Part shown: piece after piece, positions 1-64,000 of the stretch | How the letters are laid out: every line of letters begins with the position of its first letter | How positions within the stretch are numbered: position 1 is the stretch's first letter | Sequence record: PZ091942.1 | Strand: one strand, 5' to 3' | Length of the DNA: 64,000 nt | Source of the DNA: a phage | Made by a program: the position numbers and the translations under genes | Notes under the pieces: model-generated | Told to the model about the DNA's origin: nothing | The model's database searches: none | Seen by the model: only the letters and a program-made list of their open reading frames with translations

Positions 1-56
1 TTTATGCCCGTAAAACAAGGGGGTAGTAAGTTCTGATAACGACAGCCCAGCTACTT

Positions 57-443
57 TTGACATTGACTATTTATTATGAGGCAGGGAATCAGCCAACCGC
101 TTGCAAAGCATTAGTAGCGGATACCGTAATAAACAGAATGTCACAACGAAAACTGACTGCCGAGCAGGTTATAAAACAACGAAACCAGTTCGAGTGGATA
201 CCCGTCTTATTAAAGAAGGAGAAGCCTTTTAAACGTTATGTAAAGCTAATTCGTGATGATAATCCTCTGACGAAGAAGTCAATCAGAGAGAGCGAGCGGC
301 TTGCAAGGCGTGCACTGAAGAAAGATTATGTGCCTTTATACAGTGGTACATACTTTCAGAGTAAGAGCGAAGGGGTGCCAAAGTGGTATACCAATCCTAT
401 GTATTGTGGTGATTTAGTGTTCAATAATAGTGCCCGTGACTGA
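57..443 (+). CDS. SleB/CwlJ-like cell-wall hydrolase domain protein
   Basis: TIYYEA..VINR..QFEW pattern resembles SleB-type hydrolase family; in-frame stop at 27-29 so gene begins in window; start uncertain (TTG 57 or ATG 138). Confidence 0.45.
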   Translation: MTLTIYYEAGNQPTACKALVADTVINRMSQRKLTAEQVIKQRNQFEWIPVLLKKEKPFKRYVKLIRDDNPLTKKSIRESERLARRALKKDYVPLYSGTYFQSKSEGVPKWYTNPMYCGDLVFNNSARD

Positions 444-644
444 TTCATAGGTGCCAAGATTGACAAACTAAATTCCCTTATAAATCACCTACTTATGATT
501 TTCTCTGCAAAAAGTGGTAGTGATTCGGAACCAGAGGTAATGACTGTATATAGACCTCTGAAAATTATTGATAGAAATTAAGTTTAGAAATAATAAATTC
601 TAAATAATATTTCTTATAATATCTTACTTTAAGAGGATAAAGAT

Positions 645-950
645 ATGACTTTAGAGGTTTATAAGTTCCTTTTCGTACTCACTGTAACGATTTCTACTCT
701 AGGATTTATTATTTTAAGAAATAAATCAGCAAGCTGGAAGCGTCGTTACGAGTTCCTTCTTAAGCTAGAGGAAGACTTTAATGATGCTACTCGACTTAAG
801 CTGGCAAAGATGCAGGAGCAAATCGAAGCACGTAATGATCGTTTGGCTTCTTTGGGTTGGGAGATTAAGCGTATTCAAGATCTCAATAAGCAACTCACTG
901 AAGAAATTAAACGCCAGAATGAGGAAACAGGAGATGCGCTCAAAGGTTAA
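645..950 (+). CDS. membrane-anchored coiled-coil protein (hypothetical)
   Basis: ATG with AAGAGGA RBS after AT-rich region containing TATAAT (615-620); N-terminal hydrophobic helix then charged coiled-coil. Confidence 0.55.
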   Translation: MTLEVYKFLFVLTVTISTLGFIILRNKSASWKRRYEFLLKLEEDFNDATRLKLAKMQEQIEARNDRLASLGWEIKRIQDLNKQLTEEIKRQNEETGDALKG

Positions 951-1110
951 AATTACCATTGGCGACACCGTTCGCCTTGTTGGTGGAACTATTACAGGTG
1001 TTATTCGTCAGAGAACAATAATTGATGGTGTTCTCTGTTATCTTGTTCAGTGGAATGGTGAATCCTCTCCTTCCTTCGAACGTCGTACTGATTTGGTGTT
1101 AATCAAATGA
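934..1110 (+). CDS. small hypothetical protein
   Basis: In-frame ATG inside track ORF 781-1110, chosen to limit overlap with 645-950; product has GDTVRLVGG..CYLVQW small-domain pattern. Confidence 0.4.
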   Translation: MRSKVKITIGDTVRLVGGTITGVIRQRTIIDGVLCYLVQWNGESSPSFERRTDLVLIK

Positions 1111-1349
1111 AAGTGAATTTCGAAATCGTCCCAAAGACTAAACAAAAGACGTTAACTTTCGGTGATTTATCTAATGGGGACATCTTCAAGTTTAAAAATC
1201 CCGACGATGACACTTTTTTCTTGATGAAGGTGACATCTACATTTTCGTCGGCTATGAAGTTAAGCAGCACCTCTGACATACTCAAGGTTTCTGCGAACGC
1301 TGAAGTTGAAAAGTATGAATACAAAATTCTTATTGAGGGTAAGCAATGA
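1107..1349 (+). CDS. small hypothetical protein, GD-x-F paralog family
   Basis: ATGA overlap with upstream stop; shares L..GD(I/V)F(K/R) N-terminal motif with ORFs at 1346, 2596, 5174, 6816. Confidence 0.5.
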   Translation: MKVNFEIVPKTKQKTLTFGDLSNGDIFKFKNPDDDTFFLMKVTSTFSSAMKLSSTSDILKVSANAEVEKYEYKILIEGKQ

Positions 1350-1576
1350 AAATTAATCTCCCATCTTTAGTTGTTACTAAAAAGCTCAGCGATCTACGTC
1401 CGGGTGATGTATTCCGTCTACCAACTAATTCTGAACACCTCTATCTAAAGACAGACACCTGCCTGAATGATATGCATCGTGTGGTTGGTCTTCGTCAGGG
1501 AACACTATTCCAGTTACAGGAACATCATGAAGTTATCCCTGTATTTGATGTTCAAGTGACTAATATTGGTGGTTAA
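1346..1576 (+). CDS. small hypothetical protein, GD-x-F paralog family
   Basis: DLRPGDVFRLP ... LFQL..VIPV closely parallels ORF 6816-7067 (DMSPGDVFRATEYP ... LFRLEIDMVVIPV). Confidence 0.5.
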   Translation: MKINLPSLVVTKKLSDLRPGDVFRLPTNSEHLYLKTDTCLNDMHRVVGLRQGTLFQLQEHHEVIPVFDVQVTNIGG

Positions 1577-1885
1577 ATGATAAATCTCAATATCCGTAGA
1601 GGTTTTTACCCTAAAGTCTCCTTCCGTGCTCAACTGGAGCAGCTTTCTGGTGTAACTTTCTTAGAGTTTACTTACAGCTGTGGTCGAGACAATCCCGGTT
1701 TCACTGTCACAATTGAATCTGGTTGGTTTAATATGACCATTATGCCAGAGGATGTTAACAATGCCCTTCGTGGTATTAAGTCCGGCGGCCTAAACCTTTT
1801 AGCTCCCAAGGTGGGTGATGAACTTCTTGCTGTGATTCGTAATGGTGTGGATAAAACAGCTAAGATGGTTGAAGCCCTTAAGTAA
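1577..1885 (+). CDS. hypothetical protein
   Basis: ORF abutting previous stop, same strand and codon style as neighbours; followed by repeat element A. Confidence 0.5.
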   Translation: MINLNIRRGFYPKVSFRAQLEQLSGVTFLEFTYSCGRDNPGFTVTIESGWFNMTIMPEDVNNALRGIKSGGLNLLAPKVGDELLAVIRNGVDKTAKMVEALK

Positions 1886-1893
1886 CATCGACT

Positions 1894-2004
1894 TATAGCC
1901 CTTGTGCTTATCAGAGGGCTATGTGAGGATGTTCCTCAATTAACTATAATCTCAATGCCATATGGCTCACCGCTAGGGAGAGACTTGTCTCAAACATCCG
2001 GTGA
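1894..2004. repeat. conserved intergenic element, copy A
   Basis: TATAGCCCTTGTGCTTATCAGAGGGCTATGTGAG (31/33 identical to copy at 7072) plus downstream block with GCTAGGGAGAG and AACATCCG..GATAGA shared with copy B. Confidence 0.6.
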
Positions 2005-2188
2005 TAGACTAAAACCTGTTTAATTTTCGAATGGCATTCCGATATGTAGGGGTATGTATCGGTTTGGGATAGAGAACAATCTAGGGGTAGAGAGTTCTCG
2101 ACAGTTTGTACAAGCGGAAGCCTTAACGTGTAGGGCTTCCCTTTATATTAACTGGCAATCCTGCCTCCATTAACAAAGAGAGAACGTT

Positions 2189-2329
2189 ATGAAAAAGACA
2201 ACCAAACGTATGAACCGTCCTGAACGTATGGATGCAGTAGCAAATGGTGCTCTGAAGATTGAGTCTGCTATGCTTCGTCTGACAACTAACATCCGTAAAC
2301 GTCAAGGTGATTGGTTCTATGGCGGCTGA
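2189..2329 (+). CDS. small basic hypothetical protein (46 aa)
   Basis: ATG preceded by purine-rich AAAGAGAGAA; below 60-aa track cutoff; MKKTTKRMNRPERMDAV... Confidence 0.3.
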   Translation: MKKTTKRMNRPERMDAVANGALKIESAMLRLTTNIRKRQGDWFYGG

Positions 2330-2516
2330 GCATGATGTTGGTATTCGTGAGATTATTCGTCTTGCGATAATTGATCATCCTAACAGTCGCAATGGTCTGT
2401 TGTTACAGATCTCTAAATGTCTTAATTGCGATCGAGATGTAGCGAAAGAGCTGTTCTTTGCATTCCTTTATAATGCAGATGATCGCTTCTTGAATAACAA
2501 GTTGCGTAGTGCTTAA
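2319..2516 (+). CDS. hypothetical protein
   Basis: In-frame ATG of track ORF 2307-2516 (track start is GTG); followed by terminator. Confidence 0.4.
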   Translation: MAAEHDVGIREIIRLAIIDHPNSRNGLLLQISKCLNCDRDVAKELFFAFLYNADDRFLNNKLRSA

Positions 2517-2521
2517 TAAGA

Positions 2522-2552
2522 GGCTGCCCTTCGGGGTGGCCTTTGTTGTTTT
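2522..2552 (+). terminator. rho-independent terminator
   Basis: GGCTGCCC-TTCG-GGGTGGCC hairpin followed by TTTGTTGTTTT. Confidence 0.6.
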
Positions 2553-2595
2553 AATTAAGGGACAACTCTTACTTAAACTAACAAGAGAGGTTGAT

Positions 2596-2847
2596 ATGTT
2601 CAATCGTTTATTTGACCGTAAAGGTCGCACTGACATACTGATACCCTCTATCGGTGTGCCAGCTAAGTTCGGTGAGATACGTGCTGGTGATTTCTTCATG
2701 GAATCGGGGCGTCTTCATCTGAAGATCAACCTTGAACACGCCGTAGAAATCCTCAGTGATGATAAGCCAATCATCGGCACTTCGGTGTACAGTGCAAACC
2801 ATACTGTATTTGTTGTCAATGTTCAGATTGAGATTAAATCGCCATGA
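2596..2847 (+). CDS. small hypothetical protein, GD-x-F paralog family
   Basis: ATG with AGAGAGG RBS 5 nt upstream (track start 2509 rejected); GEIRAGDFFMESGRLHL motif. Confidence 0.5.
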   Translation: MFNRLFDRKGRTDILIPSIGVPAKFGEIRAGDFFMESGRLHLKINLEHAVEILSDDKPIIGTSVYSANHTVFVVNVQIEIKSP

Positions 2848-3101
2848 AGACAAACTTCCGAGCAGCAGTTATTACGAAAGTAATAGCAGTTGGTGATGTG
2901 ATGATGCAGGTTCCTCTGAACACTCGTTACATTGCCATTGATCGAATGGGTTACGTGTGGGCTTGGAAGTGGAAGCCTATCTATAATGAACTGTTCGATG
3001 AATACCAGTGCGCTGGGCCTTACATGCCAACGTTGGTTGGTGTGTATGAAGACGGTCCTTGTCGTACTCCTCAGTTAATTGAACTACCGGCGTGTGTTTA
3101 A
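2844..3101 (+). CDS. hypothetical protein
   Basis: ATGA start/stop overlap with upstream gene; 85-aa ORF. Confidence 0.5.
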   Translation: MKTNFRAAVITKVIAVGDVMMQVPLNTRYIAIDRMGYVWAWKWKPIYNELFDEYQCAGPYMPTLVGVYEDGPCRTPQLIELPACV

Positions 3102-3102
3102 T

Positions 3103-3264
3103 ATGATTAAGTGGCTAAAACGTGTCTTCCATTGTCATGATTGGAAGATTATTAACACCCGTCCTCTGGTCTATACAGATTCAGATGGGAACAATGACAA
3201 GGGCACACGTTACGTTATTCAGTGTAAGGTGTGTGGTGATGTTAGTCATCGTGATGTAATCTAA
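3103..3264 (+). CDS. small Cys/His-motif protein, tandem paralog 1
   Basis: ATG 3103 (track start 3079 is TTG); KWLKRVFHCHDW ... QCKVCG shared with next two ORFs. Confidence 0.45.
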   Translation: MIKWLKRVFHCHDWKIINTRPLVYTDSDGNNDKGTRYVIQCKVCGDVSHRDVI

Positions 3265-3273
3265 GGAATCATT

Positions 3274-3438
3274 ATGATTAAATGGTTCAAACGTCTATTT
3301 CATTTCCATGAGTGGGAAGATCTTCATACTTATGAACTGACGATCACAAATAAACTTACTGACAGAGAGCGACAAGGGTTGCGTATCTACTCTCGCTGTA
3401 AAGTGTGTGGTCTGCACAAGAAAACAGACCTGATTTAA
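3274..3438 (+). CDS. small Cys/His-motif protein, tandem paralog 2 (54 aa, not in ORF track)
   Basis: ATG after AAGGAA; MIKWFKRLFHFHEW ... RCKVCGLHKK; below track length cutoff. Confidence 0.45.
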   Translation: MIKWFKRLFHFHEWEDLHTYELTITNKLTDRERQGLRIYSRCKVCGLHKKTDLI

Positions 3439-3447
3439 GGGGGTGTT

Positions 3448-3657
3448 ATGTTCTTTCGTAAGAAAAAGCCCGAAGATTCTGGATGTAAACATGAGTGGGT
3501 GATCACTGAAAACTTACATATCACTCACGCTAAAGACACTCCAGCTGAAGCGAAAGAGTCTCGTGTATCTCGTGTCTGTAAACGCTGTTTGAAAATAGAA
3601 CAGCACAAAGTCCCCGGTCATATCTATCACGATGTGGCCTTGCGTATCTTCAGTTAA
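3448..3657 (+). CDS. small Cys/His-motif protein, tandem paralog 3
   Basis: ATG after GGGGG; CKHEW ... VCKRCLK motif. Confidence 0.45.
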   Translation: MFFRKKKPEDSGCKHEWVITENLHITHAKDTPAEAKESRVSRVCKRCLKIEQHKVPGHIYHDVALRIFS

Positions 3658-3675
3658 ATAAATCCAGAGGTTAAT

Positions 3676-3984
3676 GTGAAACAAAAGCATTTTATCATCT
3701 CAACCTTACTACTAATGACAACCATTGGTATCATCTCTGTTAATAGTGCAGAGATTGGAGTTAAGTATCAGAGTGTTCAGCAATGCACTCTTAAAGAGCA
3801 TAGCTTAACTGGTATCAAAGAATCTCATGGTATGGTAAGAGATGGGCTTCTGTTTGTAGAAACAACTTCTGGTAATCGTGTCATGGCTATTGATGGCAAA
3901 GAAACAAAGTATGCCTACTTCCCTGATACAACAGGCTATTACACTTTTGAAGATAAGGATTGTAAGAAGTCTTTCTCTTTATAA
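3676..3984 (+). CDS. secreted hypothetical protein (signal peptide)
   Basis: GTG start with GAGG RBS; N-terminal hydrophobic signal-like segment LLLMTTIGIISVNSA. Confidence 0.45.
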   Translation: MKQKHFIISTLLLMTTIGIISVNSAEIGVKYQSVQQCTLKEHSLTGIKESHGMVRDGLLFVETTSGNRVMAIDGKETKYAYFPDTTGYYTFEDKDCKKSFSL

Positions 3985-3993
3985 ACAATTCAA

Positions 3994-4069
3994 GCACCCT
4001 TAGCTCAATGGATAGAGCAGCGACCTTCTAAGTCGTTGGTTACAGGTTCGAGTCCTGTAGGGTGCACCA
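3994..4069 (+). tRNA. tRNA-Arg (anticodon UCU)
   Basis: Cloverleaf read by eye: acceptor GCACCCT/AGGGTGC, D-arm GCTC-AATGGATA-GAGC, anticodon stem GCGAC/GTCGT with loop CTTCTAA, T-arm ACAGG-TTCGAGT-CCTGT, encoded CCA. Confidence 0.85.
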
Positions 4070-4087
4070 ATCAACGTAGGAGGGATC

Positions 4088-4414
4088 ATGAGCTGGGGTG
4101 GTGTAATTACCTTAACCTGTATCTTTATCGCCTGTGTAGCTCTTACAGGCTGCGTACAGCATCGTCCTGATGGATGGTGTGCATTATCGGTAGAAGGTGT
4201 CTGTGTTTCCCGTTGGCATAGCGGGGAGAAGATTCCTAGTGGTGAAATTGATATGCGTTATGCTGGTGCTTCTTGTTCCAATGGCGGTGCTGTTGACGAG
4301 AAGGCTTATGCAAAGCGTGATATGGCTACCCAAGGTGATTGGTCACGTTATGACTTCATCTCCCGTGGTGAGCTGTGTGGTGGTTCTGTGACAACAACAG
4401 GTAAGGAGTGGTGA
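4088..4414 (+). CDS. lipoprotein (signal peptide with lipobox LTGC)
   Basis: AGGAGG RBS 5 nt upstream of ATG; hydrophobic N-terminus ending VALTGC; Cys-rich mature region. Confidence 0.65.
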   Translation: MSWGGVITLTCIFIACVALTGCVQHRPDGWCALSVEGVCVSRWHSGEKIPSGEIDMRYAGASCSNGGAVDEKAYAKRDMATQGDWSRYDFISRGELCGGSVTTTGKEW

Positions 4415-4415
4415 T

Positions 4416-4670
4416 ATGTCTGGTCATTATTCTGATACGAAATCTCTGATTGAAACAGCGGCTCAGACTTCATGCCAACAGCAAGTAAGTATGTTGTTGG
4501 TTGATATTCGCAATCTACGCTGGCTTATCAAAGAAGGTCATCTTGGAAACGCTGCCTATTACAACGTTAAAGATATCCTTCGCCGCCAGCACTTTCTTAT
4601 CCACGGAAACGTGGTCACTCGCAACTATCAATGGAACGGTCAATGGTTACAGCAGCGTATGTCCTCCTGA
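4416..4670 (+). CDS. hypothetical protein
   Basis: ATG 2 nt after upstream stop; 84-aa ORF. Confidence 0.45.
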   Translation: MSGHYSDTKSLIETAAQTSCQQQVSMLLVDIRNLRWLIKEGHLGNAAYYNVKDILRRQHFLIHGNVVTRNYQWNGQWLQQRMSS

Positions 4671-4897
4671 TTTATGTTATAGGTTGGTGGTTAGCAGCCA
4701 TCGCAGTTAAGTGGTGCTTCAAAACCCATACATTCTACAACTTCTTCCATTCCTCATGGAGCGGTAAGCCTGATGAATATTCTATTTGGATGGTGATATT
4801 CTTCTGGCCTTTTATTCTGATCACTATCTTACTATTACCTTTCTTTATGTTAATAGGCTGGTTGTTGGATAAGGTGACAGCCTTTGTTACTAAGTAA
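4631..4897 (+). CDS. small membrane protein (2 predicted TM helices)
   Basis: Hydrophobic segments AAYVLLIYVIGWWLAAIAV and MVIFFWPFILITILLLPFFMLIGWLL; start may be the downstream ATG at 4643. Confidence 0.45.
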   Translation: MERSMVTAAYVLLIYVIGWWLAAIAVKWCFKTHTFYNFFHSSWSGKPDEYSIWMVIFFWPFILITILLLPFFMLIGWLLDKVTAFVTK

Positions 4898-4906
4898 TAT
4901 CGTGAA

Positions 4907-4930
4907 GGATTCTTACGAGAGTCCTTTGAG
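4907..4930 (+). terminator. terminator-like hairpin
   Basis: GGATTCT-TACG-AGAGTCC hairpin then TTTGAG directly after stop of 4631-4897. Confidence 0.4.
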
Positions 4931-5173
4931 ATAGGACTTCAGATCTCCTATCAACTAACCGCTCAATGTTGAGCATTTTAATCACATAAGCCCCTTAAGG
5001 GCTGGGTTTAATGCCGGTAAGCGTTTTACGCTATCCACTACAGCATCGGATTGTTAGGTCTTACATGCAATATTAATCAATAGGATATGGGAGGATTCGT
5101 CCCCTCCCCCTATTTATGAAAGCATTCTTCCGAGAGTTCTCTCATAAATTGGTCCATAACTAAAGGTGGTTAA

Positions 5174-5428
5174 ATGAAAGTTAACAAACCAGCAGGTAAG
5201 AGTGCAATACCTCTCAGTGCTTTGCGACTTGGGGATTGCTTCATGTACCCTAACAGTGAAGATGGTGATTTGTACATCTTATTATCTACCGAGTTCTCCA
5301 CTCGACTGTGCATCAAGGGCGCGGACGAGCACAGACTTGTAGCCTGTCTTAACACAGGCCGAGCGACAGCGCCTCGTAAAGATGTTGCTGTTATTCCTAT
5401 CAAAGCTGAAGCAACTATTAAGGAGTAA
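5174..5428 (+). CDS. small hypothetical protein, GD-x-F paralog family
   Basis: LSALRLGDCFMYPNSEDGDLY motif; first gene after a 270-nt structured intergenic region. Confidence 0.5.
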   Translation: MKVNKPAGKSAIPLSALRLGDCFMYPNSEDGDLYILLSTEFSTRLCIKGADEHRLVACLNTGRATAPRKDVAVIPIKAEATIKE

Positions 5429-5431
5429 GCA

Positions 5432-5695
5432 ATGGCTCTGACCATTAACAAAACTCGTATTGCGGATATTCCTCTAATGGTGGCAGGTGTTTCTATCGGC
5501 TCTTTCTTTACTTTGAAAGAAGATAAAGAACAAACCATTTACATGAAAGTAAACAAAAGCTCTAATGGTTGTGAATACCACCGAGCTGTGTCGATGCAGA
5601 GTGGATATGTTCGTAATATGGCATCCAATATGCCAGTTGGTGTTGTGTTTGAATCGGCAACTCTGGATTTAGTGGAGAAGATTAGTGAGACGTAA
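5432..5695 (+). CDS. small hypothetical protein
   Basis: Tightly coupled to 5174-5428; similar size and layout to the paralog family. Confidence 0.45.
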   Translation: MALTINKTRIADIPLMVAGVSIGSFFTLKEDKEQTIYMKVNKSSNGCEYHRAVSMQSGYVRNMASNMPVGVVFESATLDLVEKISET

Positions 5696-5942
5696 AGATC
5701 ATCCGAAGTATGTATCACTACTGGATGCAGTCCTTCTCTGCACATATTGGCTCCTCATTGTCGTTGGGGCTGTGCTGATGGTATGTGGTGTCGTACAGTT
5801 CTTTATGTATCTGCAAAGCGTGTTAGATATCACATTAGCTAACACTATAATCCTTGCAACTCTCGGTATTATTGCTTTCTGTGTGATTGTCTTCTTCGTT
5901 TGGTTATCTATGAACGACGACTCTACACACACCTTCTATTGA
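5685..5942 (+). CDS. small membrane protein
   Basis: Two long hydrophobic helices (LLDAVLLCTYWLLIVVGAVLMVCGVV; IILATLGIIAFCVIVFFVWL). Confidence 0.45.
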   Translation: MRRKDHPKYVSLLDAVLLCTYWLLIVVGAVLMVCGVVQFFMYLQSVLDITLANTIILATLGIIAFCVIVFFVWLSMNDDSTHTFY

Positions 5943-6140
5943 CAGGAGAAAATCAGTGAGAAAACGTGCCTACTCTGAAGAAGAAATGGTTAACTTGAAA
6001 GGCTTCGGTCAACGACAGCCTGACGGTTCAGTTATCTGGTACATTAACGGACAGAAAAAGGCAAGTAAATAAGCCCTCTTCTCTCCTCCCTTTAGCTACT
6101 ATGACGCCTCTCTTTTCGGCGCTGTTTTGGAGCTTCAAAA

Positions 6141-6554
6141 ATGTCTGGGAAATTCCCCAACGTAAGCAAGAAATTGGCTTACCTCACGTATAAAGAAAAC
6201 ATTGATCTTCTGGTCAAACTTTATCCGGCTTCATTCAACAAGCAATTCCCTCTTCCTTTGGAGCTTAACATCCATAAGGAGATCGCCCGTAAGACCGGTT
6301 GGTCAGCGGAGAAAACAAGCATGGTGCTCAACATCTGGACTACTCGTATGGAGTATGTGATGATGGCCTGTAGCACTGGTAAACGCTTCAAGCTGCACTC
6401 TGTAGCTATGAAGATCCGTAGTCCTATTGACCCTGAGCCAATGGCTGGGTTCAGCAGCCGTCTGAAATCTTTCCGTGATCGTGGTCGTGTAGTGAAGTTT
6501 AAGCACGACTTCTCTTATAAGTTTGGATACGAAGCGTTCCAATTCGTTGTTTAA
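6141..6554 (+). CDS. ProQ/FinO-domain-like RNA-binding protein (putative)
   Basis: LYPASFNKQFPLPLELNIHKEIARKTG...MVLNIWTTRMEYVMMACSTGKRFKLHS resembles the ProQ/FinO fold signature. Confidence 0.45.
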   Translation: MSGKFPNVSKKLAYLTYKENIDLLVKLYPASFNKQFPLPLELNIHKEIARKTGWSAEKTSMVLNIWTTRMEYVMMACSTGKRFKLHSVAMKIRSPIDPEPMAGFSSRLKSFRDRGRVVKFKHDFSYKFGYEAFQFVV

Positions 6555-6582
6555 TCTCTCTTTAATATAAGGTAATAAAAAC

Positions 6583-6816
6583 ATGTCTAAAGTTAGCGCA
6601 ATTGATGCCATCCGTCAGCCGTTCCAGTTTCAGTCCAAGTCAACTCAGACCCAAAGTGAACCGCGTCAGATTCGTCTGGGTGGTACAGAGAAGTCTGTGT
6701 TTGATATTGCGAAAAACAAAAGCGTAACCATCGTCGAAGGTGGTGAGCTGGTTAATGTTTCCCATCGTATCCGCACTGGCAAAACTGCCAAAGATCGTGC
6801 TAAGAAAGGTCTGTAA
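6583..6816 (+). CDS. hypothetical protein
   Basis: ATG preceded by AAGGTAATAAA, the same leader seen upstream of 28774. Confidence 0.45.
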   Translation: MSKVSAIDAIRQPFQFQSKSTQTQSEPRQIRLGGTEKSVFDIAKNKSVTIVEGGELVNVSHRIRTGKTAKDRAKKGL

Positions 6817-7067
6817 TGCAAATTGCTAATAAAACCCCTCCTGAATCAATTACCCAAGTAAAGGATATGTCACCGGGAGATGTATTTCGTGCAACGGAAT
6901 ATCCGGGGGATTTCTTTATTCGAATCCCCTCAGCATCTGTTGGTGGCATCGCTAAACCGGTAACAGCAGTTCAGCTAAGTACGGGTCATCTCTTCCGTTT
7001 AGAGATTGATATGGTTGTGATTCCTGTTCCAACAGCAATCCTCCGCTTCGACGGAGCCACAGAGTAA
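6816..7067 (+). CDS. small hypothetical protein, GD-x-F paralog family
   Basis: Paralog of 1346-1576; followed by repeat element B. Confidence 0.5.
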   Translation: MQIANKTPPESITQVKDMSPGDVFRATEYPGDFFIRIPSASVGGIAKPVTAVQLSTGHLFRLEIDMVVIPVPTAILRFDGATE

Positions 7068-7071
7068 CATC

Positions 7072-7200
7072 TATAGCCCTTGTGAGTATCAGAGGGCTAT
7101 GTGAGCTATTCTGGCTCAACTAACCTAAACTTAATTTAATCTTACCCGTATGGGGCCGATGCTAGGGAGAGGAACAGTCCTCGAACATCCGTCGGATAGA
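7072..7200. repeat. conserved intergenic element, copy B
   Basis: TATAGCCCTTGTGAGTATCAGAGGGCTATGTGAG plus GCTAGGGAGAG block; internal hairpin GAGGA-ACAG-TCCTC covaries with GAGAC-TT-GTCTC in copy A. Confidence 0.6.
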
Positions 7201-7308
7201 ATATTTTAAGAGCAGGTTATCCACAGATATTGGGTGATATCTATTTAATTGGCCTTAAAGCTTGGCTCTCTTAGGAGAGTCCTTTTTTAAGTTCAAAGAA
7301 GAGGTTGT

Positions 7309-7476
7309 ATGGATAATAAGTTGAAAGTTAAGTTCTTATTGGCAGCAATCTTTATTTGCTTAGCCACCGTGGGGTTTGCCCGTGTGACTTCCTTTGTATC
7401 TTGTGAATTAAGCAAGAACAACAGAGGGTCTTATAACTGGCTTACCAATCAATGTGATAAACAGGAGAAGTTATGA
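7309..7476 (+). CDS. small secreted/membrane protein (55 aa, not in ORF track)
   Basis: ATG after GAAGAGG; hydrophobic N-terminus KFLLAAIFICLATVGFA; stop overlaps ATG of next gene (ATGA). Confidence 0.35.
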   Translation: MDNKLKVKFLLAAIFICLATVGFARVTSFVSCELSKNNRGSYNWLTNQCDKQEKL

Positions 7477-7835
7477 ACCTACGCCCCATCAAAGGCCATG
7501 TGAACCTGTCTACGCTGCATAAAGTAGCAAATGATCTGGGTGGCATGGACGAGAATGATTTGGAGCAGCAATTGCTCTGGATTGCTCATGGCATCAAGGC
7601 GGCAAAGGCCAAAATGGCTCGTGCACAAAGCAAGTTAAAGGCGAATAAATATCTTATTCGTCGTCGTAATACCTTACCTCAGGATGTGGTGAGTTTGGCT
7701 GTGGCAGGATACAATGCAGCAGAGGTAGAACTTCAGGAAGCAGAATTCGAAAAAATGCGCTTCCAAGAAAACTACCGAAACTTCCGTAGCATTGCCTACA
7801 TTCGCAAATCTCTGGGCCTTCTGGTAGCAGAGTAA
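7473..7835 (+). CDS. hypothetical protein
   Basis: 120-aa ORF, translationally coupled to upstream small ORF. Confidence 0.5.
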   Translation: MNLRPIKGHVNLSTLHKVANDLGGMDENDLEQQLLWIAHGIKAAKAKMARAQSKLKANKYLIRRRNTLPQDVVSLAVAGYNAAEVELQEAEFEKMRFQENYRNFRSIAYIRKSLGLLVAE

Positions 7836-7846
7836 AGAGGTAAAAG

Positions 7847-9067
7847 ATGTTCCCTGTAACACTTCAAAGCTGGAAAGAATCAGAAGATGTTGTAACCGTC
7901 TGGCCTCCTTGTTATGGTTTCCTTAAAGCAGGTTACTATCAGGGTGGTGATTATGATGAAGATGATGAAGACGATGATCCTGACTACTACAACACGTATG
8001 ACAGCAACTACGGCTGGAATATCCGCATCAAGGTGTGGAGTAAAAATATGATGGTTCGTCAAGGCACTGCTGAAGAGAACGTTCTTGAGAATATGTTGCC
8101 TATGTCTGAAATCAAGTATATCTGGAACTCCGGAACACATCTTCCAGCTTACGGTGTAAGACGTTATGGTGATACTGAATATATCGCTACTCAGTATTTC
8201 CGTGAAGGGTTAGAAAATGAAGACCCTCGTCCTCCTTCTCATGTGGAAACATGGGCAGAAGAAAACAACCGTCCTGATATCACTGATCGTGTTGTTATGG
8301 AAACCTTTGCAGCATTCATGGATAAAGATCTTGACTCATGTCTGGTGTGGCATGAAGTAGGGTTCATGGGTGTTTGCACTGATGGCTGTCCCGCTGATCG
8401 TGCTCTGTTCTATCTGATGTTGAATCGCACATTCTATACAGATGATGAAAAATCTGCTGTGTATGAAATGTTGAACAAGATGTATAAGAAGGGCTGGTCT
8501 CCTTTAGCCTCTCTTGCATTCAGCCGACTTATCAACTCTTCAGTGGATGTATTCGGTAACGAACGTGTTGCTTTAACAGGGAATGATTACGATTCCTGTA
8601 TCTTCCAAGCATCTCTGTATACAGTGGGTGTTGGTAGTACGATGATTGAGCCTCGCCAGACCAAATGGCGACAGTGTGAATACACTGAAGGTGAAGGCCA
8701 CCTGCGTGATGAAGACTTCTCCAGTCTGATCTATCGCAGTGAAGGTGTTCGTGATTGTCGAGTGAACAACTCGATGTTCTTGCCAATCCTTTTGCCTCAA
8801 TATTGCCATCTGTCAGAAGATACCCGCCCAATCATCACAGAAAAGTCACTCTTGGTTGAATTTATCCGAGAGGTGACTGAATCTGAAACATCTTTTGCTA
8901 AAATTGTGTTCGGTTATAACTGGAACAATGAAACAGCTTCAGCTCGAAGCTACAACATGTATAACATTATCAGTAGTATGTCCAATGGACTAACAGGTAG
9001 TAATTATACAGTACGTCCCTCAGAAGAGTGGGAAAACATTTTGGAAAAATTATTCTTCAATAAATAG
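7847..9067 (+). CDS. hypothetical protein (first gene of candidate modification operon)
   Basis: ATG with AAAGAGG RBS; 406 aa with acidic DYDEDDEDDDPDYY stretch; no recognisable motif. Confidence 0.55.
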   Translation: MFPVTLQSWKESEDVVTVWPPCYGFLKAGYYQGGDYDEDDEDDDPDYYNTYDSNYGWNIRIKVWSKNMMVRQGTAEENVLENMLPMSEIKYIWNSGTHLPAYGVRRYGDTEYIATQYFREGLENEDPRPPSHVETWAEENNRPDITDRVVMETFAAFMDKDLDSCLVWHEVGFMGVCTDGCPADRALFYLMLNRTFYTDDEKSAVYEMLNKMYKKGWSPLASLAFSRLINSSVDVFGNERVALTGNDYDSCIFQASLYTVGVGSTMIEPRQTKWRQCEYTEGEGHLRDEDFSSLIYRSEGVRDCRVNNSMFLPILLPQYCHLSEDTRPIITEKSLLVEFIREVTESETSFAKIVFGYNWNNETASARSYNMYNIISSMSNGLTGSNYTVRPSEEWENILEKLFFNK

Positions 9068-9075
9068 AGGCGAAT

Positions 9076-10026
9076 ATGTCAATCTCCGCATCGACTGCTC
9101 CGGTAACACCATCAGAGGATTTTGGTGAGTCAGTGTTCAGAGGGCGAGCTTGTTTTGGTACTTTCAACTGTCAGCATATGTATTCTGTTACAGACATTAA
9201 CGGCGACAGTATCAATCGCTCAAACCTTCGTGACAGAACTTCAGAAATTGGAGTTATCAACTTCTGGCCTCACAACTTTTATGGCACACCAGCTAAAGAT
9301 ATCGAAAGAGCTTTAGTTGAAGCAACAGACATTTTTAACTCAATGTCTTGCTATAAAAACATGTTCTCTGTCACTTCGGTGAACTCAGTTGCCGTGAACC
9401 TTCGAGACCACCCAGCAGACAAGGTGTTTACTGGATTAATGACCCTCCGGAGTTATCTGGATGGGGATTTTATGGGAATGGAGTTCCTTCAGGAAGGCGT
9501 TCAAGACAAGGAAGAGTTACTCAAGCGACAACGAATCGGCTTAGCTTTACGCTTAGCTGGTTTAAGTCGTAACTTCTTTGGTCGTTGGGATTATTCACAC
9601 GATGTGGATACTGATGATGAATCAGCAGCGACCTATTTTAATGGTGACATGAGTGCAATTGCATTCTTGCCACTAGTCTGTACCACTGATGAATTTTCTG
9701 AAAACGTATGGGTTCAGAATGTGTTCGGTATTGACGATAACAGAGATGGTTATGTACGAAACCACAATGACGGAGTTCTCCGCAGTATGGCTCGTCGTCG
9801 TGACCAAGACCCTGACTATTACGAAAGTATGAGTGAGTGGTTACGTCTCTGGTCAATGTGTGCAGGCCACAAACGTGAAGTATTAGATCAGCGTATGGAC
9901 AGAATTACTGTTCAAAGTTTTATTGAACGTCTGATGCAAGCAGTACCTTCCTCAATGACACCAGAAGAAGCTGGTGCCCGTGTTGTTTCCCTTTTTGATG
10001 AACTCGTGGAGTATTACAATGACTAA
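9076..10026 (+). CDS. hypothetical protein (operon member)
   Basis: ATG with AGAGG RBS; 316 aa; no recognisable motif. Confidence 0.55.
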   Translation: MSISASTAPVTPSEDFGESVFRGRACFGTFNCQHMYSVTDINGDSINRSNLRDRTSEIGVINFWPHNFYGTPAKDIERALVEATDIFNSMSCYKNMFSVTSVNSVAVNLRDHPADKVFTGLMTLRSYLDGDFMGMEFLQEGVQDKEELLKRQRIGLALRLAGLSRNFFGRWDYSHDVDTDDESAATYFNGDMSAIAFLPLVCTTDEFSENVWVQNVFGIDDNRDGYVRNHNDGVLRSMARRRDQDPDYYESMSEWLRLWSMCAGHKREVLDQRMDRITVQSFIERLMQAVPSSMTPEEAGARVVSLFDELVEYYND

Positions 10027-10825
10027 GCGTGCTTTCCTTATTGGTTCTGACCCTGAAATGTTTGTTCGTACCGCTTCTGGTATTATCACCTCTGTGGCTG
10101 GTAAGCTGGGCTGTTCCAAAGATAACAAAATCGATCTGGCCCCTGATGTTCGTCTTCAAGAAGACAACGTTCTGGCTGAGTTCGATATTAACCCACAGAA
10201 AGGGTTTGAAGCGTTTGATGATAACATCCAGCGTGGTATTGATCTGACCAACAAAGTTCTCCATGAACGTGGTATGGAAGCTGCACTTGGGATTAGCTCC
10301 CATGTGTACACTTCTGAAGAGCTGGAATCATTCCACCCGTCAGCCTTCGTATTTGGCTGTACTCCTGATTTCAACGCCTTCACTGGTCAGAAAAACCCAT
10401 CTCCGGTAGCGACAGACAAAGGTCTGCGTACCGCTGGAGGTCACGTTCACCTCGGTGTTACTGGTACACTGGAAATTAGTCGTCAGACTCAGATGATGCT
10501 GGGTGTGCTGTGCGATTACTTCCTGTCACTTCCAGCGGTTGTGATGGACAAGGACACTCGTCGTAAAGAGCTTTACGGCAAGGCATCTGCGATTCGTTAT
10601 AAAGATTACGGTATTGAATATCGTTCTCTGTCAAACTTCTGGATTGGTGAACAGTCCACTCGTAAGTTTGTTTACGATCAAGTTGATAAGGTTATTCAGG
10701 GCTGTGACATGGAAACCCTCATGTCTCTGCATTCCCGTTTGCCTATCGAAAAGCTTCACAACATCATCAACAGCAACGATGTTAAAGAAGCGGATAAGTT
10801 CTCCTCTCAACTTCAGATTATCTAA
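10019..10825 (+). CDS. hypothetical protein, possible carboxylate-amine ligase-like (weak)
   Basis: ATG 10019 overlaps upstream stop (ATGACTAA); track start 9974 rejected; GSDPEMF..GCTPDF..GGHVHLG motifs. Confidence 0.5.
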   Translation: MTKRAFLIGSDPEMFVRTASGIITSVAGKLGCSKDNKIDLAPDVRLQEDNVLAEFDINPQKGFEAFDDNIQRGIDLTNKVLHERGMEAALGISSHVYTSEELESFHPSAFVFGCTPDFNAFTGQKNPSPVATDKGLRTAGGHVHLGVTGTLEISRQTQMMLGVLCDYFLSLPAVVMDKDTRRKELYGKASAIRYKDYGIEYRSLSNFWIGEQSTRKFVYDQVDKVIQGCDMETLMSLHSRLPIEKLHNIINSNDVKEADKFSSQLQII

Positions 10826-10834
10826 GGTGTTATC

Positions 10835-11461
10835 GTGAGCCTGTTAAGAGATTTTCAGCATTATTATTGCGGAACATGGATTGCCCAACGTGCAGAACGA
10901 GGGATTAATCTCCCTCTGTATGTACTCAACGTAAGCCAACCAAGCCGCTTTGGGGAAGATGACTTCTCCCACGAAGCCGAAATGGCCTTGACCTTTGAAG
11001 TTGAACGCTGGTCTAAGAACTCCGAAGGGCAGTTTGAGCGACAAGTTGTTCAGGGTATCCCTGTGTTTGATCAGAGTCTGATTCTGGAATCTCCAGATGT
11101 GGGCTATCTACAACATGGTAACAACATGGTAAGCTGGACTCATATCAACCCTGTTCGTCAGCGAGCTAAAGGTCTGATGGGGAACAAGCTGCGTGGTGCA
11201 CCTCCTTCAATGGGACGTTCAATTCCGGGAGAGCTGGTGTATAACCTGTTCAACCCTGACTTTGAAGGTCTGGTTACTCGCTTCATCTACATTAACCCTG
11301 TTGATGGTAAAGTTTATTACAAAGGGGCGCTTGTAGGTCAAGTTGATCTTTCTGCTGGTTACGGCGACAACGGTCGTCAATCTTTAAATCTTCTGGAGAA
11401 GTTCAAGCATATTTCTTCAGACCTGTCATCATATAATGTAGAGTTGGTGGAAACGTTATGA
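10835..11461 (+). CDS. hypothetical protein (operon member)
   Basis: GTG start after AAGG; ends in ATGA overlap with next gene. Confidence 0.45.
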   Translation: MSLLRDFQHYYCGTWIAQRAERGINLPLYVLNVSQPSRFGEDDFSHEAEMALTFEVERWSKNSEGQFERQVVQGIPVFDQSLILESPDVGYLQHGNNMVSWTHINPVRQRAKGLMGNKLRGAPPSMGRSIPGELVYNLFNPDFEGLVTRFIYINPVDGKVYYKGALVGQVDLSAGYGDNGRQSLNLLEKFKHISSDLSSYNVELVETL

Positions 11462-12558
11462 CAACCGTAGCACAAGTTTTTGGATACCGTAATGCTCGTC
11501 TGGCTGAGCCGCACCCAAGCATCGCTTTTCAGTGTGGTATTGGCATCGAGCTGGAAGTTGAAGGAACCTCTGAAATTGATGCAGACCTTTGGGTTTGTAC
11601 TGAAGATGGTTCACTTCGTGATGGCTGTGAGATGGTTTGCGCACGGCCTTACAACGGTGTAGAATTGCTTCGTGCTATTAACAATCTGAGTGAAGCAGTA
11701 CAAGACTCTGAAGCTGAAGGGACTTGGCGCTGCTCTACTCATGTTCATATGGATATGCGTGACGCTGATAGTAACATCCTGAAGAAAGTAATTCTTGGAT
11801 GGACGTTCTATGAAAAGATGATGTTCAAATGTTCTGGATACCATCGCTATCGTAGCAACTTCTGTCCTGCCTTTGCTGTTGTTCAAGCACAGGTAATGAA
11901 TGCTTCCGCAGCGTTCAACCGAGATGGTGAAGCCTTCTTCAACACTCTTGTTAATAGCTGGGACAAGTACACCTCCCTTAACCTATTACCTCTGGCTCAG
12001 TTTGGTTCTGTTGAGTTTCGTATCTCAGAGCCGAAGTGGAAGAAAAGCCAACTCCTGAATCTGGTCAACCGCTTCTTGGTTCTCAAGAAACTGGCTGTTG
12101 AATATGCAGATTTGGACAATGAAGCATACGTTGAGAAACTGAATGAGCTTCGCTTCGCTCCTATGATTCAGTATCTACCTCTGGACTACACGCCTAATGA
12201 TAATGATCTTACTGAAGGTTATCGTTTGGCTCGTGACATTCTGTTCTGTCGTGAACGTTCGGTTACTCTGGTTGGTCGTGTTCGTGTACAACAGACTGGC
12301 CCTGATGGTGAAGTCCTTATCAACTTGCGTGATATGGGTGACTTCTATGGTTTCTTGGGATATGTACGGGGTAATGCCAACTCTGTTTACGAAGAGATCA
12401 TGACATATTACACCCCTCAGATTGAAAACACTCGAATCGCAACGGTTCGTGAAATTCGTCACATGTTTACTTTGATGCGTGAATCAGGTAGCAGTGATGA
12501 TAACGTCACTGGTTATATTCCAGACCATCTGGAAATGCAATTAGAACGACTGCTGTAA
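11458..12558 (+). CDS. GS-like amidoligase (carboxylate-amine ligase family, putative)
   Basis: GIGIELEVEG ... TEDGSLRDGCE ... STHVHMDMRD pattern resembles glutamine-synthetase-fold amidoligases. Confidence 0.5.
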   Translation: MTTVAQVFGYRNARLAEPHPSIAFQCGIGIELEVEGTSEIDADLWVCTEDGSLRDGCEMVCARPYNGVELLRAINNLSEAVQDSEAEGTWRCSTHVHMDMRDADSNILKKVILGWTFYEKMMFKCSGYHRYRSNFCPAFAVVQAQVMNASAAFNRDGEAFFNTLVNSWDKYTSLNLLPLAQFGSVEFRISEPKWKKSQLLNLVNRFLVLKKLAVEYADLDNEAYVEKLNELRFAPMIQYLPLDYTPNDNDLTEGYRLARDILFCRERSVTLVGRVRVQQTGPDGEVLINLRDMGDFYGFLGYVRGNANSVYEEIMTYYTPQIENTRIATVREIRHMFTLMRESGSSDDNVTGYIPDHLEMQLERLL

Positions 12559-12635
12559 CACAATGGGCGCTCTGATAAAGGGCGCATTTAAAGGTTAATT
12601 AGATGAAAGGGTTTACCCTTCAGGTGGATTAGAAA

Positions 12636-14669
12636 ATTTGTGGTATCGTATTAGCTGGGGGCAACATGACCTCCACAGACTTAGACGTATTCAACCAGCT
12701 TCTGTATGCCGGAGTCTTCCGTGGTCAGCACTCAACTGGTGTGTTCGGTCAGCGTAAAAGTGATGCAAGAGTGTTTTCTTATAAAGAAGCACTTCCTTCT
12801 TATGCTTTCATGCTTCAGACAGAGTACACGAATATTACTAAGGGGCTTACGAACTATGTAGTTCCTCCAGCGTGGATTGTTGGTCATAGCCGACATGCCA
12901 CTCGTGGCGCTGTCAATGCTCGAAATGCTCACCCGTTCTCTCATGGTGACATTACTCTGGTTCACAATGGTACATTGATGGACCAAGAGCTGTTACCTGA
13001 CCATAAGAACTTCGAAGTTGATAGCGAAAACATCTGTCATTCAATCAACACCATTGGTGCAGCAGAGACTATCCAGAAGTTGGATGGTGCGTTCACTTTA
13101 ATCTGGCATGATGCCAAAGACAATACTCTGCATATCATTCGTAACGATGAACGTCCTTTCCATCTGGCCCGTTGTGGTCTGGATTGGTTTGGTGCTTCTG
13201 AAGAAGATATGTTGATGTGGATTCTTAATCGTTCCAAGTCACACAAGAACCGTATCAATGATCACTTTGAATGTAAAGTGGGAACTGAATACATCTTTGA
13301 TTTGTCTGGCAACCGTATGACTCTGACTCAAGAGGTGGAGCACAAGCTTCCGGTTTTTACGGTAACGAGTCGCTGGGGCGGCTATTACTCGAACTCCTCT
13401 CTATATCAGAACCAACAGACAAACAAATCAAGCAGCAGCACAAGCGACATTTACGGAAACAAAGACGACAAGCCCGGCGTGACAAGCGGGGACATTCGCC
13501 GTCGTAAAGCGATTGAAGATCAGAATAAACTGGCTGCCGATCGTGGTCTTCCATATCGTCGTGATGGTCGTGTGGATATCATCCCTCACGAGTTCCATGC
13601 TTACAACAACACTGACCGTGGTAAGATGGTTGGTTATATTTATGATGATGCTGCTCAAGAATATGTTGAGGGTGATGTTCATAATGTAGCCAAGAGTGAG
13701 TACTTGAAGGCTCTCGAAAACCCAAAGGTAGTGTATCGCGGGACAGTTGCTTGTATCTCCGAAGTGGACAGTATGATTCGCCTCGTACTCACTTCAGGGC
13801 TGTTTGTTGATGCTACCGATAAGGAGCCTCAAAGCACTACCGCTGATTTTGATGATGATATCCCTTTTGATTTAGAAGACTCCTTCATCACTAAGAATGG
13901 TGTGGAAGTCACTCGTAAGTTCTGGGAATCTCATTCTCATGGTGATTGTGGCGGTTGTGACAAGCACATTGAATGGAAAGATGCTAAGAAAGCTGTGTTC
14001 GCTTACCAAGCATATTGGCATCCGGCCTGTTTCGAAGCATTGTCCAAACCATCGGAAGAAGATGAAGACATCCCTTTAGGTGTCTGTGCTGTGTGTGGCA
14101 ATGTTAAAACTGATTTCGAGTTTGATAACGAAATGAGTAAACTTCGTGGTGAAGATATTTGTTATGTCTGTGCCAAAGAAATCAAAGACAAAGTGACTAA
14201 CACTACATTGTCTGAAGGTTACATTTGGACTAAAGCAGTTGACACAACTAACCCACGCCGCCCTGAAGTAGCAGTTCGTGTTGATCAGCGTATGCTTAGC
14301 CGGATGATCGTAATGGTTAGCTCAGCTAAGCGTTCTGGAGACATTGAACTGTCTGATGTTCCTAATTCTTATTTGGAGAAACGTGGTGGTGATACTTATG
14401 CCATCTCTGTTTATGGTCCAAAGAATGCCCCAAAGGAGGTGCCCGCTGAGAAAGCGGAAACATTTCCAGAAAAACAAACAACTCTCCGAAAAACAGTTGT
14501 CAGTTACGATGGACAGCGAACAGCTGAGTTCACAAAAGCCCTCTGGACTTCAATTGGGTTTTGTGCAGTCTGTTATAAACAAATTCCGTGGCGTGATGCA
14601 GAAGTTTGCTCACTAAACAAAGAAAACAGGGTGATCTGTAATTCAGATTACTGTAAAGGTAAACATTAA
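12636..14669 (+). CDS. class II (Ntn) glutamine amidotransferase domain protein with Cys-rich C-terminal domain; probable AUU start
   Basis: GHSRHATRG..NAHPF..HNG motifs; in-frame CGIV lies upstream of track ATG 12666 with no stop between; AGGTGG 8 nt upstream of ATT 12636; C-terminal CxxC pairs. Confidence 0.6.
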   Translation: MCGIVLAGGNMTSTDLDVFNQLLYAGVFRGQHSTGVFGQRKSDARVFSYKEALPSYAFMLQTEYTNITKGLTNYVVPPAWIVGHSRHATRGAVNARNAHPFSHGDITLVHNGTLMDQELLPDHKNFEVDSENICHSINTIGAAETIQKLDGAFTLIWHDAKDNTLHIIRNDERPFHLARCGLDWFGASEEDMLMWILNRSKSHKNRINDHFECKVGTEYIFDLSGNRMTLTQEVEHKLPVFTVTSRWGGYYSNSSLYQNQQTNKSSSSTSDIYGNKDDKPGVTSGDIRRRKAIEDQNKLAADRGLPYRRDGRVDIIPHEFHAYNNTDRGKMVGYIYDDAAQEYVEGDVHNVAKSEYLKALENPKVVYRGTVACISEVDSMIRLVLTSGLFVDATDKEPQSTTADFDDDIPFDLEDSFITKNGVEVTRKFWESHSHGDCGGCDKHIEWKDAKKAVFAYQAYWHPACFEALSKPSEEDEDIPLGVCAVCGNVKTDFEFDNEMSKLRGEDICYVCAKEIKDKVTNTTLSEGYIWTKAVDTTNPRRPEVAVRVDQRMLSRMIVMVSSAKRSGDIELSDVPNSYLEKRGGDTYAISVYGPKNAPKEVPAEKAETFPEKQTTLRKTVVSYDGQRTAEFTKALWTSIGFCAVCYKQIPWRDAEVCSLNKENRVICNSDYCKGKH

Positions 14670-14680
14670 GAGGTGAAGTT

Positions 14681-14914
14681 ATGGAAGTTCGTAAATTGAT
14701 GTTGGATAACGTTGTAACCACTCGACGTATCCCAATGACAAGCACAGGATGTGACAACCTTCGAGCTATTCAGAAATGGATGCAAGAGGGTATTGGGGGA
14801 CTGGTTAACTCTCCAGTTGAAATTCCTTTCCCAACCGTTATCAACAACGTGTTGGCTGACTATGTGAAATTGAAGGGGATTAAAGTTGAGCCTCATGTCA
14901 AGCAAGGGAGCTAA
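14681..14914 (+). CDS. hypothetical protein
   Basis: ATG with AAGAGG RBS; 77 aa. Confidence 0.45.
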   Translation: MEVRKLMLDNVVTTRRIPMTSTGCDNLRAIQKWMQEGIGGLVNSPVEIPFPTVINNVLADYVKLKGIKVEPHVKQGS

Positions 14915-15116
14915 GCCTCACCTGACAATGCTGGAGTATCAACAACTCCGACTTCAACAACTGGTAACGGAGCAGCGAAAGCTGTATCCGTTTGCTTTTA
15001 ACCTAATTGATTCACCAAGCGATGACCAAGAAGACGAGATGTTCGCCAAGTATTGGGAAATCGAAGTTAAAATTCAATCCTGTCGTAACGAAATTCTTAA
15101 ACTAAAAGGTATCTAA
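14886..15116 (+). CDS. hypothetical protein (start uncertain)
   Basis: Track start is TTG; in-frame ATGs at 14895 and 14928; no clear RBS. Confidence 0.35.
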   Translation: MSLMSSKGAKPHLTMLEYQQLRLQQLVTEQRKLYPFAFNLIDSPSDDQEDEMFAKYWEIEVKIQSCRNEILKLKGI

Positions 15117-15118
15117 AA

Positions 15119-16366
15119 ATGACTACTCGTATCCGTGTTCTTCCGTATGGCCCTTCTGATTCTGTTAACGCTCTGGTAACTGCCATTAATGATACTATCC
15201 GTGATGAACGTATCAACGCTAACGTAATGGGTCTTCTTTCAGAGAACAGCCGCTGGCGTTCTCGTGAAGGTGATGTGGTTGTGAACTACGGGAACCGTCG
15301 CTATCCTGAATCATTCTTTGGTTCTGCAACTGTTCTGAACAGCACAGCATCTCTGCATATGGCAGCGAACAAGCGTCGTGCTTTTAGCGTGATGGACCAA
15401 GCAGGTGTTAAAACAGTTGAATATACAGATGTTCAATCAACTGCTCAAGAGTGGTCAAACTCTGGCAATATTGTGTATGAGCGTCATGAACTGACTGGTC
15501 ACTCTGGTTCAGGCATTGTTGTTGTAGAGCCTCGTGATTCGGTTGGTCAAGCTGAACTGTACACCAAAGGTATCCTAGGCCCACGTCGTGAATGGCGTGT
15601 CCATGTGTTCAAAGGTGCTATCACCTATGTTCAGAAAAAGATTCGTCGTAACGGTTATCGTGAAGACCCTAACTATCGTGAAGATGTTCGTAACCATCAC
15701 ACTGGTTGGGTTTACTCAAGTTCCTTCACAGACGTTCCGAACGACACCTCTCTGATCAACGCAGTGAAAGCTGTTGAATCAATGGGTCTGGATTTCGGTG
15801 CAGTTGATATCATCACCAAAGGTCAAGAAGCATGGGTACTGGAAGTTAATACAGCACCGGGCCTAACTGGCACAACTCTGGATATCTACCGTCATAATAT
15901 CCTTGAGTTTGTTAAAGCTCAAAACCCTCTTTATACTCCTCAGTATAAAGTAGTTTACCAGACTCCTGTTGAAGCTCCAATCGAAGACGGAGACGGTGAG
16001 TTGGTTGCTGACAGTGAAAGTGCTGACGATGAAAACTTTGCACTGGAAGGCCAAGTAGCACAACCGGTTGATTCAGTTGATGTGGTTCCTGAAGAAATGC
16101 AACTGGAAGGTCAGATGAATACTCAAACTATTCGTAATGCACCTACTGGTTATGTGTTGTCTCGTGGTTATTGGATTGCCAACATCCGTCATGTTCATAA
16201 CAACCTGCAACCAAATGCAATGGCTGCCAATGTCATTCTGTTCTGTGATGGTCGTAACTTCTACCGCTCTGGTTGGAACGTTCCGGTCAATCCAGTCCAG
16301 ATTCATAACCCTCGCAAGTTAGAATCTGTCAATGTTGAAGGTAGTGAAGTAGCAGTAACTCTGTAA
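15119..16366 (+). CDS. ATP-grasp ligase (RimK-like)
   Basis: GHSGSGIVVVE and GAVDIIT..EAWVLEVNTAPGL match ATP-grasp nucleotide-binding motifs. Confidence 0.65.
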   Translation: MTTRIRVLPYGPSDSVNALVTAINDTIRDERINANVMGLLSENSRWRSREGDVVVNYGNRRYPESFFGSATVLNSTASLHMAANKRRAFSVMDQAGVKTVEYTDVQSTAQEWSNSGNIVYERHELTGHSGSGIVVVEPRDSVGQAELYTKGILGPRREWRVHVFKGAITYVQKKIRRNGYREDPNYREDVRNHHTGWVYSSSFTDVPNDTSLINAVKAVESMGLDFGAVDIITKGQEAWVLEVNTAPGLTGTTLDIYRHNILEFVKAQNPLYTPQYKVVYQTPVEAPIEDGDGELVADSESADDENFALEGQVAQPVDSVDVVPEEMQLEGQMNTQTIRNAPTGYVLSRGYWIANIRHVHNNLQPNAMAANVILFCDGRNFYRSGWNVPVNPVQIHNPRKLESVNVEGSEVAVTL

Positions 16367-16392
16367 TTAAATTAAACAAAAAGGAATTTGTA

Positions 16393-16635
16393 ATGTTGTC
16401 TATCGAAGATTTGATCAGCCGTGGAATGACCGAAGAAAAAGAGCCTCTGATTGTAGGCTCTCGTAAAGCTATTAACCAACTCTGTGAAGAGTTTGGCATC
16501 ACAAACAAGAGAATGATTGGTAATCAGTTCTCTGCAATCATCACCTTCCTCAAACGAGGTGATAAATATTCAATGGAATGTGTTGAGCGTATCATCGCAA
16601 TTGCACAAGAAGATAAGGGAGTAACAACTCTGTGA
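16393..16635 (+). CDS. hypothetical protein
   Basis: 80-aa ORF with ATG after AAAAGGAA. Confidence 0.45.
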   Translation: MLSIEDLISRGMTEEKEPLIVGSRKAINQLCEEFGITNKRMIGNQFSAIITFLKRGDKYSMECVERIIAIAQEDKGVTTL

Positions 16636-16817
16636 ATAAATATACAATCATGTTTCGTACAGTATCAGCAGAAGGGAATATTCAATCTCTGGACATTCAA
16701 GCAGACCGCTTTGAATCACTTGGAACAAATGTTAATTTCTTCCGAGGTGCAGAGCTAGTAGGTATGTTCCAATCTGATGTATTGACTGGTGTGATCAAAC
16801 ACTTCGAAGTAGAATAA
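16632..16817 (+). CDS. hypothetical protein
   Basis: 61-aa ORF coupled to upstream gene; followed by TAGCC..GGGCTA-type hairpin at about 16825-16848. Confidence 0.4.
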   Translation: MNKYTIMFRTVSAEGNIQSLDIQADRFESLGTNVNFFRGAELVGMFQSDVLTGVIKHFEVE

Positions 16818-16874
16818 TTTGCTTTAGCCTCTTCGAAAGAGGGGGCTAGTTCGAATTTAACTGGAGGTTGTAAA

Positions 16875-17291
16875 ATGGTTGATAATAAACTGGATATGTT
16901 TAAAAGTCGTATCTTAGATGTAGAGTATTCCAAAAACCTCTTTGAGAAACATAAGAAAGAGGCAAAGGAAGAATTAGAAAGTCTTCTGAAAGATGAAGAG
17001 ATTCCACTCTTTAATCGCTGGTGCCTGTTTATGGAGCACAGCTCCCTTTTCCCTGTGGCTTCTAGCTCTATCAGCAGAGCTGTTAACTATGCAGTAGACC
17101 GTTATTATGACTTGGAGAGATATCGAACCTACACCCTCTCTGATATTTTTGAAGAGTATTGGTTCAAGGAAAAAGAATTGTCGAACAGTGATCTTGTGGA
17201 AGCTGTTAAGGAGAGTTTTGAACTAATCTCTGAAAAAGATGTTCGATCAATCATCTTCTCCGGATATTCTGGTTTCCTATACGATTGGTAG
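16875..17291 (+). CDS. hypothetical protein
   Basis: ATG with GGAGG RBS; 138 aa. Confidence 0.5.
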   Translation: MVDNKLDMFKSRILDVEYSKNLFEKHKKEAKEELESLLKDEEIPLFNRWCLFMEHSSLFPVASSSISRAVNYAVDRYYDLERYRTYTLSDIFEEYWFKEKELSNSDLVEAVKESFELISEKDVRSIIFSGYSGFLYDW

Positions 17292-17297
17292 ACAGTC

Positions 17298-17495
17298 ATG
17301 AAAAAGATTTTACTCCTCCTCTCCTTATTCAGCGTATCAGCAATCGCCGCTGATGAATGCATCTCTAAAGATTCAGGGAGAGGTCAAATCGTAACTCAAT
17401 GTGGCAGCCATGTAACGGTTGTCGATTCTATAACTCAAACAATTCTCGTGTGTAACGGGACTTCTTGTACAAAAGAAATTCTAAACAAAAGGTAA
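17298..17495 (+). CDS. small secreted Cys-rich protein
   Basis: Signal-peptide-like MKKILLLLSLFSVSAIA then six Cys in about 45 residues. Confidence 0.45.
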   Translation: MKKILLLLSLFSVSAIAADECISKDSGRGQIVTQCGSHVTVVDSITQTILVCNGTSCTKEILNKR

Positions 17496-17499
17496 TGTA

Positions 17500-17931
17500 A
17501 TGTCTGATAAAGTATTAGTTGCAACGTATGGTTCTCTTCGTAAAGGTCAACACAACCACGCTATCAATGCTCGTGCCGGTGGTGTGTCTATTGGTGAAGG
17601 GTGGACAGTAAACAACTGTAACCTGTATCAGTATTGCACAGCATACTTCCCAAGTGTATCTCTGGTGCATGACAGCAATGGCAAGCCTGTTCGTGTAGAA
17701 GTCTTTGAAACAACCCAAGCTGGTCTGGAAGGTCCGTATGACGGTCTGGAAGGTTATCGTGGTAAAGACAATCCGTACACCTTCTATAATCGTACACTGA
17801 TTCCAGTAGTGCTGGATAATGGTGAAACTGTGGAAGCATGGATTTATCATATCGACGAAGAACAAGATGTTCTGGTTGAATCTGGTGACTGGACAGCGTA
17901 TCTGGCAGGTGAACAGGATGACAGTAACTGA
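17500..17931 (+). CDS. gamma-glutamyl cyclotransferase-like (GGCT/AIG2 family)
   Basis: N-terminal YGSLRKG motif and downstream VEVFE acidic residue typical of the GGCT fold; AAGG RBS. Confidence 0.6.
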   Translation: MSDKVLVATYGSLRKGQHNHAINARAGGVSIGEGWTVNNCNLYQYCTAYFPSVSLVHDSNGKPVRVEVFETTQAGLEGPYDGLEGYRGKDNPYTFYNRTLIPVVLDNGETVEAWIYHIDEEQDVLVESGDWTAYLAGEQDDSN

Positions 17932-18124
17932 GCGACAGAAGCTGAGAAAGCTTGAGTCTGATTACTTAAAGTTACGGTGGAAGATTAACCGTTATGATAA
18001 GTTTGTCAGTATGCTTGACCGCAATAAACATTCTGAAGATTTTATCATGAGAACCCAATCAGCTTTACAGGGTTTTAAAAGTCTTCAAGATGATGTGTGG
18101 GAAGAAATACGTTCGTTTTATTGA
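17918..18124 (+). CDS. hypothetical protein
   Basis: In-frame ATG of track ORF 17819-18124 chosen to minimise overlap with GGCT gene. Confidence 0.35.
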   Translation: MTVTERQKLRKLESDYLKLRWKINRYDKFVSMLDRNKHSEDFIMRTQSALQGFKSLQDDVWEEIRSFY

Positions 18125-18160
18125 AGAAGTCTGCTCAAGGAATTCCAAGGAGGATAGAGC

Positions 18161-19951
18161 ATGTCAAAGATCATCCTAGGAGATACAGGTTGTAAAGAAT
18201 GTATCTCTCATGGTCGTGATAAGACCCACAATCACATGATTCTCTTCCGAAATGAAGAGTCCGGTGAAGAGTGGGGCAGTTGTAATCGTTGTGGTAGTTA
18301 TGAAGTTTTCGAAAAGGGAACAACTCCTACACCGAATGAGAAGAAAGAACTATCCCCTGAAGAACTCCGAGAGATCTTAGACGATTGCTTAGAGCTACCT
18401 CAGGGTGAGCTTACTCGTCGTTTGATTCCTAAAGCTGTCTCTGAACGGTATGAATGTCGTATTGGTTTAAGTCAGACAGATGGGCAAACTCCTGACAGTT
18501 ATTTCTTCCCTCGTGAACGTGATGGAAACATTGTTGGTTATGAAGTTAAGCTTCTGGACAGCAAGAAGTTCTATTACATTGGCAGTGTTAAAGAAGCCGA
18601 CTTGTTCGGCATGGCTCAAGCACAGCGTGGTGATGTATACAACAAGAAGCTCTTCATCTTTGAAGACCCACTTTCTTGTATGTCTGGTTTCCATGTGCTC
18701 ACTGCGTTCACGAACGCTACAAACATCAAACCTGCTTGTGTATCTCTACCGTTCGGTGCAGGTTCAATCTCTTCCGTTCTATCACGTAACCGTGACTTCT
18801 TGAACGGTTTTGAGGAGATTGTACTCTGCATGGACAATGATGATGCGGGTGAGATTGCATTAACTAAAGGTCGTGCATTATATCCACATGTTAAGTTTGC
18901 TCGTATTCCGAAAGGAACCTTCACTTATAATGGTCAAGAGAAGGAGATCAAAGATGCGAACGACATGTTACTCGCTGGTCGAGGTCAAGAGCTATTCAAC
19001 AATCTGAAATACTCAGCGAAGCGGGAATCGCCTGCTGGTGCTGTTACTGTCTTTGATTGCTTAGAAGATGCTCTGAAGAAAGCGGAATGGGGTATTCCTT
19101 ATCCGTGGAAAACTCTGAATGAGATGACCTTCGGCATTCGTTGGGGAGAGATGGTTGCTATCGGTGGTGGTGTTGGTTCAGGTAAAACCTTAATCGCACA
19201 CGAACTGGTAGCATGGCTTTGCCTTGAACATGGTTTTAATGGTGGTGGCTTCTTCTTGGAAGAGAAGGTAGGCATGTCTGTTAAGAACATTGCAGGTAAG
19301 TCAGCATCTGTACCTTTCCACCGACCTGATGTTGAGTATGAGGAAGCTCAGTTACGTGACGAAGCACTTCGTTACGCTGATAAGTTCTTCTTGTATGACA
19401 ACTTCGGACAGAACGAGTGGGATGATATTAAGCAGTGTATTCGCTTCTGGGTAGTCGAGAATCAGTGTAAGTTTATCATTCTTGATAACATTACTGCGCT
19501 AGTCTCTCACCTAACTCCGTCTGAGGTGAATACAGAAATCAGTAAGATTGCTTCAGAGCTTGCTGGTATGTGTAAGGAATTAGACTTCACTGCTTTTGTA
19601 TTATCTCACTTGAATGCTCCGGCAGGTGGTGCTCCTCACGAAGAAGGTGGACAGGTGAAAGAAGTTCAGTTCACTGGTTCACGTTCACTAATGCGTTGGT
19701 GTCAGTGCATCATCGGTTTTGAGCGAGATAAGCAAGCTGATGGGTTAGGCAAGAACTTGTCAATCATACGACTCCTCAAAGAGCGTAACTATGGTCAGAC
19801 AGGTGTTTGCTACACCAAGTACATCAATGAAACAGGTCGACTTGTAGAACGAGAAGATCATGAAGTTGATGAAGCTAATCCGTTTGTCTTGACCAATGGT
19901 GAGGATGCAGCTTCTCTGCTCACACAAGACGGGGAGGCACGACCTTGGTAA
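18161..19951 (+). CDS. DNA primase-helicase (T7 gp4-like)
   Basis: AAGGAGG RBS; N-terminal zinc ribbon CKEC..CNRC, Walker [10 protein letters not shown], Walker B FIILDNIT. Confidence 0.85.
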
Positions 19952-20493
19952 AGAAAATATTCGCCTTCGATATCGAGGGTGATAATCTTTATGAGGGCAT
20001 CCAAAATGTCTGGTGTATCTGGATATTTGATGCTCTTACAGGTGAACGGTGGGGGTATCGCCCTCACCAAATTGAAGAAGCTCTTCACAAACTGAAAGAA
20101 GCTGATGTAGTTGTAGGTCATAACATTATCGACTTCGACCTTCCAGCTCTCTTTAAATTCTACTCTCATGTAATACCTTTCCACTTCAATGTCTTCGATA
20201 CACTTTGCCTGAGTCGTTATCTCAAGCCTGACCGTATTGGAGACAATCCAGAATACCCCAAAGGCGACCCTAGACATGGCCCTCGTGGTCATGGCCTCAA
20301 GCAATGGGGCGAATTCCTGGGTGAGCTGAAGGGTGATTATGGTGAGCAGGAAGAAGCATGGGATGCATTCACTGAAGACATGTTCACATATTGTGAGCAA
20401 GACGTTAACTTAACAGTTAAGGTTTACATGTGTCTTTGCCAAATGGCAGGATTTGATTATAAGAATCCCCCATCTCTCAACTGGAAAATGTAG
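19945..20493 (+). CDS. 3'-5' proofreading exonuclease (DEDDy, DNA polymerase exonuclease domain as separate gene)
   Basis: Exo I FDIEGD, Exo [13 protein letters not shown], Exo III YCEQD; TTG start with GGGGAGG RBS, overlapping helicase stop. Confidence 0.75.
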
Positions 20494-20495
20494 AA

Positions 20496-21944
20496 ATGAT
20501 TAAGATTCCATTGTCTGAATTGAACCTTCAAGAAGGAGAAGCCCTCAGTGTAGGGCTTGACCTAATTCGTAATTTGATCAGAGATAACGTAGTCCCTGAT
20601 GGTATCTATCCTGTCATTGCAGGTGGTGCTATCCGTGATACGTTCTTCCAAAATCGAACTCCGAATGATGTTGATATCTTCCTAGTTCAAGGAGGGCTTC
20701 GTTGGAACACTCGTCAGGAAAACAGCCCTGCTAACGTAGGTAATGCTGCACTTTTCCTTGACAACTTCTTATCTTGGACAGAAAGTAAGGGGCTTCAGGT
20801 TACATCTCGACTAATTCAGCCTGTTAACGGGACAACCTATGCTGAAGCGCTTTTCACTTTCCAAGAGATTCTGGAAATTGAGATTGATCAAGTTAAAATC
20901 CAGATGATGATTAATCTACCTTTGGATATGGATACTTTAAGCCGTCGCTTCCCTATGATCTGTCAAGGGTTTATGACTCTTGGTAATCTGTATGTGTCAA
21001 ACGAAGGTTTGTTTGCAATGTCATACACTCGTGACATTCCTGTGGTATCTAGTCGTGAAATGAAGTACGTTCACAAGAAGTGGCCTGAAGCAACTGTTGC
21101 AGTTTATAGCAGTTCTACCGAATATATGCACCTTGCAATGGGAGCTTTCGGTGAGCCAGAAGTTCACCTGATTAGTGATTTAGTTGGACCTATGGCTGGT
21201 GTAAATTTATATCAGAATCAGCGTCGTCATTATACCCTGAAGATGATGGAAACTATATTAAACATTCCTCAGGAAAGGGGTCGTAGTTATCTGGACGAGG
21301 AAGTTAACCTACAGACAGAATGGTCTAGTGGATTAACCACTATCGGTGCTGAAGCAATCACACAACCTTGGACTCCGGGAACCAACAGACGTGACTCTTG
21401 GCAACAGGAAGTCCCAAGATTCGCAGCCCCTTCTACAATGGACCCTCGTAATACTTTTAATGGCAGTTTTGGTAGTGCACGTTCTTCTGGGACGGACACC
21501 CACAACCGTACATGGCATGTTCAAGGGGGAACTGCTCGTCCTATTCCTTCTCCGTCAATGGGTGATTTACAGCGTTCTCGTCGTTCATGGGAAACAGTAA
21601 GCTCAGTTGTTCAGGGTCTACGTGCTGGTGATATAGAACGTGTAGAAGTTGGTGATTTGCCAACCCCTATGGAAGATCGAGTGTCAACTATAGCGGCTCG
21701 TGAAGCTGCTCGTGTTGGTTTTCCATCTTTAGCTAATGATGCTAACAATACTCCTCGACCTGTCGGTCGTCGTAACGGTCTGGCTCACTCTGACACTGCA
21801 CTTGGTGCAGAACTTCGAGCTGCTGCTCGTGAACTATCTGGTGAGCTTCATAACAACTTAGCAGGTGTTACACTATCTCGTGAAACAGCTCGCAACATGA
21901 TTAACAATTTGGCATCATCTGTACAAGGAAATAGAAACTCATGA
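20496..21944 (+). CDS. nucleotidyltransferase (Pol-beta superfamily, CCA-adding/poly(A) polymerase-like head motif)
   Basis: VIAGGAIRDTFFQNRTPNDVDIFLV matches GGxVRD...DxD head-domain motif; C-terminal 200 aa low-complexity. Confidence 0.45.
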   Translation: MIKIPLSELNLQEGEALSVGLDLIRNLIRDNVVPDGIYPVIAGGAIRDTFFQNRTPNDVDIFLVQGGLRWNTRQENSPANVGNAALFLDNFLSWTESKGLQVTSRLIQPVNGTTYAEALFTFQEILEIEIDQVKIQMMINLPLDMDTLSRRFPMICQGFMTLGNLYVSNEGLFAMSYTRDIPVVSSREMKYVHKKWPEATVAVYSSSTEYMHLAMGAFGEPEVHLISDLVGPMAGVNLYQNQRRHYTLKMMETILNIPQERGRSYLDEEVNLQTEWSSGLTTIGAEAITQPWTPGTNRRDSWQQEVPRFAAPSTMDPRNTFNGSFGSARSSGTDTHNRTWHVQGGTARPIPSPSMGDLQRSRRSWETVSSVVQGLRAGDIERVEVGDLPTPMEDRVSTIAAREAARVGFPSLANDANNTPRPVGRRNGLAHSDTALGAELRAAARELSGELHNNLAGVTLSRETARNMINNLASSVQGNRNS

Positions 21945-22474
21945 GTCTTTTAGGTTCTCAAGAATTACACAGCGTTATTGATAATGGCTTTTTAGATGCG
22001 GAGCATAAATATGTTAACGCTGCTAGCGTGGATATCCGTATTGGTGATACTATCCTTGTTGAAGAACAGGCTGACGGCATTGTTGACATTGATGCTAAAG
22101 AAAACCTCAAGTGGAAAGAAGTAAAAATCCCTGAAGATGGTATCGTTATCACTCCGGGACAGTTCTTCTTAGCTCACTCGATGGAAGAGTTTAACCTTCC
22201 AGATAATATCTCAAGCCTGTTTGTACTCCGCTCCTCAATGGCTCGTTGTGGTTTAAACCACCTCCATGCTGGTTGGGCTGATGCAGGGTTTAACAGCAGT
22301 AAACTAACCTTTGAATTTCATAACGTTACCCATAATCATAGCTTACGAGTTCGTGCTGGGATGCGTGTTGGTCAAATGGTTATGTTCGAACACTCTCACG
22401 CTGGTGATGACTCTTATGCAGTGAAGGGTCGATACAACGGCAGTAATGGTGTAGTTGCATCTAAGGGTGTATAA
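21941..22474 (+). CDS. dcd: dCTP deaminase
   Basis: ASVDIRIGD and LRSSMARCGLNHLHAGWADAGFNS..LTFEFHN match dCTP deaminase/dUTPase-fold signatures. Confidence 0.75.
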   Translation: MSLLGSQELHSVIDNGFLDAEHKYVNAASVDIRIGDTILVEEQADGIVDIDAKENLKWKEVKIPEDGIVITPGQFFLAHSMEEFNLPDNISSLFVLRSSMARCGLNHLHAGWADAGFNSSKLTFEFHNVTHNHSLRVRAGMRVGQMVMFEHSHAGDDSYAVKGRYNGSNGVVASKGV

Positions 22475-22479
22475 CCAAG

Positions 22480-22671
22480 ATGAAAGAGGAAAAAGCTACT
22501 TACTTAGCTGTTGGTTTTATAGTTGGGGCATTTGCTATGGGAGTATTTATATCTAACGTTGGTCCAGATTCTAGCGTTAAGATTGAGACGAGAAGAGCTG
22601 CTTGTGAAATAAATCTCCCTCGTAGTCAGGTCTGTGTAATGCAGTTTGTCCCTAAATCGGTTGACAGATAA
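22480..22671 (+). CDS. small membrane protein (1 TM)
   Basis: Hydrophobic YLAVGFIVGAFAMGVFISNV segment. Confidence 0.4.
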   Translation: MKEEKATYLAVGFIVGAFAMGVFISNVGPDSSVKIETRRAACEINLPRSQVCVMQFVPKSVDR

Positions 22672-22883
22672 TGGAGTTTGGAACAATGAAAAGACGTTGG
22701 GTAGTTCGTATTCACTGGAGTAGTGGTACAGAGTCAATGGGTATTAGGAATACCCGTCAAGAAGCTCGCGCTCATAAGAAGTTCTTGTTAAGTTGTGAAA
22801 GCACAATTAATAAGATCACTATCCACAAAGCTCAAGACTTTAAATCAGGTCGTTTCTATATCAGCGGAAAGGTACATTACTAA
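22671..22883 (+). CDS. hypothetical protein, tandem paralog a
   Basis: NTRQEAR..KK ... I.IHK ... SGRFYISGKVHY shared with next ORF. Confidence 0.45.
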   Translation: MEFGTMKRRWVVRIHWSSGTESMGIRNTRQEARAHKKFLLSCESTINKITIHKAQDFKSGRFYISGKVHY

Positions 22884-23098
22884 TGGATAAATTATGGGCA
22901 GTTCGTACTAAATGGGCTAACAAAGCTCTTGGTGGTGATTGTATTCAATTATTCAACACAAGACAAGAGGCTCGTCTTGCTAAGAAAACTATAAAAGCTA
23001 CAAAAGCTTTAGGAATCGCTGAAAAGGTGGAGATTCATCGTTGGATTGAAAATATCCATAACAGTGCTGGATTCATATCCAGCAAGGTTTATTACTAG
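22883..23098 (+). CDS. hypothetical protein, tandem paralog b
   Basis: NTRQEARLAKK ... AGFISSKVYY; ATGA-coupled to paralog a. Confidence 0.45.
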   Translation: MDKLWAVRTKWANKALGGDCIQLFNTRQEARLAKKTIKATKALGIAEKVEIHRWIENIHNSAGFISSKVYY

Positions 23099-23122
23099 TT
23101 GGTAGTAGATATGATAACTCTC

Positions 23123-23131
23123 AAATGTATA
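23123..23131 (+). promoter_or_regulatory. AAATGTATA promoter-like motif
   Basis: Near-copy of TAATGTATA motif, 37 nt upstream of ATG 23169. Confidence 0.3.
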
Positions 23132-23168
23132 TACAGTATAAGAATATTGTATGAAACAGGAGAGAGTT

Positions 23169-23498
23169 ATGTTAGATTTGAGTAAAGTGGCCCCGCCATC
23201 TGAAGAGATTAGCAAAGCTAAAGTTATGCAGCAGTTCTACCATCGGGATATGCTTGGTCGTTATATCAAGAATCGTGATGTTGTTGCATGGTCTATTGGA
23301 AATCAAGGTTATCTTCTCAAAGTGTTGCAAGTTACTGGCTCAACAGCCAAGCGTGTTAAGGTGTATGACCCTGAAATGGGGCGTTCTAAGTCTGTAGACC
23401 CACAGAACTGCATCGTTATTACCCAGCAAGTAATGGATAATATTGAACGCAATGTAGCGAACTCAACTAACTTAGAGGGAGAATCTCCAAATGCATAA
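23169..23498 (+). CDS. hypothetical protein
   Basis: ATG with AGGAG RBS (track start 23151 lacks RBS). Confidence 0.5.
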   Translation: MLDLSKVAPPSEEISKAKVMQQFYHRDMLGRYIKNRDVVAWSIGNQGYLLKVLQVTGSTAKRVKVYDPEMGRSKSVDPQNCIVITQQVMDNIERNVANSTNLEGESPNA

Positions 23499-24057
23499 TA
23501 ATGTCTTCGACTTACCAGAACTGACACGAGTGGGTTCTAGCAACCCATTCTCTACAACTGACTCTTCTATCTCTCGTCTAGAGGGAATGAATAAACTGAT
23601 CAGTGGTAACAGTCTAGAGCACATCCTATGCGGTGTGCAGGCTAACCTTGAGCTTCTACACATCAAAGCAAAGAATTATCACTGGAACGTCTCTGGAGCT
23701 GGTTTCCAAGGTGTTCATGGTATGTTCGATGAATTAGAAGACTATGCTCGTGAAACTGGTGATCGGGTAGCAGAGCGAATGCGTTATCACTGTATTAAAG
23801 TGGATGCAACAGCTAGTAGCTATCTTGGTTGTGCTTGGTTCCGAGAAGGTAACGCTGATCTCGACATGGACGGTATGCTTTCCGACATGTGCATGACTCT
23901 TATGTGTATGATTGAGAAGATGGATGAGTTTGATTCAGACTTGTGCACCTATCCAGTAGACCAGAGTATGCTTCAAGAAATTAATGAAGGTCTTGGCAAG
24001 TTCTGTTACTTCGTCAAGAGCAACATGTCCCACTCTAGTGGCGATGTGTCTTACTAA
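23491..24057 (+). CDS. Dps-like ferritin-family protein (putative)
   Basis: LCGVQANLELLHIKAKNYHWNVSGAGFQGVHGMFDELEDYARETGDRVAERM matches the Dps signature. Confidence 0.5.
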   Translation: MHNNVFDLPELTRVGSSNPFSTTDSSISRLEGMNKLISGNSLEHILCGVQANLELLHIKAKNYHWNVSGAGFQGVHGMFDELEDYARETGDRVAERMRYHCIKVDATASSYLGCAWFREGNADLDMDGMLSDMCMTLMCMIEKMDEFDSDLCTYPVDQSMLQEINEGLGKFCYFVKSNMSHSSGDVSY

Positions 24058-24078
24058 TCAAACCTCCGCCCTGTCTCT

Positions 24079-24300
24079 TTGTTTAAGAGGTGGGGCGAAC
24101 TTCTTTATAAGGATATGAATATGTTTTCAGCAATCGTATGGTCTGTGTGGGCAATTTTTGTTGGTGGTATCGTTTATCTGGCTCAGAAGCAGATGCTTAA
24201 AGAGAATCCAAATGATGCTAAACCTATTAAACATGGTAGCATTGCTCTGGTAGTTTTCTCTGTTGTCATTCCTTTCCTTCTCCACCTGTTGACTGCATAA
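24079..24300 (+). CDS. small two-TM membrane protein, tandem paralog 1
   Basis: IVWSVWAIFVGGIVYLA ... IALVVFSVVIPFLLHLL; likely start at internal ATG (MNMFSAIVW). Confidence 0.45.
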   Translation: MFKRWGELLYKDMNMFSAIVWSVWAIFVGGIVYLAQKQMLKENPNDAKPIKHGSIALVVFSVVIPFLLHLLTA

Positions 24301-24309
24301 GGGTTTGAT

Positions 24310-24495
24310 ATGATTTCACTGATTGTGTGGGCCGTGTGGTCATTAATAGTTGGTACTGTTATATATAAAGCTCGAAATTTAGCAATTAAAGAAAACCCAG
24401 CAGAAGAGGATGTTAAAGCTATCAAGCTGGGTAGTGTTGTTCTGGTACATTTTGCTATAACACTACCTCTTGTTATTATTCTTTGTATGCTATAA
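24310..24495 (+). CDS. small two-TM membrane protein, tandem paralog 2
   Basis: IVWAVWSLIVGTVIY ... KENP ... VVLVHFAITLPLVIIL parallels previous ORF. Confidence 0.45.
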   Translation: MISLIVWAVWSLIVGTVIYKARNLAIKENPAEEDVKAIKLGSVVLVHFAITLPLVIILCML

Positions 24496-24507
24496 GGAAT
24501 CCAAAGA

Positions 24508-24684
24508 GTGAAACTAAACCTACCTGAAGAATTACAAGCACATGCCATTATCGTTAGTGGCTGTGTGATGGGTCTTGGTCAAACAAAGAAGATTGCTCAC
24601 GACTTAGCAAAAGGTCAGTATAAATCTTTTATTGTTGTTCCTGCTACCCAGCGTCATATCAACCTGTTTATTAACAAGGAATAG
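24508..24684 (+). CDS. small hypothetical protein (58 aa, not in ORF track)
   Basis: GTG after AAGGAA; third-codon positions A/T-biased like confirmed genes. Confidence 0.3.
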   Translation: MKLNLPEELQAHAIIVSGCVMGLGQTKKIAHDLAKGQYKSFIVVPATQRHINLFINKE

Positions 24685-24685
24685 A

Positions 24686-24964
24686 ATGAGTAAAGTAATT
24701 AAGTTTTATAGTAATTCATGTGCTCCATGTGCAGCTATGGCTCCTGTGTTTAAGAAGGTTGTAGCTGATTACAACGTAGAGGTTGAAGAAGTAAATATCT
24801 CTGAAGGTGATGGTCGAGAGCGAGCCATTGAATACGGTGTTCGCAGTATCCCAGCCTTTGTTGTCCCTGACCGTAATAGTGGTGCACATTATAGTTTATC
24901 AGGTATGCAGACCGAAGCAAACCTGAAAGCATTTTTGGATACAGCTCTGAATGGTAATCGATGA
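24686..24964 (+). CDS. thioredoxin/glutaredoxin-like protein
   Basis: ATG with AAGGAA RBS (track start 24632 rejected); CAPC active-site-like motif and RSIPAF cis-Pro region. Confidence 0.55.
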   Translation: MSKVIKFYSNSCAPCAAMAPVFKKVVADYNVEVEEVNISEGDGRERAIEYGVRSIPAFVVPDRNSGAHYSLSGMQTEANLKAFLDTALNGNR

Positions 24965-25421
24965 TTTAGAGTATATCCCCGAAACTGGAGAGTTCTTCCG
25001 AAATGGTAAGAAGTTAGGAGGAACTCGAAGTAAGTACATAACCCTACGGTTTAAAGGGAAGGTACACAAAGCTCATAAAGTGGCATGGTTCTTTTATTAT
25101 GGAGAATGGCCTTCTTCTCAGATAGATCATATCGACAGAAACAAGAAGAACAACTCAATACAGAACTTAAGACTGGTAGACACTTCGACAAACTGCCACA
25201 ACCAGTTCGGGGCTAGAGTATCAAACAAGGAAACAGGGCTTCAAGGTGTTAAGGTTGTCAAATATAGATCAGGGACTATTAGATATAGAGCTGTTATCTG
25301 TATTGATAAAGTAGACATACATCTAGGTATGTATGGCACTGCCGAAGAAGCCCATCAAGTTTACATGAATCGAAAAAAGGAACTTTTAATTGAACGAACA
25401 ACTACAAGCAACACTGATTGA
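24951..25421 (+). CDS. HNH homing endonuclease (HNH_3/AP2-type)
   Basis: IDHIDRNKKNNSIQNLRLVDTSTNCHN HNH motif. Confidence 0.7.
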   Translation: MVIDDLEYIPETGEFFRNGKKLGGTRSKYITLRFKGKVHKAHKVAWFFYYGEWPSSQIDHIDRNKKNNSIQNLRLVDTSTNCHNQFGARVSNKETGLQGVKVVKYRSGTIRYRAVICIDKVDIHLGMYGTAEEAHQVYMNRKKELLIERTTTSNTD

Positions 25422-26043
25422 AGCAATGGGTAGTGACAAATCTGTAGTCAACGCAGCTAGGGTATCTTTCGGTGTTGTTCGAGAAGGTGACTTAAATGAG
25501 AGAGACACAAAACTTATCAATTTCCTTGCACGGGAAAAACACTGCACGCCTTTCCGTCATCCGACAATTAGCTTCCGATGCAAAGCGCCAATCGCAATTG
25601 CGAGACAGTTGGGCAAGCATCAAGTTGGATTCTCGTGGAACGAAATGTCCCGGAGGTATAAAGATGGAGCAGTTGAATGCTTTGTCCCTGAAGAGATTTT
25701 TGAAAGACCTTCAGACCTCCATGCAGGTTCGGGGAGCCTCCTTATCGGAGCCAATGGTGAAGCAGCAAAAGTAGCCTTTGAACGTGCTTATACTTTAGCT
25801 GTTCAGACATACGAAGGGTTGTTATCAGAAGGTGTTGCACCAGAACAAGCTCGATTCGTATTGCCTCAGGGCATGATCACTGAGTGGGTCTGGACAGGTT
25901 CTTTATTCGGTTGGTCAGAGTTATGTCGTCAGCGACTGTCAGACCACGCTCAGTATGAAGTACGAGTGTTTGCATCAACTATTGATGAAGAGCTTCGTAA
26001 AATCTACCCAATCTCTTGGGATGCATTACGTGAAGCCCACTAA
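25390..26043 (+). CDS. thyX: ThyX-like flavin-dependent thymidylate synthase family protein with non-canonical RHR motif
   Basis: AARVSF, HCTPFRH, KAPIAIARQ, SWNEMSRRY, SDHAQYE align with ThyX; RHR position reads KHQ; start TTG 25390 or ATG 25426. Confidence 0.7.
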   Translation: MNEQLQATLIEAMGSDKSVVNAARVSFGVVREGDLNERDTKLINFLAREKHCTPFRHPTISFRCKAPIAIARQLGKHQVGFSWNEMSRRYKDGAVECFVPEEIFERPSDLHAGSGSLLIGANGEAAKVAFERAYTLAVQTYEGLLSEGVAPEQARFVLPQGMITEWVWTGSLFGWSELCRQRLSDHAQYEVRVFASTIDEELRKIYPISWDALREAH

Positions 26044-26215
26044 AGCATGTAGCTTCTGTCGAAAGCAGAAGCTTCTTATCAATTTCAAGCTGAACGAGGA
26101 AACAGGTTTGGGTCATGCTTTTTGTCATGATTGCAGGCACTACCTCGAACAGAAGCAATACATAAACTGGTTGCATTACTGCAACCCTAACATCTATAAG
26201 CACAAGGTTATCTAA
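26021..26215 (+). CDS. small Cys/His-rich protein
   Basis: In-frame ATG of track ORF 25955-26215; CSFC ... CHDC ... HYC. Confidence 0.35.
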   Translation: MHYVKPTKACSFCRKQKLLINFKLNEETGLGHAFCHDCRHYLEQKQYINWLHYCNPNIYKHKVI

Positions 26216-26695
26216 ATGAAAGCTATTTTTGAAGGAAGGGAGTATGATGTTCCTGATTGGGTTAAATACATAGCTCGTGACTATGATAATCTGGTTTGGG
26301 CATATGGAGACGTAAGACCTGTGTTTAATGAAAACACTGGTAGTTGGTCTAACATGTCAAAATTACCAGGATTTATTCGGGCACTTGGCTCTTCTAGTCG
26401 TCCTGTAGGTTTCGCTGCTGACTCACTTGTTGAGGTTGGTGTTGAAAAGGAAATAGACAAGCCAGAAACGATTTGGGTTTTATCTTCAAGCACACCAATC
26501 AAGGGAAGTCGTGGGATTTCCTTCTATGTTGAGCCTGTCGCTTACTTCAAAAACAAGCCGACCATTAATGCTCTTATGTTAAAGAATATCCCTTATTCGC
26601 AAGTTACCACCCTGTTAGACAATGGGACAGTGCTTGTTGAGAATAACGGGACAAATCAAATCTTTTATGATTTAGAAGAAAGGGTTTTAGAATGA
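26216..26695 (+). CDS. hypothetical protein
   Basis: 159-aa ORF, ATG abutting upstream stop. Confidence 0.5.
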   Translation: MKAIFEGREYDVPDWVKYIARDYDNLVWAYGDVRPVFNENTGSWSNMSKLPGFIRALGSSSRPVGFAADSLVEVGVEKEIDKPETIWVLSSSTPIKGSRGISFYVEPVAYFKNKPTINALMLKNIPYSQVTTLLDNGTVLVENNGTNQIFYDLEERVLE

Positions 26696-26904
26696 AAGGT
26701 TTAGGATTAGGAAAGCACCGTTTTACTTTCCGCATCTCCGACAGGAACCCATACCCAACGAAGATTGAACCTTACGAGATCATCTCTGAGGTGTTTATCT
26801 GGCCTTGGCAGAGTATCTATGATGTTGCTCTTAAGTCCAAGAAGAAGCTGATACCTGTTGGTATTTGGGCTGATGTTGATTTAATTAAAATCGAAAAGGT
26901 TTAA
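26692..26904 (+). CDS. hypothetical protein
   Basis: ATGA-coupled 70-aa ORF. Confidence 0.4.
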   Translation: MKGLGLGKHRFTFRISDRNPYPTKIEPYEIISEVFIWPWQSIYDVALKSKKKLIPVGIWADVDLIKIEKV

Positions 26905-26905
26905 A

Positions 26906-27226
26906 ATGATTAATGATAATACATTTAGGACTGGTAACGGAAACGAGATTAGTCCTGCTGAAGTGATTAAACGACACAGAACACAGATGCTTATCCACTC
27001 CTATTTGTATTATTGGTTGGATGACCCAATCTGGTCTGACGATAAGTGGCAACAAGTGGCTGATGACTTAACCACCTTGCAGGAGATGTATCCCGAACCT
27101 ATTGGATTCTTTGATTCAGAGTTTGAAGGATGGAACGGTTCTACTGGTATGCATCTCCCACATGACGAGCGTATTGCTTGTATGGCTACTGAAGTATATC
27201 GTTTACATAAGGACAAATCAATCTGA
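26906..27226 (+). CDS. hypothetical protein
   Basis: 106-aa ORF; HSYLYYWLDDPIWSDDKW region of unknown significance. Confidence 0.45.
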   Translation: MINDNTFRTGNGNEISPAEVIKRHRTQMLIHSYLYYWLDDPIWSDDKWQQVADDLTTLQEMYPEPIGFFDSEFEGWNGSTGMHLPHDERIACMATEVYRLHKDKSI

Positions 27227-27404
27227 AATGTTTTAAATGTGAATCAACTCTTCTCCATTTGAACTCGAAAGTAATACGGGAGCTTGCCAAAGGCTCCCCG
27301 ACTAAAGGGAAGAATAAGAAGTTTGTCGAAATTAAGGTTATAGGTATACATTGTTCAGAGTGTAAATCCTGTAGCTTCTTATATGAAGAACACGGAGGTA
27401 GGAA

Positions 27405-28145
27405 ATGAGTCGTAGAGAATCTCGGAAAGCATCACGGAGAGAATTACGTCGTGAAGCTCTCGTCACCAAGAAAGGAAAGCGGGAATTTGAAGAAGTAGTT
27501 CTTGCTAAGCCGGTAGTACCTCAGAACCAATTCCAGAGTGAGCTACTCAATGCTATCAAGACTAAACAAGTGGTGTTCACAGACGCTCCTGCGGGCTGTG
27601 GTAAGACGTTCGTCATCACCTCTACTGTCATTGATGCACTGAAGAGTGGTAAGATTCAAAAGATTATCATTAGCCGACCCTCTGTTGGCATGGGTAATTC
27701 TCTTGGATTACTTCCGGGCGGGCTTCGTGATAAGTTCGAACCATACCTAATGCCTATTGTTGATGTGATTACTCAGCGATACGGTAAAGGTTTCTATGAA
27801 TGTCAGCTTGGTAATGGGAACATTGAGTTTGTACCTCTGGAATATCTCCGTGGTCGATCTTTCAATGATGCCATTGTTATTGTGGATGAGTTCCAGAATA
27901 CAACCAAAGATGAGGCATTCTCTATCATGACCCGCTTGGGTGAAACATCCCAGCTGTTCTGTATGGGTGACACAAACCAGCACGATATGAAAGGTCGAGA
28001 GAGTGGTCTTACTTGGGCTACCGAGTTTATTGATGAGCACGACCTGTATGAGTTCGCTGATATTGTTGATGGCGACTCAGGTGATATTGTTCGTTCTGGT
28101 TTCTGTAAAGCAATTGTTAAAGCTATGGAAAAGGATGGTAATTAA
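27405..28145 (+). CDS. phoH: PhoH-like ATPase
   Basis: GGAGG RBS; P-loop APAGCGKTF and ISRPSVGMGNSLGLLPGGLRDKFEPYLMP. Confidence 0.8.
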   Translation: MSRRESRKASRRELRREALVTKKGKREFEEVVLAKPVVPQNQFQSELLNAIKTKQVVFTDAPAGCGKTFVITSTVIDALKSGKIQKIIISRPSVGMGNSLGLLPGGLRDKFEPYLMPIVDVITQRYGKGFYECQLGNGNIEFVPLEYLRGRSFNDAIVIVDEFQNTTKDEAFSIMTRLGETSQLFCMGDTNQHDMKGRESGLTWATEFIDEHDLYEFADIVDGDSGDIVRSGFCKAIVKAMEKDGN

Positions 28146-28331
28146 ATGCAAGTTGCCCTAGTTATCCGAGACTGTGGTGATGGTACTTCTACCATTGACT
28201 TCTACAAAAACATTGAACAAGCATGTTTTGAGTGTGAAGAATTTAATGAAGATACCTGTGTAAATGATGGTGAACCAACTATTATTGATGTTCCTGACAC
28301 TTTTGTACCACCTACAGGGTGGTGTGACTAG
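28146..28331 (+). CDS. small acidic hypothetical protein
   Basis: 61-aa ORF directly after PhoH stop. Confidence 0.4.
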   Translation: MQVALVIRDCGDGTSTIDFYKNIEQACFECEEFNEDTCVNDGEPTIIDVPDTFVPPTGWCD

Positions 28332-28402
28332 GGCTGGCAACTAAAGCCACCCTCTCATAATGTATACTCCTTAGTGTACACTGATATGTTAAGGAGTTGT
28401 AA

Positions 28403-28717
28403 ATGACTGATAAGGCTAAAAGAGATTATGCACAAGAACGAAGAACTGCAATCGCAAGGGGTGAGACCGGCGTTGGTAGCAAGAGCGGAGATGCTCAGCG
28501 CCACCGTGCACGTCGCATCGTTGAAAAGCGCGATGGAAAAGCTGCTGTCCGAGGTAAAGATGTTGGACACAAACGATCAATCAAGTCGGGAGGTTCTAAT
28601 GCGTCAAGTAACTTACGTGTTGAATCAATCTCTGGAAATCGCTCGAACGGCGGCAAAAGTGGAGATCGTGCTGGAAAATCAGCAGGCGGTCGCAAAGGAG
28701 CTTTAAGCTCAAGTTAA
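28403..28717 (+). CDS. basic Gly/Ser/Lys/Arg-rich protein
   Basis: AAGGAG RBS; A/T-biased third positions (unlike overlapping frame 28428-28706); terminator immediately downstream. Confidence 0.45.
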   Translation: MTDKAKRDYAQERRTAIARGETGVGSKSGDAQRHRARRIVEKRDGKAAVRGKDVGHKRSIKSGGSNASSNLRVESISGNRSNGGKSGDRAGKSAGGRKGALSSS

Positions 28718-28722
28718 TATAA

Positions 28723-28756
28723 GGCTACCCATTTCGGGTGGCCTTTTCTTTTATAT
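28723..28756 (+). terminator. rho-independent terminator
   Basis: GGCTACCC-ATTTC-GGGTGGCC hairpin then TTTTCTTTT. Confidence 0.6.
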
Positions 28757-28773
28757 AACCTAAGGTAATAAAT

Positions 28774-29025
28774 ATGTCTAAAGTAACTTATATCACTGTA
28801 ACTGATTTCTTTCCTTTTCTGGATGTAACTGAAAGCTACACCTTCCCCGTGAGCAATGTTACAAGCTCTGTTGAGATGATTCAATTTAACCCAACAACAG
28901 CTCGTACTAACGTGGCTCTTCGTGGTCCTGATGGCAAGTTCATCTCCTTCCGTGATAAGAGTGTTCCTAAGCGTATTGCTAAGTCTATTGAAAACTTGAA
29001 ACCTTTCCCTAACTTTGGTGCATAA
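28774..29025 (+). CDS. hypothetical protein, tandem paralog a
   Basis: TARTNVALRGPDGKFISFRD ... NLKPFP shared with next ORF; leader AAGGTAATAAATATG. Confidence 0.5.
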   Translation: MSKVTYITVTDFFPFLDVTESYTFPVSNVTSSVEMIQFNPTTARTNVALRGPDGKFISFRDKSVPKRIAKSIENLKPFPNFGA

Positions 29026-29026
29026 T

Positions 29027-29284
29027 ATGAAGATCAGCTTAATCCAAATCCGTGATCATCTCTTTAATGGTGATGCTCAGACTCATGATTACAAGGTTAA
29101 TCAAGGACAACACCCTACCAATCATCTTATTGGAGGGATTTCTCTATTACCTAATAAAACAGCACGGACGAATGTAATGATTCGTGGTAAGGATGGTAAA
29201 TTCCTCTCTTATCGTGACCCTGAAATCTGTGATGATGTTCGTACAGCTATGAACAATCTGAAACCTTTCCCGACAGTGGAGTAA
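29027..29284 (+). CDS. hypothetical protein, tandem paralog b
   Basis: ATG 29027 (track start 29015 is TTG); TARTNVMIRGKDGKFLSYRD ... NLKPFP. Confidence 0.5.
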   Translation: MKISLIQIRDHLFNGDAQTHDYKVNQGQHPTNHLIGGISLLPNKTARTNVMIRGKDGKFLSYRDPEICDDVRTAMNNLKPFPTVE

Positions 29285-29287
29285 GTT

Positions 29288-29641
29288 ATGCCAGTACCTC
29301 AACGCCTAGAACGTCACTGCGTTCTCAAATGGGACAATATTCATGACAACCTCTCCATTCAAGAGTTTCGTCAGTTTATTGAATTAACAGCGAAGATTAA
29401 CCGAAACCAACCAGCTCGAAACTTTGTAGTGGTTAGTGATAAGTATCCTGAGTTGTATGAGCAGGTGTGGGGTATGAAACTTGCACAGGTTCAGAGGAAC
29501 AGTAATGAACGGAGAGAAGCTCGTAGGCAGCGAGCAGAAGATATTCCAGCAGTCTTTTATGTGGATGAATTGACGGAATCCTATGAACAGTTAGATATCG
29601 TTGAGGATAACCAAGCGTTCACTGATTTAATATACCAATAA
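29288..29641 (+). CDS. hypothetical protein
   Basis: 117-aa ORF. Confidence 0.5.
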   Translation: MPVPQRLERHCVLKWDNIHDNLSIQEFRQFIELTAKINRNQPARNFVVVSDKYPELYEQVWGMKLAQVQRNSNERREARRQRAEDIPAVFYVDELTESYEQLDIVEDNQAFTDLIYQ

Positions 29642-29657
29642 TTATAAGGAGTGGGTG

Positions 29658-31502
29658 ATGGATAACCCTGATAAGTTACCTTTCATAACGGAGATGACAG
29701 TCGCTGATATAATCTCAAAGCAGGCGAAGCATGGCGTCAACTTCCACAGAAGAAACGCTCGGTGGTTTGTTCACCTTCTCAAAGAGATTATTGTCAATAT
29801 TGATAAAGAACTGATTCCTCTCCTCCCCAAAATGCGGGTGGATGGTTCAACTTATTCGAAACCTTTTAAGAAGTCAGGTGCTTTGCAAAAGTGGCCTCAG
29901 CTCTATTGTGACAGAGTTGGTCTTAAAAGAGAAGATATCGGTGGGGCGTTTACTTGCGTTGAGTATGTAGACTTTGACCCATCGAAAGATGCACGTATTA
30001 AAGAAGCCTTGATGGATGAAGGCTTCATTCCTCCAGAGTGGAATACATCCAAGAAACCTTGGAATACTTATGAAATCCGTAAAGCGATGAAGAAGTATGG
30101 CACATATGCTGCTTGGTATTCTGCTTGGATGCGAGGAAACGCTAAAGAAAAACAGACAGCTGAGATGATTGATGCTGACATTCGTCGGTTCTTGGATAAA
30201 CACTTCCGTTATCACACTGTCAACTACATGAAAGCCTACGTCAGCGGTTTAGGTTTGAATCCTAATAGGAAGAAGCCTGTAACCTTTGATGAAATCAAGA
30301 AAGCTTTAGCCATGTCAAACAAGTGGCCTACAGCTCCTACAAACCTTGAGGAGACACTTGAAGAAGGTCTTGGTGGTGATCTAGGAGGTGTGGGAAGTCT
30401 GCTTAAGAGACGCGTTGTAGCGGCTCACAGACTTGGTTTGATTAGCGGGCTTATCGACAAGGAACGTAAAGATGGTAAGTTGTCCGCCGAAGCTAATAGC
30501 TGCGCTACTCCGACATTTCGTTTTAAACATCGCATTGTTGTTAATATTCCTTCTCGCGGTTTGTTTGGTCACGAGTGCCGCAGTCTTTTTCAATCTGACT
30601 ATTCCTCAGACGATAGTCATAACTATCCTTTCATCATTACCAACCATATCCCTGATGGGTGTTACGTACGAAAAGGTACTAACATTATCTACGAAGTGGG
30701 AAAACCGGGCAAGAAAGACAAACCTGTAGGTGCCTATAAATTCTATGTACCTGCTGGTCGTGAAATCTTCTTAGGTTACGATGGCTCTGGTCTTGAGCTG
30801 AGGATGCTAGCTCACTACCTTATTAAAGAATGTCGTGAGATGCTCGCTGAAGCAGAGCGAGAAAACAACCCAGCTAAGAAACGAGAAGCTGAACGTGGTC
30901 TAGCTTCTGCTGTTATGTACAGAGATATTCTTTTAGAAGGAGATATTCACTCACATAACCAAAAACTTGCTGGTCTTCCTACTCGCGATAACGCTAAGAC
31001 GTTTATATATGCCTTTAACTATGGGGCAGGTGACGCTAAGCTAGGAAGTATCGTAGGTGGTGGCTCTGACGAAGGGGCTATTATGAGAGCAAGATTCTTA
31101 GCAGAGAATCCTTGTATTGCAATCCTTATTGAACGTATGACCGAGAAAGCACAAAGTGGATACATCTACGGTGTGGATGGACGTCGTATTACAATGAGAA
31201 GGGATGCAACTGGAAAGGTTATGGTTCATAAAGCCTTAAATACGCTCTTACAGAGCGCTGGGGCGATTGTTATGAAGTATGCAATGCTATTCCTCAATAA
31301 ATGGATTGAGCGTGATGGTGTTCGTTGTGCGAAGGTTATCGACATGCATGATGAAGGCCAGTTCACTGTACATCGTGAAGATGTTAACAAACTTCGTACT
31401 CTCACTGAAGAGTGTGTTCGTAAAGCGGGTGAATACCTCAAGATGGAATGCCCTCTTGCATCAGATTGTAAGATTGGGCTTAACTGGAATCATACTCACT
31501 AA
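29658..31502 (+). CDS. DNA polymerase, family A polymerase domain (T7 gp5-like, lacks exonuclease domain)
   Basis: AAGGAG RBS; motif A DGSGLELRMLAHY, motif B RDNAKTFIYAFNYGAG, motif C MHDEGQ. Confidence 0.85.
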   Translation: MDNPDKLPFITEMTVADIISKQAKHGVNFHRRNARWFVHLLKEIIVNIDKELIPLLPKMRVDGSTYSKPFKKSGALQKWPQLYCDRVGLKREDIGGAFTCVEYVDFDPSKDARIKEALMDEGFIPPEWNTSKKPWNTYEIRKAMKKYGTYAAWYSAWMRGNAKEKQTAEMIDADIRRFLDKHFRYHTVNYMKAYVSGLGLNPNRKKPVTFDEIKKALAMSNKWPTAPTNLEETLEEGLGGDLGGVGSLLKRRVVAAHRLGLISGLIDKERKDGKLSAEANSCATPTFRFKHRIVVNIPSRGLFGHECRSLFQSDYSSDDSHNYPFIITNHIPDGCYVRKGTNIIYEVGKPGKKDKPVGAYKFYVPAGREIFLGYDGSGLELRMLAHYLIKECREMLAEAERENNPAKKREAERGLASAVMYRDILLEGDIHSHNQKLAGLPTRDNAKTFIYAFNYGAGDAKLGSIVGGGSDEGAIMRARFLAENPCIAILIERMTEKAQSGYIYGVDGRRITMRRDATGKVMVHKALNTLLQSAGAIVMKYAMLFLNKWIERDGVRCAKVIDMHDEGQFTVHREDVNKLRTLTEECVRKAGEYLKMECPLASDCKIGLNWNHTH

Positions 31503-31813
31503 TGATTGATATCAAAACTGAAGTTAAATATAATCCCAAGCTCAATTTTGATGCTTGGGCAAAACTGATTCTTAATATACCTCTCCAAGATGTGGGTTAC
31601 ACACAAGTAACCTGCACAGCAGAACTTCCTACTTATGGGTTACGTCCGTGGAAAGGCGAATCAGTTGTAGATGTGATAAAAGAGATGGTTAAAAGATGTG
31701 CCACTCAGTACGGAGGTGCATTAGAAGGTCGTCATTTCTACTACACCCGTAAGCAGGAATCAACACAATACGAAACTTTCATTGAAGTTAACCTCTTTGT
31801 GGTGGAGAAGTAG
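31502..31813 (+). CDS. hypothetical protein
   Basis: 103-aa ORF, start overlaps polymerase stop. Confidence 0.5.
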   Translation: MIDIKTEVKYNPKLNFDAWAKLILNIPLQDVGYTQVTCTAELPTYGLRPWKGESVVDVIKEMVKRCATQYGGALEGRHFYYTRKQESTQYETFIEVNLFVVEK

Positions 31814-32025
31814 TGATTAGTTCAGTGGAAGAGTTGAATGGTATTACGAAATGAACTAGTCATATTGATTAGTTCTTTTTAAGGAGACAAGGAAGTGGAA
31901 GAAGTGAAAAGTTCTGAATGGTGCTTGAATCAACAGAAGCTCGCACAGGATGAAGGGCGTTTTGAAGACGCTAAAGATTACGGTGAATTATTTCAAACAT
32001 GGGTAGAACGAGAGGAGAAAGCCAA

Positions 32026-32193
32026 ATGATGGACCTGATTCGTAAACCTGCTCCAAAGTGGAATATCTATTATCAAGACTCCACTGGTAAATTTCATAAC
32101 CAACTCGTTTACTCTGATGAAGAACGCGATGAAGTCGTTGCTCAGATTGAAGCAGACGGTGGTACAGTTCTCAAAATCTACGAAAGGAATTAA
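32026..32193 (+). CDS. hypothetical protein
   Basis: ATG with AGAGGAG RBS (track start 31999 rejected). Confidence 0.4.
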   Translation: MMDLIRKPAPKWNIYYQDSTGKFHNQLVYSDEERDEVVAQIEADGGTVLKIYERN

Positions 32194-32195
32194 TA

Positions 32196-32438
32196 GTGAC
32201 TCTAACCTCTAAAGAATTAAAAGAAACTCTGGAAACATCTGAAGGTAAACAACACCTCCTTGCACAGATTCACTCAATGAGTAAAGATACCTTACGTCAG
32301 GCTCTATATGAGCTGACCACTGCTGTTATCCAGATTGAAGCTAACGCTGAAGAAAGTTTGATTAAATTAGAAGCTGCTGATGCAGAAATCAATGGATTGA
32401 AGGTTCGTATTGCCGAGCTGGAAACACAAAATAAATAA
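32196..32438 (+). CDS. coiled-coil hypothetical protein
   Basis: 80-aa helical ORF ending at terminator. Confidence 0.45.
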   Translation: MTLTSKELKETLETSEGKQHLLAQIHSMSKDTLRQALYELTTAVIQIEANAEESLIKLEAADAEINGLKVRIAELETQNK

Positions 32439-32464
32439 GCTACCTTCGGGTGGCTTTTCTTGTC
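32438..32464 (+). terminator. rho-independent terminator
   Basis: AGCTACC-TTCG-GGTGGCT hairpin then TTTCTTG. Confidence 0.6.
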
Positions 32465-32476
32465 TAAGGAGCTGGT

Positions 32477-32869
32477 ATGAAGATTGGCTTAGATTATGAC
32501 GACACTTTTACAGCGGACAAAGAGATGTGGACACATATCGTAGGACTTATGAAGTCTAGAGGTCATGATGTTCGTATCGTGACTTACCGATTCGCTGAAC
32601 CTAATGGGTACACAAACGATGAATTGCTGGCAGATGCAGCTGTTCTAGATATCCCTGTTATCTTTTGCAATGGTGTTCAGAAGGATTCTGTCACTCAGAG
32701 CTTAGGTTTCTTTGTGGATGTTTGGATTGATGACTTCCCTGTTGGTATCCCTAAAATGGACCACCTAGAAGGTATGCTGAAGGGCGTAAGGCTTAATGAC
32801 CTTAGAGCAGCACCTCCAGTAGAAATAGCCTCTCCTAAGTATTCTGAAGAGCCTTTGGTGATACGATGA
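32477..32869 (+). CDS. HAD-like phosphatase (putative)
   Basis: N-terminal IGLDYDDTFT resembles HAD motif I (DxDxT). Confidence 0.4.
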   Translation: MKIGLDYDDTFTADKEMWTHIVGLMKSRGHDVRIVTYRFAEPNGYTNDELLADAAVLDIPVIFCNGVQKDSVTQSLGFFVDVWIDDFPVGIPKMDHLEGMLKGVRLNDLRAAPPVEIASPKYSEEPLVIR

Positions 32870-33048
32870 AGAAATTCCTAATCTGGTCTATTATCATTGC
32901 TCTATTTCTTTGGGTGATGGATGCTCTTGGGGATGCTAGCAAAGAAGACTGTGAGACCCGAATCTCAAGAGAGTTTAATGCACCTACCAAGTTTGTGGGT
33001 GGTCGCTGTTATGTTGAAGGTTGGAGTCGCACCAACACTCGTTACTAA
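32866..33048 (+). CDS. small membrane/secreted protein
   Basis: Hydrophobic LIWSIIIALFLWVMDALG N-terminus. Confidence 0.4.
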   Translation: MKKFLIWSIIIALFLWVMDALGDASKEDCETRISREFNAPTKFVGGRCYVEGWSRTNTRY

Positions 33049-33056
33049 GGATTAAA

Positions 33057-33281
33057 ATGATTTACGTTCACACTTACACGATTGGAAAGAAAGTAGTTGA
33101 CCGAGTTCATACTGATGAAGCAGAAGCTCAGGCTTCTCTAGCAGTTCTAGGTGGAAAGGTTAAGAATTACGTGGAGGCTGGTAAACCAGTTAGTAGTCCA
33201 CCTGTTCTAGAGTATCTTGGAACAAACAACCCAATCACAGCAATGTCAGTCATTAACGCTAAACAAAGGGAGATCTTATAA
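33057..33281 (+). CDS. hypothetical protein
   Basis: ATG with AAGGA RBS (track start 33021 is TTG). Confidence 0.4.
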   Translation: MIYVHTYTIGKKVVDRVHTDEAEAQASLAVLGGKVKNYVEAGKPVSSPPVLEYLGTNNPITAMSVINAKQREIL

Positions 33282-33484
33282 TGTCTAATATTTACGTCGT
33301 ACAAAGCGCACCACATATTAATGACTACAAATACCAAGTGATTGCTGACCGACACGAGCTACTAACCTTTGTTGACCTTATGGCTCTGAAAGAAGAGGTT
33401 GACAAGTTGGTATCAGATGAACAATCCCGGCTCTTGCAAGAGTCTCTAAGCGGAGATTACATCTGCGATGGTTGCACTATCTAA
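33281..33484 (+). CDS. hypothetical protein
   Basis: 67-aa ORF coupled to upstream gene. Confidence 0.4.
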   Translation: MSNIYVVQSAPHINDYKYQVIADRHELLTFVDLMALKEEVDKLVSDEQSRLLQESLSGDYICDGCTI

Positions 33485-33627
33485 ACGATATAAAGTCTGG
33501 CTAGACGAAGGAGCTGAGTATCCTGATGGTTCTGGCTGGAAAGTGATTCTGGAAACAGACGACATGGAGGAGGCTGAAACGAAAGCTGAATCCTTCAACT
33601 ACTCATATTATGAGGACACATACGAGA

Positions 33628-34206
33628 ATGGCTGAAGTTTATTTTGCAGGTGATGGTCACCTAGGCCATCGTAACATCTGTAACTTTAGGAAGAAGTTTA
33701 GTAGTATTGAAGAACACGACAAAGCTATCTTAGCAGCGTTTGACCATGTTACTAAACGTGATAAAACTTTCTTTACAGGTGATTGGGTGTTTGAGAAATA
33801 TGCACTTGATATTATCGCTGAAGTAAAAGGAGAGAAGCATCTTGTCTTAGGAAATCATGACAGATTAGAACTTCTCCCTGATATGATGAAAGTCTTTAGA
33901 CACATCAGTGGTGATTATAAGTACAAAGAGTTTTGGGTAACTCATATTCCTATTCACTCTGATGAAATGAGAGGAAAGTATAATATCTATGCTCATACTC
34001 ATAACTCTACTATCAAAGATTGGAGATACTTTTGTACTTCTATGGAACAAATTGATTACAGAGCTGTGTCTCTGCAAGAGATTAGAAAAGAGTTTGATAA
34101 AAGAAAGGAAGATGAACTTAATCTTCTTACTAAACAGAGAGAATCTAATCTTCAGTTTCAGAGAGAAGTTAAGTATACTAATCTAAATCAGTTTATTGAA
34201 TGGTAA
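33628..34206 (+). CDS. calcineurin-like metallophosphoesterase (Ser/Thr phosphatase-like)
   Basis: GDGHLGH, GDWVF, GNHDR, AHTH metal-binding motifs; start at second ATG of track ORF. Confidence 0.65.
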   Translation: MAEVYFAGDGHLGHRNICNFRKKFSSIEEHDKAILAAFDHVTKRDKTFFTGDWVFEKYALDIIAEVKGEKHLVLGNHDRLELLPDMMKVFRHISGDYKYKEFWVTHIPIHSDEMRGKYNIYAHTHNSTIKDWRYFCTSMEQIDYRAVSLQEIRKEFDKRKEDELNLLTKQRESNLQFQREVKYTNLNQFIEW

Positions 34207-34415
34207 GTTAATTAGTTTTCTTTTGATTTTAATAGAGAATCAAAGTCCTAGGAGTCCTCAACCTAAATCAAGGATTTCCTTAATTCTCTATTTTTATCTC
34301 GCAGGTGTCTCCTGCCCTTCCGGTAGTCTCTCAATTTCTAACAAACTTATGAGAGGTGGTTGTCCGCGCCTTATAGTCGTCGGTCCCGTGCAATAGTTTT
34401 ACTAGCTATACCATA

Positions 34416-34424
34416 TATACATTA
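34416..34424 (-). promoter_or_regulatory. TAATGTATA promoter-like motif (minus strand)
   Basis: Exact reverse-complement copy of the motif in the 34207-34554 intergenic region; no ORF start downstream. Confidence 0.25.
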
Positions 34425-34486
34425 CTGTTTGTTATTATCTACTACCAAAAAGGTTATAGTATAATAGAACCTTATCTGTATAGGTG

Positions 34487-34495
34487 TAATGTATA
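34487..34495 (+). promoter_or_regulatory. TAATGTATA promoter-like motif
   Basis: Exact motif 59 nt upstream of SSB ATG; TATAAT at about 34460-34465 nearby. Confidence 0.35.
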
Positions 34496-34554
34496 TAGTA
34501 TACCAACCGCTCAAAGAGAGCAACAATCTTAAATTTATATAAGGAAATATTAAT

Positions 34555-35295
34555 ATGTCTATGATCCCTGAACTGTCTGTATCCCGTAAATCCAACTACG
34601 ATGTAATCCCTGATGGCGAGTACGAAGCACGCATTGTTCGTGTAGTAGGTTTAGGTGTTCACAATCGTGACCCTTGGATTGACCCTAAGACCAAAGCAGT
34701 TACTCCTAAGAACCCAGCTTTCCGTATGGACTTGGCTTTTGAACTGATTGGCGTGGATGCAACAGGGATTGATAATGAAGGCAAACCTCTGGACCCTCGT
34801 CCTGCTTGCCAGTTTAAAACTTTCGATGTAAACCCACGAGCTAAGAATTCTGGTATTCTGAATTTGATTAAAATGATCGACCCAAGTGTTCAAGCACTGA
34901 AAGGTGATTTGGGTTGGTTTAAAGATATGCTGTTAGGTCAGCCTGTTAACATTCTGGTTAACTCCTATGTAAACAAAGCTGGGGAGAAGAAAAATTCTAT
35001 TAAGAGTATTACTCCAATCCCGACCAAGTATCGTGATGCAGTAGGTGCTCCTCGTAGCGACCTTATCTTCTTCGAACCGTATGCTGAGACTGATGCTAAC
35101 TTAACCGCTTATCAAGCTATGTTCCCATTCCAACGTAACCTTCTGACCCAAGCTAATGATGCTAAGAACATTCCTCTGGCTGGTCGTGAAGTTACTCGCG
35201 CTTCTGATACTGAACAGAAAGATGCGACTCCTAGTATCCCTACTATTAATGAAGAGCCGCAGTCTACCTTTGAAGAAGATGATAGCCCTTTCTAA
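34555..35295 (+). CDS. single-stranded DNA-binding protein (putative, acidic C-terminal tail)
   Basis: AAGGAA RBS; C-terminus ...TFEEDDSPF resembles the conserved acidic SSB tail ending in Phe. Confidence 0.55.
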   Translation: MSMIPELSVSRKSNYDVIPDGEYEARIVRVVGLGVHNRDPWIDPKTKAVTPKNPAFRMDLAFELIGVDATGIDNEGKPLDPRPACQFKTFDVNPRAKNSGILNLIKMIDPSVQALKGDLGWFKDMLLGQPVNILVNSYVNKAGEKKNSIKSITPIPTKYRDAVGAPRSDLIFFEPYAETDANLTAYQAMFPFQRNLLTQANDAKNIPLAGREVTRASDTEQKDATPSIPTINEEPQSTFEEDDSPF

Positions 35296-35318
35296 TGAAT
35301 CTCTCCTTGTAATAGCTT

Positions 35319-35346
35319 AGCCACCTTCGGGTGGCTTTTTTCGTTG
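35319..35346 (+). terminator. rho-independent terminator
   Basis: AGCCACC-TTCG-GGTGGCT perfect hairpin then TTTTTTCGTT. Confidence 0.65.
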
Positions 35347-35354
35347 GGGTTAAA

Positions 35355-35702
35355 ATGGAAAAGCTTCAAAACAATATAGGTTTCTTAGTCTTTACAGCTC
35401 TGGTTTTCTTTGGTGGTATGAAGTTTGAGCAATATCGAAATGATAGTAATGCTCTTGACCAAGAGAAGAAACAGCAAGAGATAGAGATAGAGAGAGCTAA
35501 GGCTGCTGATGAAGTAGCTCAGAAAGTTCTGACTGGTTTAACTAACTGGAAGAAGAACACAGAAACTATTTACAAAGAGATGCATTATGAAAAGACTAAG
35601 CCAGTTTTTTACAATGTGTGTGCTAGCGATGAATTTGTCAGCTTGTTCAACGAGCGACAACAGCAGGCAGCTAGTGCCCTTACCAACAAACCTAAAAGCT
35701 GA
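35355..35702 (+). CDS. i-spanin (Rz-like)
   Basis: ATG after GGGG; N-terminal TM helix IGFLVFTALVFFGG then charged coiled-coil; track GTG 35331 lies inside the terminator and was rejected. Confidence 0.6.
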   Translation: MEKLQNNIGFLVFTALVFFGGMKFEQYRNDSNALDQEKKQQEIEIERAKAADEVAQKVLTGLTNWKKNTETIYKEMHYEKTKPVFYNVCASDEFVSLFNERQQQAASALTNKPKS

Positions 35703-35847
35703 ATGCGATATAGACCTCCCTTTACTTCAGAGTGGACAAGGAGTAGCATTTGCAACAACACTTGAGTGGTATCAGGATAACTACACAATCTGTGCTGCTA
35801 ACCACAATGGTTTACTTAAAGCTCTCAAAGAGAGAGGAATACAATGA
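35587..35847 (+). CDS. o-spanin (Rz1-like lipoprotein), overlapping i-spanin
   Basis: Signal peptide ending in lipobox LSAC; begins inside the i-spanin gene in another frame and extends beyond it. Confidence 0.6.
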   Translation: MKRLSQFFTMCVLAMNLSACSTSDNSRQLVPLPTNLKAECDIDLPLLQSGQGVAFATTLEWYQDNYTICAANHNGLLKALKERGIQ

Positions 35848-36068
35848 TCAGAGCAGAACTTACAATACCAGAAGGCGTTACTCAGCTTCATGCAGTATGG
35901 GAGTATAACAACCAGATTTGGGGACGAACCTTTAAGTTCTTTGTCGATGGAGATCAATCCTATTGGGCCTATTATGACTCTGAAGAGGATATGTGGATTA
36001 AAGTGAGTGGCATTCAGACAGCCATCCCTTGCCCTGAAACGGCTATGTATTTATTCTGCGTAGTTTAA
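35844..36068 (+). CDS. hypothetical protein
   Basis: ATGA-coupled 74-aa ORF. Confidence 0.45.
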   Translation: MIRAELTIPEGVTQLHAVWEYNNQIWGRTFKFFVDGDQSYWAYYDSEEDMWIKVSGIQTAIPCPETAMYLFCVV

Positions 36069-36092
36069 TGTAAAGTAAGTTAAGGATGACTT

Positions 36093-36743
36093 ATGAAGAA
36101 AAAGACAACACCTACACGCTATCGTATTCATGGCATTCCTATTAAGTATTATCCAACCTTCGATGAATTCTATCGAGAGAACTGGAAAGTTGTGCATAAG
36201 TATTTTATGTATGACATTAAAGATTATCACGAAGCAGAGGATGTTGCTCAGGAAGTGTTACTAAACGCTTGGCGTTTTGTGTTTGCAAAGCAAGAAGAAC
36301 TTCTGCTCACTGATGAAAAAGATATTGAGCACATGACTTATCGTGTCAAGAATATCATCTGGTCGATTCGTTCTAATCGCCAGACAGTTGGAGACCGACG
36401 TATCTACTCTATTCCAGAGGCTGATATGTTTAGACCTCCTGAGATGAATTCATGGGAAAGCCCTTTAGAGATTGCAATGGATAAGCATGACTCTACTGGA
36501 GACCCATTCTTGGAATCTAGAATCTTTTTCTTCTTCCAAGACTTAAGTGATATTATGGATACCAAGAAAATGGCAAGCATGTTCTCTATGCTCTTCCTTG
36601 GAATACCTCATGATCACATCCAGCAGGAGCTGGGAATTTCACACGGAACTTTCTATCGCCGTTATGCAGAGAATCGTGATCTATATGAAGCGGTAGTAGA
36701 GAAGCACTTTGATAAAGAAGATCTTCAAGGGATGATTCAATAA
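36093..36743 (+). CDS. sigma-70/ECF-family sigma factor (putative phage sigma factor)
   Basis: TTAAGGA RBS; region-2-like [13 protein letters not shown] and C-terminal [23 protein letters not shown]. Confidence 0.55.
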
Positions 36744-37339
36744 TGAGTAAACCATTAGTAGTAATTCTGAATGGACCACCGGGTTGTGGTAAAGATACAA
36801 TCGCTAATTCTTGGTTAGAGAAGACACTCGGTAACGATGAGTTTAGACCGCATGTAAAGGCTTTTAAGGAGCCTATGCATCGAGTGGCTGCTGCTGCATT
36901 AGGTCTCCCTCTTCATGAGTTCATGGAGCTGTACAACGACCGTGAGTGGAAAGAACATAACCGTCCTGAATGGGGCGGTAAGTCAGTTCGAGACTTGATG
37001 ATTGTAACTAGTGAGAGCTATCTGAAGCCTATGTTTGGTGAGACCTGCATGGGTAAACTTGCTGTTAGTAGTATTCAACAACGCATCCCATCACAGAATG
37101 ATGTTATCGTCTTCTCTGATGGTGGGTTTAAAGCAGAAGTTGAAGAACTAGAGAAGCATTTCCATGTTCGAGTAGTTCAGATTCTCCGAGATGGCTGCTC
37201 CTTTGAAGGAGATTCCCGTTCTTATATTGAAGGAACAAACCTACCAACCTACCTCCTATTTAATGACCGTTCTGTAGAAGAGGCAGTGGAGGATTTGGAG
37301 TGGATTATTGAAGGGACACGGAGAGGTCTCTATGTCTGA
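36743..37339 (+). CDS. P-loop nucleotide kinase (deoxynucleoside monophosphate kinase-like)
   Basis: Walker A GPPGCGKDT at N-terminus; size typical of dNMP kinases. Confidence 0.55.
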   Translation: MSKPLVVILNGPPGCGKDTIANSWLEKTLGNDEFRPHVKAFKEPMHRVAAAALGLPLHEFMELYNDREWKEHNRPEWGGKSVRDLMIVTSESYLKPMFGETCMGKLAVSSIQQRIPSQNDVIVFSDGGFKAEVEELEKHFHVRVVQILRDGCSFEGDSRSYIEGTNLPTYLLFNDRSVEEAVEDLEWIIEGTRRGLYV

Positions 37340-38153
37340 TGTAATCTATCCTGAAGTAGCAATTGTGGATGCAGATGTTCTACGGTATGAGGTTGGTGCT
37401 CTTACACAAGAGCATCCTTTCCTAGACACAGGTCGTGTTCCAGTTGATTATGGATTTCTGATTGAACGTCTCCAACATAAGATTGATGTAATCATCTCAA
37501 GAGCTGGTTGTGAAAGAACAATCTTTTATTTCAGCGAAGGTGGAAACTTCCGCTTCGATGTTGCCAAGCAGCAAGGTTATAAAGCTAACCGACCTCCGGG
37601 AGAAAGGCCACATCACTGGCAGAACGTTAGTGATTACATCAAAGAACATTATCAGTACGTTGAAGTGTTTGGTAGAGAAGCAGATGATGCACTCGCTGAA
37701 CGGCAGCGTATAGAGAAGAACACTATCATCTGTACTCGTGATAAAGATTTGTTAATCACTCCCGGATGGCATTATCGCTGGGCTTGTGGTGAACGACAGA
37801 AAGAAGTACCACCTCATTATGTATCAGAGGAAGTAGCATGGCAGAACTTCTTCTATCAGATGTTGATTGGGGATAGTACAGATAACATCCCCGGATGTGG
37901 TGAGAAAGTTGAAATGATGTGGGGCGGTAATTTAGTTATGCGTCGTAAGGGTATTGGTAGCAAAGCTGCTATCAAACTTATTGAGAAGGTATTCGATAAG
38001 TGGACTCTTTATCATATTATACGAATGGAATACTATAAGAGGTTCGAGGAAGAAGCAGAAGCTAAGATGTTAGAAAATGCTCGATTGCTCTTCGTTGGAC
38101 AAGCTGAAGGCGACCTGTTCGATTGGTCGTGGTTAGATAAAACTTGGGAATAA
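37332..38153 (+). CDS. 5'-3' exonuclease / flap endonuclease (T7 gp6-like)
   Basis: ATG with GAGAGG RBS (track start 37308 is TTG); IVDADVLRY, GYKANR, GDSTDNIPGCGEK, GIGSKAAIKLI. Confidence 0.8.
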   Translation: MSDVIYPEVAIVDADVLRYEVGALTQEHPFLDTGRVPVDYGFLIERLQHKIDVIISRAGCERTIFYFSEGGNFRFDVAKQQGYKANRPPGERPHHWQNVSDYIKEHYQYVEVFGREADDALAERQRIEKNTIICTRDKDLLITPGWHYRWACGERQKEVPPHYVSEEVAWQNFFYQMLIGDSTDNIPGCGEKVEMMWGGNLVMRRKGIGSKAAIKLIEKVFDKWTLYHIIRMEYYKRFEEEAEAKMLENARLLFVGQAEGDLFDWSWLDKTWE

Positions 38154-38163
38154 GGATATTATA

Positions 38164-38355
38164 ATGGGTAAATTTGACTATCGTTCGTATGATGAAAATT
38201 CCTCTAATCGTGAGTCTCGCAAAGACCAGAAGATTAAACATCAAGCATTTGATCGTCGTACTGGACGTATCCCTCGTGCTGAAAAAGAATCACATCGTAT
38301 TAACAAACGTATTTGGGAAGACGCTGATATGGATGTAGGTTATGGCGAAGGCTGA
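38164..38355 (+). CDS. small basic hypothetical protein
   Basis: 63-aa ORF. Confidence 0.4.
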   Translation: MGKFDYRSYDENSSNRESRKDQKIKHQAFDRRTGRIPRAEKESHRINKRIWEDADMDVGYGEG

Positions 38356-38746
38356 GAAAACAAGATGTTCAAACCAGTGGACTGAAGCACGTTACAATTC
38401 CTTCATCAAGTCAGGGATTCGTTCTCTGACTAGAAAGTGGAAGCCTATGTTTGATGCTCTCAAAGAAGCTCAGACAGAACGTAAGACCAACCCTAAGACT
38501 GGCAAGCTGGCAATGCACTACAAGTGTGCCATGTGTGGTAATGACTCTCCTCTTAAGGAAGTAGCTGTTGACCACATTAATCCTATTGTTCCAGTGGACC
38601 ATGAAGCATCTTGGGATGAAATCATTGAGAGAGCTTTGGTTGAGGTAGATGGCTTTCAAGTCTTGTGTAAAGAACCTTGCCATAAGATTAAAACTAAGGA
38701 AGAGAATGATGCAAGACGCGAATTTAAAAAATCTAGAGACTCCTGA
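38342..38746 (+). CDS. HNH endonuclease
   Basis: CAMCG ... VDHINPIV ... CKEPCHKIKT HNH/zinc motif. Confidence 0.6.
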   Translation: MAKAEKTRCSNQWTEARYNSFIKSGIRSLTRKWKPMFDALKEAQTERKTNPKTGKLAMHYKCAMCGNDSPLKEVAVDHINPIVPVDHEASWDEIIERALVEVDGFQVLCKEPCHKIKTKEENDARREFKKSRDS

Positions 38747-39008
38747 AGAGAAGGAAGTCTTTGAATCTATGAACAAGGAAAATACAAATGATCAAGTATC
38801 TACGACACAAACTCTTCGCTTTAGCTATCGTAATTGGAGAGGCGAAGTTGCAGACCGCTCCGTTATTCCTTTACGAACCTCAGTTGCTTCTTCCCGTTAT
38901 CATAATGGGGGCAAACCTTGTTGGATAATGACCGCTTGGGACAATGACAAGAATGACATTCGAGAGTTTAAGCTCTCTGATATTATTAAGTATTATGATT
39001 TAATCTAG
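38706..39008 (+). CDS. hypothetical protein
   Basis: In-frame ATG with AAGGAAG RBS inside track ORF 38649-39008; last plus-strand gene. Confidence 0.35.
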   Translation: MMQDANLKNLETPEEKEVFESMNKENTNDQVSTTQTLRFSYRNWRGEVADRSVIPLRTSVASSRYHNGGKPCWIMTAWDNDKNDIREFKLSDIIKYYDLI

Positions 39009-39206
39009 GAGGTCTTATGATTGACTTCGAAGAAGAAAATTGGGATGTATGATGAATTCGATGGATTCTAATAGCCTTGGGTTTTCTCTTTGTTCTAATG
39101 GTTTCTATTAAGAGCAAGGACACACCCCTACTGTATAGTAGATATGGCAAGAGAAGTGATAAAGGTTTGATATCAAAATGTCGAATCTATATCTAGAAAT
39201 AAAGAA

Positions 39207-39245
39207 GCCCCCTTCCTTTTTACAGGTTGGGGGCTTTTCTTGTTT
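39207..39245. terminator. bidirectional terminator at convergence of the two modules
   Basis: GCCCCC / GGGGGC stem with 16-nt loop; T-rich on plus side and A-rich upstream, so U-tracts on both strands. Confidence 0.5.
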
Positions 39246-42200
39246 ACTCCTTAGCTCGAACTCTAACACGGAGTTTAGCTTGACGCTTACCTCTCTCCAA
39301 CTTGTCAGACAGAGAACCACGTTTGACTTTCAACTCTCCCTCGTCATTATACTTCTCCAAGAACTGTAAATACTCTTGTCGAGTAGTTGTCTTGTAAGAA
39401 GGAATCTTAACATCAGGATTCTCTTCAATCACACGTCTAATCTTCGCTACATCATCTCGCCCTAAAAGTTTCCCTTTAGCTTGTTCAGCAGTAGAACCAA
39501 AGATTTTCTCCAGTGCTCTAGATTTGTTACCACCCGCTGAAGCAGCACCAAGTTTCGCAATAGCAGAGTAATCGTCAGCACTAAACCAAGCCACTGGATT
39601 ATCTCCATATTGTTTCTTGTTCTCCGCAGCAGTTTGTAAAGCACGCACAAAGCGACGGTTATTACCAGCTTTGTCAGCACCATGAACCCTATCTAGAACC
39701 TCCGCTACACTAGCCAGCTCCTGCAAGTCTTTCCCTTCGATAAAAGCTTTCTCTGCTTTGTTAGCAAAGTCATCTTCCTGCTTCTTAATACTTTCCAGTA
39801 TATCAGAGGAGGCTTGAGATCTTTCATCTTCCGGCAACGCCGAACGAACTTTCTCCATTTCCAACTCTTCATCCTGAAGTTTCTTCAACCCAGAATCTAC
39901 CTTCTTCGCATCTTCGATAGCTTTCGAAGTGTCTGCATCCACCTCTACCTTTCCATCCATATCACCAGTTGCCTTAGCAATATCTTTCTCGATTGGTGTC
40001 ATCTTCTCAAAATCCTTAGCAAACTTAGAGATATCAGATTCAATACGAGAGCGAGCATTCTGGTGCTCAGTAGGAGTCATGGGTTTCTCCAGAAGAGAGT
40101 AACGGTTATCCATATAAGAACCTGCAAAGATTTCTGCATCTTCCTTAGGAATGCCCTTATCCTCCATAGAACGCATCAGGCGCTTGTGAATGTCATCACG
40201 TTGACGTTGTACTGCCATACGATCATTCTCTGCTTCCTGAGCTTCCTTGAGCTTCTTATCACGCTGTACACGAGAGTCAATGTCGAATTTACGGTTCATC
40301 TCTTCCGCTTGCTCATACATCTTATTCCACTTAGCTTCACGAGCATCTTCTTCCGCTTCAGTGAGTCGACGTTTACGGTCGATGTAATCACTCTCTGCGT
40401 TGTGGATACGTTCAATGATACTACGGAAACGCTCTGGTGGTACAGGAGAGTTCTTCTCATGGTGAGCTGCTAACTGTTTCAGCGTACGACCTTCCTGAGC
40501 TTCACGTACTGACTCTGGCAGATCTTTCATCAGTTTCTCCATCTCCGATTTCTGAGCCGCTATAGCTTCGAGAGACTGCCTTTCTGTCTCTACCGCTGCC
40601 TTGGCATCACTACGAGCCTTAGCCCTGTTACGGAGCGTATCAAGACGTTCCTGACGTGCTTGCAGGTGTTTAGCTGCTGCTTCGTACTGAGAGTTCTTAT
40701 TAGCTTTGTTGAACATGTTAACTTCACGGTTATAGGTGTTGATAAAGCCATCCCATATATCCTTCATCTGTCCCACTTCCAAAGCATCTTCCCTTCCAGC
40801 CCTCTCTGAAGCTTTAAACTTCCCATCTACAAAATCTTCCATCATCTTACGCATAGCATCTTTCTGAGCTGGACGTAATGGCTCTGCATCAAGAAGTGTA
40901 TTGATTTCACTGTGTAACTCTTTCTTCTGGTCAACCAGTTTAGGGGCATCAGCTTTGTCAATCTTCTTATTCTCTGCAAGAGCTTCCTCATACAGCTTGT
41001 TAAATTCATCATCACGTTGTTTCTGATACAGACGTTCAGACCTACGCTTCAGTGAATCCAAACTAGTCACGTTCCCACCAATACCTTTCTCCTCAGCACG
41101 TAATGCCTTGGTAGCAATATCAGAAGGCAGACCACGTTCCTTAACCCAATCAGCAAACGAAGAACGAACACGTTGTGACTTAGCAGCAGCAATACCCTGT
41201 TGAGAAGCAAGCTGGTTACGAGCCATCTCAGCATGACGTTCAGAGTTGTTCGCTTGGTCTTCCTGACGAATACGACGCATCAACTCTTTCGGGTCACCTT
41301 TATAAGAAAGGAAGTTCTCAGCTGTAGCTTTAGCCTTCGCACTTGCCGTATACAGAGAACGAGCAAAGCGATCTGCACGGTCTTTAGTAGCTTGACGAGC
41401 AGCACTTGACATAGCAGCCAGACGTTCGATTCCAGTAGCCGGTTTAACAGGCTCAGCCTCAACCTCAGGAGCTTTAGGAGCACGGGTAGGCAATGGCTCT
41501 GCTTGAACAGTTGGCTCCTCAGGGGCGCTCTCAGCAGCCTTGCTGGCCTCTTCTGCTTCTTGACGTTTACGAGCTTCTGAAACAGCACGACGTTGAGCAA
41601 CTAAATCTCTCGCTGTAGTAACTGGTTCTTGTGGCTCTGGCTCGGGAGTTGGCTCTTCCTGAATCTTACTAGCTTCGGCTTCCTGACGTCTAGCTTGAGC
41701 TTCCTTCAAAGCACGTCTTTGTGCGACCAAATCACGAGCAGTTAAAGGAGAGGTTTGAGGAGAGGAAATTTCTTCCGTCACAGTAGTAGCAGAAGGCTCC
41801 CGAACCGGTTCGATTTCCGGGTCATTTTGAGTTCTAAATTTAATGTCATCAACTTCAGGTTCTTTCTCCATCGCAGCACGAGCTTCATCAGCCTGAGCAC
41901 GAGCACGAGTTACTTCCATATCACTACGAGCAAGAGAACGAATAGCTTCGCTGTTAGCCGCCTGTTGACCTTCACGTTGAGAGCGAGCACGGTCAGAACG
42001 GAAACGGTTGAGAACATGTTTAGCAGCACCAAGTGGATTCTTAATCAGAACCGGAGGAGCAGCTTCTTTGAAACCGTCAGCAGTTAGAGAGGTCCAACCA
42101 CGGTCTTGGTTACTCATTAACTTAGCTGTGTTATTCAGAGTGAAAGCATCTTGGATTGGGTTGAAACCTTCAGGCATACCTTTGAGTTTCTTCAAACCAC

Positions 42201-43662
42201 CAATAGCAGTTTTCATCTCTGGAGATACATTATCAGAAAGCTTCTGTAGTTCAGTAGCTTTCTCAATGAAGTTATTGAAGTCTTCACCATCACGAGCTTT
42301 GAATCGGTTAGCTTCATTATAGAAAGTTTTGTAAGCATCAATGAAGTCACGGTCAGCTTGAGTACGGTTCTTAATATCCATAGCACTACCGGTAAAGTCA
42401 CCACTAGCACGAGCAGATGTTAATTCACGGTCAAGATTATCTAGTACGTCAGATAGAGACTTAGTGTTGTCTTTCGTATAGTCAGCCATTGCATCTTTCA
42501 TTGCTACAGCTTGTTTCTGGTTATGTTCGTTATCAGCGTTCGCTTTACCTTGACGCTTATTAGGAGCAGCAAGAGGATTCAAACCCGGAACATTAGAACG
42601 ATCTTCCAGAATAGTAGCAGCCTTCTCAGCACGACCTTGGTCAGTGTTCAGGATACGCTGAGCAGCAGGAGAATCCATAGCCACAGCATCAGTAACACGG
42701 AAACCATTCTCGTCCAGAAGGTTAAGGGCAGAAGCAGTGTTAGCATTGTCAGCTTTAGAATACGCTTCACGTAATTCATCAGCATTAGTAGCACTACGTA
42801 TCGCTTCATCTTCAGCAGCAATATCTGTCTTCACATGATCAGGAGTACGGTCAAAGACTTGAGGACTAGGACGACTTATCAATCCATGAACCCCACCGAT
42901 AGCCCCACCGTAAGCAGCACCCATCGCACCTTCTTCTACAGCACCTTCAATAATATTAGCAAGAGTAGTGTCATCACTATATTTGTTCTGTGCTTCAGCA
43001 GCACCTACAAGAGCACCACCTTTAGCACCAGCCACTGCGTTAGATGCTACACTCTGACCAACACGACCTAGAGTAGTAGAAGCAGTGCCTGTCATCCCCG
43101 GAAGAATCTTCTGAGCTGCAAAGTTAGCACCACCAACTAAACCAGCATCAAGAACAGACTTCTCTTCACCCTCTTCTGGAGTTTGGTCTGCATAAGCTCT
43201 ACCTGTCTCACGAGCTGCAATAACAGCAGCAGCTACAGCAGGGTTAGCAACTGTCAAACCGATATCAGCAGCGACACCAGCATACTGACCAGCTGACTTC
43301 CCAATCCCATCTTCAATCTTAGAGAGACGTTCTTCTAATAAATTCTTAGAGTTCTCTTGAATACGCTTACCATAGCTTGTCTGTGAACTAGTTAGATTCT
43401 CTCCAATCTCAACTAATCCACCAATACCTCTAGCAGCACTAGCTGCAATATTAGCACCACCTGATTGAATAGCATTGGACACACCTTGAGCAAAGTCACC
43501 AATTAATCCCGGTTGTTCTTCTTGTTTCAGAGCTGGAGCCGCCTCAGGAATTGTTCCACCTGCTGCTTTATATTGTTCTCGCATCTGAGACTGTTGCTCA
43601 GGGGAGGCATTCAAATACGCAGGGCTTTTAGAAGCTTCTTCCCACGGTTTTAAGTTAGCCAT
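39244..43662 (-). CDS. large virion protein (1472 aa; internal/ejection or tape-measure-like, function unassigned)
   Basis: AAGGAG RBS and TAATGTATA motif upstream; Gly/Ala-rich N-terminal segments then very long charged coiled-coil. Confidence 0.6.
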   Translation of the reverse strand: MANLKPWEEASKSPAYLNASPEQQSQMREQYKAAGGTIPEAAPALKQEEQPGLIGDFAQGVSNAIQSGGANIAASAARGIGGLVEIGENLTSSQTSYGKRIQENSKNLLEERLSKIEDGIGKSAGQYAGVAADIGLTVANPAVAAAVIAARETGRAYADQTPEEGEEKSVLDAGLVGGANFAAQKILPGMTGTASTTLGRVGQSVASNAVAGAKGGALVGAAEAQNKYSDDTTLANIIEGAVEEGAMGAAYGGAIGGVHGLISRPSPQVFDRTPDHVKTDIAAEDEAIRSATNADELREAYSKADNANTASALNLLDENGFRVTDAVAMDSPAAQRILNTDQGRAEKAATILEDRSNVPGLNPLAAPNKRQGKANADNEHNQKQAVAMKDAMADYTKDNTKSLSDVLDNLDRELTSARASGDFTGSAMDIKNRTQADRDFIDAYKTFYNEANRFKARDGEDFNNFIEKATELQKLSDNVSPEMKTAIGGLKKLKGMPEGFNPIQDAFTLNNTAKLMSNQDRGWTSLTADGFKEAAPPVLIKNPLGAAKHVLNRFRSDRARSQREGQQAANSEAIRSLARSDMEVTRARAQADEARAAMEKEPEVDDIKFRTQNDPEIEPVREPSATTVTEEISSPQTSPLTARDLVAQRRALKEAQARRQEAEASKIQEEPTPEPEPQEPVTTARDLVAQRRAVSEARKRQEAEEASKAAESAPEEPTVQAEPLPTRAPKAPEVEAEPVKPATGIERLAAMSSAARQATKDRADRFARSLYTASAKAKATAENFLSYKGDPKELMRRIRQEDQANNSERHAEMARNQLASQQGIAAAKSQRVRSSFADWVKERGLPSDIATKALRAEEKGIGGNVTSLDSLKRRSERLYQKQRDDEFNKLYEEALAENKKIDKADAPKLVDQKKELHSEINTLLDAEPLRPAQKDAMRKMMEDFVDGKFKASERAGREDALEVGQMKDIWDGFINTYNREVNMFNKANKNSQYEAAAKHLQARQERLDTLRNRAKARSDAKAAVETERQSLEAIAAQKSEMEKLMKDLPESVREAQEGRTLKQLAAHHEKNSPVPPERFRSIIERIHNAESDYIDRKRRLTEAEEDAREAKWNKMYEQAEEMNRKFDIDSRVQRDKKLKEAQEAENDRMAVQRQRDDIHKRLMRSMEDKGIPKEDAEIFAGSYMDNRYSLLEKPMTPTEHQNARSRIESDISKFAKDFEKMTPIEKDIAKATGDMDGKVEVDADTSKAIEDAKKVDSGLKKLQDEELEMEKVRSALPEDERSQASSDILESIKKQEDDFANKAEKAFIEGKDLQELASVAEVLDRVHGADKAGNNRRFVRALQTAAENKKQYGDNPVAWFSADDYSAIAKLGAASAGGNKSRALEKIFGSTAEQAKGKLLGRDDVAKIRRVIEENPDVKIPSYKTTTRQEYLQFLEKYNDEGELKVKRGSLSDKLERGKRQAKLRVRVRAKE

Positions 43663-43698
43663 AATTTCTCCTTATAAATAAAAATGTCCTACCTCCTA

Positions 43699-43707
43699 TA
43701 TACATTA
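43699..43707 (-). promoter_or_regulatory. TAATGTATA promoter-like motif (minus strand)
   Basis: Exact motif 36 nt upstream of ATG at 43662. Confidence 0.3.
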
Positions 43708-43727
43708 TAAGAGATAGGACTTAGGTC

Positions 43728-45359
43728 TTACTGAATCATCCAATCAACATTAGAAGACAGAGCACCATTAAGTTTGGGATTAGTTGCTGCACCACCAACA
43801 GCTTCATCAGCTTCTGCATCAAAAGTCTTGTATGGGTCATAGAAACCACCAGAAGGGATACCACGGTTAACCACAGCAGTTGCACGCTTCTTATCCATGC
43901 CAGAACCAATATAAGCATCAATTGTAGCTTTCTTAGATTCCAGAACACCCTTATCAGCGGAAGAAGCACCAACTGTTGCCTGCTTACGAGCATAAGACAG
44001 AGCTGCATCAGAAGGACGATAACCAGCTTTGAGAGACCAAGTGTTACCAGTCTTAACAAAGATTGACGGGTCTTCTGCAAAGTGGGATAAGTCATCTGCT
44101 TGCAGAGAGCGGTTAGCACCAATTTCAGCCCTTGCGGAGTTCATGATAGCCTGCATGTAAGCGGTACGAGCAGATTGATAATCACCATCTTTAATGGCTT
44201 TGTCTGCCAAATCCAAGTCTTTGTGAGACTGTTTAAACAGAGCTGCTTTTTCTGCCCACTGTTTAGCAACAGAGCCTTCAGCAGTATTCTGAACGTTACG
44301 AAGCTCTTTCGTACTGAAGTTGAAGCTCTGAGCAGCTTGTTCTGCACGGTCTGCTTTAACCTGATCACGATAGCCAATAAGCTCTTTCTGTTTAGCAAAC
44401 TGTGCATCGGCACGTTCTTCAGCAGCACGACGAGTTTCAGCAGCACGTTCACGAACCGACTGGTCTTGAATCTGTTGACGTCTATCCCACTCTCGATTAG
44501 CACGAGCTTCATCCTGAGCAGCAAGAGCCATCTTCTCCTGAGGACTAATCTGACGCATCTTCAACATCGAAGGATCACCAGAAGCTATAGCAGCAGCTAC
44601 AGAATCTTGAGAGTAACCTTGTTCAATCAGGTTATCACGGTTCAACTCCAACTGTTGTTTAGCTTCATCCTGAGATGCCATACCAGAACCAATCTGGAAT
44701 GCTTCAATCGGAGACTTACCAGACATAATAGAAAGACCTACACCCATCAAACCAGTATAGAAACTAGAGTTCTGATAGAAAGGTTGTTTCTGCATAGTCT
44801 TCCAAGCTTCTGCTGGATTCTTAGATTGAGCAACTTTAAGAATATCTTGGTTAACTCTTTCTTGGTCAGCAGCACGAGTAGCACCACCCATACCTTCACC
44901 TTGAGGAACTCCAGAAGCGATAGTGTTCATTACACCTTGTGCCTGCTGTACTTGTTCAGGGGCAAACTCTTTATCTGACTCTTCAATCGGTTTAGCAGGA
45001 GCAGTAACCGGAAGAGGACTAGAAGCAGGAGCTGCATCAGGAGGAATCATAGAACCTTCATCACCCGGATTAATACCAGCATCAACACCAGCCAAACTAG
45101 CAGGAGCAGTGACACCTTGTTGTTCATACAGACGTTGCTTGAATCCTGGATTAACCATAGCTTGCTGGTCAGCCTGAGCTTGTTGTACTTGTTCTTCTAA
45201 ACTAGCCGGTACAGCAGGACGCTGATACATAGAAAGGTCAGCAGCTGGGCCAGCAGGTCTAGACATGTAAGGAGAGGCCGTAACCCCTCTCTGACGATCA
45301 CCATAAATCTGATTTCGCGGGTCTTGACTACGAAGATACGCGTAAGATGTTTGTTGCAT
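43728..45359 (-). CDS. virion protein (hypothetical, 543 aa)
   Basis: AGGAG RBS; Pro/Ala/Gln-rich N-terminus then helical charged region. Confidence 0.55.
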   Translation of the reverse strand: MQQTSYAYLRSQDPRNQIYGDRQRGVTASPYMSRPAGPAADLSMYQRPAVPASLEEQVQQAQADQQAMVNPGFKQRLYEQQGVTAPASLAGVDAGINPGDEGSMIPPDAAPASSPLPVTAPAKPIEESDKEFAPEQVQQAQGVMNTIASGVPQGEGMGGATRAADQERVNQDILKVAQSKNPAEAWKTMQKQPFYQNSSFYTGLMGVGLSIMSGKSPIEAFQIGSGMASQDEAKQQLELNRDNLIEQGYSQDSVAAAIASGDPSMLKMRQISPQEKMALAAQDEARANREWDRRQQIQDQSVRERAAETRRAAEERADAQFAKQKELIGYRDQVKADRAEQAAQSFNFSTKELRNVQNTAEGSVAKQWAEKAALFKQSHKDLDLADKAIKDGDYQSARTAYMQAIMNSARAEIGANRSLQADDLSHFAEDPSIFVKTGNTWSLKAGYRPSDAALSYARKQATVGASSADKGVLESKKATIDAYIGSGMDKKRATAVVNRGIPSGGFYDPYKTFDAEADEAVGGAATNPKLNGALSSNVDWMIQ

Positions 45360-45373
45360 AATTAATCTCCTAA

Positions 45374-46342
45374 TTAAGAACTAGCCAACCCACCGATAAC
45401 CCCACCTGCTAACGCACCCCAAGGTCCGAAGGAAGAGCCTGCTGCTGCGCCACTCATAGCACCACCTAAGAAACCACTCCCACCACCTGAAACTTTATTA
45501 GTAGTCGTTGTTCCTAGAGCACCATTAAGTACACCTGCTGCACCGAGTTGGTTGTTGATATCTTGCCAGCCCCAATTGGCTGCGTTCTGAGCATTGGTAT
45601 AAGCATTGTCCAAATCAGACTGTTGCTGTTGTTGCTGTTGCAAACCAGCTGCCCATTGATTCTGCATCTGCTGTTGAGAAAGTTGACCTGCCTGAGTACC
45701 AAGGTTAGACATAGTGTTACCGATACCAGAGAGACCACTTAGAGCAGAAGCCTGAGATTGTCTATTACCAGACAGGATACTCTGAGCCTGATTAACAGCA
45801 GAGTCATAAGCACTGTTAGTAATGTTGGTTGCTGTATTCTGCATCTGATTCAGAGCATCACCCTGAGCAAAAGATTTAGCCATACGTGCACCTGAACCTT
45901 GCTGACCAGCATATTGCTGAGCCAATTGAGGAAGAGCATTACGAGCCAAGTCTTGCTGAGTTTGTTCATTGTTTGCTGTAATAGCAGCCTGAACAGCATC
46001 GTCATCATAGAGCTGACCAGCCAGAGCACCAATCTGTTCTCCAGTGATTTGACCAGAGTTAGCCAAGTTATTATAACCAGCATTAGCTTGGTTGAGATAA
46101 CCTAAACCAGATTGAGCAGCATCCATATACTGAGAAGAGAGAGCACCTAGTGCCCCTGATTGAGAAAGGTTATTCAGAGCCTCAGTTTGGTTCTGATTAA
46201 AACCTACATTGTCTTTATAAACATAATCGCCTGAACTTGTGTTATTCACCTGATTGACTAGTTGGTCAATATAATTTTGAATATATTCAGGTCTTGTCAT
46301 TTTGGAAGTAGACGTGCTACCCCCTCCACCAAATAAACCCAT
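45374..46342 (-). CDS. Q/N/G-rich virion protein with Gly-rich hydrophobic C-terminus, paralog 1
   Basis: AAGGAGG RBS; low-complexity Q/N/A/S sequence; C-terminal GAMSGAAAGSSFGPWGALAGGVIGGLASS. Confidence 0.55.
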   Translation of the reverse strand: MGLFGGGGSTSTSKMTRPEYIQNYIDQLVNQVNNTSSGDYVYKDNVGFNQNQTEALNNLSQSGALGALSSQYMDAAQSGLGYLNQANAGYNNLANSGQITGEQIGALAGQLYDDDAVQAAITANNEQTQQDLARNALPQLAQQYAGQQGSGARMAKSFAQGDALNQMQNTATNITNSAYDSAVNQAQSILSGNRQSQASALSGLSGIGNTMSNLGTQAGQLSQQQMQNQWAAGLQQQQQQQSDLDNAYTNAQNAANWGWQDINNQLGAAGVLNGALGTTTTNKVSGGGSGFLGGAMSGAAAGSSFGPWGALAGGVIGGLASS

Positions 46343-46351
46343 AACTCCTCC

Positions 46352-47401
46352 TTAGTTCGCCCCGAAGGCTCCGAGAACACCACCTAAAATATTACTCCCA
46401 GCTGTAGACAACCAGTTACTCTGACCAGAAGAGTTGGAAAGGTTAGACCCACCAATCATAGGACCAGCCATACCAGATTGACCACCAGAAGCATTGTAGG
46501 AGTTCCAAGCATTCGTAGTTTGTTGACTAGGAGTGAATGCACCTAACCGACCTGCAATACCTAGACCAGTGACACCAGCTCCAAGAAGCTGTTGAGTTGT
46601 ATTAGGAGCGGCTCCTTTGTTAGTAATTGTGTAACCAGCCATAGGACTTACTGAGTTTAATACATTCAGTTGGTTGTTGAGTTGATTCCACCCATATTGT
46701 TGACTACCAATAGCGTTCTGCCAATTAAGGTCAGCTTGTGCTTGATCTTGCTGTTGCTGTAGATTGCCAGCAGTAAGTTGGTTCTGAATAGCCTGTTGAG
46801 CAGCTTGTGTACCTTGAGCACCAAGATTCAAATTCTGTCCAGCTAATCCAGTCTGAGCATTAAGCAACCCTTGTTGGAAAGAGTTATTAGACTGGAGCGC
46901 ATTAACACCCAAGTTCTTGCCAGAGATGCTACGAGACAGATTAGTATTAGCAGAGTTCAAAGCAGCACCTTGAGCAGAAGCACGACGGAGAGAACCTGAG
47001 TCAGAGCCATTACCGAGAGATACATTAGAAGCTGCTTTACCAGTTGACTGAGCAAGAGCTGAGTTATTAAGTCCAGAACTGAAGTTATTAACATCGTCAG
47101 CACTGATAGAGTTATTACCTAGGGCAGAGTATTTCTGAGCTAGAGTATTCATCTGATCTAAACCTTGCTGTGTACGAGGAGTGTACATACCACTCAACTG
47201 ATTCAAGGTAGAAGAGTTAGCTAGGTTAGAAAGAGCAGCTTGTTGGTTAGGATTGAGACCAGCCAGTTGCTGAGAGATGAAACCAGCATCATTGCTATTC
47301 ATATTCTGAGCATTAGCTACAATCTGTTTTAACAGAGCATCAACCTGAGAAGATGGAGCCACTGTAGTTTTAGTCTTAGAAGCAGACCCGAATAAAGACA
47401 T
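46352..47401 (-). CDS. Q/N/G-rich virion protein, paralog 2
   Basis: AAGGAGG RBS; same composition and C-terminal GGVLGAFGAN tail as 45374-46342. Confidence 0.55.
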   Translation of the reverse strand: MSLFGSASKTKTTVAPSSQVDALLKQIVANAQNMNSNDAGFISQQLAGLNPNQQAALSNLANSSTLNQLSGMYTPRTQQGLDQMNTLAQKYSALGNNSISADDVNNFSSGLNNSALAQSTGKAASNVSLGNGSDSGSLRRASAQGAALNSANTNLSRSISGKNLGVNALQSNNSFQQGLLNAQTGLAGQNLNLGAQGTQAAQQAIQNQLTAGNLQQQQDQAQADLNWQNAIGSQQYGWNQLNNQLNVLNSVSPMAGYTITNKGAAPNTTQQLLGAGVTGLGIAGRLGAFTPSQQTTNAWNSYNASGGQSGMAGPMIGGSNLSNSSGQSNWLSTAGSNILGGVLGAFGAN

Positions 47402-47413
47402 ACGTCCTCCTTA

Positions 47414-48208
47414 TTATTTAGTAACACCAACACTTGCCAGACGTCTAAGAACGGCTTGTGTCTGTGGGCTGTATTGAGAACCTGCTTGAGTTGGTGCATG
47501 TGCTCTTTGAACTGTTTGAGACTTAGGAGCCTTGCCTGCTAACATTGCAGCAGCAGCTAGTGCAGCATTACCAAAGTTCTGTTGTGGCTTCTGGTCTTCC
47601 CCAGCTTCTTCTACATCATCAGAATAGAACTCAGTAGGAGAACCACCAAGAGCACCTGTTTTAGCAGCAGCAATCTCAGCTTGAGTAGGAGCATTAGCAG
47701 CACCTTCCCTAGTAACCAATTCAGGAGAGAACTGATTCACTGGCTGTACTGACTGTAAAGCACCTATTGGGTTAGCAACCTGACCAGCAGCATCGTTAGC
47801 TGTATAGAAAGGAAGGAAGTTCTTATTGTTCATAGAGTCCAAAGCCTGAGGTGTGAATCCTTTCTTACCAGCGAACATTTGTTTTGCTCCACCCGTCCCT
47901 TCAGAATATCCCACCATAGCTTTCTTCACATCACCATTAAAAGCTTTCAAGTTATCTCGAATGTACCTAGCACCCATGTCAATGTTTTTGGCTGGGTCTA
48001 AACGATCTTCTAGTTTGTATCCATAGTCTTTAGCCAACCCTTTACTGATTTGCATTAAACCTACTGGCCCTGTACCTGATGCAACAGAAGGTCTACCACT
48101 AGACTCCCTCTGAATGACTGCATGGATAAGAGCAGCAGGAATGCCATACTTCTTAGAAGCTTGCTGGACCATAGGGTCAAGCTCAGACACTCCCATGCGA
48201 ATTGTCAT
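47414..48208 (-). CDS. lytic transglycosylase (SLT domain)
   Basis: AAGGAGG RBS before ATG 48208 (track start 48250 rejected); QRESSGRPSVASGTGPVGLMQI SLT motif. Confidence 0.8.
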   Translation of the reverse strand: MTIRMGVSELDPMVQQASKKYGIPAALIHAVIQRESSGRPSVASGTGPVGLMQISKGLAKDYGYKLEDRLDPAKNIDMGARYIRDNLKAFNGDVKKAMVGYSEGTGGAKQMFAGKKGFTPQALDSMNNKNFLPFYTANDAAGQVANPIGALQSVQPVNQFSPELVTREGAANAPTQAEIAAAKTGALGGSPTEFYSDDVEEAGEDQKPQQNFGNAALAAAAMLAGKAPKSQTVQRAHAPTQAGSQYSPQTQAVLRRLASVGVTK

Positions 48209-48221
48209 AAAATCCTCCTTA

Positions 48222-49253
48222 TTATAGACCCGCAAAAACTTTAGCCGCATTTATTACCGGAATTGATATGTTAATGGCAGAGTTAGAACCTAGGTCATAG
48301 TTGGTAGACCACTGGAACATATACCTACCATAGCCAGTACCTATAGAAGATCCTGTCATTACATGAGATCTCATTTGCTGATAGTACCAACCACTACCAC
48401 TACCCCGAATAGCACCTACACCAGAGGAGAGTGGTATCATTGGGTATGCCATACCAGTATCACCTCCAGCAGAACCTACAAAATTATCAACAGTAAAAGG
48501 TGTTCTATTAGTAGAGAACACACACTGAGTTGTTCCGGGAGAATAAATATTTAATCCACCATTGTGCTCAGGAACTCCTGCTCCATTACAGAATACTGCG
48601 ACCCTAGCAAATACAGAACCGCCTTCGTTAGAGTTTCCGTTATTATAAGATCTGTTCTGATATACACGGATCACTCTATCTCCAGATGTATAAGAAAGGC
48701 CAACCCCTCCGTCAGACCAGTTAGCAAAGACTACAGCATTAGGCATATAAAACCCACCAATGTCAGGAATCTGTAAAGCGCCGTTTATAGTCCCTTGCCA
48801 AGCCCAAATACACTGACCAACAACACCAGCATCAGAGATAGAGAAGTAATCAGCTGTATTAGAGAAGGTAATACCATAATTTCTGTCAGCTCTTGGGTAG
48901 ATTTGGTAAACGTTAAACCCACAATCAAACAGGGGGTTACTTCCGGGATTCTGGTTTAAGTTAACTCTGAAAGAGGAGTTATTCTCTACATAAATGTTAT
49001 TAACACAATAAACATCAGGAACCAAGTTAGGAGGAACTTCCCACTGCCAGCACAGAGATCCAGTAGGGACGATAATTATCTGACCGCTACCATCCCAACC
49101 ATTAATAGGGAAAGATCTCCCACCCCCATTAAAGTTGAAACTTCCACTAATAGAGTTCTTAATCTGAGGGAATGTACTCCCACTATCAATAAACAAAGGA
49201 GCCGGAGAGGCTGGCCCCGGTCCTACAGGTTGACACCATATTCCATATGCCAT
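48222..49253 (-). CDS. virion structural protein (hypothetical)
   Basis: 343-aa Gly/Asn/Ser-rich beta-type sequence within structural operon. Confidence 0.55.
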   Translation of the reverse strand: MAYGIWCQPVGPGPASPAPLFIDSGSTFPQIKNSISGSFNFNGGGRSFPINGWDGSGQIIIVPTGSLCWQWEVPPNLVPDVYCVNNIYVENNSSFRVNLNQNPGSNPLFDCGFNVYQIYPRADRNYGITFSNTADYFSISDAGVVGQCIWAWQGTINGALQIPDIGGFYMPNAVVFANWSDGGVGLSYTSGDRVIRVYQNRSYNNGNSNEGGSVFARVAVFCNGAGVPEHNGGLNIYSPGTTQCVFSTNRTPFTVDNFVGSAGGDTGMAYPMIPLSSGVGAIRGSGSGWYYQQMRSHVMTGSSIGTGYGRYMFQWSTNYDLGSNSAINISIPVINAAKVFAGL

Positions 49254-49254
49254 A

Positions 49255-50265
49255 TTACCAACTCCCTATTCTAATTCTCAAAGCACCACCACCATCGTAG
49301 AAATCAATCCTGTTACCATTCATCCACAGCTGTGCCCCACCTGTACCACCCATAACAAAATCCCCACCAACCGTAAGTCTCCAGTTAGAACCACTCATAG
49401 AGCCAGCAGTAATCTTGTTAGCAGTAAGGTTAGCAATCTGTCCATCTTGAATCCACACGTTATCAATCTGAGCAAATTGGATTCGAGCATTAGCAATCTG
49501 AGCAGTTGTAATGTTGACATTCTTGATATCAGCGAATTCCATTCTAGCTCTACCACCTTCAAAAACAAAAGGAGTGTTACCAGAGTTACCATCACCGACA
49601 ATAAACTTGTTAGCTGTTACTTGGAATTGACTATTCGTACCGTTGTTAGTAAGTTTAACTCCAGCATACTGACCGTTAACAGAAGAGTTGACACCCCATG
49701 TAGCTTCATAGCTGTCTAATCTCATGTATTGAGAAAGAGAGTTCTGTACGGTAGTAACCTTACCATCCACTTCAGCAATCTGAGTACCCTGAGCAGTAAG
49801 TTCTGTTTGAACTAAAGCAATCTCCTCTCCCTGTTCGTTCACAATCCCTTGTACTGTCTGAATCTTTAAGTCATTACCTTCAATAGAAGTTTTGAAACCT
49901 GCAACTGTACCATCCAATTTAGTAGGAGGATTAGTGCTTCTATCCCAAATATCTTCAGTGGATAGATTACCCATCTGTGTTTGGATATCAGCAATTGCTG
50001 TTTCAATCTCTGTAGTAATTCGGTTCTCAAGTTCATCGAATTGTAGATTCATTGCATGAAGAGCTTTAATACGAACATCTATCTCATCATGAATCTCGTC
50101 GATTGCTTGGAACATTTGATTGGTTGCTGTACTGACTTTCTGTAATTCGTCATAAACTGCAACGTTATATTTATCCGTATCCTCTACATTGTTTAGAAAC
50201 CCAACGTTGTAGGGAAGTGTGGTGTTGTTTCTTCCAGTATTCTTACGAAAACCTCCAGCACCCAT
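49255..50265 (-). CDS. tail-associated structural protein (hypothetical)
   Basis: ATG 50265 with GGAGG RBS (track start 50277 is TTG); coiled-coil N-terminal half, beta-rich C-terminal half. Confidence 0.5.
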   Translation of the reverse strand: MGAGGFRKNTGRNNTTLPYNVGFLNNVEDTDKYNVAVYDELQKVSTATNQMFQAIDEIHDEIDVRIKALHAMNLQFDELENRITTEIETAIADIQTQMGNLSTEDIWDRSTNPPTKLDGTVAGFKTSIEGNDLKIQTVQGIVNEQGEEIALVQTELTAQGTQIAEVDGKVTTVQNSLSQYMRLDSYEATWGVNSSVNGQYAGVKLTNNGTNSQFQVTANKFIVGDGNSGNTPFVFEGGRARMEFADIKNVNITTAQIANARIQFAQIDNVWIQDGQIANLTANKITAGSMSGSNWRLTVGGDFVMGGTGGAQLWMNGNRIDFYDGGGALRIRIGSW

Positions 50266-50280
50266 AAGTACCTCCAATTA

Positions 50281-50310
50281 TAAACAATAAAAGGGAGCCG
50301 AAGCTCCCTA
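50281..50310 (-). terminator. rho-independent terminator
   Basis: Minus strand AGGGAGC-UUCG-GCUCCCU then UUUAUUGUUUA. Confidence 0.55.
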
Positions 50311-50314
50311 TTTG

Positions 50315-53300
50315 TTATCTTCGACCGCCAACAGCAAACTCTATGGTTAGACCATTCATAGACGCATTACTGTTAACATCATTATCTATAACATTATAGA
50401 ATAGGTATGGATGGTTCAGTCTGACTGCTACGTGACGATCTACACCAACCCTATACTCTTTAGTAGAGTGATTATGCCCATACTCGTTAGAGAACTGACT
50501 ACCACCTGCTTCAAAAGTATAAGTCCCCGTTCCTGTTACTTGAGGTCTGAATCGGTTAATGTGTTTCTGATTCCATTCGTTAGTAATGTTATCAAAATCA
50601 ATCCCCGTTCTCTCTAGTCTCATTTCCAGAGGTTTCTCTATAACCACATCATTAGTTCTGTCATAGATGTAATCTAAAGCTCCTATATCAACTTGATAGA
50701 ATCCTTTCAAGAAAGAACCTATGATTGTAACTCGCTGACGGAAGTTAGTTGCATCTTTTCTCCACACCAGTTTGTCAATCGAAGGGTCATCCCAAGTGAT
50801 CTCTTGGAAGTCAGCCCAGATAGGACCACGTTCCAGAACCGGAGGATCAACAAGACCAATACAATAAGAATAAGGAATCGTACGGAAAGACCAAGTATCA
50901 AACTCGTAGTTCCATACAGCTGCCTTAGTACAAGCAAAGCTTTCTTTAGGTTCACCCGGACCTACATAAAGAACCCACACTTCTTTCTTGTCCTGATGAA
51001 GATGAACTCGTGTAGCAATTGGGTTCACTAAACAAATCTCATTAATGAGCATGTTCTTCACTCGGTTAGAAGCAATAGATTTCTTAGAAGCACCATTATG
51101 TAGAATGACGTCGTTCTGAGTTACTACAAAGTGACCACCCTCAACTTCCACCACACATTCAGGAGCAAGGATACCTGAATCGTTAAACAGCTTCTTAAAC
51201 ATCAAAGGCTGATAGGTGTTGTTAGTAGGAGAACCAATGTAGGTTTCAAACTCAGTATACACGAACAGGTAATCTTTCAGAGGAAGAACCTCTAACAAAC
51301 TACCGTTAGAGTCAGCCAAGTCAATATACCCTGCGTAACCATTCTCAAGAGCTTCTGTCTGTCCTACGATGTTAGCTGCTAGGTCAGAAGTTACTGCTCG
51401 GTCGTATGCATAATCATCCCAAAGCTCAGGAGCCTTGTTTTCCTCTGCAAAGTTAGACCAACGTAAACGAAGAGGATAATGAGTAGTAACACCAGAAGCG
51501 TTAGACTCTCTCATATTCAGAGCAAACAACCTATTATTAAAAGCCCTTACTCGTTCACACTTCCAGTTATACTTCTTAACAGAAGGGTTGCCATCTGCAT
51601 CAACAACTGTCTGTTCACCCCATCCCGGAAGATCAGTGAAGTATTCAGAATCGAATTCCTTAACCTGAGGAGTTTCGTAGTGAGTAGTTGCTACTGCACA
51701 GTTAGAAATGATTGCATGATACCAAGGGTAATCATCAAACGCATCGTAATCTTTCTGGACCATCTGGCTTACAGTACAAGTCACCTTAATCTCACCCTTA
51801 CGAATAGCAGTAAGTTTCAAAGTAGGGTTAGTTGTAGAGGTAGTAGAAACATAACCACTCTTATCAACCGTCCACTTGTAAGTGTAACTTCCAGTAGGAG
51901 ATGCTGTAGCTGTGATAACAATTTCTTCACCTACATCAAGAGAAGCATCAATAACATCAAGAGTAACTCCAGTGAGAGGAGGATCATTAGCAAGCATTGC
52001 TGCTCTACCAAATCCTTCCAAATCCATAACGTTGGAGTAGTCGTAGAAGTTATTCCCTTCTGACATCCCTGACGTATCAATACCAATTGTATCAGTGTCA
52101 AAATAAGTAACTTCTTCTGACTCAACAACCGGTTCTTCTACAGGAGCTTCTGTAGTGATAGCCATTGCTGACATAGCCCTACTTGCCAAACGAGAGGATA
52201 GGTCAACTCGAACAGTACAAACTGCTGAACGACTTCCCTCTGCTGTCACTGCTGTAATCTCCGTATAACCTGCAAGCAAACCAGTGATGGTAGCTTCTGT
52301 TCCTGTGCCAGATACTGTAGCAATATTTGGATTAGAAGAAGTCCAAGTGATTGCTTGGTTAGGAGCATTAGCTGGGCTAACAGTTGCTGTCAAGATATAC
52401 TGAGTACCACGACTCATTTGAACATCTGTCTGGCTTAATGAGATACTATCAATCTGAGGAATCGCTGTTACTACACAAGATGCAGTCTTTGTCCCATTGT
52501 CAGCGGTGATAGTTGCCTGTCCTTCTCCAAGAGCTGTAAGAACAACCGTCTTAGTGTTAGCATTAGGAGAAACCGAAATCAAAGATGGGTTAGAAGAAGT
52601 CCAAGTTACAGAAGGTTTACCTGTGATAGCCGTAAGAGTAGAAGTACCACCTTTACGCATAGTCAGTGTATCTTGACTCAGATAAATACCAGAATCACCA
52701 TCAATAATGTTAACTGCAATCTGAGCTGAGATGGATTCATCAGCTGTGCTCACTGTCACAACTAGGTTACCTTCAACTGCTTTAGAAGTTAGTGTAGCTT
52801 TCTTAGAATCAGTAGGATCAACCTCAATACTACCATAAGAAGAGTTACTCACTACCCAAACTAGGTTAGCATTCTGTGCATCTACTGGTTTAACTTCAAC
52901 TTCAAGAATCTTGGTCTGGTTAAAGTTCATGGATACAGAAGTCTCTTTAGGGGAAATGCTAGAGACCACTGGATAAATCTTAATTGTCGCTGATGCTTTC
53001 TTCGTAGCTGTAGCAACCTTACGGCTGATATCAGTTAAACTTTCATCGGTAAGTTTATACAGTTTCTTATCTGTACCTACCACAAGGAAGCTAGTACCTG
53101 CGCTATAATAATCGAAAGGCATTGAAAGGAACGAGAGAGGAGTCAGATCTTTATCTTCGTCTACATAAGAAAGAGGGGCATTGCCCCCCGTCTTAAAGAC
53201 TCTCTGCTCAACAAACCGAGCATTAATAGCGTTAGTGAAAGCATTTGGTGCTAAGTCAGTAGGTGCTTGGTCAGCGATAACCCCAACTGCGCCTAATGAT

Positions 53301-53320
53301 TTAATCGGATAGAGAGCCAT
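50315..53320 (-). CDS. large tail protein with Ig-like (Big_2-type) repeats
   Basis: AAGGAGG RBS; several tandem Ig-like segments (e.g. TLTAITGKPSVTWTSSNPSL..., TVSPANAPNQAITWTSSNPNIATV). Confidence 0.6.
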   Translation of the reverse strand: MALYPIKSLGAVGVIADQAPTDLAPNAFTNAINARFVEQRVFKTGGNAPLSYVDEDKDLTPLSFLSMPFDYYSAGTSFLVVGTDKKLYKLTDESLTDISRKVATATKKASATIKIYPVVSSISPKETSVSMNFNQTKILEVEVKPVDAQNANLVWVVSNSSYGSIEVDPTDSKKATLTSKAVEGNLVVTVSTADESISAQIAVNIIDGDSGIYLSQDTLTMRKGGTSTLTAITGKPSVTWTSSNPSLISVSPNANTKTVVLTALGEGQATITADNGTKTASCVVTAIPQIDSISLSQTDVQMSRGTQYILTATVSPANAPNQAITWTSSNPNIATVSGTGTEATITGLLAGYTEITAVTAEGSRSAVCTVRVDLSSRLASRAMSAMAITTEAPVEEPVVESEEVTYFDTDTIGIDTSGMSEGNNFYDYSNVMDLEGFGRAAMLANDPPLTGVTLDVIDASLDVGEEIVITATASPTGSYTYKWTVDKSGYVSTTSTTNPTLKLTAIRKGEIKVTCTVSQMVQKDYDAFDDYPWYHAIISNCAVATTHYETPQVKEFDSEYFTDLPGWGEQTVVDADGNPSVKKYNWKCERVRAFNNRLFALNMRESNASGVTTHYPLRLRWSNFAEENKAPELWDDYAYDRAVTSDLAANIVGQTEALENGYAGYIDLADSNGSLLEVLPLKDYLFVYTEFETYIGSPTNNTYQPLMFKKLFNDSGILAPECVVEVEGGHFVVTQNDVILHNGASKKSIASNRVKNMLINEICLVNPIATRVHLHQDKKEVWVLYVGPGEPKESFACTKAAVWNYEFDTWSFRTIPYSYCIGLVDPPVLERGPIWADFQEITWDDPSIDKLVWRKDATNFRQRVTIIGSFLKGFYQVDIGALDYIYDRTNDVVIEKPLEMRLERTGIDFDNITNEWNQKHINRFRPQVTGTGTYTFEAGGSQFSNEYGHNHSTKEYRVGVDRHVAVRLNHPYLFYNVIDNDVNSNASMNGLTIEFAVGGRR

Positions 53321-53329
53321 GCTACCTCC

Positions 53330-54133
53330 TTAGCTAATACGTCTCCAAATGTGTGCTGCTCGGAACGGTGGTAAAGTGTTAATAGGCTGACGAGAGATAT
53401 CATCATAACCAAAACTAACAGAACCTGAGATTGAGTGTGAGTGAGTGTTTGTGTCAGTTACTTGAGTATAACCACCACCCGGACTATACCAGTTAGGGCT
53501 GCTGTTATGACCACTAGCATCCCCTCGGCCCATCGTAATGTTATGTGCGTGAGAGTAGGAGCTAACTTGGAAACTAGAACCGTTGATTGTCGTCAGAGGT
53601 ATGTTATCAGCACGAACTGTATTGAACACACGACCACCTGTACCACCTGCTTGGAACTCAACACGTTGTGCGTTAGGAACAGAGCCATCAGGGTTAACAA
53701 CACCAGTACCCATGACAACACCAGTTACTTTAGCCCAAGAGCCGAAACCAAGAGAACTAGAATCACCGGGGTTGATATCTTCTTCAGTGATATAGTAAGC
53801 ACCAATACGATAAAGTTTATTCTGCATCCAATTCAACATGAAAGCTTCCATCTGACCTTTGGTTACAGCATCTTTATCACCAGTGCCCGGAGTCAGGTTT
53901 TTAATCATCAGATTACCAACATCCATAGCATCGCCAGTAAAGGTGATTTTCTCTGACAAAGCCTTGAAGGATTCAGAAGAAAGGTTCACTGGTTCAGTAA
54001 TGTTAGGGAATGTGTTAATCAAGACTTGCTTGATAAGGCGGAGTTGAGCCGCCCCTTCATAAATATAATCCCTGTCACGAGGGTACAGGGGGTTTAAATC
54101 GGTAGTAACTACCGCTGTAGTTTCAATAGCCAA
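53330..54133 (-). CDS. tail fiber-like protein with HxH motifs
   Basis: TTG start with GGAGG RBS; SYSHAHNIT and THSHSISGS HxH motifs like those in fiber tips. Confidence 0.5.
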   Translation of the reverse strand: MAIETTAVVTTDLNPLYPRDRDYIYEGAAQLRLIKQVLINTFPNITEPVNLSSESFKALSEKITFTGDAMDVGNLMIKNLTPGTGDKDAVTKGQMEAFMLNWMQNKLYRIGAYYITEEDINPGDSSSLGFGSWAKVTGVVMGTGVVNPDGSVPNAQRVEFQAGGTGGRVFNTVRADNIPLTTINGSSFQVSSYSHAHNITMGRGDASGHNSSPNWYSPGGGYTQVTDTNTHSHSISGSVSFGYDDISRQPINTLPPFRAAHIWRRIS

Positions 54134-54145
54134 AAGGCACCTCCA

Positions 54146-54637
54146 TTAGTATTTACCTGTGGTGTATAGGTCTGCTTCTGCAACCCTTCGGTTGTGAAGT
54201 CCCGGACTCTGCTGTTTTACACCTCTGACTGTTATCTTATCCCAACGTAAGAACTCTGAGTAAATATCACCCTTAGCATCTCCGTTGATCACTTTCCTAA
54301 GTTTAGAAGTTGATAAGGCCCCACCACCAACGTTAAAGTTGAAAGAGGTGAGAGCATCAAACTCGTGGGTTAACAAAGGAACCCTAATATTTTTCTGAGT
54401 AGCACGAACAGAGTCTTGTGTGTCTCTATCTAGCAGAGCTAGACAATCCTCTATAGAATACGTTAATCCTTGTCTAACCGGATAACCATTCATATCGCGC
54501 GTAGCCCCTACACATATAGTCCAGATACCTGCGGAATCTTTATAAGCCTTGGTTCTCATACCCTCATGCTTCATGATGAATTCCATTCCAGCTGGGCTTA
54601 AGTTTAGTTGTACAGGTGGCAATGCGGCGTTATCCAT
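54146..54637 (-). CDS. lysozyme (glycoside hydrolase family 24, T4/P22 type)
   Basis: AGGAGG RBS; catalytic region KHEGMRTKAYKDSAGIWTICVG (Glu...Asp...Thr spacing). Confidence 0.8.
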   Translation of the reverse strand: MDNAALPPVQLNLSPAGMEFIMKHEGMRTKAYKDSAGIWTICVGATRDMNGYPVRQGLTYSIEDCLALLDRDTQDSVRATQKNIRVPLLTHEFDALTSFNFNVGGGALSTSKLRKVINGDAKGDIYSEFLRWDKITVRGVKQQSPGLHNRRVAEADLYTTGKY

Positions 54638-54666
54638 TTCTAACCTCCTTTTGTGGTCCCTTTAAA

Positions 54667-54885
54667 TTAAGGTAGTATCTTTCTCAGAGCGTTAGATTCA
54701 GCATCAGGACAAATAACAACTAGATTATTTTGAATGGTTCGCTGCTTACATTGAGAACTAAGTTTCTCTACTGGAGCAGGTGCTGTAACTAATGGATGAA
54801 CTGCGCTTACAGGGATTGCAGTAGATACCACGACTCCTGCACCTAAACAAACTAAACCATATACAGCTTGTTTCATCATTTTCAT
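54667..54885 (-). CDS. small signal-peptide protein adjacent to lysozyme
   Basis: AGGAGA RBS; MKMMKQ then hydrophobic AVYGLVCLGAGVVVSTAIPVSA; two Cys in mature part. Confidence 0.45.
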   Translation of the reverse strand: MKMMKQAVYGLVCLGAGVVVSTAIPVSAVHPLVTAPAPVEKLSSQCKQRTIQNNLVVICPDAESNALRKILP

Positions 54886-54949
54886 TTGAGTGTCTCCTAT
54901 AAATTAACCTCTTGGGATATATTAGTTTCATTACCTATTCACTAGTTTA

Positions 54950-54973
54950 ACTTCTAAAAGCCCCCGAAGGGGC
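54950..54973 (-). terminator. rho-independent terminator
   Basis: Minus strand GCCCC-UUCG-GGGGC then UUUUAGAAGUU directly after tailspike stop. Confidence 0.55.
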
Positions 54974-54979
54974 AATCCT

Positions 54980-57169
54980 TTACTTAGCAGCCAGTTGAGC
55001 TTCTAACTCTTCTACACGCTTCAGCAAATTCTGAACAACCTGCATAGTGTCAAGTAGCATAGGAGTTGTGTCTAACTCTTTCTGCTCTTTCAAAGGTTCA
55101 CCCTTTTCAAGTCCGGGATACTTACGAGTTTTGACATATAAAGGTTCTACAGTCTCTGCTTGCTGTGCAATGATACCACGACGAGAGCGATTTTCTTCGT
55201 CATTGTTGTAAACAAAAGATTTGAACTTCAGTCCTTTTATTACTTCAATAGCTCTTTCTGCATCAATATCAACAATGCTGTGTTTCAGCTTTTCATCTGA
55301 CACACCATTCCTTGTGTAACTAAATTCCCCCGAGTTAGTGCTGCCGTAAATCTGTCCTTTAGTGTCGAAGAAGTATCTACACCAAACACCGTTATCACCA
55401 GCAACCGAAATCAAAGCTTCCCCAAAACTATTACCACCCGGCAACCACTGATGGAAGCCCACTTTGGTAGGATATCCAATCGGTTTGATCGCATAAATAG
55501 ACATTCCCGGAATGATAGCATCTTGAAGTGTTGTGTTGACAGTGACGTTATAGCCAGTAATACCATCGGCATTATCAGCACTTGTTACATCTGCCCAACC
55601 TTGACCGCCAACAAAAGAGTAGATAGTGTTGAATTTACCATTGTTACGGAAATTGATTTTCCCATTCTCAGAGAAACTGTACTGAGTGGTAGTAGACCCC
55701 TGAGCTTCTAGTATCGCAGAACAAGCACTTCCCCAAGAAGAGGAAACATACATACGAGCATATTGGGAAGAGGTTGGGTTAGTATATTTAGATTCTACCT
55801 TACCACCAACCACAGAAGTATTTAAAGCCGGAGCTGCGCTATCACTGTTGATAACAGACCAAGAAGTGTTAGCTGCTACAAAACCACCATGAGCACGGAT
55901 AGTCCAAACACCAACAAAGTTACGACCCATGATTTCTGTGTTACTACGACCATAAACTCCATTATATCTGGAAGCCTTAAACTCAATAGTGTTATATCGA
56001 CCATCGACTGGCCCAGACCCCGGAGGTATTGTATCCCCTGTACCTTGAGGAAAGAAGGCATTGCTAGATTCAAATGCATTGGTAGCTACTCCAAAAAGCT
56101 GGGCATAAGTTCCAGCAGAATATGCTGCAACAGAGCCAATAATGTCAGGGGCCGCAGAATCAAATACTTGACCATTAGCTGCGGAAGCACCACCATCACC
56201 TCGTCCATAAAGAGCCGGAAGGGAATTAGGCTGAATACCGTTTCGGTCTGGAACACGGAAAGTGGTGGAGCCGTCCCCTGTGGAGTACCTACCTCTCTGG
56301 TAAGGGTCTTCTAGCCAAAGAGAGTCACTGATTGGAGATAGTAATTGTGCATAAGCCCATAGGTCTGGATAATCAGCACGATTTAAAAGTTGACCATCAG
56401 AAAAAACTTCAAAAGCTGGGATAAAAGCACGACTATCACGAAGATGGAAATCACCAATACCAAAGTTGGAGATACCACTCATGGTAGGACCACCAGAACC
56501 ACCACCCTGATTCTTAAGCTGACGGTAGGTAACTGCATCATAATCTCCTACAGCATCTGCAACAGTTACTGGTTGTGTAAAGGTTACTTTCTGGGTCATC
56601 TGAGTTATATCAGAGTTAATACCAGTACGATTTACACCAATGGTGCGACCCTTAGAGTCCTTAACATATGAACCAATCGCTGCAAAGGGAAGTTCATCAA
56701 TCTCAGGACGATAACGTTTTGAGTAGATAGGATACTTGGTTTCTACACCACCATCATTTAAATCTACAACTTGAAGACGACCAGCAGTGTGGACTTCTAC
56801 ACCTTGAACAGAAGAAGCATAACTGCCAATCTTGATAGTATTCTCTGGTGTTACTTTAATCATGTCAACAGATTCTACACCATTAGAACCAGCAGCACGG
56901 AAAGGTACATCATTAGCTACAAAAGGATCAGCTTTAAACAAAGCACCCTCCATGATAGGAGAGATTGAATCTGCAACATAAACTTTAGTAGCACCTTCAG
57001 CTTTAGTTAGATACATATTCTCAGCGTCAGTTTTCTGTAAATACTTATTAGTTAGGTTAATAGCGCCAGCAGCTCCATCAACAGTAGAGACACCAACAAC
57101 AGCAGCATCTCTAGTTACAACTACGTGAGGCATCATTATGCCAGATTTGGGCATTAATTCTCTAGACAT
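54980..57169 (-). CDS. tailspike/tail fiber with C-terminal intramolecular chaperone (peptidase S74-like)
   Basis: AAGGAG RBS; C-terminal SDEKLKHSIVDID...coiled-coil resembles the auto-cleaving chaperone domain. Confidence 0.65.
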   Translation of the reverse strand: MSRELMPKSGIMMPHVVVTRDAAVVGVSTVDGAAGAINLTNKYLQKTDAENMYLTKAEGATKVYVADSISPIMEGALFKADPFVANDVPFRAAGSNGVESVDMIKVTPENTIKIGSYASSVQGVEVHTAGRLQVVDLNDGGVETKYPIYSKRYRPEIDELPFAAIGSYVKDSKGRTIGVNRTGINSDITQMTQKVTFTQPVTVADAVGDYDAVTYRQLKNQGGGSGGPTMSGISNFGIGDFHLRDSRAFIPAFEVFSDGQLLNRADYPDLWAYAQLLSPISDSLWLEDPYQRGRYSTGDGSTTFRVPDRNGIQPNSLPALYGRGDGGASAANGQVFDSAAPDIIGSVAAYSAGTYAQLFGVATNAFESSNAFFPQGTGDTIPPGSGPVDGRYNTIEFKASRYNGVYGRSNTEIMGRNFVGVWTIRAHGGFVAANTSWSVINSDSAAPALNTSVVGGKVESKYTNPTSSQYARMYVSSSWGSACSAILEAQGSTTTQYSFSENGKINFRNNGKFNTIYSFVGGQGWADVTSADNADGITGYNVTVNTTLQDAIIPGMSIYAIKPIGYPTKVGFHQWLPGGNSFGEALISVAGDNGVWCRYFFDTKGQIYGSTNSGEFSYTRNGVSDEKLKHSIVDIDAERAIEVIKGLKFKSFVYNNDEENRSRRGIIAQQAETVEPLYVKTRKYPGLEKGEPLKEQKELDTTPMLLDTMQVVQNLLKRVEELEAQLAAK

Positions 57170-57180
57170 TTAAATCTCCT

Positions 57181-57200
57181 TAAAGCTCCCCGAAGGGAGC
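57181..57200 (-). terminator. hairpin (attenuator-like) between fiber and tailspike genes
   Basis: Minus strand GCUCCC-UUCG-GGGAGC followed by UUUAAGGAG (weak U-tract, overlaps RBS). Confidence 0.35.
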
Positions 57201-57209
57201 GTTATTGTT

Positions 57210-59768
57210 TTACTCAGAAGGCATCTCAACACGAACCGAAATGAACGCATCCTTAGGAATATCAATAGGATCTCCGTCAGAAAAACCTTCCAGCTCGTTT
57301 CTAGCAAAAGCTGGAGATGTTGAATGGGTTCTATGATAGGTTTTAACTAAAATAGAACCATCCTCTTTAACCTCATAATCAAGCCAAACCCTAGGCTGTT
57401 TGTTGCGGTCAATAGGGATTTCAAAGCCTCCGTCGATACCTCCCCATTTTGCATCTGCGTTTAAACCAAGGCAACCAGTAATCAGATATTCACCAATACC
57501 CTTCCGGATGACACTAACCCCATCAGATTCATCATTCGTTTCATATCGACCATCGGTATAAATATTAACTACTGGAGATGCCGCTTTGATAAATCCACCT
57601 GTATCAATAATGGTATTTTTGTTTGTAAGACAATGGACATATTTTGTTGTTCCATCTGCAACCTTTATTGCGTAAGATACACGACCGTAACCTGAGGCTT
57701 CTCCACCAGCTCCTGCATATGACACACCGTGGGCAACCCAGAAGTTAGTATCCTCTGGCTGCATATACCAGTAACAGTTAAACATGTCTAAAGTAAACAG
57801 ACCACTTCCGGCGGCATGTTGGACTCGCGCACCAGTACCGCCCGTACCTGTGTTTGCTGGAGTGTTACTCAGCGCCCCAATGTTGCTTCGGGCACCAGCA
57901 GCATCACTAGCACCTGTACCACCACTGGAGATTGGTACATTACTAAGAGTAGCAACAGAACCTAAACCCAAGTTAGACCTAGCCTCCGCAGCATCACTAG
58001 CACCTGTCCCGCCTTTTGCTACTGGAACAATATCTAATGTAGAAAGAGATTTAAGTCCTAGATTATCTCTTGCACTAGCAACATCTGTTGCTCCAGTGCC
58101 CCCTCTCTCAACTGACAAAGCTACAGTACCGACCAACCCAGCCGTGGTACGGTAACAACCCCATCCGTTATTATCAACAAACATGTAGGTTTCTTTATTT
58201 GGAGATAAGATCTTAGTCTCCCCAGAACCTTGCTCTATTCTGTCTAAATCTAAATTTACCTTAGCATCATTGGGATTCTTTGCACCTGTTCCACCCTGAG
58301 TGACAGAAAGCGCTGTTGTAAGCCCTGCGAGAGATGTTATATCAGAGTTTGCACCAGAAGCGGCAGCACCTAAAATAGACCTAGAGATATTTACGTTGCC
58401 TGTAATCTCATCAGGAGCTTGATTATTTACCGTGACAACATAAGGTCTCTGAGCTTGTACAGACCCGTCATACTGAGAATCTTTATCAGAATCCGGTGCT
58501 CTTATTGCCTCCCCTCCAGTCCAATCAGGAAGTCGAATGTTAATGAAATTAGTAGAATCTGCATCGGTAATCCCATCTGCTAACTTACCCCAAGAGAAGT
58601 ATTGTTTAGCTCCTGCTTGCCATTCAGTTTCAGAAACAACAGGAAGTTGTCCGCTGACAAGAGATGGACCTAAATCTGAAGCAGACTCTTTTGATACCAA
58701 ACGACCATCAGCAGGAAGAACCCCTGGGTAGGAGATATTCTTAGCTGGGTCATAAGGGAACATTACCATCTCACCAAGATACAGAGAAGGGTTCCCTGTT
58801 GGAATCGTGATATCAATGTTACCACTTGAGTCTGGAGAGCGAGAGTTAACAGTTAGGATACGGCCTTCTGTTTTAACTGGAGTAAGGGTCTTATCAGCCG
58901 CAACAGTATAGAATTCATACTTCGTTGAGTCCCACACCAAAACCTTTTCTCCTACCTGTCGGTATTGGGCATCTAAATCAGCTTCAGCTTTCGATTGGTA
59001 TGTTTTAGTTGTTTTATCAAACTTATCGTTAATCTCTTGGCGACTATATTGAGCAACGTTCAAAACATTATCTAAGCCAACCGTGTTTTTATTAAGAGTG
59101 AGAGCTACATCTCCAGTTTGTTCTGGACCATCATTAACTTTGATAGAACGAACAGAGGGGATCAGGTTAGCAATATCACTAAGAGTAGTTTTGTAAACTT
59201 TATTATCATCCGCATCTACATAGAAACCAATATCACCAAGAACAGGAGTTCCAGATGGTGCTGTATTTAAATCAGTAACGGAGCCATCACGACCCGGCTC
59301 ACCTTCAGGAATCCCAAGCTTGATTTCGCCAGTCTGGTTGTTGAAAGAGCCAGTAGCTTCAGAACCCGGAGGAAGTGTAGTCACTGTAACTTTCATAGCC
59401 AACAGAATGTCAAGCTGCTGATCAACTTCGATTAGTTTTTGGTTAATCAAAGCAATAGAGTTGTTAGCATTAGCAACAGCTGCGTTAGTCTGTGCAATCA
59501 ATTGCATCAGTCGAGCATCTTGATCTTTAAAGTCCTGTTTCAGATCTTCAATATCTTGCTGTAACAGAATACCCTGCTTATAAAGTTTCTCTACTTCAGC
59601 AATAAGATCATCAACTGTACCAAACTTAGACTCAGCTAAAAGTGCCCAATATTTAGAATCAGCAGCATACTCAGCTGCTTGTTTGTAAGCTCCAATAGAG
59701 CCTTCTGTTGCACCAAATTGACCTACGTTATTTACTACGTTAGGTTCTTGGTTGTTATAAACGATCAT
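57210..59768 (-). CDS. tail fiber protein with phage tail-fibre repeats
   Basis: AAGGAGA RBS; N-terminal YKQAAEYAADSKYWALLAESKF; four GGTGA(x)D..AR.NLGL repeats. Confidence 0.65.
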   Translation of the reverse strand: MIVYNNQEPNVVNNVGQFGATEGSIGAYKQAAEYAADSKYWALLAESKFGTVDDLIAEVEKLYKQGILLQQDIEDLKQDFKDQDARLMQLIAQTNAAVANANNSIALINQKLIEVDQQLDILLAMKVTVTTLPPGSEATGSFNNQTGEIKLGIPEGEPGRDGSVTDLNTAPSGTPVLGDIGFYVDADDNKVYKTTLSDIANLIPSVRSIKVNDGPEQTGDVALTLNKNTVGLDNVLNVAQYSRQEINDKFDKTTKTYQSKAEADLDAQYRQVGEKVLVWDSTKYEFYTVAADKTLTPVKTEGRILTVNSRSPDSSGNIDITIPTGNPSLYLGEMVMFPYDPAKNISYPGVLPADGRLVSKESASDLGPSLVSGQLPVVSETEWQAGAKQYFSWGKLADGITDADSTNFINIRLPDWTGGEAIRAPDSDKDSQYDGSVQAQRPYVVTVNNQAPDEITGNVNISRSILGAAASGANSDITSLAGLTTALSVTQGGTGAKNPNDAKVNLDLDRIEQGSGETKILSPNKETYMFVDNNGWGCYRTTAGLVGTVALSVERGGTGATDVASARDNLGLKSLSTLDIVPVAKGGTGASDAAEARSNLGLGSVATLSNVPISSGGTGASDAAGARSNIGALSNTPANTGTGGTGARVQHAAGSGLFTLDMFNCYWYMQPEDTNFWVAHGVSYAGAGGEASGYGRVSYAIKVADGTTKYVHCLTNKNTIIDTGGFIKAASPVVNIYTDGRYETNDESDGVSVIRKGIGEYLITGCLGLNADAKWGGIDGGFEIPIDRNKQPRVWLDYEVKEDGSILVKTYHRTHSTSPAFARNELEGFSDGDPIDIPKDAFISVRVEMPSE

Positions 59769-59777
59769 AGGTTCTCC

Positions 59778-60524
59778 TTATCTGTTTCTACGAATGCCGT
59801 ACACTTCACGAGAGCTATTAAGACGGCTAATGGTTCGAGGGATTACAAGAGGTGACCCTGAGTATTCTGCTTTCTTACTCTGCTCAACAATTTCATCTAG
59901 AATTGCTTTACCAAGAGCAGACCACTTCTGCACTCCATTATCATCTTGAACAAACAAAGAAGCATGGCGTAGAGTAAAATAGAGAAGCAGTTCAGGAGCA
60001 ATAGTCAGAATAGCACTTGTATCTTCGTCTTCATGGAATTCTGGAGGGTCAGCATAATAACTCAAAACCACAGCATTATCAGCAGGAATCTCAGGTGCTC
60101 CATCATCAGGATAAATAGGAGTGTCTGCATCAATGAGTGGGTAGAACATAAAGCGACTACCTAAACGAGCAAACATCACATCACCTTGATTCCAGTTGGA
60201 TGGGTTAATAGAGTTATTTCTTTTCATCCAATCAAGTTCTTCAGGAGAGGTTGCTCGGAACATCATCCCATTCGAAGCTCTCATAATCCATTGTGCTTCT
60301 AAGAAGTCAGGAGGGATAAAACAGATACCATCCTTAATATCTAAATATACTTCTTTTTCCAGAGGAGGGATTCGTAAGTTACGATAGATTTCTTTCTCTG
60401 CAAAGTTAATAAAGTTTGGAATCTGATTAACAAATTCATCATCATCCCTATCGGCCCAGAGCGACACAGCCTTTTTAAGCCAGCCATAGGTATTGATAGG
60501 GTAAGCCACTTCAGGCATCGCCAT
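59778..60524 (-). CDS. virion structural protein (hypothetical, 248 aa)
   Basis: AGGAGG RBS; translationally coupled to tail fiber gene. Confidence 0.5.
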   Translation of the reverse strand: MAMPEVAYPINTYGWLKKAVSLWADRDDDEFVNQIPNFINFAEKEIYRNLRIPPLEKEVYLDIKDGICFIPPDFLEAQWIMRASNGMMFRATSPEELDWMKRNNSINPSNWNQGDVMFARLGSRFMFYPLIDADTPIYPDDGAPEIPADNAVVLSYYADPPEFHEDEDTSAILTIAPELLLYFTLRHASLFVQDDNGVQKWSALGKAILDEIVEQSKKAEYSGSPLVIPRTISRLNSSREVYGIRRNR

Positions 60525-60588
60525 AATTGTGTCCTCCTAGTTGTGTATAGACAAAGAGAATACATTACACTTGGTCCTGTATAGGTCT

Positions 60589-60618
60589 TAAAACAAGAAA
60601 AGCCACCCGAAGGCAGCT
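60589..60618 (-). terminator. rho-independent terminator
   Basis: Minus strand AGCUGCC-UUCG-GGUGGCU then UUUUCUUGUUUU after collagen-like gene. Confidence 0.65.
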
Positions 60619-60624
60619 TTATTC

Positions 60625-61719
60625 TTAAAGTGACTTAACTGCAATTATAGCCGGAACTTGGGTTGCAGTGGTCTCTGTTCCAGAAGATGGGGTGTATACA
60701 AACCCTTCATAATATTGGCTGTTTGTAACATCATAGATTAGGAATCTAAAAGACCTATTCTGTGCTGATCCCCATGTGTATTGGAATATGCGAGCTGTGG
60801 CGTTGTTCGCATAAGTATTTACACCTGAAACCTTTTTGATAGAAGTAGAGTCAGTGTAAACAGCTTCACTTCTAAGAGTTATTGATTTTCCTGATGTATT
60901 GGAAATCACAATCTCAAAGTTGGCAGAAGTTGTACCCCTCAACCCTATGGAAACTCCCGGAGAATTAGGAAGTAGTGTAGTATGGCTTGTAACATTTACG
61001 CCCGGACACATTCCTTTGGTTGTAAAGACGGATTGACTATTCGCAGCATCCTTCCCAGCAGGACCAGTATCCCCTTTATCCCCTTTCAATCCTTGTGGTC
61101 CAGCAGGGCCTTGACTTCCAGTAGGTCCTTGTTGACCTCTGATACCTTGTGGACCAGCCGGTCCTACCGGACCTTGCGGACCTTCTGCTCCTTGTGATGC
61201 TAAGAGCGCCCAATAGGTTTCATCAGTGGGTAAATTACCTAGGTTATCTCCTTCAAAAACAGAATAATAACTGGCTCCTTGATATCCAACTGAGTTGTTT
61301 TTTGTATAACTGACACTTACATCCCAAGTGCCCATCCATTCTAGCCCAGCTGGTCCTACCGGACCCCGTGGACCTTCCACTCCTTGCGGACCCGCAGGTC
61401 CTTGCTCGCCTTGAACTCCTTGTGGGCCTATTCCTCCGTCAACTCCATCTTTTCCAGCAAGACCTTGTGGACCTTGAGGACCAGCCTCACCTTGAGGGCC
61501 GCGCTCCCCTTGAGGACCAGCGGGACCCGGTTCTCCACCTCCCGGTCCTACCGGACCTTGCGGACCTTCTGGACCTTGTTCCCCTTTAAGTTCTCCGGCT
61601 AGGAATTTCTCGTATGCAATTATTGCTCCACTGAAGGGGATTGTTTTATCGTCATTTACATCGTAAAGCCCGTGACCATAAAACACACCTGCCTTGTGCC
61701 CGTTCTCTATATCAGCCAT
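60625..61719 (-). CDS. collagen-like repeat protein (fiber or decoration)
   Basis: GGAGG RBS; long runs of Gly-X-Y triplets ([16 protein letters not shown]..., [13 protein letters not shown]...) with non-collagen C-terminal domain. Confidence 0.7.
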
Positions 61720-61746
61720 TTAAACCTCCAAAGATTTCAGTATTCC

Positions 61747-61776
61747 ATAAAAAGAAAGCCACCATAAGGCGGCTTT
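61747..61776 (-). terminator. rho-independent terminator
   Basis: Minus strand AAGCCGCC-UUAU-GGUGGCUU then UCUUUUU. Confidence 0.6.
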
Positions 61777-61780
61777 AGTA

Positions 61781-62677
61781 TTAGGCGGCTTTAACACCAG
61801 CAATTGTTGCATAAGCCTTGGATGTAGGATCACTTGCAGCCCAGACTTCTATTGTGAAAGGGGTTTCTATTGTACGAGAAGGGGCTGTGTATAAACCACT
61901 CTTCCCTCCAATTTGACCAAAACCAATAGGAGCTACAAACAATAAGTCAGTATCAGAGCTACCATCAGAATATCCTACAGTTCCTGAAAATTGTACTGTT
62001 TCACCGTAAACCAGAGCAGGAACTTCTGTTGGCTGGATAGTAACACTGGTTACGGTTTTAGGCTTTGGGGTAACACCTGTGAATTCACAAGTAGCTGTCA
62101 CAAGAGGTTTAGTCTTGTGTGTAGCTGCAACAGAGACTGTACCCGTAGCAGTATCAGCAAGAGTCAAAAGACCAGCTGCACTAATAGTACCTGCTTCAGT
62201 AGGGGTTACAACAAAATCGTAATCACCACCAGCAGAATTGGTTACAGTAAACATTGTAGAGAAGGCAGTAGTAGAACCACCGACTTTACCAGCAATAGGA
62301 CCACGACTTACAATTGTAGGTTCAGGGTCAGCAATAGCTGAGATCGTAGATGTACCGGATTTCCCACCTTTAGTAGCTTTCACTGTAATCGGGGTTTCTT
62401 GCGACGCACTCGGTGCAGTGTACAGTCCAGAAGCAGAAATAGCCCCACCACCCTCAACGGACCAAACAAATCCAGTTGTTGATGTGGAGCTATCACTCAT
62501 TTGTGCTGTAGCTGTAAACTGCTGAGTAGCCCCCGTCGGAAGGCTTGCAACCGACGAAGGACTAACAGTTATGGTATCTACTGTTACGCCGCCACTGCCT
62601 TTCCCGCAGCAGTGAACAGAACGCCGGAAGCGTACGGGTTGCGGTGACGCAGACCAACTTCCATCTCGATCATCCAC
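61781..62677 (-). CDS. Ig-like (Big_2-type) domain ORF, probable -1 frameshift extension of major capsid protein
   Basis: Overlaps capsid 3' end in -1 frame; no plausible start/RBS before the first Ig-like strand; two Ig-like repeats (TVDTITVSPSS...QQFTATAQ; TVTSVTIQPTEV...VQFSGTV). Confidence 0.55.
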   Translation of the reverse strand: MDDRDGSWSASPQPVRFRRSVHCCGKGSGGVTVDTITVSPSSVASLPTGATQQFTATAQMSDSSTSTTGFVWSVEGGGAISASGLYTAPSASQETPITVKATKGGKSGTSTISAIADPEPTIVSRGPIAGKVGGSTTAFSTMFTVTNSAGGDYDFVVTPTEAGTISAAGLLTLADTATGTVSVAATHKTKPLVTATCEFTGVTPKPKTVTSVTIQPTEVPALVYGETVQFSGTVGYSDGSSDTDLLFVAPIGFGQIGGKSGLYTAPSRTIETPFTIEVWAASDPTSKAYATIAGVKAA

Positions 62678-63645
62678 TTCTCGTAAGAACCATCTTTAGC
62701 CAGTTCAGTACGCTTCGGAGCACGAAGGACCATCTGAGTCCAGTCAGAGCTGCGGAAGAAGTAAACTGCATCAGCAGGCATCCAACGGTTAACTACGATC
62801 TTGTAGCTCTGGCCCAGCGGGTCAGTGATGCTATTTACTTCGTAGATGAACTGCTTGGTGTTTTCGAAGATACGCTGACGAGAGCCAACGGAGTTTTCTT
62901 GCAGCTTAGCAAAGATTGCTGCATGAGCAGGGTTAATCATGATGATGTCTGCTTCAGAACCTGCGGTATACAGCTGAAGGGTCATATCAAAGATATCTGC
63001 TTCATCAAAGCCGATGTTAGCAACCGGATTAGATGCGTTCTTAGCAACTTTAACAGTTACTGCACCAGTATCCGGGTCAGCCGGGCCATCAACAGTTTTG
63101 TTAACGTTCGTACCAGTCAAACCACCGTGAGCACACAGGAACTGGAAAGCACCAGTCTTACGAGCTGCATGAGTGTCATTCAGGCCACCCTGAGCAGGAT
63201 CAGCTGCTGAGTTAGTCAGATACTGGTCAGCCAGAACGTCGGTACGAGCCTGACCGGACAGCAAGATTTTCTCGAGGTCACGTTTAATCTCTTTACCTTT
63301 CTTCTCCAGCTGATACATCAGTTCACGACCACGACCGTAGTTAGCGGTGGTGTTAGCGGTATCAGATACACGAACTACTTTACGCAGAATCTGAGTAACG
63401 TTAGATTTGATAACGGTCGGTTTCATTTCGCCGTCTTCAGCGCGAGAGCCTTCAACGTGTGCGTTGTTAGCATCAACACTTGCCAGTGCATCGGTCTGCC
63501 AGCTGAAAATAGTCTGGTTGATAGACTCTTTACCAGTCATAGACACAAACGGGGTATCCTGCGGGGACAGAACAGAAATCCAGTTAGCAAAAGAAAGTTT
63601 TTTACCATTCTGGTCGTAAGATACAAATAAAGTTGGATTTGCCAT
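62584..63645 (-). CDS. major capsid protein (putative)
   Basis: 353-aa ORF with AGGAG RBS after a partial upstream gene; followed by frameshift ORF and two terminators; assignment rests on context. Confidence 0.6.
   Translation of the reverse strand: MANPTLFVSYDQNGKKLSFANWISVLSPQDTPFVSMTGKESINQTIFSWQTDALASVDANNAHVEGSRAEDGEMKPTVIKSNVTQILRKVVRVSDTANTTANYGRGRELMYQLEKKGKEIKRDLEKILLSGQARTDVLADQYLTNSAADPAQGGLNDTHAARKTGAFQFLCAHGGLTGTNVNKTVDGPADPDTGAVTVKVAKNASNPVANIGFDEADIFDMTLQLYTAGSEADIIMINPAHAAIFAKLQENSVGSRQRIFENTKQFIYEVNSITDPLGQSYKIVVNRWMPADAVYFFRSSDWTQMVLRAPKRTELAKDGSYEKWMIEMEVGLRHRNPYASGVLFTAAGKAVAA
62599..62605 (-). promoter_or_regulatory. candidate -1 ribosomal slippery heptamer G GGA AAG
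   Basis: X XXY YYZ heptamer 4 codons before capsid stop; -1 shift reads GGG AAA GGC AGT GGC GGC GTA into the Ig-like ORF; coordinates approximate to 1-2 nt. Confidence 0.4.
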
Positions 63646-63685
63646 GTTATGTTAGCTCCTATACTATTAAAAAATAATTTGTCGA

Positions 63686-64000
63686 TTAATCTACGAGATA
63701 CTTAAATGCATCTTCGTGACGAATGCGACCCTCTGAAAATGCCTTGGCAACCTTAGCGTTGTCTGGCGTATTGGAAGAACGAGACTTAGAAGCATCGGAC
63801 TTCACAACCTTACGTGGAGCACCAGGACGTTTAATCTTAGCCATCACCTGCTGCTTACCTTTATCAAATTGGTATGCTTTGTGCAGAGCAAGGAAGATTG
63901 ACGGACGGTTCTCTTTCAAGACTTCTTCTTCAGTAGCACCGAGATCGATTGCATATTGCATCAGATTCTGATAAACGCTGTCATCCCAATTAGGAATCTC
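63686..64000 (-). CDS. virion morphogenesis protein, 5'-truncated at window edge (scaffold or portal C-terminus?)
   Basis: Reading frame stays open upstream of track ATG 63961 to the window end; product unassigned. Confidence 0.4.
   Translation of the reverse strand, partial: EIPNWDDSVYQNLMQYAIDLGATEEEVLKENRPSIFLALHKAYQFDKGKQQVMAKIKRPGAPRKVVKSDASKSRSSNTPDNAKVAKAFSEGRIRHEDAFKYLVD

What the first reader, a model, noticed from the sequence alone, without database searches (positions are those of the whole stretch)
1107..7067. Family of at least five paralogous small ORFs sharing an L..GD(V/I)F motif
ORFs at 1107-1349, 1346-1576, 2596-2847, 5174-5428 and 6816-7067 (76-84 aa) share an N-terminal motif around (R/S)(P/L/N/A)GD(V/I/C/F)F and in the best pair (1346 and 6816) a C-terminal LF(Q/R)L...VIPV block. 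5432-5695 and 934-1110 may be distant members. Such expanded small-protein families in phage early regions often encode host take-over or anti-defence factors.
Basis: seen in the sequence. Interest (0 to 1): 0.45.

Follow-up and report, generated by a model that had tools for sequence, protein, structure and literature searches.

The report
Expanded small beta-barrel phage protein family
Six small early genes of this ECBP2-like coliphage are true, selectively maintained paralogues of one widespread but uncharacterised phage protein family with an SH3-like beta-barrel fold; what they do is unknown, most plausibly binding host factors early in infection.

Summary
The five listed ORFs, plus 5432-5695, form one protein family: pairwise z-scores reach 10.4 against shuffles, leave-one-out HMMs give E of 1e-11 to 6e-5, and a profile built only from outside homologues gives E of 2e-19 to 4e-14. 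ORF 2596 is a divergent member (E 1.2e-5). ORFs 934-1110 and 2844-3101 are not members.

The window is an ECBP2-like Suseptimavirus (Gordonclarkvirinae), and the genes lie in its early region.

- **Selection:** all six copies are under purifying selection (dN/dS 0.05-0.29).
- **Fold:** AlphaFold gives a five-stranded SH3-like barrel (pLDDT 81). The nearest solved folds are ribosomal L2 C-domain and EF-P domain I, at fold level only.
- **Known families:** no Pfam, NCBIfam or PADLOC model matches. The matching PHROGs are all "unknown function".
- **Spread:** at least 179 clusters in a 1.8-billion-protein library, including phage N4 gp21.
- **Copy number:** 5-7 in Suseptimavirus, 9 in phiEco32, 11 in a Kuravirus-like contig. 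There is also a tandem array in an unrelated 151-kb phage, and natural 2-5-domain fusions exist.

The conserved positions are mostly buried hydrophobic and turn residues, while one hairpin loop varies from 5 to 28 residues. Function is untested. My best inference, at low confidence, is a diversified early-expressed binder scaffold for host take-over or anti-defence.

The parts
1107..1349 (+). Family member, 80 aa. It is the accessory copy: present in the window, ECBP2 and PAS59, and absent from SU7, EK010, Bas87 and Bas88. Its start overlaps the stop of ORF 934-1110.
   Evidence: Outside-only profile E 4.3e-14. Leave-one-out E 5.5e-5. Matches phrog_10911 with cross-hits to 9955, 6570 and 7832. 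dN/dS 0.29. Presence and absence.
1346..1576 (+). Family member, 76 aa. It is the most typical copy and the hub of the pairwise similarities. It is translationally coupled to 1107-1349 (ATGA overlap).
   Evidence: Outside-only profile E 2e-19. Leave-one-out E 1.3e-11. AlphaFold model has pLDDT 80.6 and a five-stranded barrel. dN/dS 0.24.
2596..2847 (+). Divergent family member, 83 aa. The GD.F turn and the C-terminal strands are kept, while the middle deviates. I prefer the ATG at 2596, which has a GAGAGG Shine-Dalgarno sequence, over the upstream GTG at 2509, because a terminator-like hairpin at 2519-2544 lies inside the longer reading.
   Evidence: z=7.0 against 1346. Outside-only profile E 1.2e-5, in two pieces. 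Leave-one-out only E 0.1. Matches phrog_22099. 98-100% conserved among Suseptimavirus, dN/dS 0.05. Hairpin.
5174..5428 (+). Family member, 84 aa. It is the first gene after a roughly 275-bp structured intergenic region and forms a tandem pair with 5432-5695.
   Evidence: Outside-only profile E 2.1e-14. z=10.4 against 1346. Matches phrog_7832. dN/dS 0.05. Intergenic sequence.
5432..5695 (+).
   Evidence: Outside-only profile E 3.7e-14. Leave-one-out E 5.6e-6. Matches phrog_12612. dN/dS 0.16.
6816..7067 (+). Family member, 83 aa. Its start overlaps the stop of the highly conserved ORF 6583-6816. Its orthologues are the most divergent within the genus (60-100% identity).
   Evidence: Outside-only profile E 4.4e-16. 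Leave-one-out E 1.5e-5. Matches phrog_6570. dN/dS 0.21. Identities.

Best explanation
**Shown.** The six ORFs are anciently diverged paralogues (16-34% identity). They belong to one widespread, uncharacterised family of phage proteins of about 75 aa. Each is a single autonomous five-stranded SH3-like beta-barrel with this signature: MKI, then 8-10 residues, [FL]x[DE]LxxGD[VC]F, 6-10 residues, [LI][YF][MIL]K, a variable loop of 5-28 residues, AVxLxxG, about 10 residues, Vx[PK]V, and a final ExxI-type strand. All six are real genes kept by purifying selection. The family repeatedly amplifies in tandem, and its repertoire turns over between related phages.

**Inferred.** The genes are expressed from the early transcription units of this ECBP2-like podophage. 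Each copy acts as a small binding module. The conserved residues build the barrel, while the variable beta2-beta3 hairpin and the surface strands give each paralogue its own partner. The partners are most likely host proteins, either take-over targets or immune sensors and effectors, which are bound and blocked or redirected in the first minutes of infection.

The existence and fold of the family are near certain. The binder and host-target mechanism is a hypothesis.
For: **Family is real:**

**Coding and functional:** dN/dS is 0.05-0.29 across seven Suseptimavirus genomes. The genes have Shine-Dalgarno sequences or coupled starts.

**Fold:**
- The AlphaFold model of 1346 has pLDDT 80.6 with five strands.
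- The family profile also picks up a protein with 11 bacterial SH3 repeats.
- A natural two-domain fusion folds as two such barrels, pLDDT 82.9, without a fixed interface, pTM 0.53. This shows the domain is an autonomous module.

**Scaffold plus variable loop:** most high-information columns are buried hydrophobic or turn residues (F23, G20, V63, G52, L17, L49, V47). The segment between K35 and V46 ranges from 5 to 28 residues.

**Not a general nucleic-acid binder or DNA mimic by charge:** pI is 5.2-8.5 and net charge at pH 7 runs from about -2.4 to +1.6.

**Accessory, fast turnover:**
- Copy number is 5-7 in Suseptimavirus, 9 in phiEco32, 11 in a Kuravirus-like contig and 1 in N4.
- Window copies are at most 40% identical to, or undetectable by BLAST in, phiEco32. 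Neighbouring genes that do have a phiEco32 match are mostly 41-91% identical.
- One slot holds a family member in ECBP2 and Bas88 but a DUF7247 gene in the window.

**Recurrent tandem amplification elsewhere:** a 151-kb viral contig carries 5 copies within 2 kb, and fused proteins with 2-5 domains exist.

**Early-region setting:** synteny with the phiEco32 early cluster and published descriptions of that cluster (PMC8948821, PMC4281155, PMC9965538).

**Context:** Gordonclarkvirinae are reported as remarkably resistant to restriction-modification and other defence systems, with no known inhibitor (PMC11990801).
Against: - No experiment or homology links any member to a partner, to toxicity or to a defence system.
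- The fold is generic, and the Foldseek PDB search gave no hit at E<=1e-3.
- Several polar positions are conserved family-wide (D16, D21, K35, N45, D60, E70). That would fit one shared ligand or activity better than many different targets.
- Two copies (2596 and 5174) are 90-100% conserved within the genus with dN/dS 0.05. That looks like housekeeping constraint, not an arms race.
- Early expression is inferred from phiEco32 synteny and was not measured for this phage.
- The resistance of these phages to restriction-modification has a competing published explanation, a possible DNA modification (PMC11990801).
Confidence: 0.4

Rival explanations
1. The proteins are RNA-, ribosome- or DNA-binding modules. 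On this reading the barrel is a relative of the translation-protein SH3-like domains (EF-P/eIF5A domain I, ribosomal L2 C-domain, KOW), and the paralogues tune translation or transcription of host or phage messages.
For: The top structural neighbours in two independent searches are the L2 C-domain, EF-P domain I and eIF5A. The only PDB sequence-profile hit is EF-P domain I, aligned over the GD.F strand through the xLxxG turn. KOW and Tudor-like domains also appear.
Against: - The EF-P hit is not significant (E 0.33).
- No Pfam EFP_N, KOW or Ribosomal_L2_C match appears at E<=1.
- The loop that carries the functional Lys/Arg in EF-P is the hypervariable segment here.
- The proteins are near neutral rather than basic.
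Confidence: 0.15
2. The paralogues work together rather than separately. Neighbouring copies (1107+1346, 5174+5432) would assemble into hetero-oligomers that form one multi-domain machine or adaptor. The clue is that the same domains are fused into one polypeptide in other phages.
For: Natural fusions of 2-5 domains exist. The copies lie in tandem and are translationally coupled in the window and in phiEco32, where gp95-98 and gp113-115 form runs.
Against: - The predicted two-domain protein shows no confident fixed interface (pTM 0.53 with pLDDT 83).
- The partner copy 1107 is missing from four of seven Suseptimavirus genomes while 1346 stays.
- Adjacent copies are not each other's closest relatives.
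Confidence: 0.15
3. The proteins serve a phage-internal function, for example as replication or transcription accessory factors or as assembly chaperones, and are not directed at the host. The expansion would then reflect subfunctionalisation.
For: There is strong purifying selection and near-invariance of 2596 and 5174 within the genus. Five copies are present in every Suseptimavirus genome examined. Polar positions are conserved family-wide.
Against: The repertoire is not conserved between sister genera that share the same replication and morphogenesis genes. Copy number ranges from 1 to 11. The genes sit among the early genes, not in the replication or structural modules.
Confidence: 0.15
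4. The similarity is chance or compositional, or the ORFs are not genes.
For: The ORFs are short and pairwise identity is low (16-34%). ORF 2596 is only marginal in the window-only leave-one-out test.
Against: The shuffle, leave-one-out and outside-profile statistics argue against chance. So do dN/dS well below 1, a confident common fold, and 179 homologous clusters in public data.
Confidence: 0.01

Closest known systems
Phage N4 gp21, together with PHROG families 7832, 6570, 7431, 8365, 12612, 9955, 16423, 10911, 34455 and 22099 (all annotated 'unknown function')
   Same: This is the same sequence family. The family profile hits N4 gp21 at E 1.8e-16, and Foldseek matches it at E 8e-5 with TM 0.74. 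The window copies cross-hit several of these PHROGs.
   Different: N4 carries one copy, and it lies among genes 17-23 rather than in the leftmost early block. This phage carries six, and its relatives carry up to eleven. None of these entries has a known function, so they give a name but no mechanism. PHROGs splits the family into about ten separate groups.
Translation-protein SH3-like domains: EF-P / eIF5A domain I and the ribosomal protein L2 C-terminal domain
   Different: There is no significant sequence relationship (E 0.33). No Pfam match was found. The functional loop of EF-P is not conserved here, and the proteins lack basic character. The window proteins are stand-alone 75-aa proteins, not parts of translation factors.
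Bacterial SH3 domains (Pfam SH3_3) of cell-wall hydrolases
   Same: The family profile accumulates E 6.8e-13 over 8 repeats of an endolysin with 11 SH3_3 domains. Both are small beta-barrels with an LxxG..[FV] strand-turn-strand.
   Different: No window protein reaches SH3_3 in Pfam, even at E<=1. The window proteins have no catalytic partner domain. They are encoded among early genes and not in the lysis module.
phiEco32 gp79, a small protein of the same phage group that binds host RNA polymerase (inhibits sigma-70 transcription, activates gp36)
   Same: It is a small protein (82 aa) of the leftward early/middle gene block in the same phage lineage that acts by binding a host machine (PMC12276001, PMC8948821). 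It is a working example of what an early small binder does.
   Different: It is not a family member. The profile detects neither phi32_79 in the phiEco32 locus nor anything outside the six ORFs in the window.
Tudor/SH3-like RNA-polymerase-binding domains (CarD N-domain, UvrD/PcrA C-terminal domain)
   Different: The similarity is only at fold level, with 8-20% identity. There is no evidence of RNA polymerase binding here.

Membership tests
N4 gp21-like small beta-barrel family (PHROGs 7832/6570/12612 and others; no Pfam entry) | Significant match to a family profile built without the sequence being tested | tested here: met
   The outside-only profile gives E 2e-19 to 4e-14 for five copies and 1.2e-5 for 2596. 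The next ORF scores E 1.2.
N4 gp21-like small beta-barrel family (PHROGs 7832/6570/12612 and others; no Pfam entry) | Single domain of about 70-90 aa carrying the signature [FL]x[DE]LxxGDxF ... [YF][MIL]K ... VxLxxG ... VxPV | tested here: met
   Deviations: 5432 has GSFF, 2596 lacks the second Gly turn, and 1107 lacks the VxPV motif.
N4 gp21-like small beta-barrel family (PHROGs 7832/6570/12612 and others; no Pfam entry) | Five-stranded SH3-like barrel | tested here: met
   AlphaFold model of 1346, pLDDT 80.6. Both domains of the fused relative P0026, pLDDT 82.9. The other five window copies were not modelled individually.
EF-P / eIF5A domain I (Pfam EFP_N; translation-protein SH3-like) | Sequence-profile membership | tested here: not met
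   No Pfam hit at E<=1. The family profile against PDB gives EF-P domain I at E 0.33 only.
EF-P / eIF5A domain I (Pfam EFP_N; translation-protein SH3-like) | Conserved basic residue at the tip of the beta3-beta4 loop (the modified Lys or Arg) | tested here: not met
   The aligned segment is the hypervariable loop of 5-28 residues, with no conserved Lys or Arg.
EF-P / eIF5A domain I (Pfam EFP_N; translation-protein SH3-like) | Fold similarity | tested here: met
Bacterial SH3 domain (Pfam SH3_3) | Pfam model match at or near the gathering score | tested here: not met
   No SH3_3 hit for any window copy at E<=1, nor for 74 family members at E<=0.01. The only link is a reverse, cumulative hit on an 11-repeat protein.
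Known anti-defence proteins (AntiDefenseFinder set) | Match to a catalogued anti-defence family | tested here: not met
   In the BASEL supplement, the only AntiDefenseFinder entry seen in the retrieved passages for each of Bas86-88 is a Tad2/AcrIIA7-like gene (Bas8x_0021/22), not the family orthologues. PADLOC, NCBIfam and Pfam give nothing. AntiDefenseFinder itself could not be run here.
Host take-over or anti-defence factor (functional class) | Demonstrated binding or inhibition of a host target, or a phenotype on deletion or expression | not testable with these tools
   This needs wet-lab work. No paper describing these genes was found.
Early-expressed gene class of phiEco32-like phages | Location in the early cluster transcribed by host sigma-70 polymerase | tested here: inconclusive
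   Synteny with the phiEco32 region spanning gp89-gp117 and published class assignments for phiEco32, SU10 and YF01 (PMC8948821, PMC4281155, PMC9965538) place the genes in the early cluster. No expression data exist for this phage, and the promoter scan of 1-8000 found fewer sigma-70-like sites than shuffled sequence.

The most novel reading that the evidence does not exclude
The family is a modular, rapidly re-assorting binder scaffold that virulent phages amplify to build an arsenal, with each copy neutralising a different host immune or stress protein. If so, the 5-11 copies in Gordonclarkvirinae would contribute to that group's unexplained broad resistance to restriction-modification and other defence systems. 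The family would then define a new, widespread class of anti-defence proteins.
Probability: 0.12. Interest if true: 0.75.

Novelty: new variant of a known kind. Interest (0 to 1): 0.4.

Why it matters
Most early genes of virulent phages have no known function, so this result mainly organises unknowns. It merges about ten "unknown function" PHROGs, N4 gp21, nine phiEco32 genes and at least 179 metagenomic clusters into one family. That family has a defined fold, a sequence signature and a clear evolutionary behaviour: tandem amplification, fusion and turnover.

It also yields a short, testable candidate list. Six genes here have orthologues in the publicly available BASEL phages Bas86-88. They are candidates for an open question, namely why Gordonclarkvirinae resist nearly every defence system tested although no inhibitor is known (PMC11990801).

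If the proteins are binders with distinct targets, they would be useful probes of host physiology, and the family would merit a new Pfam entry. If they turn out to be dispensable or phage-internal, the finding is an ordinary lineage-specific gene family.

Tried and rejected
- **Library searches.** Pfam, NCBIfam and PADLOC scans of the six proteins gave nothing. A Pfam scan of 74 family members gave nothing meaningful.
- **Word-indexed protein search.** It returned only close orthologues, as did single-sequence tblastn against the phage collection.
- **Context searches.** The search for related loci failed with the 74-sequence alignment because no stretch was conserved enough. With a 5-sequence alignment it returned one locus, so no systematic survey of contexts was possible.
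- **AlphaFold database.** The afdb50 fold library was unavailable.
- **Membership of 934-1110 and 2844-3101.** Rejected: hhalign probability 0.7% and 3.4%, and no HMM hit.
- **EF-P mimic idea.** Considered because EF-P domain I came up in three searches. Rejected as a membership claim because E is 0.33, the functional loop is not conserved and the charge is neutral.
- **Fixed interface between fused domains.** Considered as support for hetero-oligomers. Not supported: pTM 0.53.
- **PaP3 gp70.1.** This RpoS-binding early protein was followed up because PaP3 ORF.65 appeared in the structure hits. It is an unrelated 131-aa protein.
- **Phage T4.** The first 50 kb has no member at E<0.03. The rest of T4 was not searched.
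- **Literature.** Searches for phiEco32 early genes, SU7, Gordonclarkvirinae, N4 gp21 and small SH3-like early proteins found no description of this family.
- **SU7 promoter annotation.** The promoter annotated upstream of the 5174 orthologue overlaps the ribosome-binding site and is not convincing.

Full report
**What the window is.** The region 900-7200 is 95% identical over 95% of its length to Escherichia phage ECBP2, and 91-95% identical to about twenty other coliphages: SU7, EK010, MLP3, PAS59 and BASEL Bas86-88. These are prolate podoviruses of the subfamily Gordonclarkvirinae, genus Suseptimavirus. All genes in the first 38 kb of the window are on the + strand. The finding lies in a run of small genes upstream of the amidoligase/GlmS-like cluster and the replication genes. 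That run is syntenic with the phiEco32 region spanning gp89-gp117. Published work puts this region in the early class and calls its genes hypothetical, with a presumed role in host take-over (PMC8948821; PMC4281155; PMC9965538).

**Checking the observation.** The five ORFs are present as described and carry the motif.
- Against 300 residue shuffles, local alignment scores to ORF 1346 stand at z=10.4 (5174), 8.1 (6816), 7.0 (2596), 5.8 (5432) and 4.7 (1107).
- An HMM built from five members recovers the sixth as the best non-training hit among 626 six-frame ORFs every time. E-values are 1e-11 to 6e-5, except 2596 at E 0.1. Unrelated ORFs never score better than E of about 0.3.
- A profile made only of 68 homologues from public data finds exactly these six ORFs in the whole 64 kb: E 2e-19 to 4e-14, 2596 at 1.2e-5, next ORF at 1.2.
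- ORF 5432-5695 is therefore a full member, and 2596 is a divergent one.
- ORFs 934-1110 and 2844-3101 are not supported.
- The bare motif G[DS][VICF]F occurs 10 times in the window against 3.0 +/- 1.7 expected, and seven of the hits are in the six ORFs.

**They are real genes.** Four have good Shine-Dalgarno sequences, and three have starts that overlap the upstream stop codon. Across seven Suseptimavirus genomes, orthologue comparisons give dN/dS of 0.29 (1107), 0.24 (1346), 0.05 (2596), 0.05 (5174), 0.16 (5432) and 0.21 (6816), with dS up to 1.8. That is clear purifying selection.

**What the protein is.**
- AlphaFold2 on the six-sequence alignment gives a confident model of ORF 1346: pLDDT 80.6, pTM 0.65, five beta-strands.
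- Foldseek against the PDB gives no hit at E<=1e-3, with the same L2, EF-P and eIF5A domains on top.
- The family profile against all PDB sequences yields only EF-P domain I at a non-significant E of 0.33.
- No Pfam, NCBIfam or PADLOC model matches.
- In PHROGs the six copies fall into six different groups. Five of the six also cross-hit other family PHROGs (7832, 6570, 9955, 16423, 12612, 7431), while 2596 matches only phrog_22099. All are annotated "unknown function".
- Among predicted viral structures the matches are uncharacterised proteins of ECBP2, NJ01, 172-1, EP335, SU7, N4 (gp21), Paul, Myduc, Cronus, Hera and others.

**How wide the family is.** An exhaustive HMMER scan of 1.84 billion cluster representatives finds 179 proteins at E<=1e-3.
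- Nearly all are 68-90 aa.
- About two dozen are longer, with two to five copies of the domain in one chain.
- Two further long hits (P0016, P0031) are unrelated cell-surface proteins. One of them is an endolysin with 11 bacterial SH3 repeats.

A 74-sequence alignment gives the signature MKI ... [FL]x[DE]LxxGD[VC]F ... [LI][YF][MIL]K ... AVxLxxG ... Vx[PK]V ... ExxI. Most of the strongly conserved columns are hydrophobic or turn residues. A few polar positions are also conserved (D16, D21, K35, N45, D60, E70). The segment between the third and fourth conserved blocks varies from 5 to 28 residues. The proteins are near neutral: pI 5.2-8.5 in the window, family median 6.0. A natural two-domain member is predicted as two such barrels (pLDDT 82.9) with no confident mutual orientation (pTM 0.53). 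The domain is therefore an independent module.

**Evolutionary behaviour.**

| Genome or contig | Family copies |
|---|---|
| SU7, EK010, Bas87 | 5 each |
| Window, Bas88 | 6 each |
| ECBP2, PAS59 | 7 each |
| phiEco32 (gp95-98, 104, 109, 113-115) | 9 |
| Kuravirus-like metagenomic contig, 20 kb | 11 |
| N4 (gp21) | 1 |

- Five copies (1346, 2596, 5174, 5432, 6816) are present in every Suseptimavirus genome examined.
- The 1107 type comes and goes.
- A seventh type (ECBP2_0109, Bas88_0104) occupies the slot where the window has an unrelated DUF7247 gene at 1577-1885.
- Between genera the window copies are at most 40% identical to any phiEco32 copy, or undetectable by BLAST. Neighbouring genes that do have a phiEco32 match are mostly 41-91% identical.
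- An unrelated 151-kb viral contig carries five copies in tandem within about 2 kb, one of them split into two ORFs.
- Adjacent copies in the window are not each other's nearest relatives, so the duplications are old.

**Interpretation.** The shown facts are these: one family, a known fold class, real genes, an autonomous module, a conserved core with a hypervariable loop, recurrent amplification and fusion, and repertoire turnover in an early-gene region. From them I infer that the copies are small binding modules with different partners, most likely host proteins engaged early in infection.

The conserved polar positions and the near-invariance of two copies within the genus argue for a more uniform, possibly phage-internal, role.

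Rival readings are weaker but not excluded: RNA or ribosome binding suggested by the EF-P/L2 resemblance, hetero-oligomers suggested by the fusions, and a phage-internal function.

The BASEL study reports that Gordonclarkvirinae are remarkably resistant to restriction-modification systems and to nearly all other defences tested, without any known inhibitor. The authors suggest a DNA modification (PMC11990801). Their AntiDefenseFinder run flags only an unrelated Tad2/AcrIIA7-like gene in Bas86-88. The family is thus an unlisted candidate, no more.

**Novelty and verdict.** I found no paper that describes this family or its expansion. Databases hold the members only as scattered "unknown function" groups. 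The fold and the phenomenon, a lineage-specific family of small early phage proteins, are both familiar. I therefore rate this as a new sequence family within a known kind, of moderate interest. It is a solid, correct observation that provides a defined family and a short list of testable candidates, but no mechanism yet.

Noticed in passing
window 3079-3264, 3274-3438, 3448-3657 (+): A second paralogous family of three adjacent small ORFs (61, 54 and 69 aa). 3079 against 3274 gives z=17.7, and both match phrog_8294 (unknown function). 3448 is more distant: z of 4.2 to 3274 and 3.0 to 3079, and it was not scanned against PHROGs. All three share a pattern like [CH]xH[DE]W ... CxxC, which suggests a small zinc-ribbon-like protein.
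   Followed up: partly
window 1577-1885 (+): A 102-aa DUF7247 protein (Pfam E 6e-12) sits in the slot where ECBP2 (ECBP2_0109) and Bas88 (Bas88_0104) carry a seventh member of the beta-barrel family. EK010 has the DUF7247-sized gene, like the window. This looks like a gene-replacement hotspot directly after ORF 1346.
   Followed up: partly
window 6583-6816 (+): This 77-aa ORF is 91% identical to phiEco32 gp93. That is far more conserved than every other small early gene around it, which are 0-65% identical. Its stop overlaps the start of family member 6816. It may be the unusually conserved early hypothetical protein mentioned in PMC9965538.
   Followed up: no
window 2519-2544 (+): A strong terminator-like hairpin (11-bp stem, 6 G-C pairs, T-run) lies just upstream of ORF 2596. 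It falls inside the longer reading of that gene annotated in SU7 (103 aa), so the shorter ATG start at 2596 is the more likely one.
   Followed up: partly
window 4898-5173: A roughly 275-bp non-coding gap before ORF 5174 contains several hairpins, including a terminator-like one at 5089-5108. It may separate two transcription units. The promoter annotated in SU7 at the equivalent place overlaps the ribosome-binding site and is not convincing.
   Followed up: partly
window 3994-4069 (+): A tRNA-Arg (anticodon TCT) is embedded among the early genes, as in ECBP2, SU7 and phiEco32.
   Followed up: no
L017 8340-10432 (IMGVR_UViG_3300028797_000104, 151-kb contig): An unrelated large phage carries a tandem array of five family copies within about 2 kb. 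One copy is split into two adjacent ORFs holding the N- and C-terminal halves, which could be a pseudogene or a sequencing error.
   Followed up: partly
L012 646-3315 (ENA ERZ27297473 k141_3020333, 3.4-kb contig): A 387-aa protein made of five fused copies of the domain lies directly downstream of a gene with WGR and PARP (poly-ADP-ribose polymerase) domains. The contig is too short to judge its origin.
   Followed up: no
L013 10001-10930 (JGI 3300033067 contig, 73 kb): A 309-aa protein has three copies of the domain followed by a Cys-rich C-terminal segment (CHMC ... CKYC), possibly a zinc-binding tail. It has no Pfam match.
   Followed up: no
window 934-1110 (+): This 58-aa ORF (KITIGDTVRLVGG...) is not a family member by any profile test. 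It has no PHROG or Pfam match and no homologue in phiEco32. Its sequence pattern is reminiscent of KOW- or Tudor-like mini-barrels, but this was not tested.
   Followed up: partly

Follow-up and report, generated by a model that had tools for sequence, protein, structure and literature searches.

A repeated structured RNA in the early-gene spacers of a phiEco32-like coliphage

Two spacers between the early genes of a coliphage carry copies of the same intergenic element, which an earlier note on this DNA had described as a repeat with a covarying internal hairpin. Is this element maintained as RNA, and what might it do for the phage? The window (the whole 64,000-nt stretch of record PZ091942.1 that was analysed) belongs to a phiEco32-like coliphage: by sequence comparison, its first 9 kb are 96% identical to Escherichia phage ECBP2 and also match approximately 110 other phiEco32-like podoviruses (Gordonclarkvirinae: Suseptimavirus and Kuravirus). 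The early genes are read along the + strand of the window as a run of small ORFs with a tRNA-Arg at 3994-4069, and both copies of the element, A and B, are in spacers between early genes on the early-transcript strand. We show that the element is a real and strongly selected structured RNA, present as two paralogous copies in untranslated spacers of the long early transcript made by the host polymerase.

The sequences and coordinates originally given for the two copies were reproduced exactly. The repeated core, the 34-nt TATAGCCCTTGTGnnTATCAGAGGGCTATGTGAG, occurs exactly twice (1894-1927 and 7072-7105), and shuffled sequences are expected to contain none even at 3 mismatches; the downstream block, GCTAGGGAGAG-N-AACATCCG, also occurs exactly twice (1972-2000 and 7161-7191), with none expected by chance. 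The inner hairpins are as described, GAGAC-TT-GTCTC in A and GAGGA-ACAG-TCCTC in B, and both copies do follow the stop codon of a small gene, starting 4-8 nt past ORF 1577-1885 (A) and ORF 6816-7067 (B). The shared module is 71% identical between A and B over approximately 125-140 nt, opening at the stop codon of the ORF before it and ending shortly after the last hairpin (A 1883-2011, B 7065-7202). The remainder of the two spacers is unrelated, with an identity (46%) equal to the alignment baseline. A covariance model of the whole element has only these two matches in the window (137.8 and 106.8 bits), with none other in the 64 kb or in the rest of the early region.

A hairpin at 16825-16848 that had been called related does exist (TAGCCTCTTCGAAAGAGGGGGCTA, consisting of UAGCCUCUU-CGAAA-GAGGGGGCUA; -19.5 kcal/mol with its flanks) and lies 8 nt past a stop codon. 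It is not a third copy, however: only the H1-like stem-loop is present, with no H2-H4, and the whole-element covariance model does not match it. It is possible that the first helix exists here in stand-alone form. Other repeats in the window include two terminator-like hairpins in the middle-gene region (GCYACCTTCGGGTGGC followed by T-runs, 32430-32463 and 35311-35344), which are 82% identical, and an array of 9-nt periodic repeats (GGACCTTGYGGACC...) encoding collagen-like Gly-X-Y in a late gene (61142-61587, within the - strand ORF 60625-61719).

On the sense strand, each copy has the same order of structures: H1, H2, a G-poor linker, H3 and H4, the last composed of an outer and an inner stem (Table 1). 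H1 is a 10-bp helix with a 10-nt loop and is separated by a 1-nt gap from H2 (5-6 bp) in the window copies. The linker between H2 and H3 is 18-27 nt in length and has virtually no G. H3 (3-4 bp) carries an RUAU loop and is adjoined by H4, in which a 6-bp outer stem leads to a symmetric 7x7 internal loop (CUAGGGN / NAACAUC) and then to a 3-5-bp inner stem that always starts GAG/CUC. Folding of both copies, proposed earlier as a check, gave better folds than shuffled sequence for each spacer (A, z = -4.2; B, z = -3.0). An alternative to H2 was noted in both copy types: UAAC of the stop context is able to pair with GUU(A), which belongs to the 5' arm of H2, giving a longer H1 (approximately 17 bp with an internal loop) and the loss of H2. 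In copy A, RNAalifold pairs AACAUC with GAUGUU (1928-1933) in place of H2, with one compensatory pair. Such an alternative could act as a translation-sensitive switch. The minimum-energy alternative of copy A, in which AAUGCCAU pairs with AUGGCAUU, was rejected, as this pairing is not conserved in other phages.

Table 1. Coordinates of the element copies, the remaining spacer features and the linked genes in the window
Feature	Position	Strand	Evidence or remarks
Paralogue of the 6816-7067 gene family	1346-1576	+	Next to copy A, on its upstream side, in ECBP2, SU7 and Bas87
Copy A 5' boundary: stop UAA of ORF 1577-1885 plus CAUCGACU	1883-1893	+	Flank comparison; UAAC(AYC) context kept whatever the upstream gene
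Copy A H1: UAUAGCCCUU / AGAGGGCUAUG, 10 bp, 10-nt loop	1894-1923	+	Folds; pair counts (3/10 double-sided, 94.5% of cells paired)
Copy A H2: GAGGA-UGU-UCCUC	1925-1937	+	Alignment pairs 49-65 (UA/GC/CG) and 50-64 (UG/GU/UA/AU) covary
Copy A linker: G-free A/U/C, conserved YUAAC	1938-1956	+	Alignments; TATAAT (1945-1950) not conserved elsewhere
Copy A H3: GCC-AUAU-GGC, RUAU loop, invariant closing C-G	1957-1966	+	2/3 pairs double-sided, 100% of cells paired
Copy A H4: outer UCACCG/CGGUGA, inner GAGAC/GUCUC	1967-2004	+	Double-sided changes in 3 outer and 2 inner pairs
Copy A H4 loop: CUAGGGA / AAACAUC	1973-1979 / 1992-1998	+	Loop invariant, 33 sequences
A-spacer extra hairpin 1: loop GGGG within UAGGGGUA	2039-2062	+	Pair 159-178 is GC/AU/GU
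A-spacer extra hairpin 2: loop GGGG within CUAGGGGUAG	2072-2099	+	Five pairs double-sided
A-spacer terminal hairpin: stem 2116-2140, -16.6 kcal/mol, poor tail CUUUAUAUU	2116-2150	+	Terminator scan, fold
Upstream gene of B: 83 aa, SH3-like barrel, GDVF motif	6816-7067	+	Small-protein family
Copy B 5' boundary: stop UAA of ORF 6816-7067 plus CAUC	7065-7071	+	Flank comparison
Copy B H1	7072-7101	+	Folds, pair counts
Copy B H2: GAGC(UA)-loop-(UG)GCUC	7103-7117	+	Fold, pair counts
Copy B linker: G-free; UAACCU (7121-7126) and CUUAA (7130-7134) form the 5' strand of the long-range helix	7118-7144	+	
Copy B H3: CCC-GUAU-GGG	7145-7154	+	Pair counts
Copy B H4: outer CCGAUG/CGUCGG, inner GAGGA/UCCUC	7156-7195	+	Pair counts
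Copy B H4 loop: CUAGGGA / GAACAUC	7162-7168 / 7183-7189	+	Invariant loop
B long-range helix, 3' strand; encloses H3 and H4	7206-7219	+	AGGUUA 7214-7219, UUAAG 7206-7210
Perfect DnaA box TTATCCACA (9/9)	7217-7225	+	Overlaps the 3' strand of the long-range helix
Canonical intrinsic terminator: GGCUCUC-UUAG-GAGAGUC (7264-7281), then CUUUUUU	7264-7288	+	Scan, fold

The proposal that selection acts on RNA structure had been made from a single hairpin; the analysis extends it to five covarying helices. We built a structure-registered alignment of 33 distinct sequences, comprising both copy types of Gordonclarkvirinae, A and B, together with the one copy carried by Salmonella 7-11/SE131-like phages, and compensatory changes keep the pairing in all five helices across these two phage families. 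Standard pairs fill 95.7% of pair cells, compared to 35-48% after a shift of the 3' partners by 1-3 columns, and the covariation score is 0.389, compared to 0.137 in column shuffles. Double-sided changes are found in 12/30 pairs, spread over all five helices; the number of independent covariation events is modest, as the sequences come from few deep lineages (A and B of two genera, with Salmonella), although several switches are seen repeatedly within lineages. There are 85 G-U cells, and pairing falls from 95.7% in the sense orientation to 87.3% in antisense. Together with the compensatory changes, the G-U pairs indicate that the structure is formed at the level of RNA and not of duplex DNA.

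The stems vary yet remain paired; what stays invariant across copies and phage families is the internal loop of H4, the loop of H3 and the junction of H1 with H2. The 14 nucleotides of the H4 internal loop are identical in 33/33 sequences except at the N/N position beside the inner stem, which is A.G in 19, C.A in 11, A.A in 3 and C.G in none. This position switches repeatedly inside the A, B and Salmonella groups, suggesting a non-Watson-Crick pair that is kept isosteric.

A covariance-model search of related phages had also been proposed earlier. The element recurs in phages of both E. coli and Salmonella: approximately 100 GenBank phages retain the two spacers, and Salmonella phages of the 7-11/SE131 group (Grimontviridae, Moazamivirus) have one B-like copy each, the model finding a single copy per locus. 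The B spacer of the window is 86% identical to that of phiEco32 and 68% identical to that of Salmonella phage SE131. Flanking coding sequences have an identity of only 47-53%, close to the approximately 50% baseline of shuffled sequence under the same scoring, and the proteins upstream of B are 30% identical. Judged by these alignments, the B spacer is an island of conservation among early genes that are at baseline. Neutrality is excluded by this persistence in two phage families while the neighbouring genes fell to baseline.

Scans for the exact core in IMG/VR, in one genome per GTDB species and in JGI metagenomes gave genuine matches to the same phage groups only; the remaining matches, including a tandem coding duplication in a Pseudomonadales MAG, were rejected as chance matches without H1 and H3. 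One 8-kb contig with a B-type copy and the upstream family gene is binned as a 'Peptococcaceae' MAG (L021, CALKAR010000070.1); it is presumably from a mis-binned Kuravirus-like phage. The model had no match in Proteus phages P59 and 3H10_20 or in Cronobacter phages GAP52 and A24, and the element is thus not essential to the transcription strategy that these relatives share. Phage PKM.Lu.22.1 has a 17-bit partial match (L100 11747-11856, - strand) with H1, H2, an AACUAAC linker and H3 and with no H4 core; its spacer continues with a different 3' domain and then a terminator, and the upstream gene is outside the family described below. This spacer may be a distant or partial relative.

No known RNA family accounts for the element. 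With Rfam 15 at gathering thresholds, only the tRNA-Arg was found in the window, and with E values up to 10 both spacers gave only sub-threshold chance matches, the best being STnc100 (21 of 47 bits) over the terminator. A broad literature search returned nothing relevant to the element. The family appears to be new and uncatalogued, and its kind, a cis-RNA module in phage early operons, a known one.

Several other identities were considered and rejected. A simple terminator is ruled out, as the earlier note had judged: the sequence after H1 is GUGAG and that after H4 is AUAGA, with a U-tract behind neither, and a terminator scan calls only 2116-2140 and 7264-7281. Of the functions suggested in the earlier note, a phage-specific promoter did not hold up; a small structured RNA and an RNA processing site are both still viable. 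No sigma-70 promoter (TTGACA-17-TATAAT) is called in or near either copy, all matches to the phiEco32 gp36-type consensus TAATGTATA are elsewhere in the window, and the TATAAT in copy A is not conserved. With respect to coding capacity, copy B lacks a counterpart of ORF 1904-2023 of copy A, and in phiEco32 the frame of this ORF is disrupted by 2+2-nt indels. Two small 'hypothetical proteins' are annotated inside the A spacer in Bas87 (Bas87_0109 and Bas87_0108; L103 319-587) and in several other BASEL phages; the frames are not conserved and these ORFs are therefore probably spurious. A lambda-type nut site was also rejected, as there is no boxB hairpin (5-bp stem with a GNRA-like pentaloop, preceded in such sites by boxA CGCUCUU(U)A) and the loops are RUAU, UGU or 10 nt. 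The linker resembles boxA loosely and in some copies only, and in B the boxA-like segment is predicted to be base-paired. On inspection by eye, boxA similarity, a canonical K-turn, the sarcin-ricin motif, CsrA GGA sites and a pseudoknot between the H3 loop and AUAGA were each rejected for a key position that is variable or in the wrong register.

Beyond the repeat and its hairpin, the analysis added a downstream terminator, a DnaA box and a long-range helix in B, and a linked upstream gene family. Outside the shared module, the two spacers differ. Two extra covarying hairpins with UAGGGGUA loops are present in A-type spacers only. UAGGG(G/A) loop motifs are located at 1974-1979, 2047-2054 and 2082-2089; the A spacer thus has three UAGGG motifs in 115 nt, GCUAGGGAG in H4 and one in each of the two extra hairpin loops. 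In the terminal hairpin of the A spacer, the U-tract is poor and is not conserved (CGCUGUAUC in NJ01-type phages), making this hairpin doubtful as a terminator. B-type copies have a long-range helix (UAACCU/AGGUUA, then CUUAA/UUAAG) that encloses H3 and H4 in a three-way junction, and its CUUAA/UUAAG segment covaries, being UCUUUU/AAAAGA in Salmonella phages. All B-type and Salmonella copies have the DnaA box that overlaps this helix, its distance to the core start being fixed at +51 to +56 nt, and no other perfect box is usually present in 8-18 kb of the locus. The 64-kb window has just one more perfect box (1846-1854, - strand), which lies within the DUF7247 gene at 40 nt from copy A on the upstream side and is specific to this phage. 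The B terminator is kept, with stem covariation, in all B-type and Salmonella copies and lies 20 nt before the next ORF (start at 7309), with no promoter-like site in between. The weak U-tract of the A hairpin means that the pairing of element and terminator is solid only for B.

The gene that ends at the 5' edge of the element often belongs to one family of small proteins (72-85 aa, SH3-like barrel, GDVF motif; PHROGs 6570/16423/7832, no Pfam match) that was found in these phages only. A family ORF ends at this edge in 21/32 distinct contexts (A 10/14, B 6/13, Salmonella 5/5). The window deviates from this arrangement at copy A, where the DUF7247 gene (1577-1885) is inserted between the element and the family member at 1346-1576; a third paralogue is present at 1107-1349. 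Because a family member is found beside both copy types, the duplicated unit was probably gene plus RNA. A rather improbable extension of this observation is that an SH3/KOW-like protein gene and the RNA form an ancestral two-part cassette, a new phage ribonucleoprotein that would reprogram host RNA polymerase or neutralise a host factor or defence early in infection. A cassette that reprograms the polymerase would be a new protein-plus-RNA antitermination system.

The position of the copies relative to the early promoters bears on function. In SU10, early promoters are confined to 73.5-76.7 kb, with no further promoter until 47.2 kb; on the same map, A is at 68.0-68.3 kb and B at 62.6-62.9 kb, or approximately 5.3 and 11 kb downstream of the early promoters. 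No copy closer to these promoters was found by the covariance model elsewhere in the early region; in the Salmonella phages, the one copy is approximately 19 kb from the early promoters. The block of replication genes follows B, with the helicase gene approximately 550 nt downstream of the copy. With early promoters only upstream and the next at 47.2 kb, polymerases must cross both spacers, including the B terminator, for the downstream early genes (the helicase block among them) to be expressed. Gaps in annotation are also seen in this part of the genome: phiEco32 has approximately 1.9 kb without annotated genes between genes 124 and 125 (72787-74730; L104 4788-6731), the SU10 equivalent of this gap contains three early promoters, and ECBP2 has a similar gap of 2.2 kb (L106 4614-6776).

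By analogy with nut and put sites, the element may be a factor-recognition RNA that controls the read-through or fate of the early transcript, a reading that we tentatively rank first given the promoter layout, the B terminator, the likeness to nut/put and the postulate that phage 7-11 likely needs an undefined antitermination strategy for its long early transcripts (PMC8948821). The invariant loop would be the recognition surface for a trans-acting macromolecule, candidates being host RNA polymerase or elongation factors, an RNase, or the SH3-like protein encoded just upstream, and the module would decide the fate of the early transcript at the spacer boundary. The mechanism that we favour within this reading is control of read-through at the hairpin or terminator closing the same spacer, such that polymerases from distant early promoters would continue into the next gene block (after B, the replication genes), the mode of action of lambda nut and HK022 put sites. 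Several observations do not fit easily: nut and put are promoter-proximal whereas both copies, and the sole copy in Salmonella phages even more so, are many kilobases from the early promoters; the A-spacer hairpin has a weak, non-conserved U-tract; the boxA-like similarity is weak and the model finds nothing in HK022; Proteus and Cronobacter phage relatives do without the element; and a leaky terminator alone would explain downstream gene expression. It is possible, and second in our ranking, that the element is instead a processing or stability signal at which RNase III (acting on extended H1 or on H4) or RNase E (acting on the AU-rich linker) cuts the early polycistronic RNA, with H1/H2 shielding the upstream message at its 3' end and H3/H4 shielding the downstream piece at its 5' end, as at the RNase III sites of the T7 early genes. 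The intercistronic position directly past a stop codon fits such a signal, as do stable hairpins flanking an unstructured, G-free linker of 18-27 nt, a conserved 'bubble' within covarying stems like that of T7 RNase III sites, and a stop-codon context that can lengthen H1. Compared to a T7-type signal (approximately 20 bp with an internal loop), the helices are nevertheless short or marginal, H4 consisting of 6 bp, the 7x7 loop and 3-5 bp and extended H1 of approximately 17 bp, and 14 invariant loop nucleotides would be needless in a passive stabiliser. More doubtful is a released, stable small RNA of approximately 130-230 nt (the spacer, or its part from H3-H4 to the terminator), resembling a 3'UTR-derived sRNA, that would act on targets by base-pairing or on a protein of host or phage by binding it, as a decoy, sponge or anti-defence RNA. 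Such an RNA would fit a spacer that is structured along its whole length up to a terminator or hairpin at the end, the extreme conservation of its sequence while the early genes around it vary, the UAGGG(G/A) motifs found repeatedly in loops, and a neighbouring gene for an SH3-like barrel, which is a common fold of RNA-binding proteins; set against this, there is no conserved promoter of its own, and the similarity between A and B ends at H4, their 3' parts (46% identical) differing so completely that the two copies would yield different RNAs.

The remaining explanations have less in their favour. That the B spacer is a replication origin, its transcript or structure priming or activating replication at a DnaA box upstream of the helicase module, is unlikely: the fixed position of TTATCCACA in every B-type and Salmonella copy and the nearby helicase gene are suggestive, but a conserved DnaA box is lacking from copy A, which shares the RNA module, both the compensatory changes and the G-U pairs indicate RNA, and RNA pairing already accounts for part of the box (AGGUUA). 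Unlikelier again is a ligand-sensing riboswitch or self-cleaving ribozyme of a new class. The invariant internal loop, the three-way junction in B (long-range helix, H3 and H4), the alternative pairings involving H2 and the downstream terminator would be expected of such an RNA; however, no Rfam riboswitch or ribozyme matches even at E = 10, the conserved domain is not overlapped by the terminator, and the long-range helix is absent from A. A DNA-level site (a promoter or protein-binding site) or a neutral remnant of recent duplication is highly improbable. Although copy A has an AT-rich stretch with a TATAAT and the duplicated unit seems to take in the upstream gene, the absence of a sigma-70 or gp36 consensus, the lack of conservation of the TATAAT and the survival of the element across two phage families beside genes at baseline all speak against these possibilities, which the covariation, in favouring RNA, largely refutes.

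Transcription takeover through a phage sigma factor, gp79 and Srd-like anti-sigma proteins is studied in phiEco32 and 7-11 as model phages, and the passage of their 25-40-kb early transcripts through internal terminators is an acknowledged gap (PMC8948821). The element is the most conserved sequence of an otherwise hypervariable early region, and its fold and loop make this gap directly testable. Should it bind RNA polymerase or the adjacent SH3-like protein, it would be a new class among the very few RNA-based antitermination or transcript-fate devices; should it be a processing site or a released RNA, it would still be a new phage RNA family that annotation pipelines have missed or covered with spurious small ORFs.

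Among known systems, the RNase III signals of the T7 early genes are repeated intercistronic hairpins just past stop codons, with a conserved internal loop and variable stems. The element is likewise an intercistronic repeat in a host-transcribed early operon with a conserved loop and variable stems, but its helices are shorter than the approximately two turns preferred by RNase III, and its multi-hairpin architecture and G-free linker have no T7 counterpart. Enterobacterial 3'UTR-derived sRNAs come from a structured stretch between stop codon and terminator, from which they can be released by RNase E. The element occupies a similar structured untranslated stretch; unlike these sRNAs, it has no identified Hfq-type motifs, and its conserved part is the 5' half of the spacer and not a terminator-proximal seed region. 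In comparison to lambda nut (boxA and boxB with the N protein), the adjacent phage protein is an SH3-like barrel and not an arginine-rich peptide, the 15-nt boxB-type hairpin is missing and the boxA-like similarity is weak, limited to Salmonella copies and in a segment predicted to be paired; there are nonetheless two copies per genome and a small phage protein gene alongside, and the layout of gene stop, RNA site, terminator and next genes resembles cro-nutR-tR1. HK022 putL and putR have no sequence or structure homology to the element (covariance model R1 had no match in the whole HK022 genome at E up to 10), are shorter (approximately 70 nt and two stems, compared to approximately 125-140 nt and five helices) and are within approximately 300 nt of PL and PR, whereas the element copies are 5 and 11 kb downstream of the early promoters. 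A put RNA binds the zinc-binding domain of RNA polymerase beta-prime independently of other factors, and terminators are then read through. Like the element, however, the put sites are present as two similar copies per genome in early transcripts of host RNA polymerase, form adjacent stem-loops with covarying stems and invariant, unpaired loop residues, and are located upstream of terminators that need to be passed (PMC9378689).

Follow-up and report, generated by a model that had tools for sequence, protein, structure and literature searches.

Gene and genomic context

The window analysed here is a stretch of 64,000 nucleotides from phage sequence record PZ091942.1 and, judged from its sequence, it belongs to a phiEco32-like virulent podophage of E. 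coli, of the Suseptimavirus type. Within a run of small genes (Table 1) it carries a gene for a strongly basic protein (pI 10.0; 24 Lys and Arg residues versus 11 Asp and Glu), which the original prediction had described as a ProQ/FinO-domain-like RNA-binding protein of 137 amino acids; the two peptide stretches it had quoted as the hallmark of the fold are both present in the translation. A ribosome-binding site is annotated in phage SU7 at the place equivalent to the GGAG motif read upstream of the start codon.

Table 1. Features at and around the FinO-like gene (coordinates of the 64,000-nt window)
Feature	Coordinates	Strand	Basis
Conserved structured non-coding element, core	4924..5119	+	Fold z-score, phage matches, covariation
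Putative transcription unit, seven small same-strand genes	5174..7067	+	Inferred from ORF list and SU7 annotation
Unit members	5174-5428, 5432-5695, 5685-5942, 5956-6072, 6141-6554, 6583-6816, 6816-7067	+	ORF list
GGAG ribosome-binding site (Shine-Dalgarno), 8 nt 5' of the ATG at 6141	6129..6132	+	Read from sequence
CDS of the FinO/ProQ-domain protein, 137 aa	6141..6554 (stop included)	+	ATG-initiated ORF
FinO domain proper, about residues 10-110	6168..6470	+	Model secondary structure, superposition, hmmalign
Clade-specific C-terminal extension, residues 111-137 (helix 114-128 and tail)	6471..6551	+	Model
Intrinsic-terminator-like hairpin (7264-7281) with C-U6 tail, closing the unit	7264..7288	+	Terminator scan, MFE fold

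The ORF is a true, constrained gene and not a chance reading frame. Relative to six orthologs (phages SU7, HC-25922, IME267, EK010, 101114UKE3 and MLP3), it shows 18-21 synonymous and only 3-6.5 non-synonymous changes, with dS of about 0.25-0.29 and dN/dS of 0.04-0.07; for divergent pairs among all seven genes, the corresponding values were about 0.25-0.31 and 0.04-0.10. The product also matches PHROG 18901, a group of unknown function (E 1.7e-62). The 5' leader (6073-6175) folds no better than shuffled sequences (z +0.21), and promoter-like sites in the region of the gene were below chance expectation (13 found, 23.1 expected). No convincing antisense promoter/terminator pair emerged at the gene from the promoter and terminator scans. 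The promoter-like site at 6591-6564 and the terminator-like site at 6160-6145, both on the minus strand, are weak consensus matches only and were rejected as evidence for an antisense RNA.

Compared over 3 kb around the gene, the window shares 97% identity with phage ECBP2 and 92% with vB_EcoP_SU7, a classified member of Gordonclarkvirinae, Suseptimavirus. Alignment with phiEco32 pairs 5968-6121 with phi32_94 and its downstream spacer and 6583-6818 with phi32_93; the 461 nt that separate these two homologs, and in which the FinO-like gene lies, correspond to only 59 nt in phiEco32. In Kuravirus, the sister genus, the gene is missing from this position. By tblastn, 22 E. coli phage records contain the protein at ≥95% identity and none at 60-95%, whereas the DNA flanking the gene was matched by 98 to 115 phiEco32-like records. 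Orthologs of 98.5-100% identity are carried by the BASEL phages Bas87 and Bas88. Because the gene is missing at the same position in phiEco32, and because its flanks are so much more widespread than the protein, it is, by genome comparison, an accessory early gene of the Suseptimavirus-type lineage.

The early assignment is based on synteny. The early genes of phage SU10 are CDS 69-125, in an architecture stated to match that of phiEco32 (PMC4281155), and by synteny with these two phages the run of small genes around the FinO-like gene would fall within the early block transcribed by the sigma-70 polymerase (PMC4281155; PMC8948821). The middle/late promoter motif of phiEco32, TAATGTATA, occurs in the window at chance frequency when one mismatch is allowed, and its exact copies are found only at or beyond 28 kb; this placement is consistent with, and not proof of, a position of the FinO-like gene outside the middle and late units. 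The annotation of SU7 places a predicted promoter directly before the corresponding unit of seven genes and a terminator behind it; the genes would form one operon. Pfam and PHROGs scans gave no functional clue from the neighbours in the unit, all of which are of unknown function.

Several features of the neighbourhood can be mentioned in their own right. Three paralogous proteins of about 84 aa (5174-5428, 5432-5695 and 6816-7067) flank the FinO-like gene; their PHROGs (7832, 12612 and 6570) cross-match, and homologs are also located near the FinO-like gene of Salmonella phage PKM.Hi.22.6. Directly 5' of the FinO-like gene, a conserved ORF of 38 aa (5956-6072, + strand), homologous to phi32_94 and matching PHROG 14557 (E 1e-27), has its own AGGAGA ribosome-binding site. 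Downstream of the small genes, the region 9974-16366 (+ strand) codes for a phiEco32-type COOH-NH2 ligase, an amidoligase, a class-II glutamine amidotransferase and a RimK-like ATP-grasp protein.

Assignment to the FinO/ProQ family

Taken alone, the protein gives a borderline profile match: Pfam family PF04352 (ProQ/FinO) was matched over residues 18-87 with 27.2 bits (E 4e-6), only 0.2 bits above the gathering score of 27.0. It was the only significant Pfam family in the protein. A single-sequence phmmer search of the PDB returned nothing meaningful (best E 1.1) and a word-indexed homolog search returned the protein's own cluster alone. By contrast, when 1.84 billion cluster representatives were searched exhaustively with phmmer, 45 relatives were obtained at E ≤1e-3, 38 of which were aligned with the query to give a set of 39 sequences, referred to below as the clade. 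PF04352 was matched by 39 of 39 members, with a best E of 1.7e-20. The profile of the clade reached five solved FinO-domain protein families that were out of reach of the single sequence, the N-terminal domain of E. coli ProQ being the best match (E 1e-15, 61 bits), followed by RocC (1e-12), FinO (5e-11), Legionella Lpp1663 (5e-10) and NMB1681 (6e-7).

The AlphaFold2 model obtained from the same alignment (pLDDT 93.1, pTM 0.86) predicts one compact domain with an extra helix, the domain being a helical bundle with a beta-hairpin as expected of the FinO-domain fold. When the model was compared with the PDB by Foldseek, the top 26 matches were all FinO-domain structures (probability 1.00) and the next match had an E of about 1. 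It superposes on NMB1681, RocC and FinO over about 97-98 residues at 2.6-3.5 Å. The fold assignment is therefore secure within the limits of a predicted structure. Of the checks that had been proposed for the original prediction, profile comparison and structure prediction came out in its favour, and the description as a ProQ/FinO-domain-like protein is borne out by Pfam, by the clade profile and by the predicted fold.

A small regulator of the winged-helix type, binding DNA rather than RNA, was considered because of a Pfam match to DUF7343 (residues 46-64, E 6e-4) and of weak Foldseek matches to GntR and BusR. The DUF7343 match, with 20 bits, is below its cutoff of 27.6 and is limited to one of the 39 clade members, and the structural matches to HTH proteins are insignificant. 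We regard this alternative as highly improbable and rejected it on these grounds.

The domain call itself is not new, as it is already found in automatic annotation. The SU7 ortholog (98% identical) is named 'ProQ/FinO domain-containing protein' in UniProt/BFVD, and the cluster to which the 137-aa protein belongs has PF04352 as its precomputed Pfam tag; in all GenBank records examined, the gene product is a 'hypothetical protein'. When all 626 six-frame ORFs of 40 aa or longer were screened by hmmsearch, no second FinO-like ORF was detected in the window.

RNA-contact residues and the C-terminal extension

In the model, the FinO domain comprises helices 10-27, 44-52, 56-68, 70-79 and 98-110 and a beta-hairpin at 81-95, and it holds the N-cap residue Ser55 as well as the pocket residues Thr67, Tyr72 and Arg82. 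Residues of the query and of the clade were mapped onto ProQ and RocC with hmmalign. The mapping can be considered checked, because its numbering reproduces the residue numbers given in the paper on the RocC-RocR crystal structure.

In RocC, the pocket that receives the 3'-terminal nucleotide is made of Y87 and R97 (Y70 and R80 in ProQ), with T82 and G52 nearby (PMC9674577). This Tyr/Arg pair represents the two most conserved residues of the family and is essential for RNA binding (PMC7192607, PMC9674577). The pair is present in the phage protein as Y72 and R82, each of them invariant in 39 of 39 clade members, and the pocket threonine is kept as T67. Further residues, W66, R69 and E71, are invariant in a clade-specific manner (W66 and R69 in 39/39); R69 is the equivalent of RocC R84, beside the pocket-lining R83. 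Since Y72, R82 and R69 have remained invariant even though identity within the clade has fallen to about 25-40%, the 3'-end pocket seems to be still in use, and its conservation points to a pocket that is under selection and presumably functional.

The N-cap region is only partly preserved. The serine that in RocC (S70) caps the helix binding three consecutive hairpin phosphates (PMC9674577) is present as S55 (S53 in ProQ) and is Ser or Thr in 29 of the 39 clade members. The basic residues of this region are replaced: A56 stands in place of RocC K71 (ProQ K54) and S60 in place of RocC R75 (ProQ R58). In the clade, Lys or Arg occupies the first position in 8/39 members and Arg the second in 6/39. 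This arginine is about 80% conserved across the family, and its substitution in RocC (R75D) results in a more than 100-fold loss of affinity (PMC9674577). The N-cap contacts of RocC are partly made through main-chain NH groups (PMC9674577), so that function may persist despite A56 and S60.

Additional replacements relative to ProQ are K35 to E41, G37 to N43, R62 to N64, D82 to K84 and G85 to S87. In a three-hybrid assay, single substitutions at K35, G37, K54, R58, D82 and G85 of ProQ impaired the interaction with RNA (PMC7192607). The position of N43 is that of the nearly invariant glycine in the beta-turn of the pocket (RocC G52, ProQ G37); it is Gly in 35/39 members of the clade and Asn in 3/39. 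Asparagine commonly substitutes for glycine in turns, and Asn43 may therefore be tolerated. With six ProQ contact residues replaced (E41, N43, A56, S60, K84, S87), RNA binding may not be quite ProQ- or RocC-like; to judge by these positions, the hairpin is probably held differently than in both proteins, with a correspondingly different specificity.

A second distinctive part is the C-terminal extension, modelled with confidence (pLDDT 95-98 in the final three 10-residue blocks) and shared by about one half of the clade members, in which it follows the pattern F..F...FG..AF. It falls outside the approximately 98 residues that superpose on solved FinO domains, whereas the phage 7-11 protein could be aligned to the model over 123 columns, with a query-normalised TM-score of 0.79. 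The beta-hairpin of the 137-aa protein is also three residues longer and more basic.

It may be asked whether the FinO fold was kept while canonical RNA binding was lost or repurposed. The protein would then act via protein-protein contacts. It might, for instance, inhibit or serve as a decoy for a host factor that works with ProQ-bound RNAs; an RNase, poly(A) polymerase or Lon could be such a factor. The replacement of residues needed for binding in ProQ and RocC speaks for this alternative, as does the extra helix, which is unmatched within the aligned portion of solved FinO domains. However, the invariance of Y72, R82 and R69 over so divergent a clade and the very basic character of the protein argue against it, and N-cap positions vary in other FinO-domain proteins too (PMC9674577). 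We therefore hold a loss of canonical RNA binding to be decidedly unlikely.

Structured RNAs in the vicinity of the gene

Terminator-like hairpins are enriched in the first 12 kb of the window, where 16 were found versus 8.2 ± 2.9 expected. The one that closes the unit corresponds in place to a terminator annotated in SU7. Its MFE fold shows pairing between the U tail and the A-rich 5' flank, a feature typical of top ProQ ligands (PMC12001967), which makes this terminator a candidate ligand of the type preferred by ProQ. The terminator stands at the end of a 228-nt non-coding tail of the unit (7068-7295, + strand) which folds better than its shuffles (z -2.71) and is about 85% identical in phiEco32.

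A second structured RNA is predicted immediately 5' of the unit, about 1 kb upstream of the FinO-like gene. The non-coding stretch in question (4898-5173, 276 nt) folds far better than shuffled sequences (z -3.89), and its core was matched in 151 phage records. Identity amounts to 97-98% in Suseptimavirus-type phages, about 77% in Kuravirus and 72% in Salmonella phage PKM.Hi.22.6 (Grimontviridae); it is 69-80% in Gamaleyavirus, N4-like members of the unrelated family Schitoviridae, where the element lies in a non-coding region of tRNA genes. An alignment of 11 sequences supports a four-helix consensus with 95.8% of cells paired and compensatory changes at five pairs; its covariation score was reached by none of 500 shuffles. 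Several G-U pairs fit the + strand. The hairpin at 5089-5108, the last of the element, resembles a terminator, and the stretch also contains the invariant block TGTTAGGTCTTACATG and two segments, CUAAC and GUUAG, that might pair over a long distance. An Rfam scan of the window reported a tRNA-Arg only, and nothing in 4850-5200 even at E values up to 10. In PKM.Hi.22.6, too, the element precedes the FinO-like gene of the phage, at a distance of about 1 kb that holds four small genes. These data suggest that the element may be an undescribed phage non-coding RNA shared by horizontal transfer, which merits attention as a finding of its own.

The terminator-like hairpin at 5089-5108 can be proposed as a candidate ligand of the FinO-like protein, and as a candidate only. 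Both 4898-5173 and 7068-7295 are conserved in phages that do not have the FinO-like gene, and for this reason they were rejected as FinO-specific ligands and no such claim is made.

Distribution of the phage clade

Relatives of the protein were found in several unrelated phage groups with genomes of roughly 75-100 kb and a lytic-phage gene content throughout. They include Salmonella phage 7-11 and related Grimontviridae, the phiEa21-4 group of Erwinia, Salmonella and Hafnia phages (Ounavirinae), Aeromonas Lahexavirus, Shewanella phage KASIA and rhizobial phages. A few depositors named such proteins 'proQ' or 'RNA chaperone' by similarity. Among 72,556 plasmids, only one marginal tblastn match was obtained (E 7e-3), which sets the clade apart from the plasmid lineage; it represents a phage lineage distinct from FinO and FopA. 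According to reviews, phage-encoded proteins are found within the heterogeneous branch of the family (PMC9977716), and the description of KASIA mentions a FinO-like protein in an early region, such proteins being rare in phages (PMC8541194). Experimental work on a phage member of the FinO/ProQ family, including binding, was not found in the literature searched.

Size variation was observed within the clade. Five of the aligned sequences are long forms (227-250 aa), in which a further C-terminal domain of about 100 aa is present, and AEK82037.1 of phage 7-11 (2983-3687 of locus L002) is a long form as well. This extra domain has a conserved G-N-H-P-F/L motif and no Pfam match and, by Pfam, is unlike the Tudor-like domain of ProQ. 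Phage 7-11 also appears to have a second, shorter protein with the FinO fold (G0X575, annotated as uncharacterised), and Cronobacter phage GAP52 likewise encodes one protein of this fold (K4F7Y7; BFVD Foldseek E about 1e-6).

In five contexts other than the window, the homolog is separated by no more than one gene from a pair of Prs-like and Nampt-like genes. These are phage 7-11, Erwinia phage Pistou and three metagenomic contig sets (L009, L010-L012 and L016), the latter carrying the three closest relatives from outside Suseptimavirus. The FinO-like gene is 5' of the pair in four cases and 3' in one. The pair has the Pfam signature of NARP1 (Adps and Namat), a proven counter-defence pathway by which phages rebuild NAD+ against NAD+-depleting defences (bioRxiv 10.1101/2024.02.11.579819). 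This adjacency could reflect a functional coupling or merely a shared accessory block.

It raises the question of whether the protein is chiefly a counter-defence factor, with RNA binding as its means, for example by stabilising or sequestering a host RNA that provokes abortive infection through its decay or its activity. Such a role is compatible with RNA binding and not opposed to it. It would suit an accessory gene of the early block that is present in Suseptimavirus-type phages and missing at the same spot in phiEco32, as well as the repeated proximity to a NARP1-signature pair in a gene order that varies by lineage. However, the window has no homolog of Prs or Nampt, the pair is also missing from three or four other contexts examined, the adjacency may only mirror the shared early accessory block, and no defence system is implicated. 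As the principal function, counter-defence is in our opinion unlikely.

Proposed function

FinO-domain proteins recognise the base of an intrinsic-terminator hairpin together with its 3' tail, bury the 3' end and protect the RNA, and they sometimes accelerate RNA-RNA pairing (PMC9674577; PMC7491321). ProQ is reported to prevent mRNA degradation through inhibition of poly(A) polymerase (PMC12086684). A phage copy made early in infection would most simply protect selected transcripts in the same way, and the most likely function of the 137-aa protein is, in our analysis, binding of hairpin-plus-3'-tail RNA ends during this period.

The explanation we favour, and consider likely as a whole, is that of a minimal single-domain protein of the FinO/ProQ family, encoded by an accessory early gene of a virulent Suseptimavirus-type E. 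coli phage. Early in infection, it would dock on RNAs ending in a hairpin and a short pyrimidine-rich 3' tail and bury their 3' end. The bound RNAs would be shielded from 3' exonucleases and polyadenylation, as is the case with ProQ, FinO and FopA, and their pairing with partner RNAs might be sped up. The hairpin would be gripped in a different manner, with the N-cap residues K71/R75 of RocC (K54/R58 of ProQ) replaced and with invariant Arg69 and the C-terminal helix added. Likely targets would be early transcripts of the phage, with candidate sites at the terminator (7264-7288) and in the structured element whose last hairpin is 5089-5108, or, with equal weight, host sRNAs of the ProQ class. 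Action on structured phage RNAs or on host sRNAs, as put forward in the original prediction, is plausible on circumstantial evidence. The gene, the fold, the conserved pocket and the early accessory position are the supported steps of this scheme, the remaining ones being derived from the family.

A more far-reaching reading would see in the phage clade a distinct type of FinO-domain protein: an early accessory protein 'capping' RNA 3' ends by means of a re-engineered hairpin surface, from which the N-cap Lys/Arg residues were lost and to which the invariant Arg69 and the C-terminal helix were added. Virulent phages would employ it as a tool of counter-defence or host takeover, by which, for example, certain RNAs would outlast the shut-off of host transcription. 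It fits the repeated NARP1-type linkage of the clade and the place of the gene 3' of a horizontally shared structured element, and we put it forward as a speculation of low probability.

With regard to its significance, the protein adds, on sequence grounds, a new member to a known family, from which it diverges to some extent; the annotation is sound but hardly surprising. The three major classes of bacterial sRNA chaperones include the FinO/ProQ proteins, which phages encode according to reviews (PMC9977716). The protein offers a clean test case, as it consists of a single small domain, is present in the Suseptimavirus type and missing at the same position in Kuravirus, and has as host E. 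coli, whose ProQ regulon is well mapped. If it binds RNA 3' ends without the N-cap Lys/Arg residues, this would reveal which parts of a FinO domain are truly required for RNA recognition.

Comparison with known FinO-domain proteins

FinO of F-like plasmids (PDB 1dvo) and FopA are plasmid-encoded and have distinctive N-terminal extensions, whereas the gene described here belongs to a virulent phage genome and its domain starts at about residue 10. The target of each plasmid protein is a cognate cis-antisense RNA from the same replicon (FinP/traJ and Inc/repZ, respectively); no antisense RNA was identified at the phage gene. RocC of Legionella pneumophila (PDB 7rgt; 7rgu with the RocR terminator) differs by K71, R75 and G52, to which A56, S60 and N43 correspond in the phage protein; RocC moreover extends into a long C-terminal region, serves a single dedicated sRNA and functions in competence (PMC9674577). 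The minimal ProQ of Neisseria meningitidis, NMB1681 (PDB 3mw6), is chromosomal and is reported to be a global RNA binder in its host (PMC7272453). The phage-encoded protein shares only about 20% identity with it; its beta-hairpin is longer, its C-terminal helix differs, and basic residues are missing from its N-cap.

Members of the same phage clade, at 28-41% identity, are G0X555 of Salmonella phage 7-11, 'proQ' of the Erwinia phiEa21-4 group, proteins of the Aeromonas LAh phages and p031 of Shewanella phage KASIA. Most other FinO-like proteins of phages were annotated as RNA chaperones by similarity only, or left hypothetical. The KASIA gene is also found in an early region (PMC8541194), as is the gene of the window. 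Some of the other phage proteins, with 227-250 aa and an extra C-terminal domain, are longer than the 137-aa protein, and several of their genes adjoin NARP1-like genes, which the gene of the window does not.

The N-terminal FinO domain of E. coli ProQ (PDB 5nb9) remains the best profile match, and its residues Y70 and R80 are conserved in the phage protein. ProQ proper has a three-part architecture, in which this domain is followed by a basic linker and a Tudor-like C-terminal domain, whereas the phage protein lacks such an arrangement. As both proteins occur in the same host species, the phage protein would meet the same RNA pool as ProQ.
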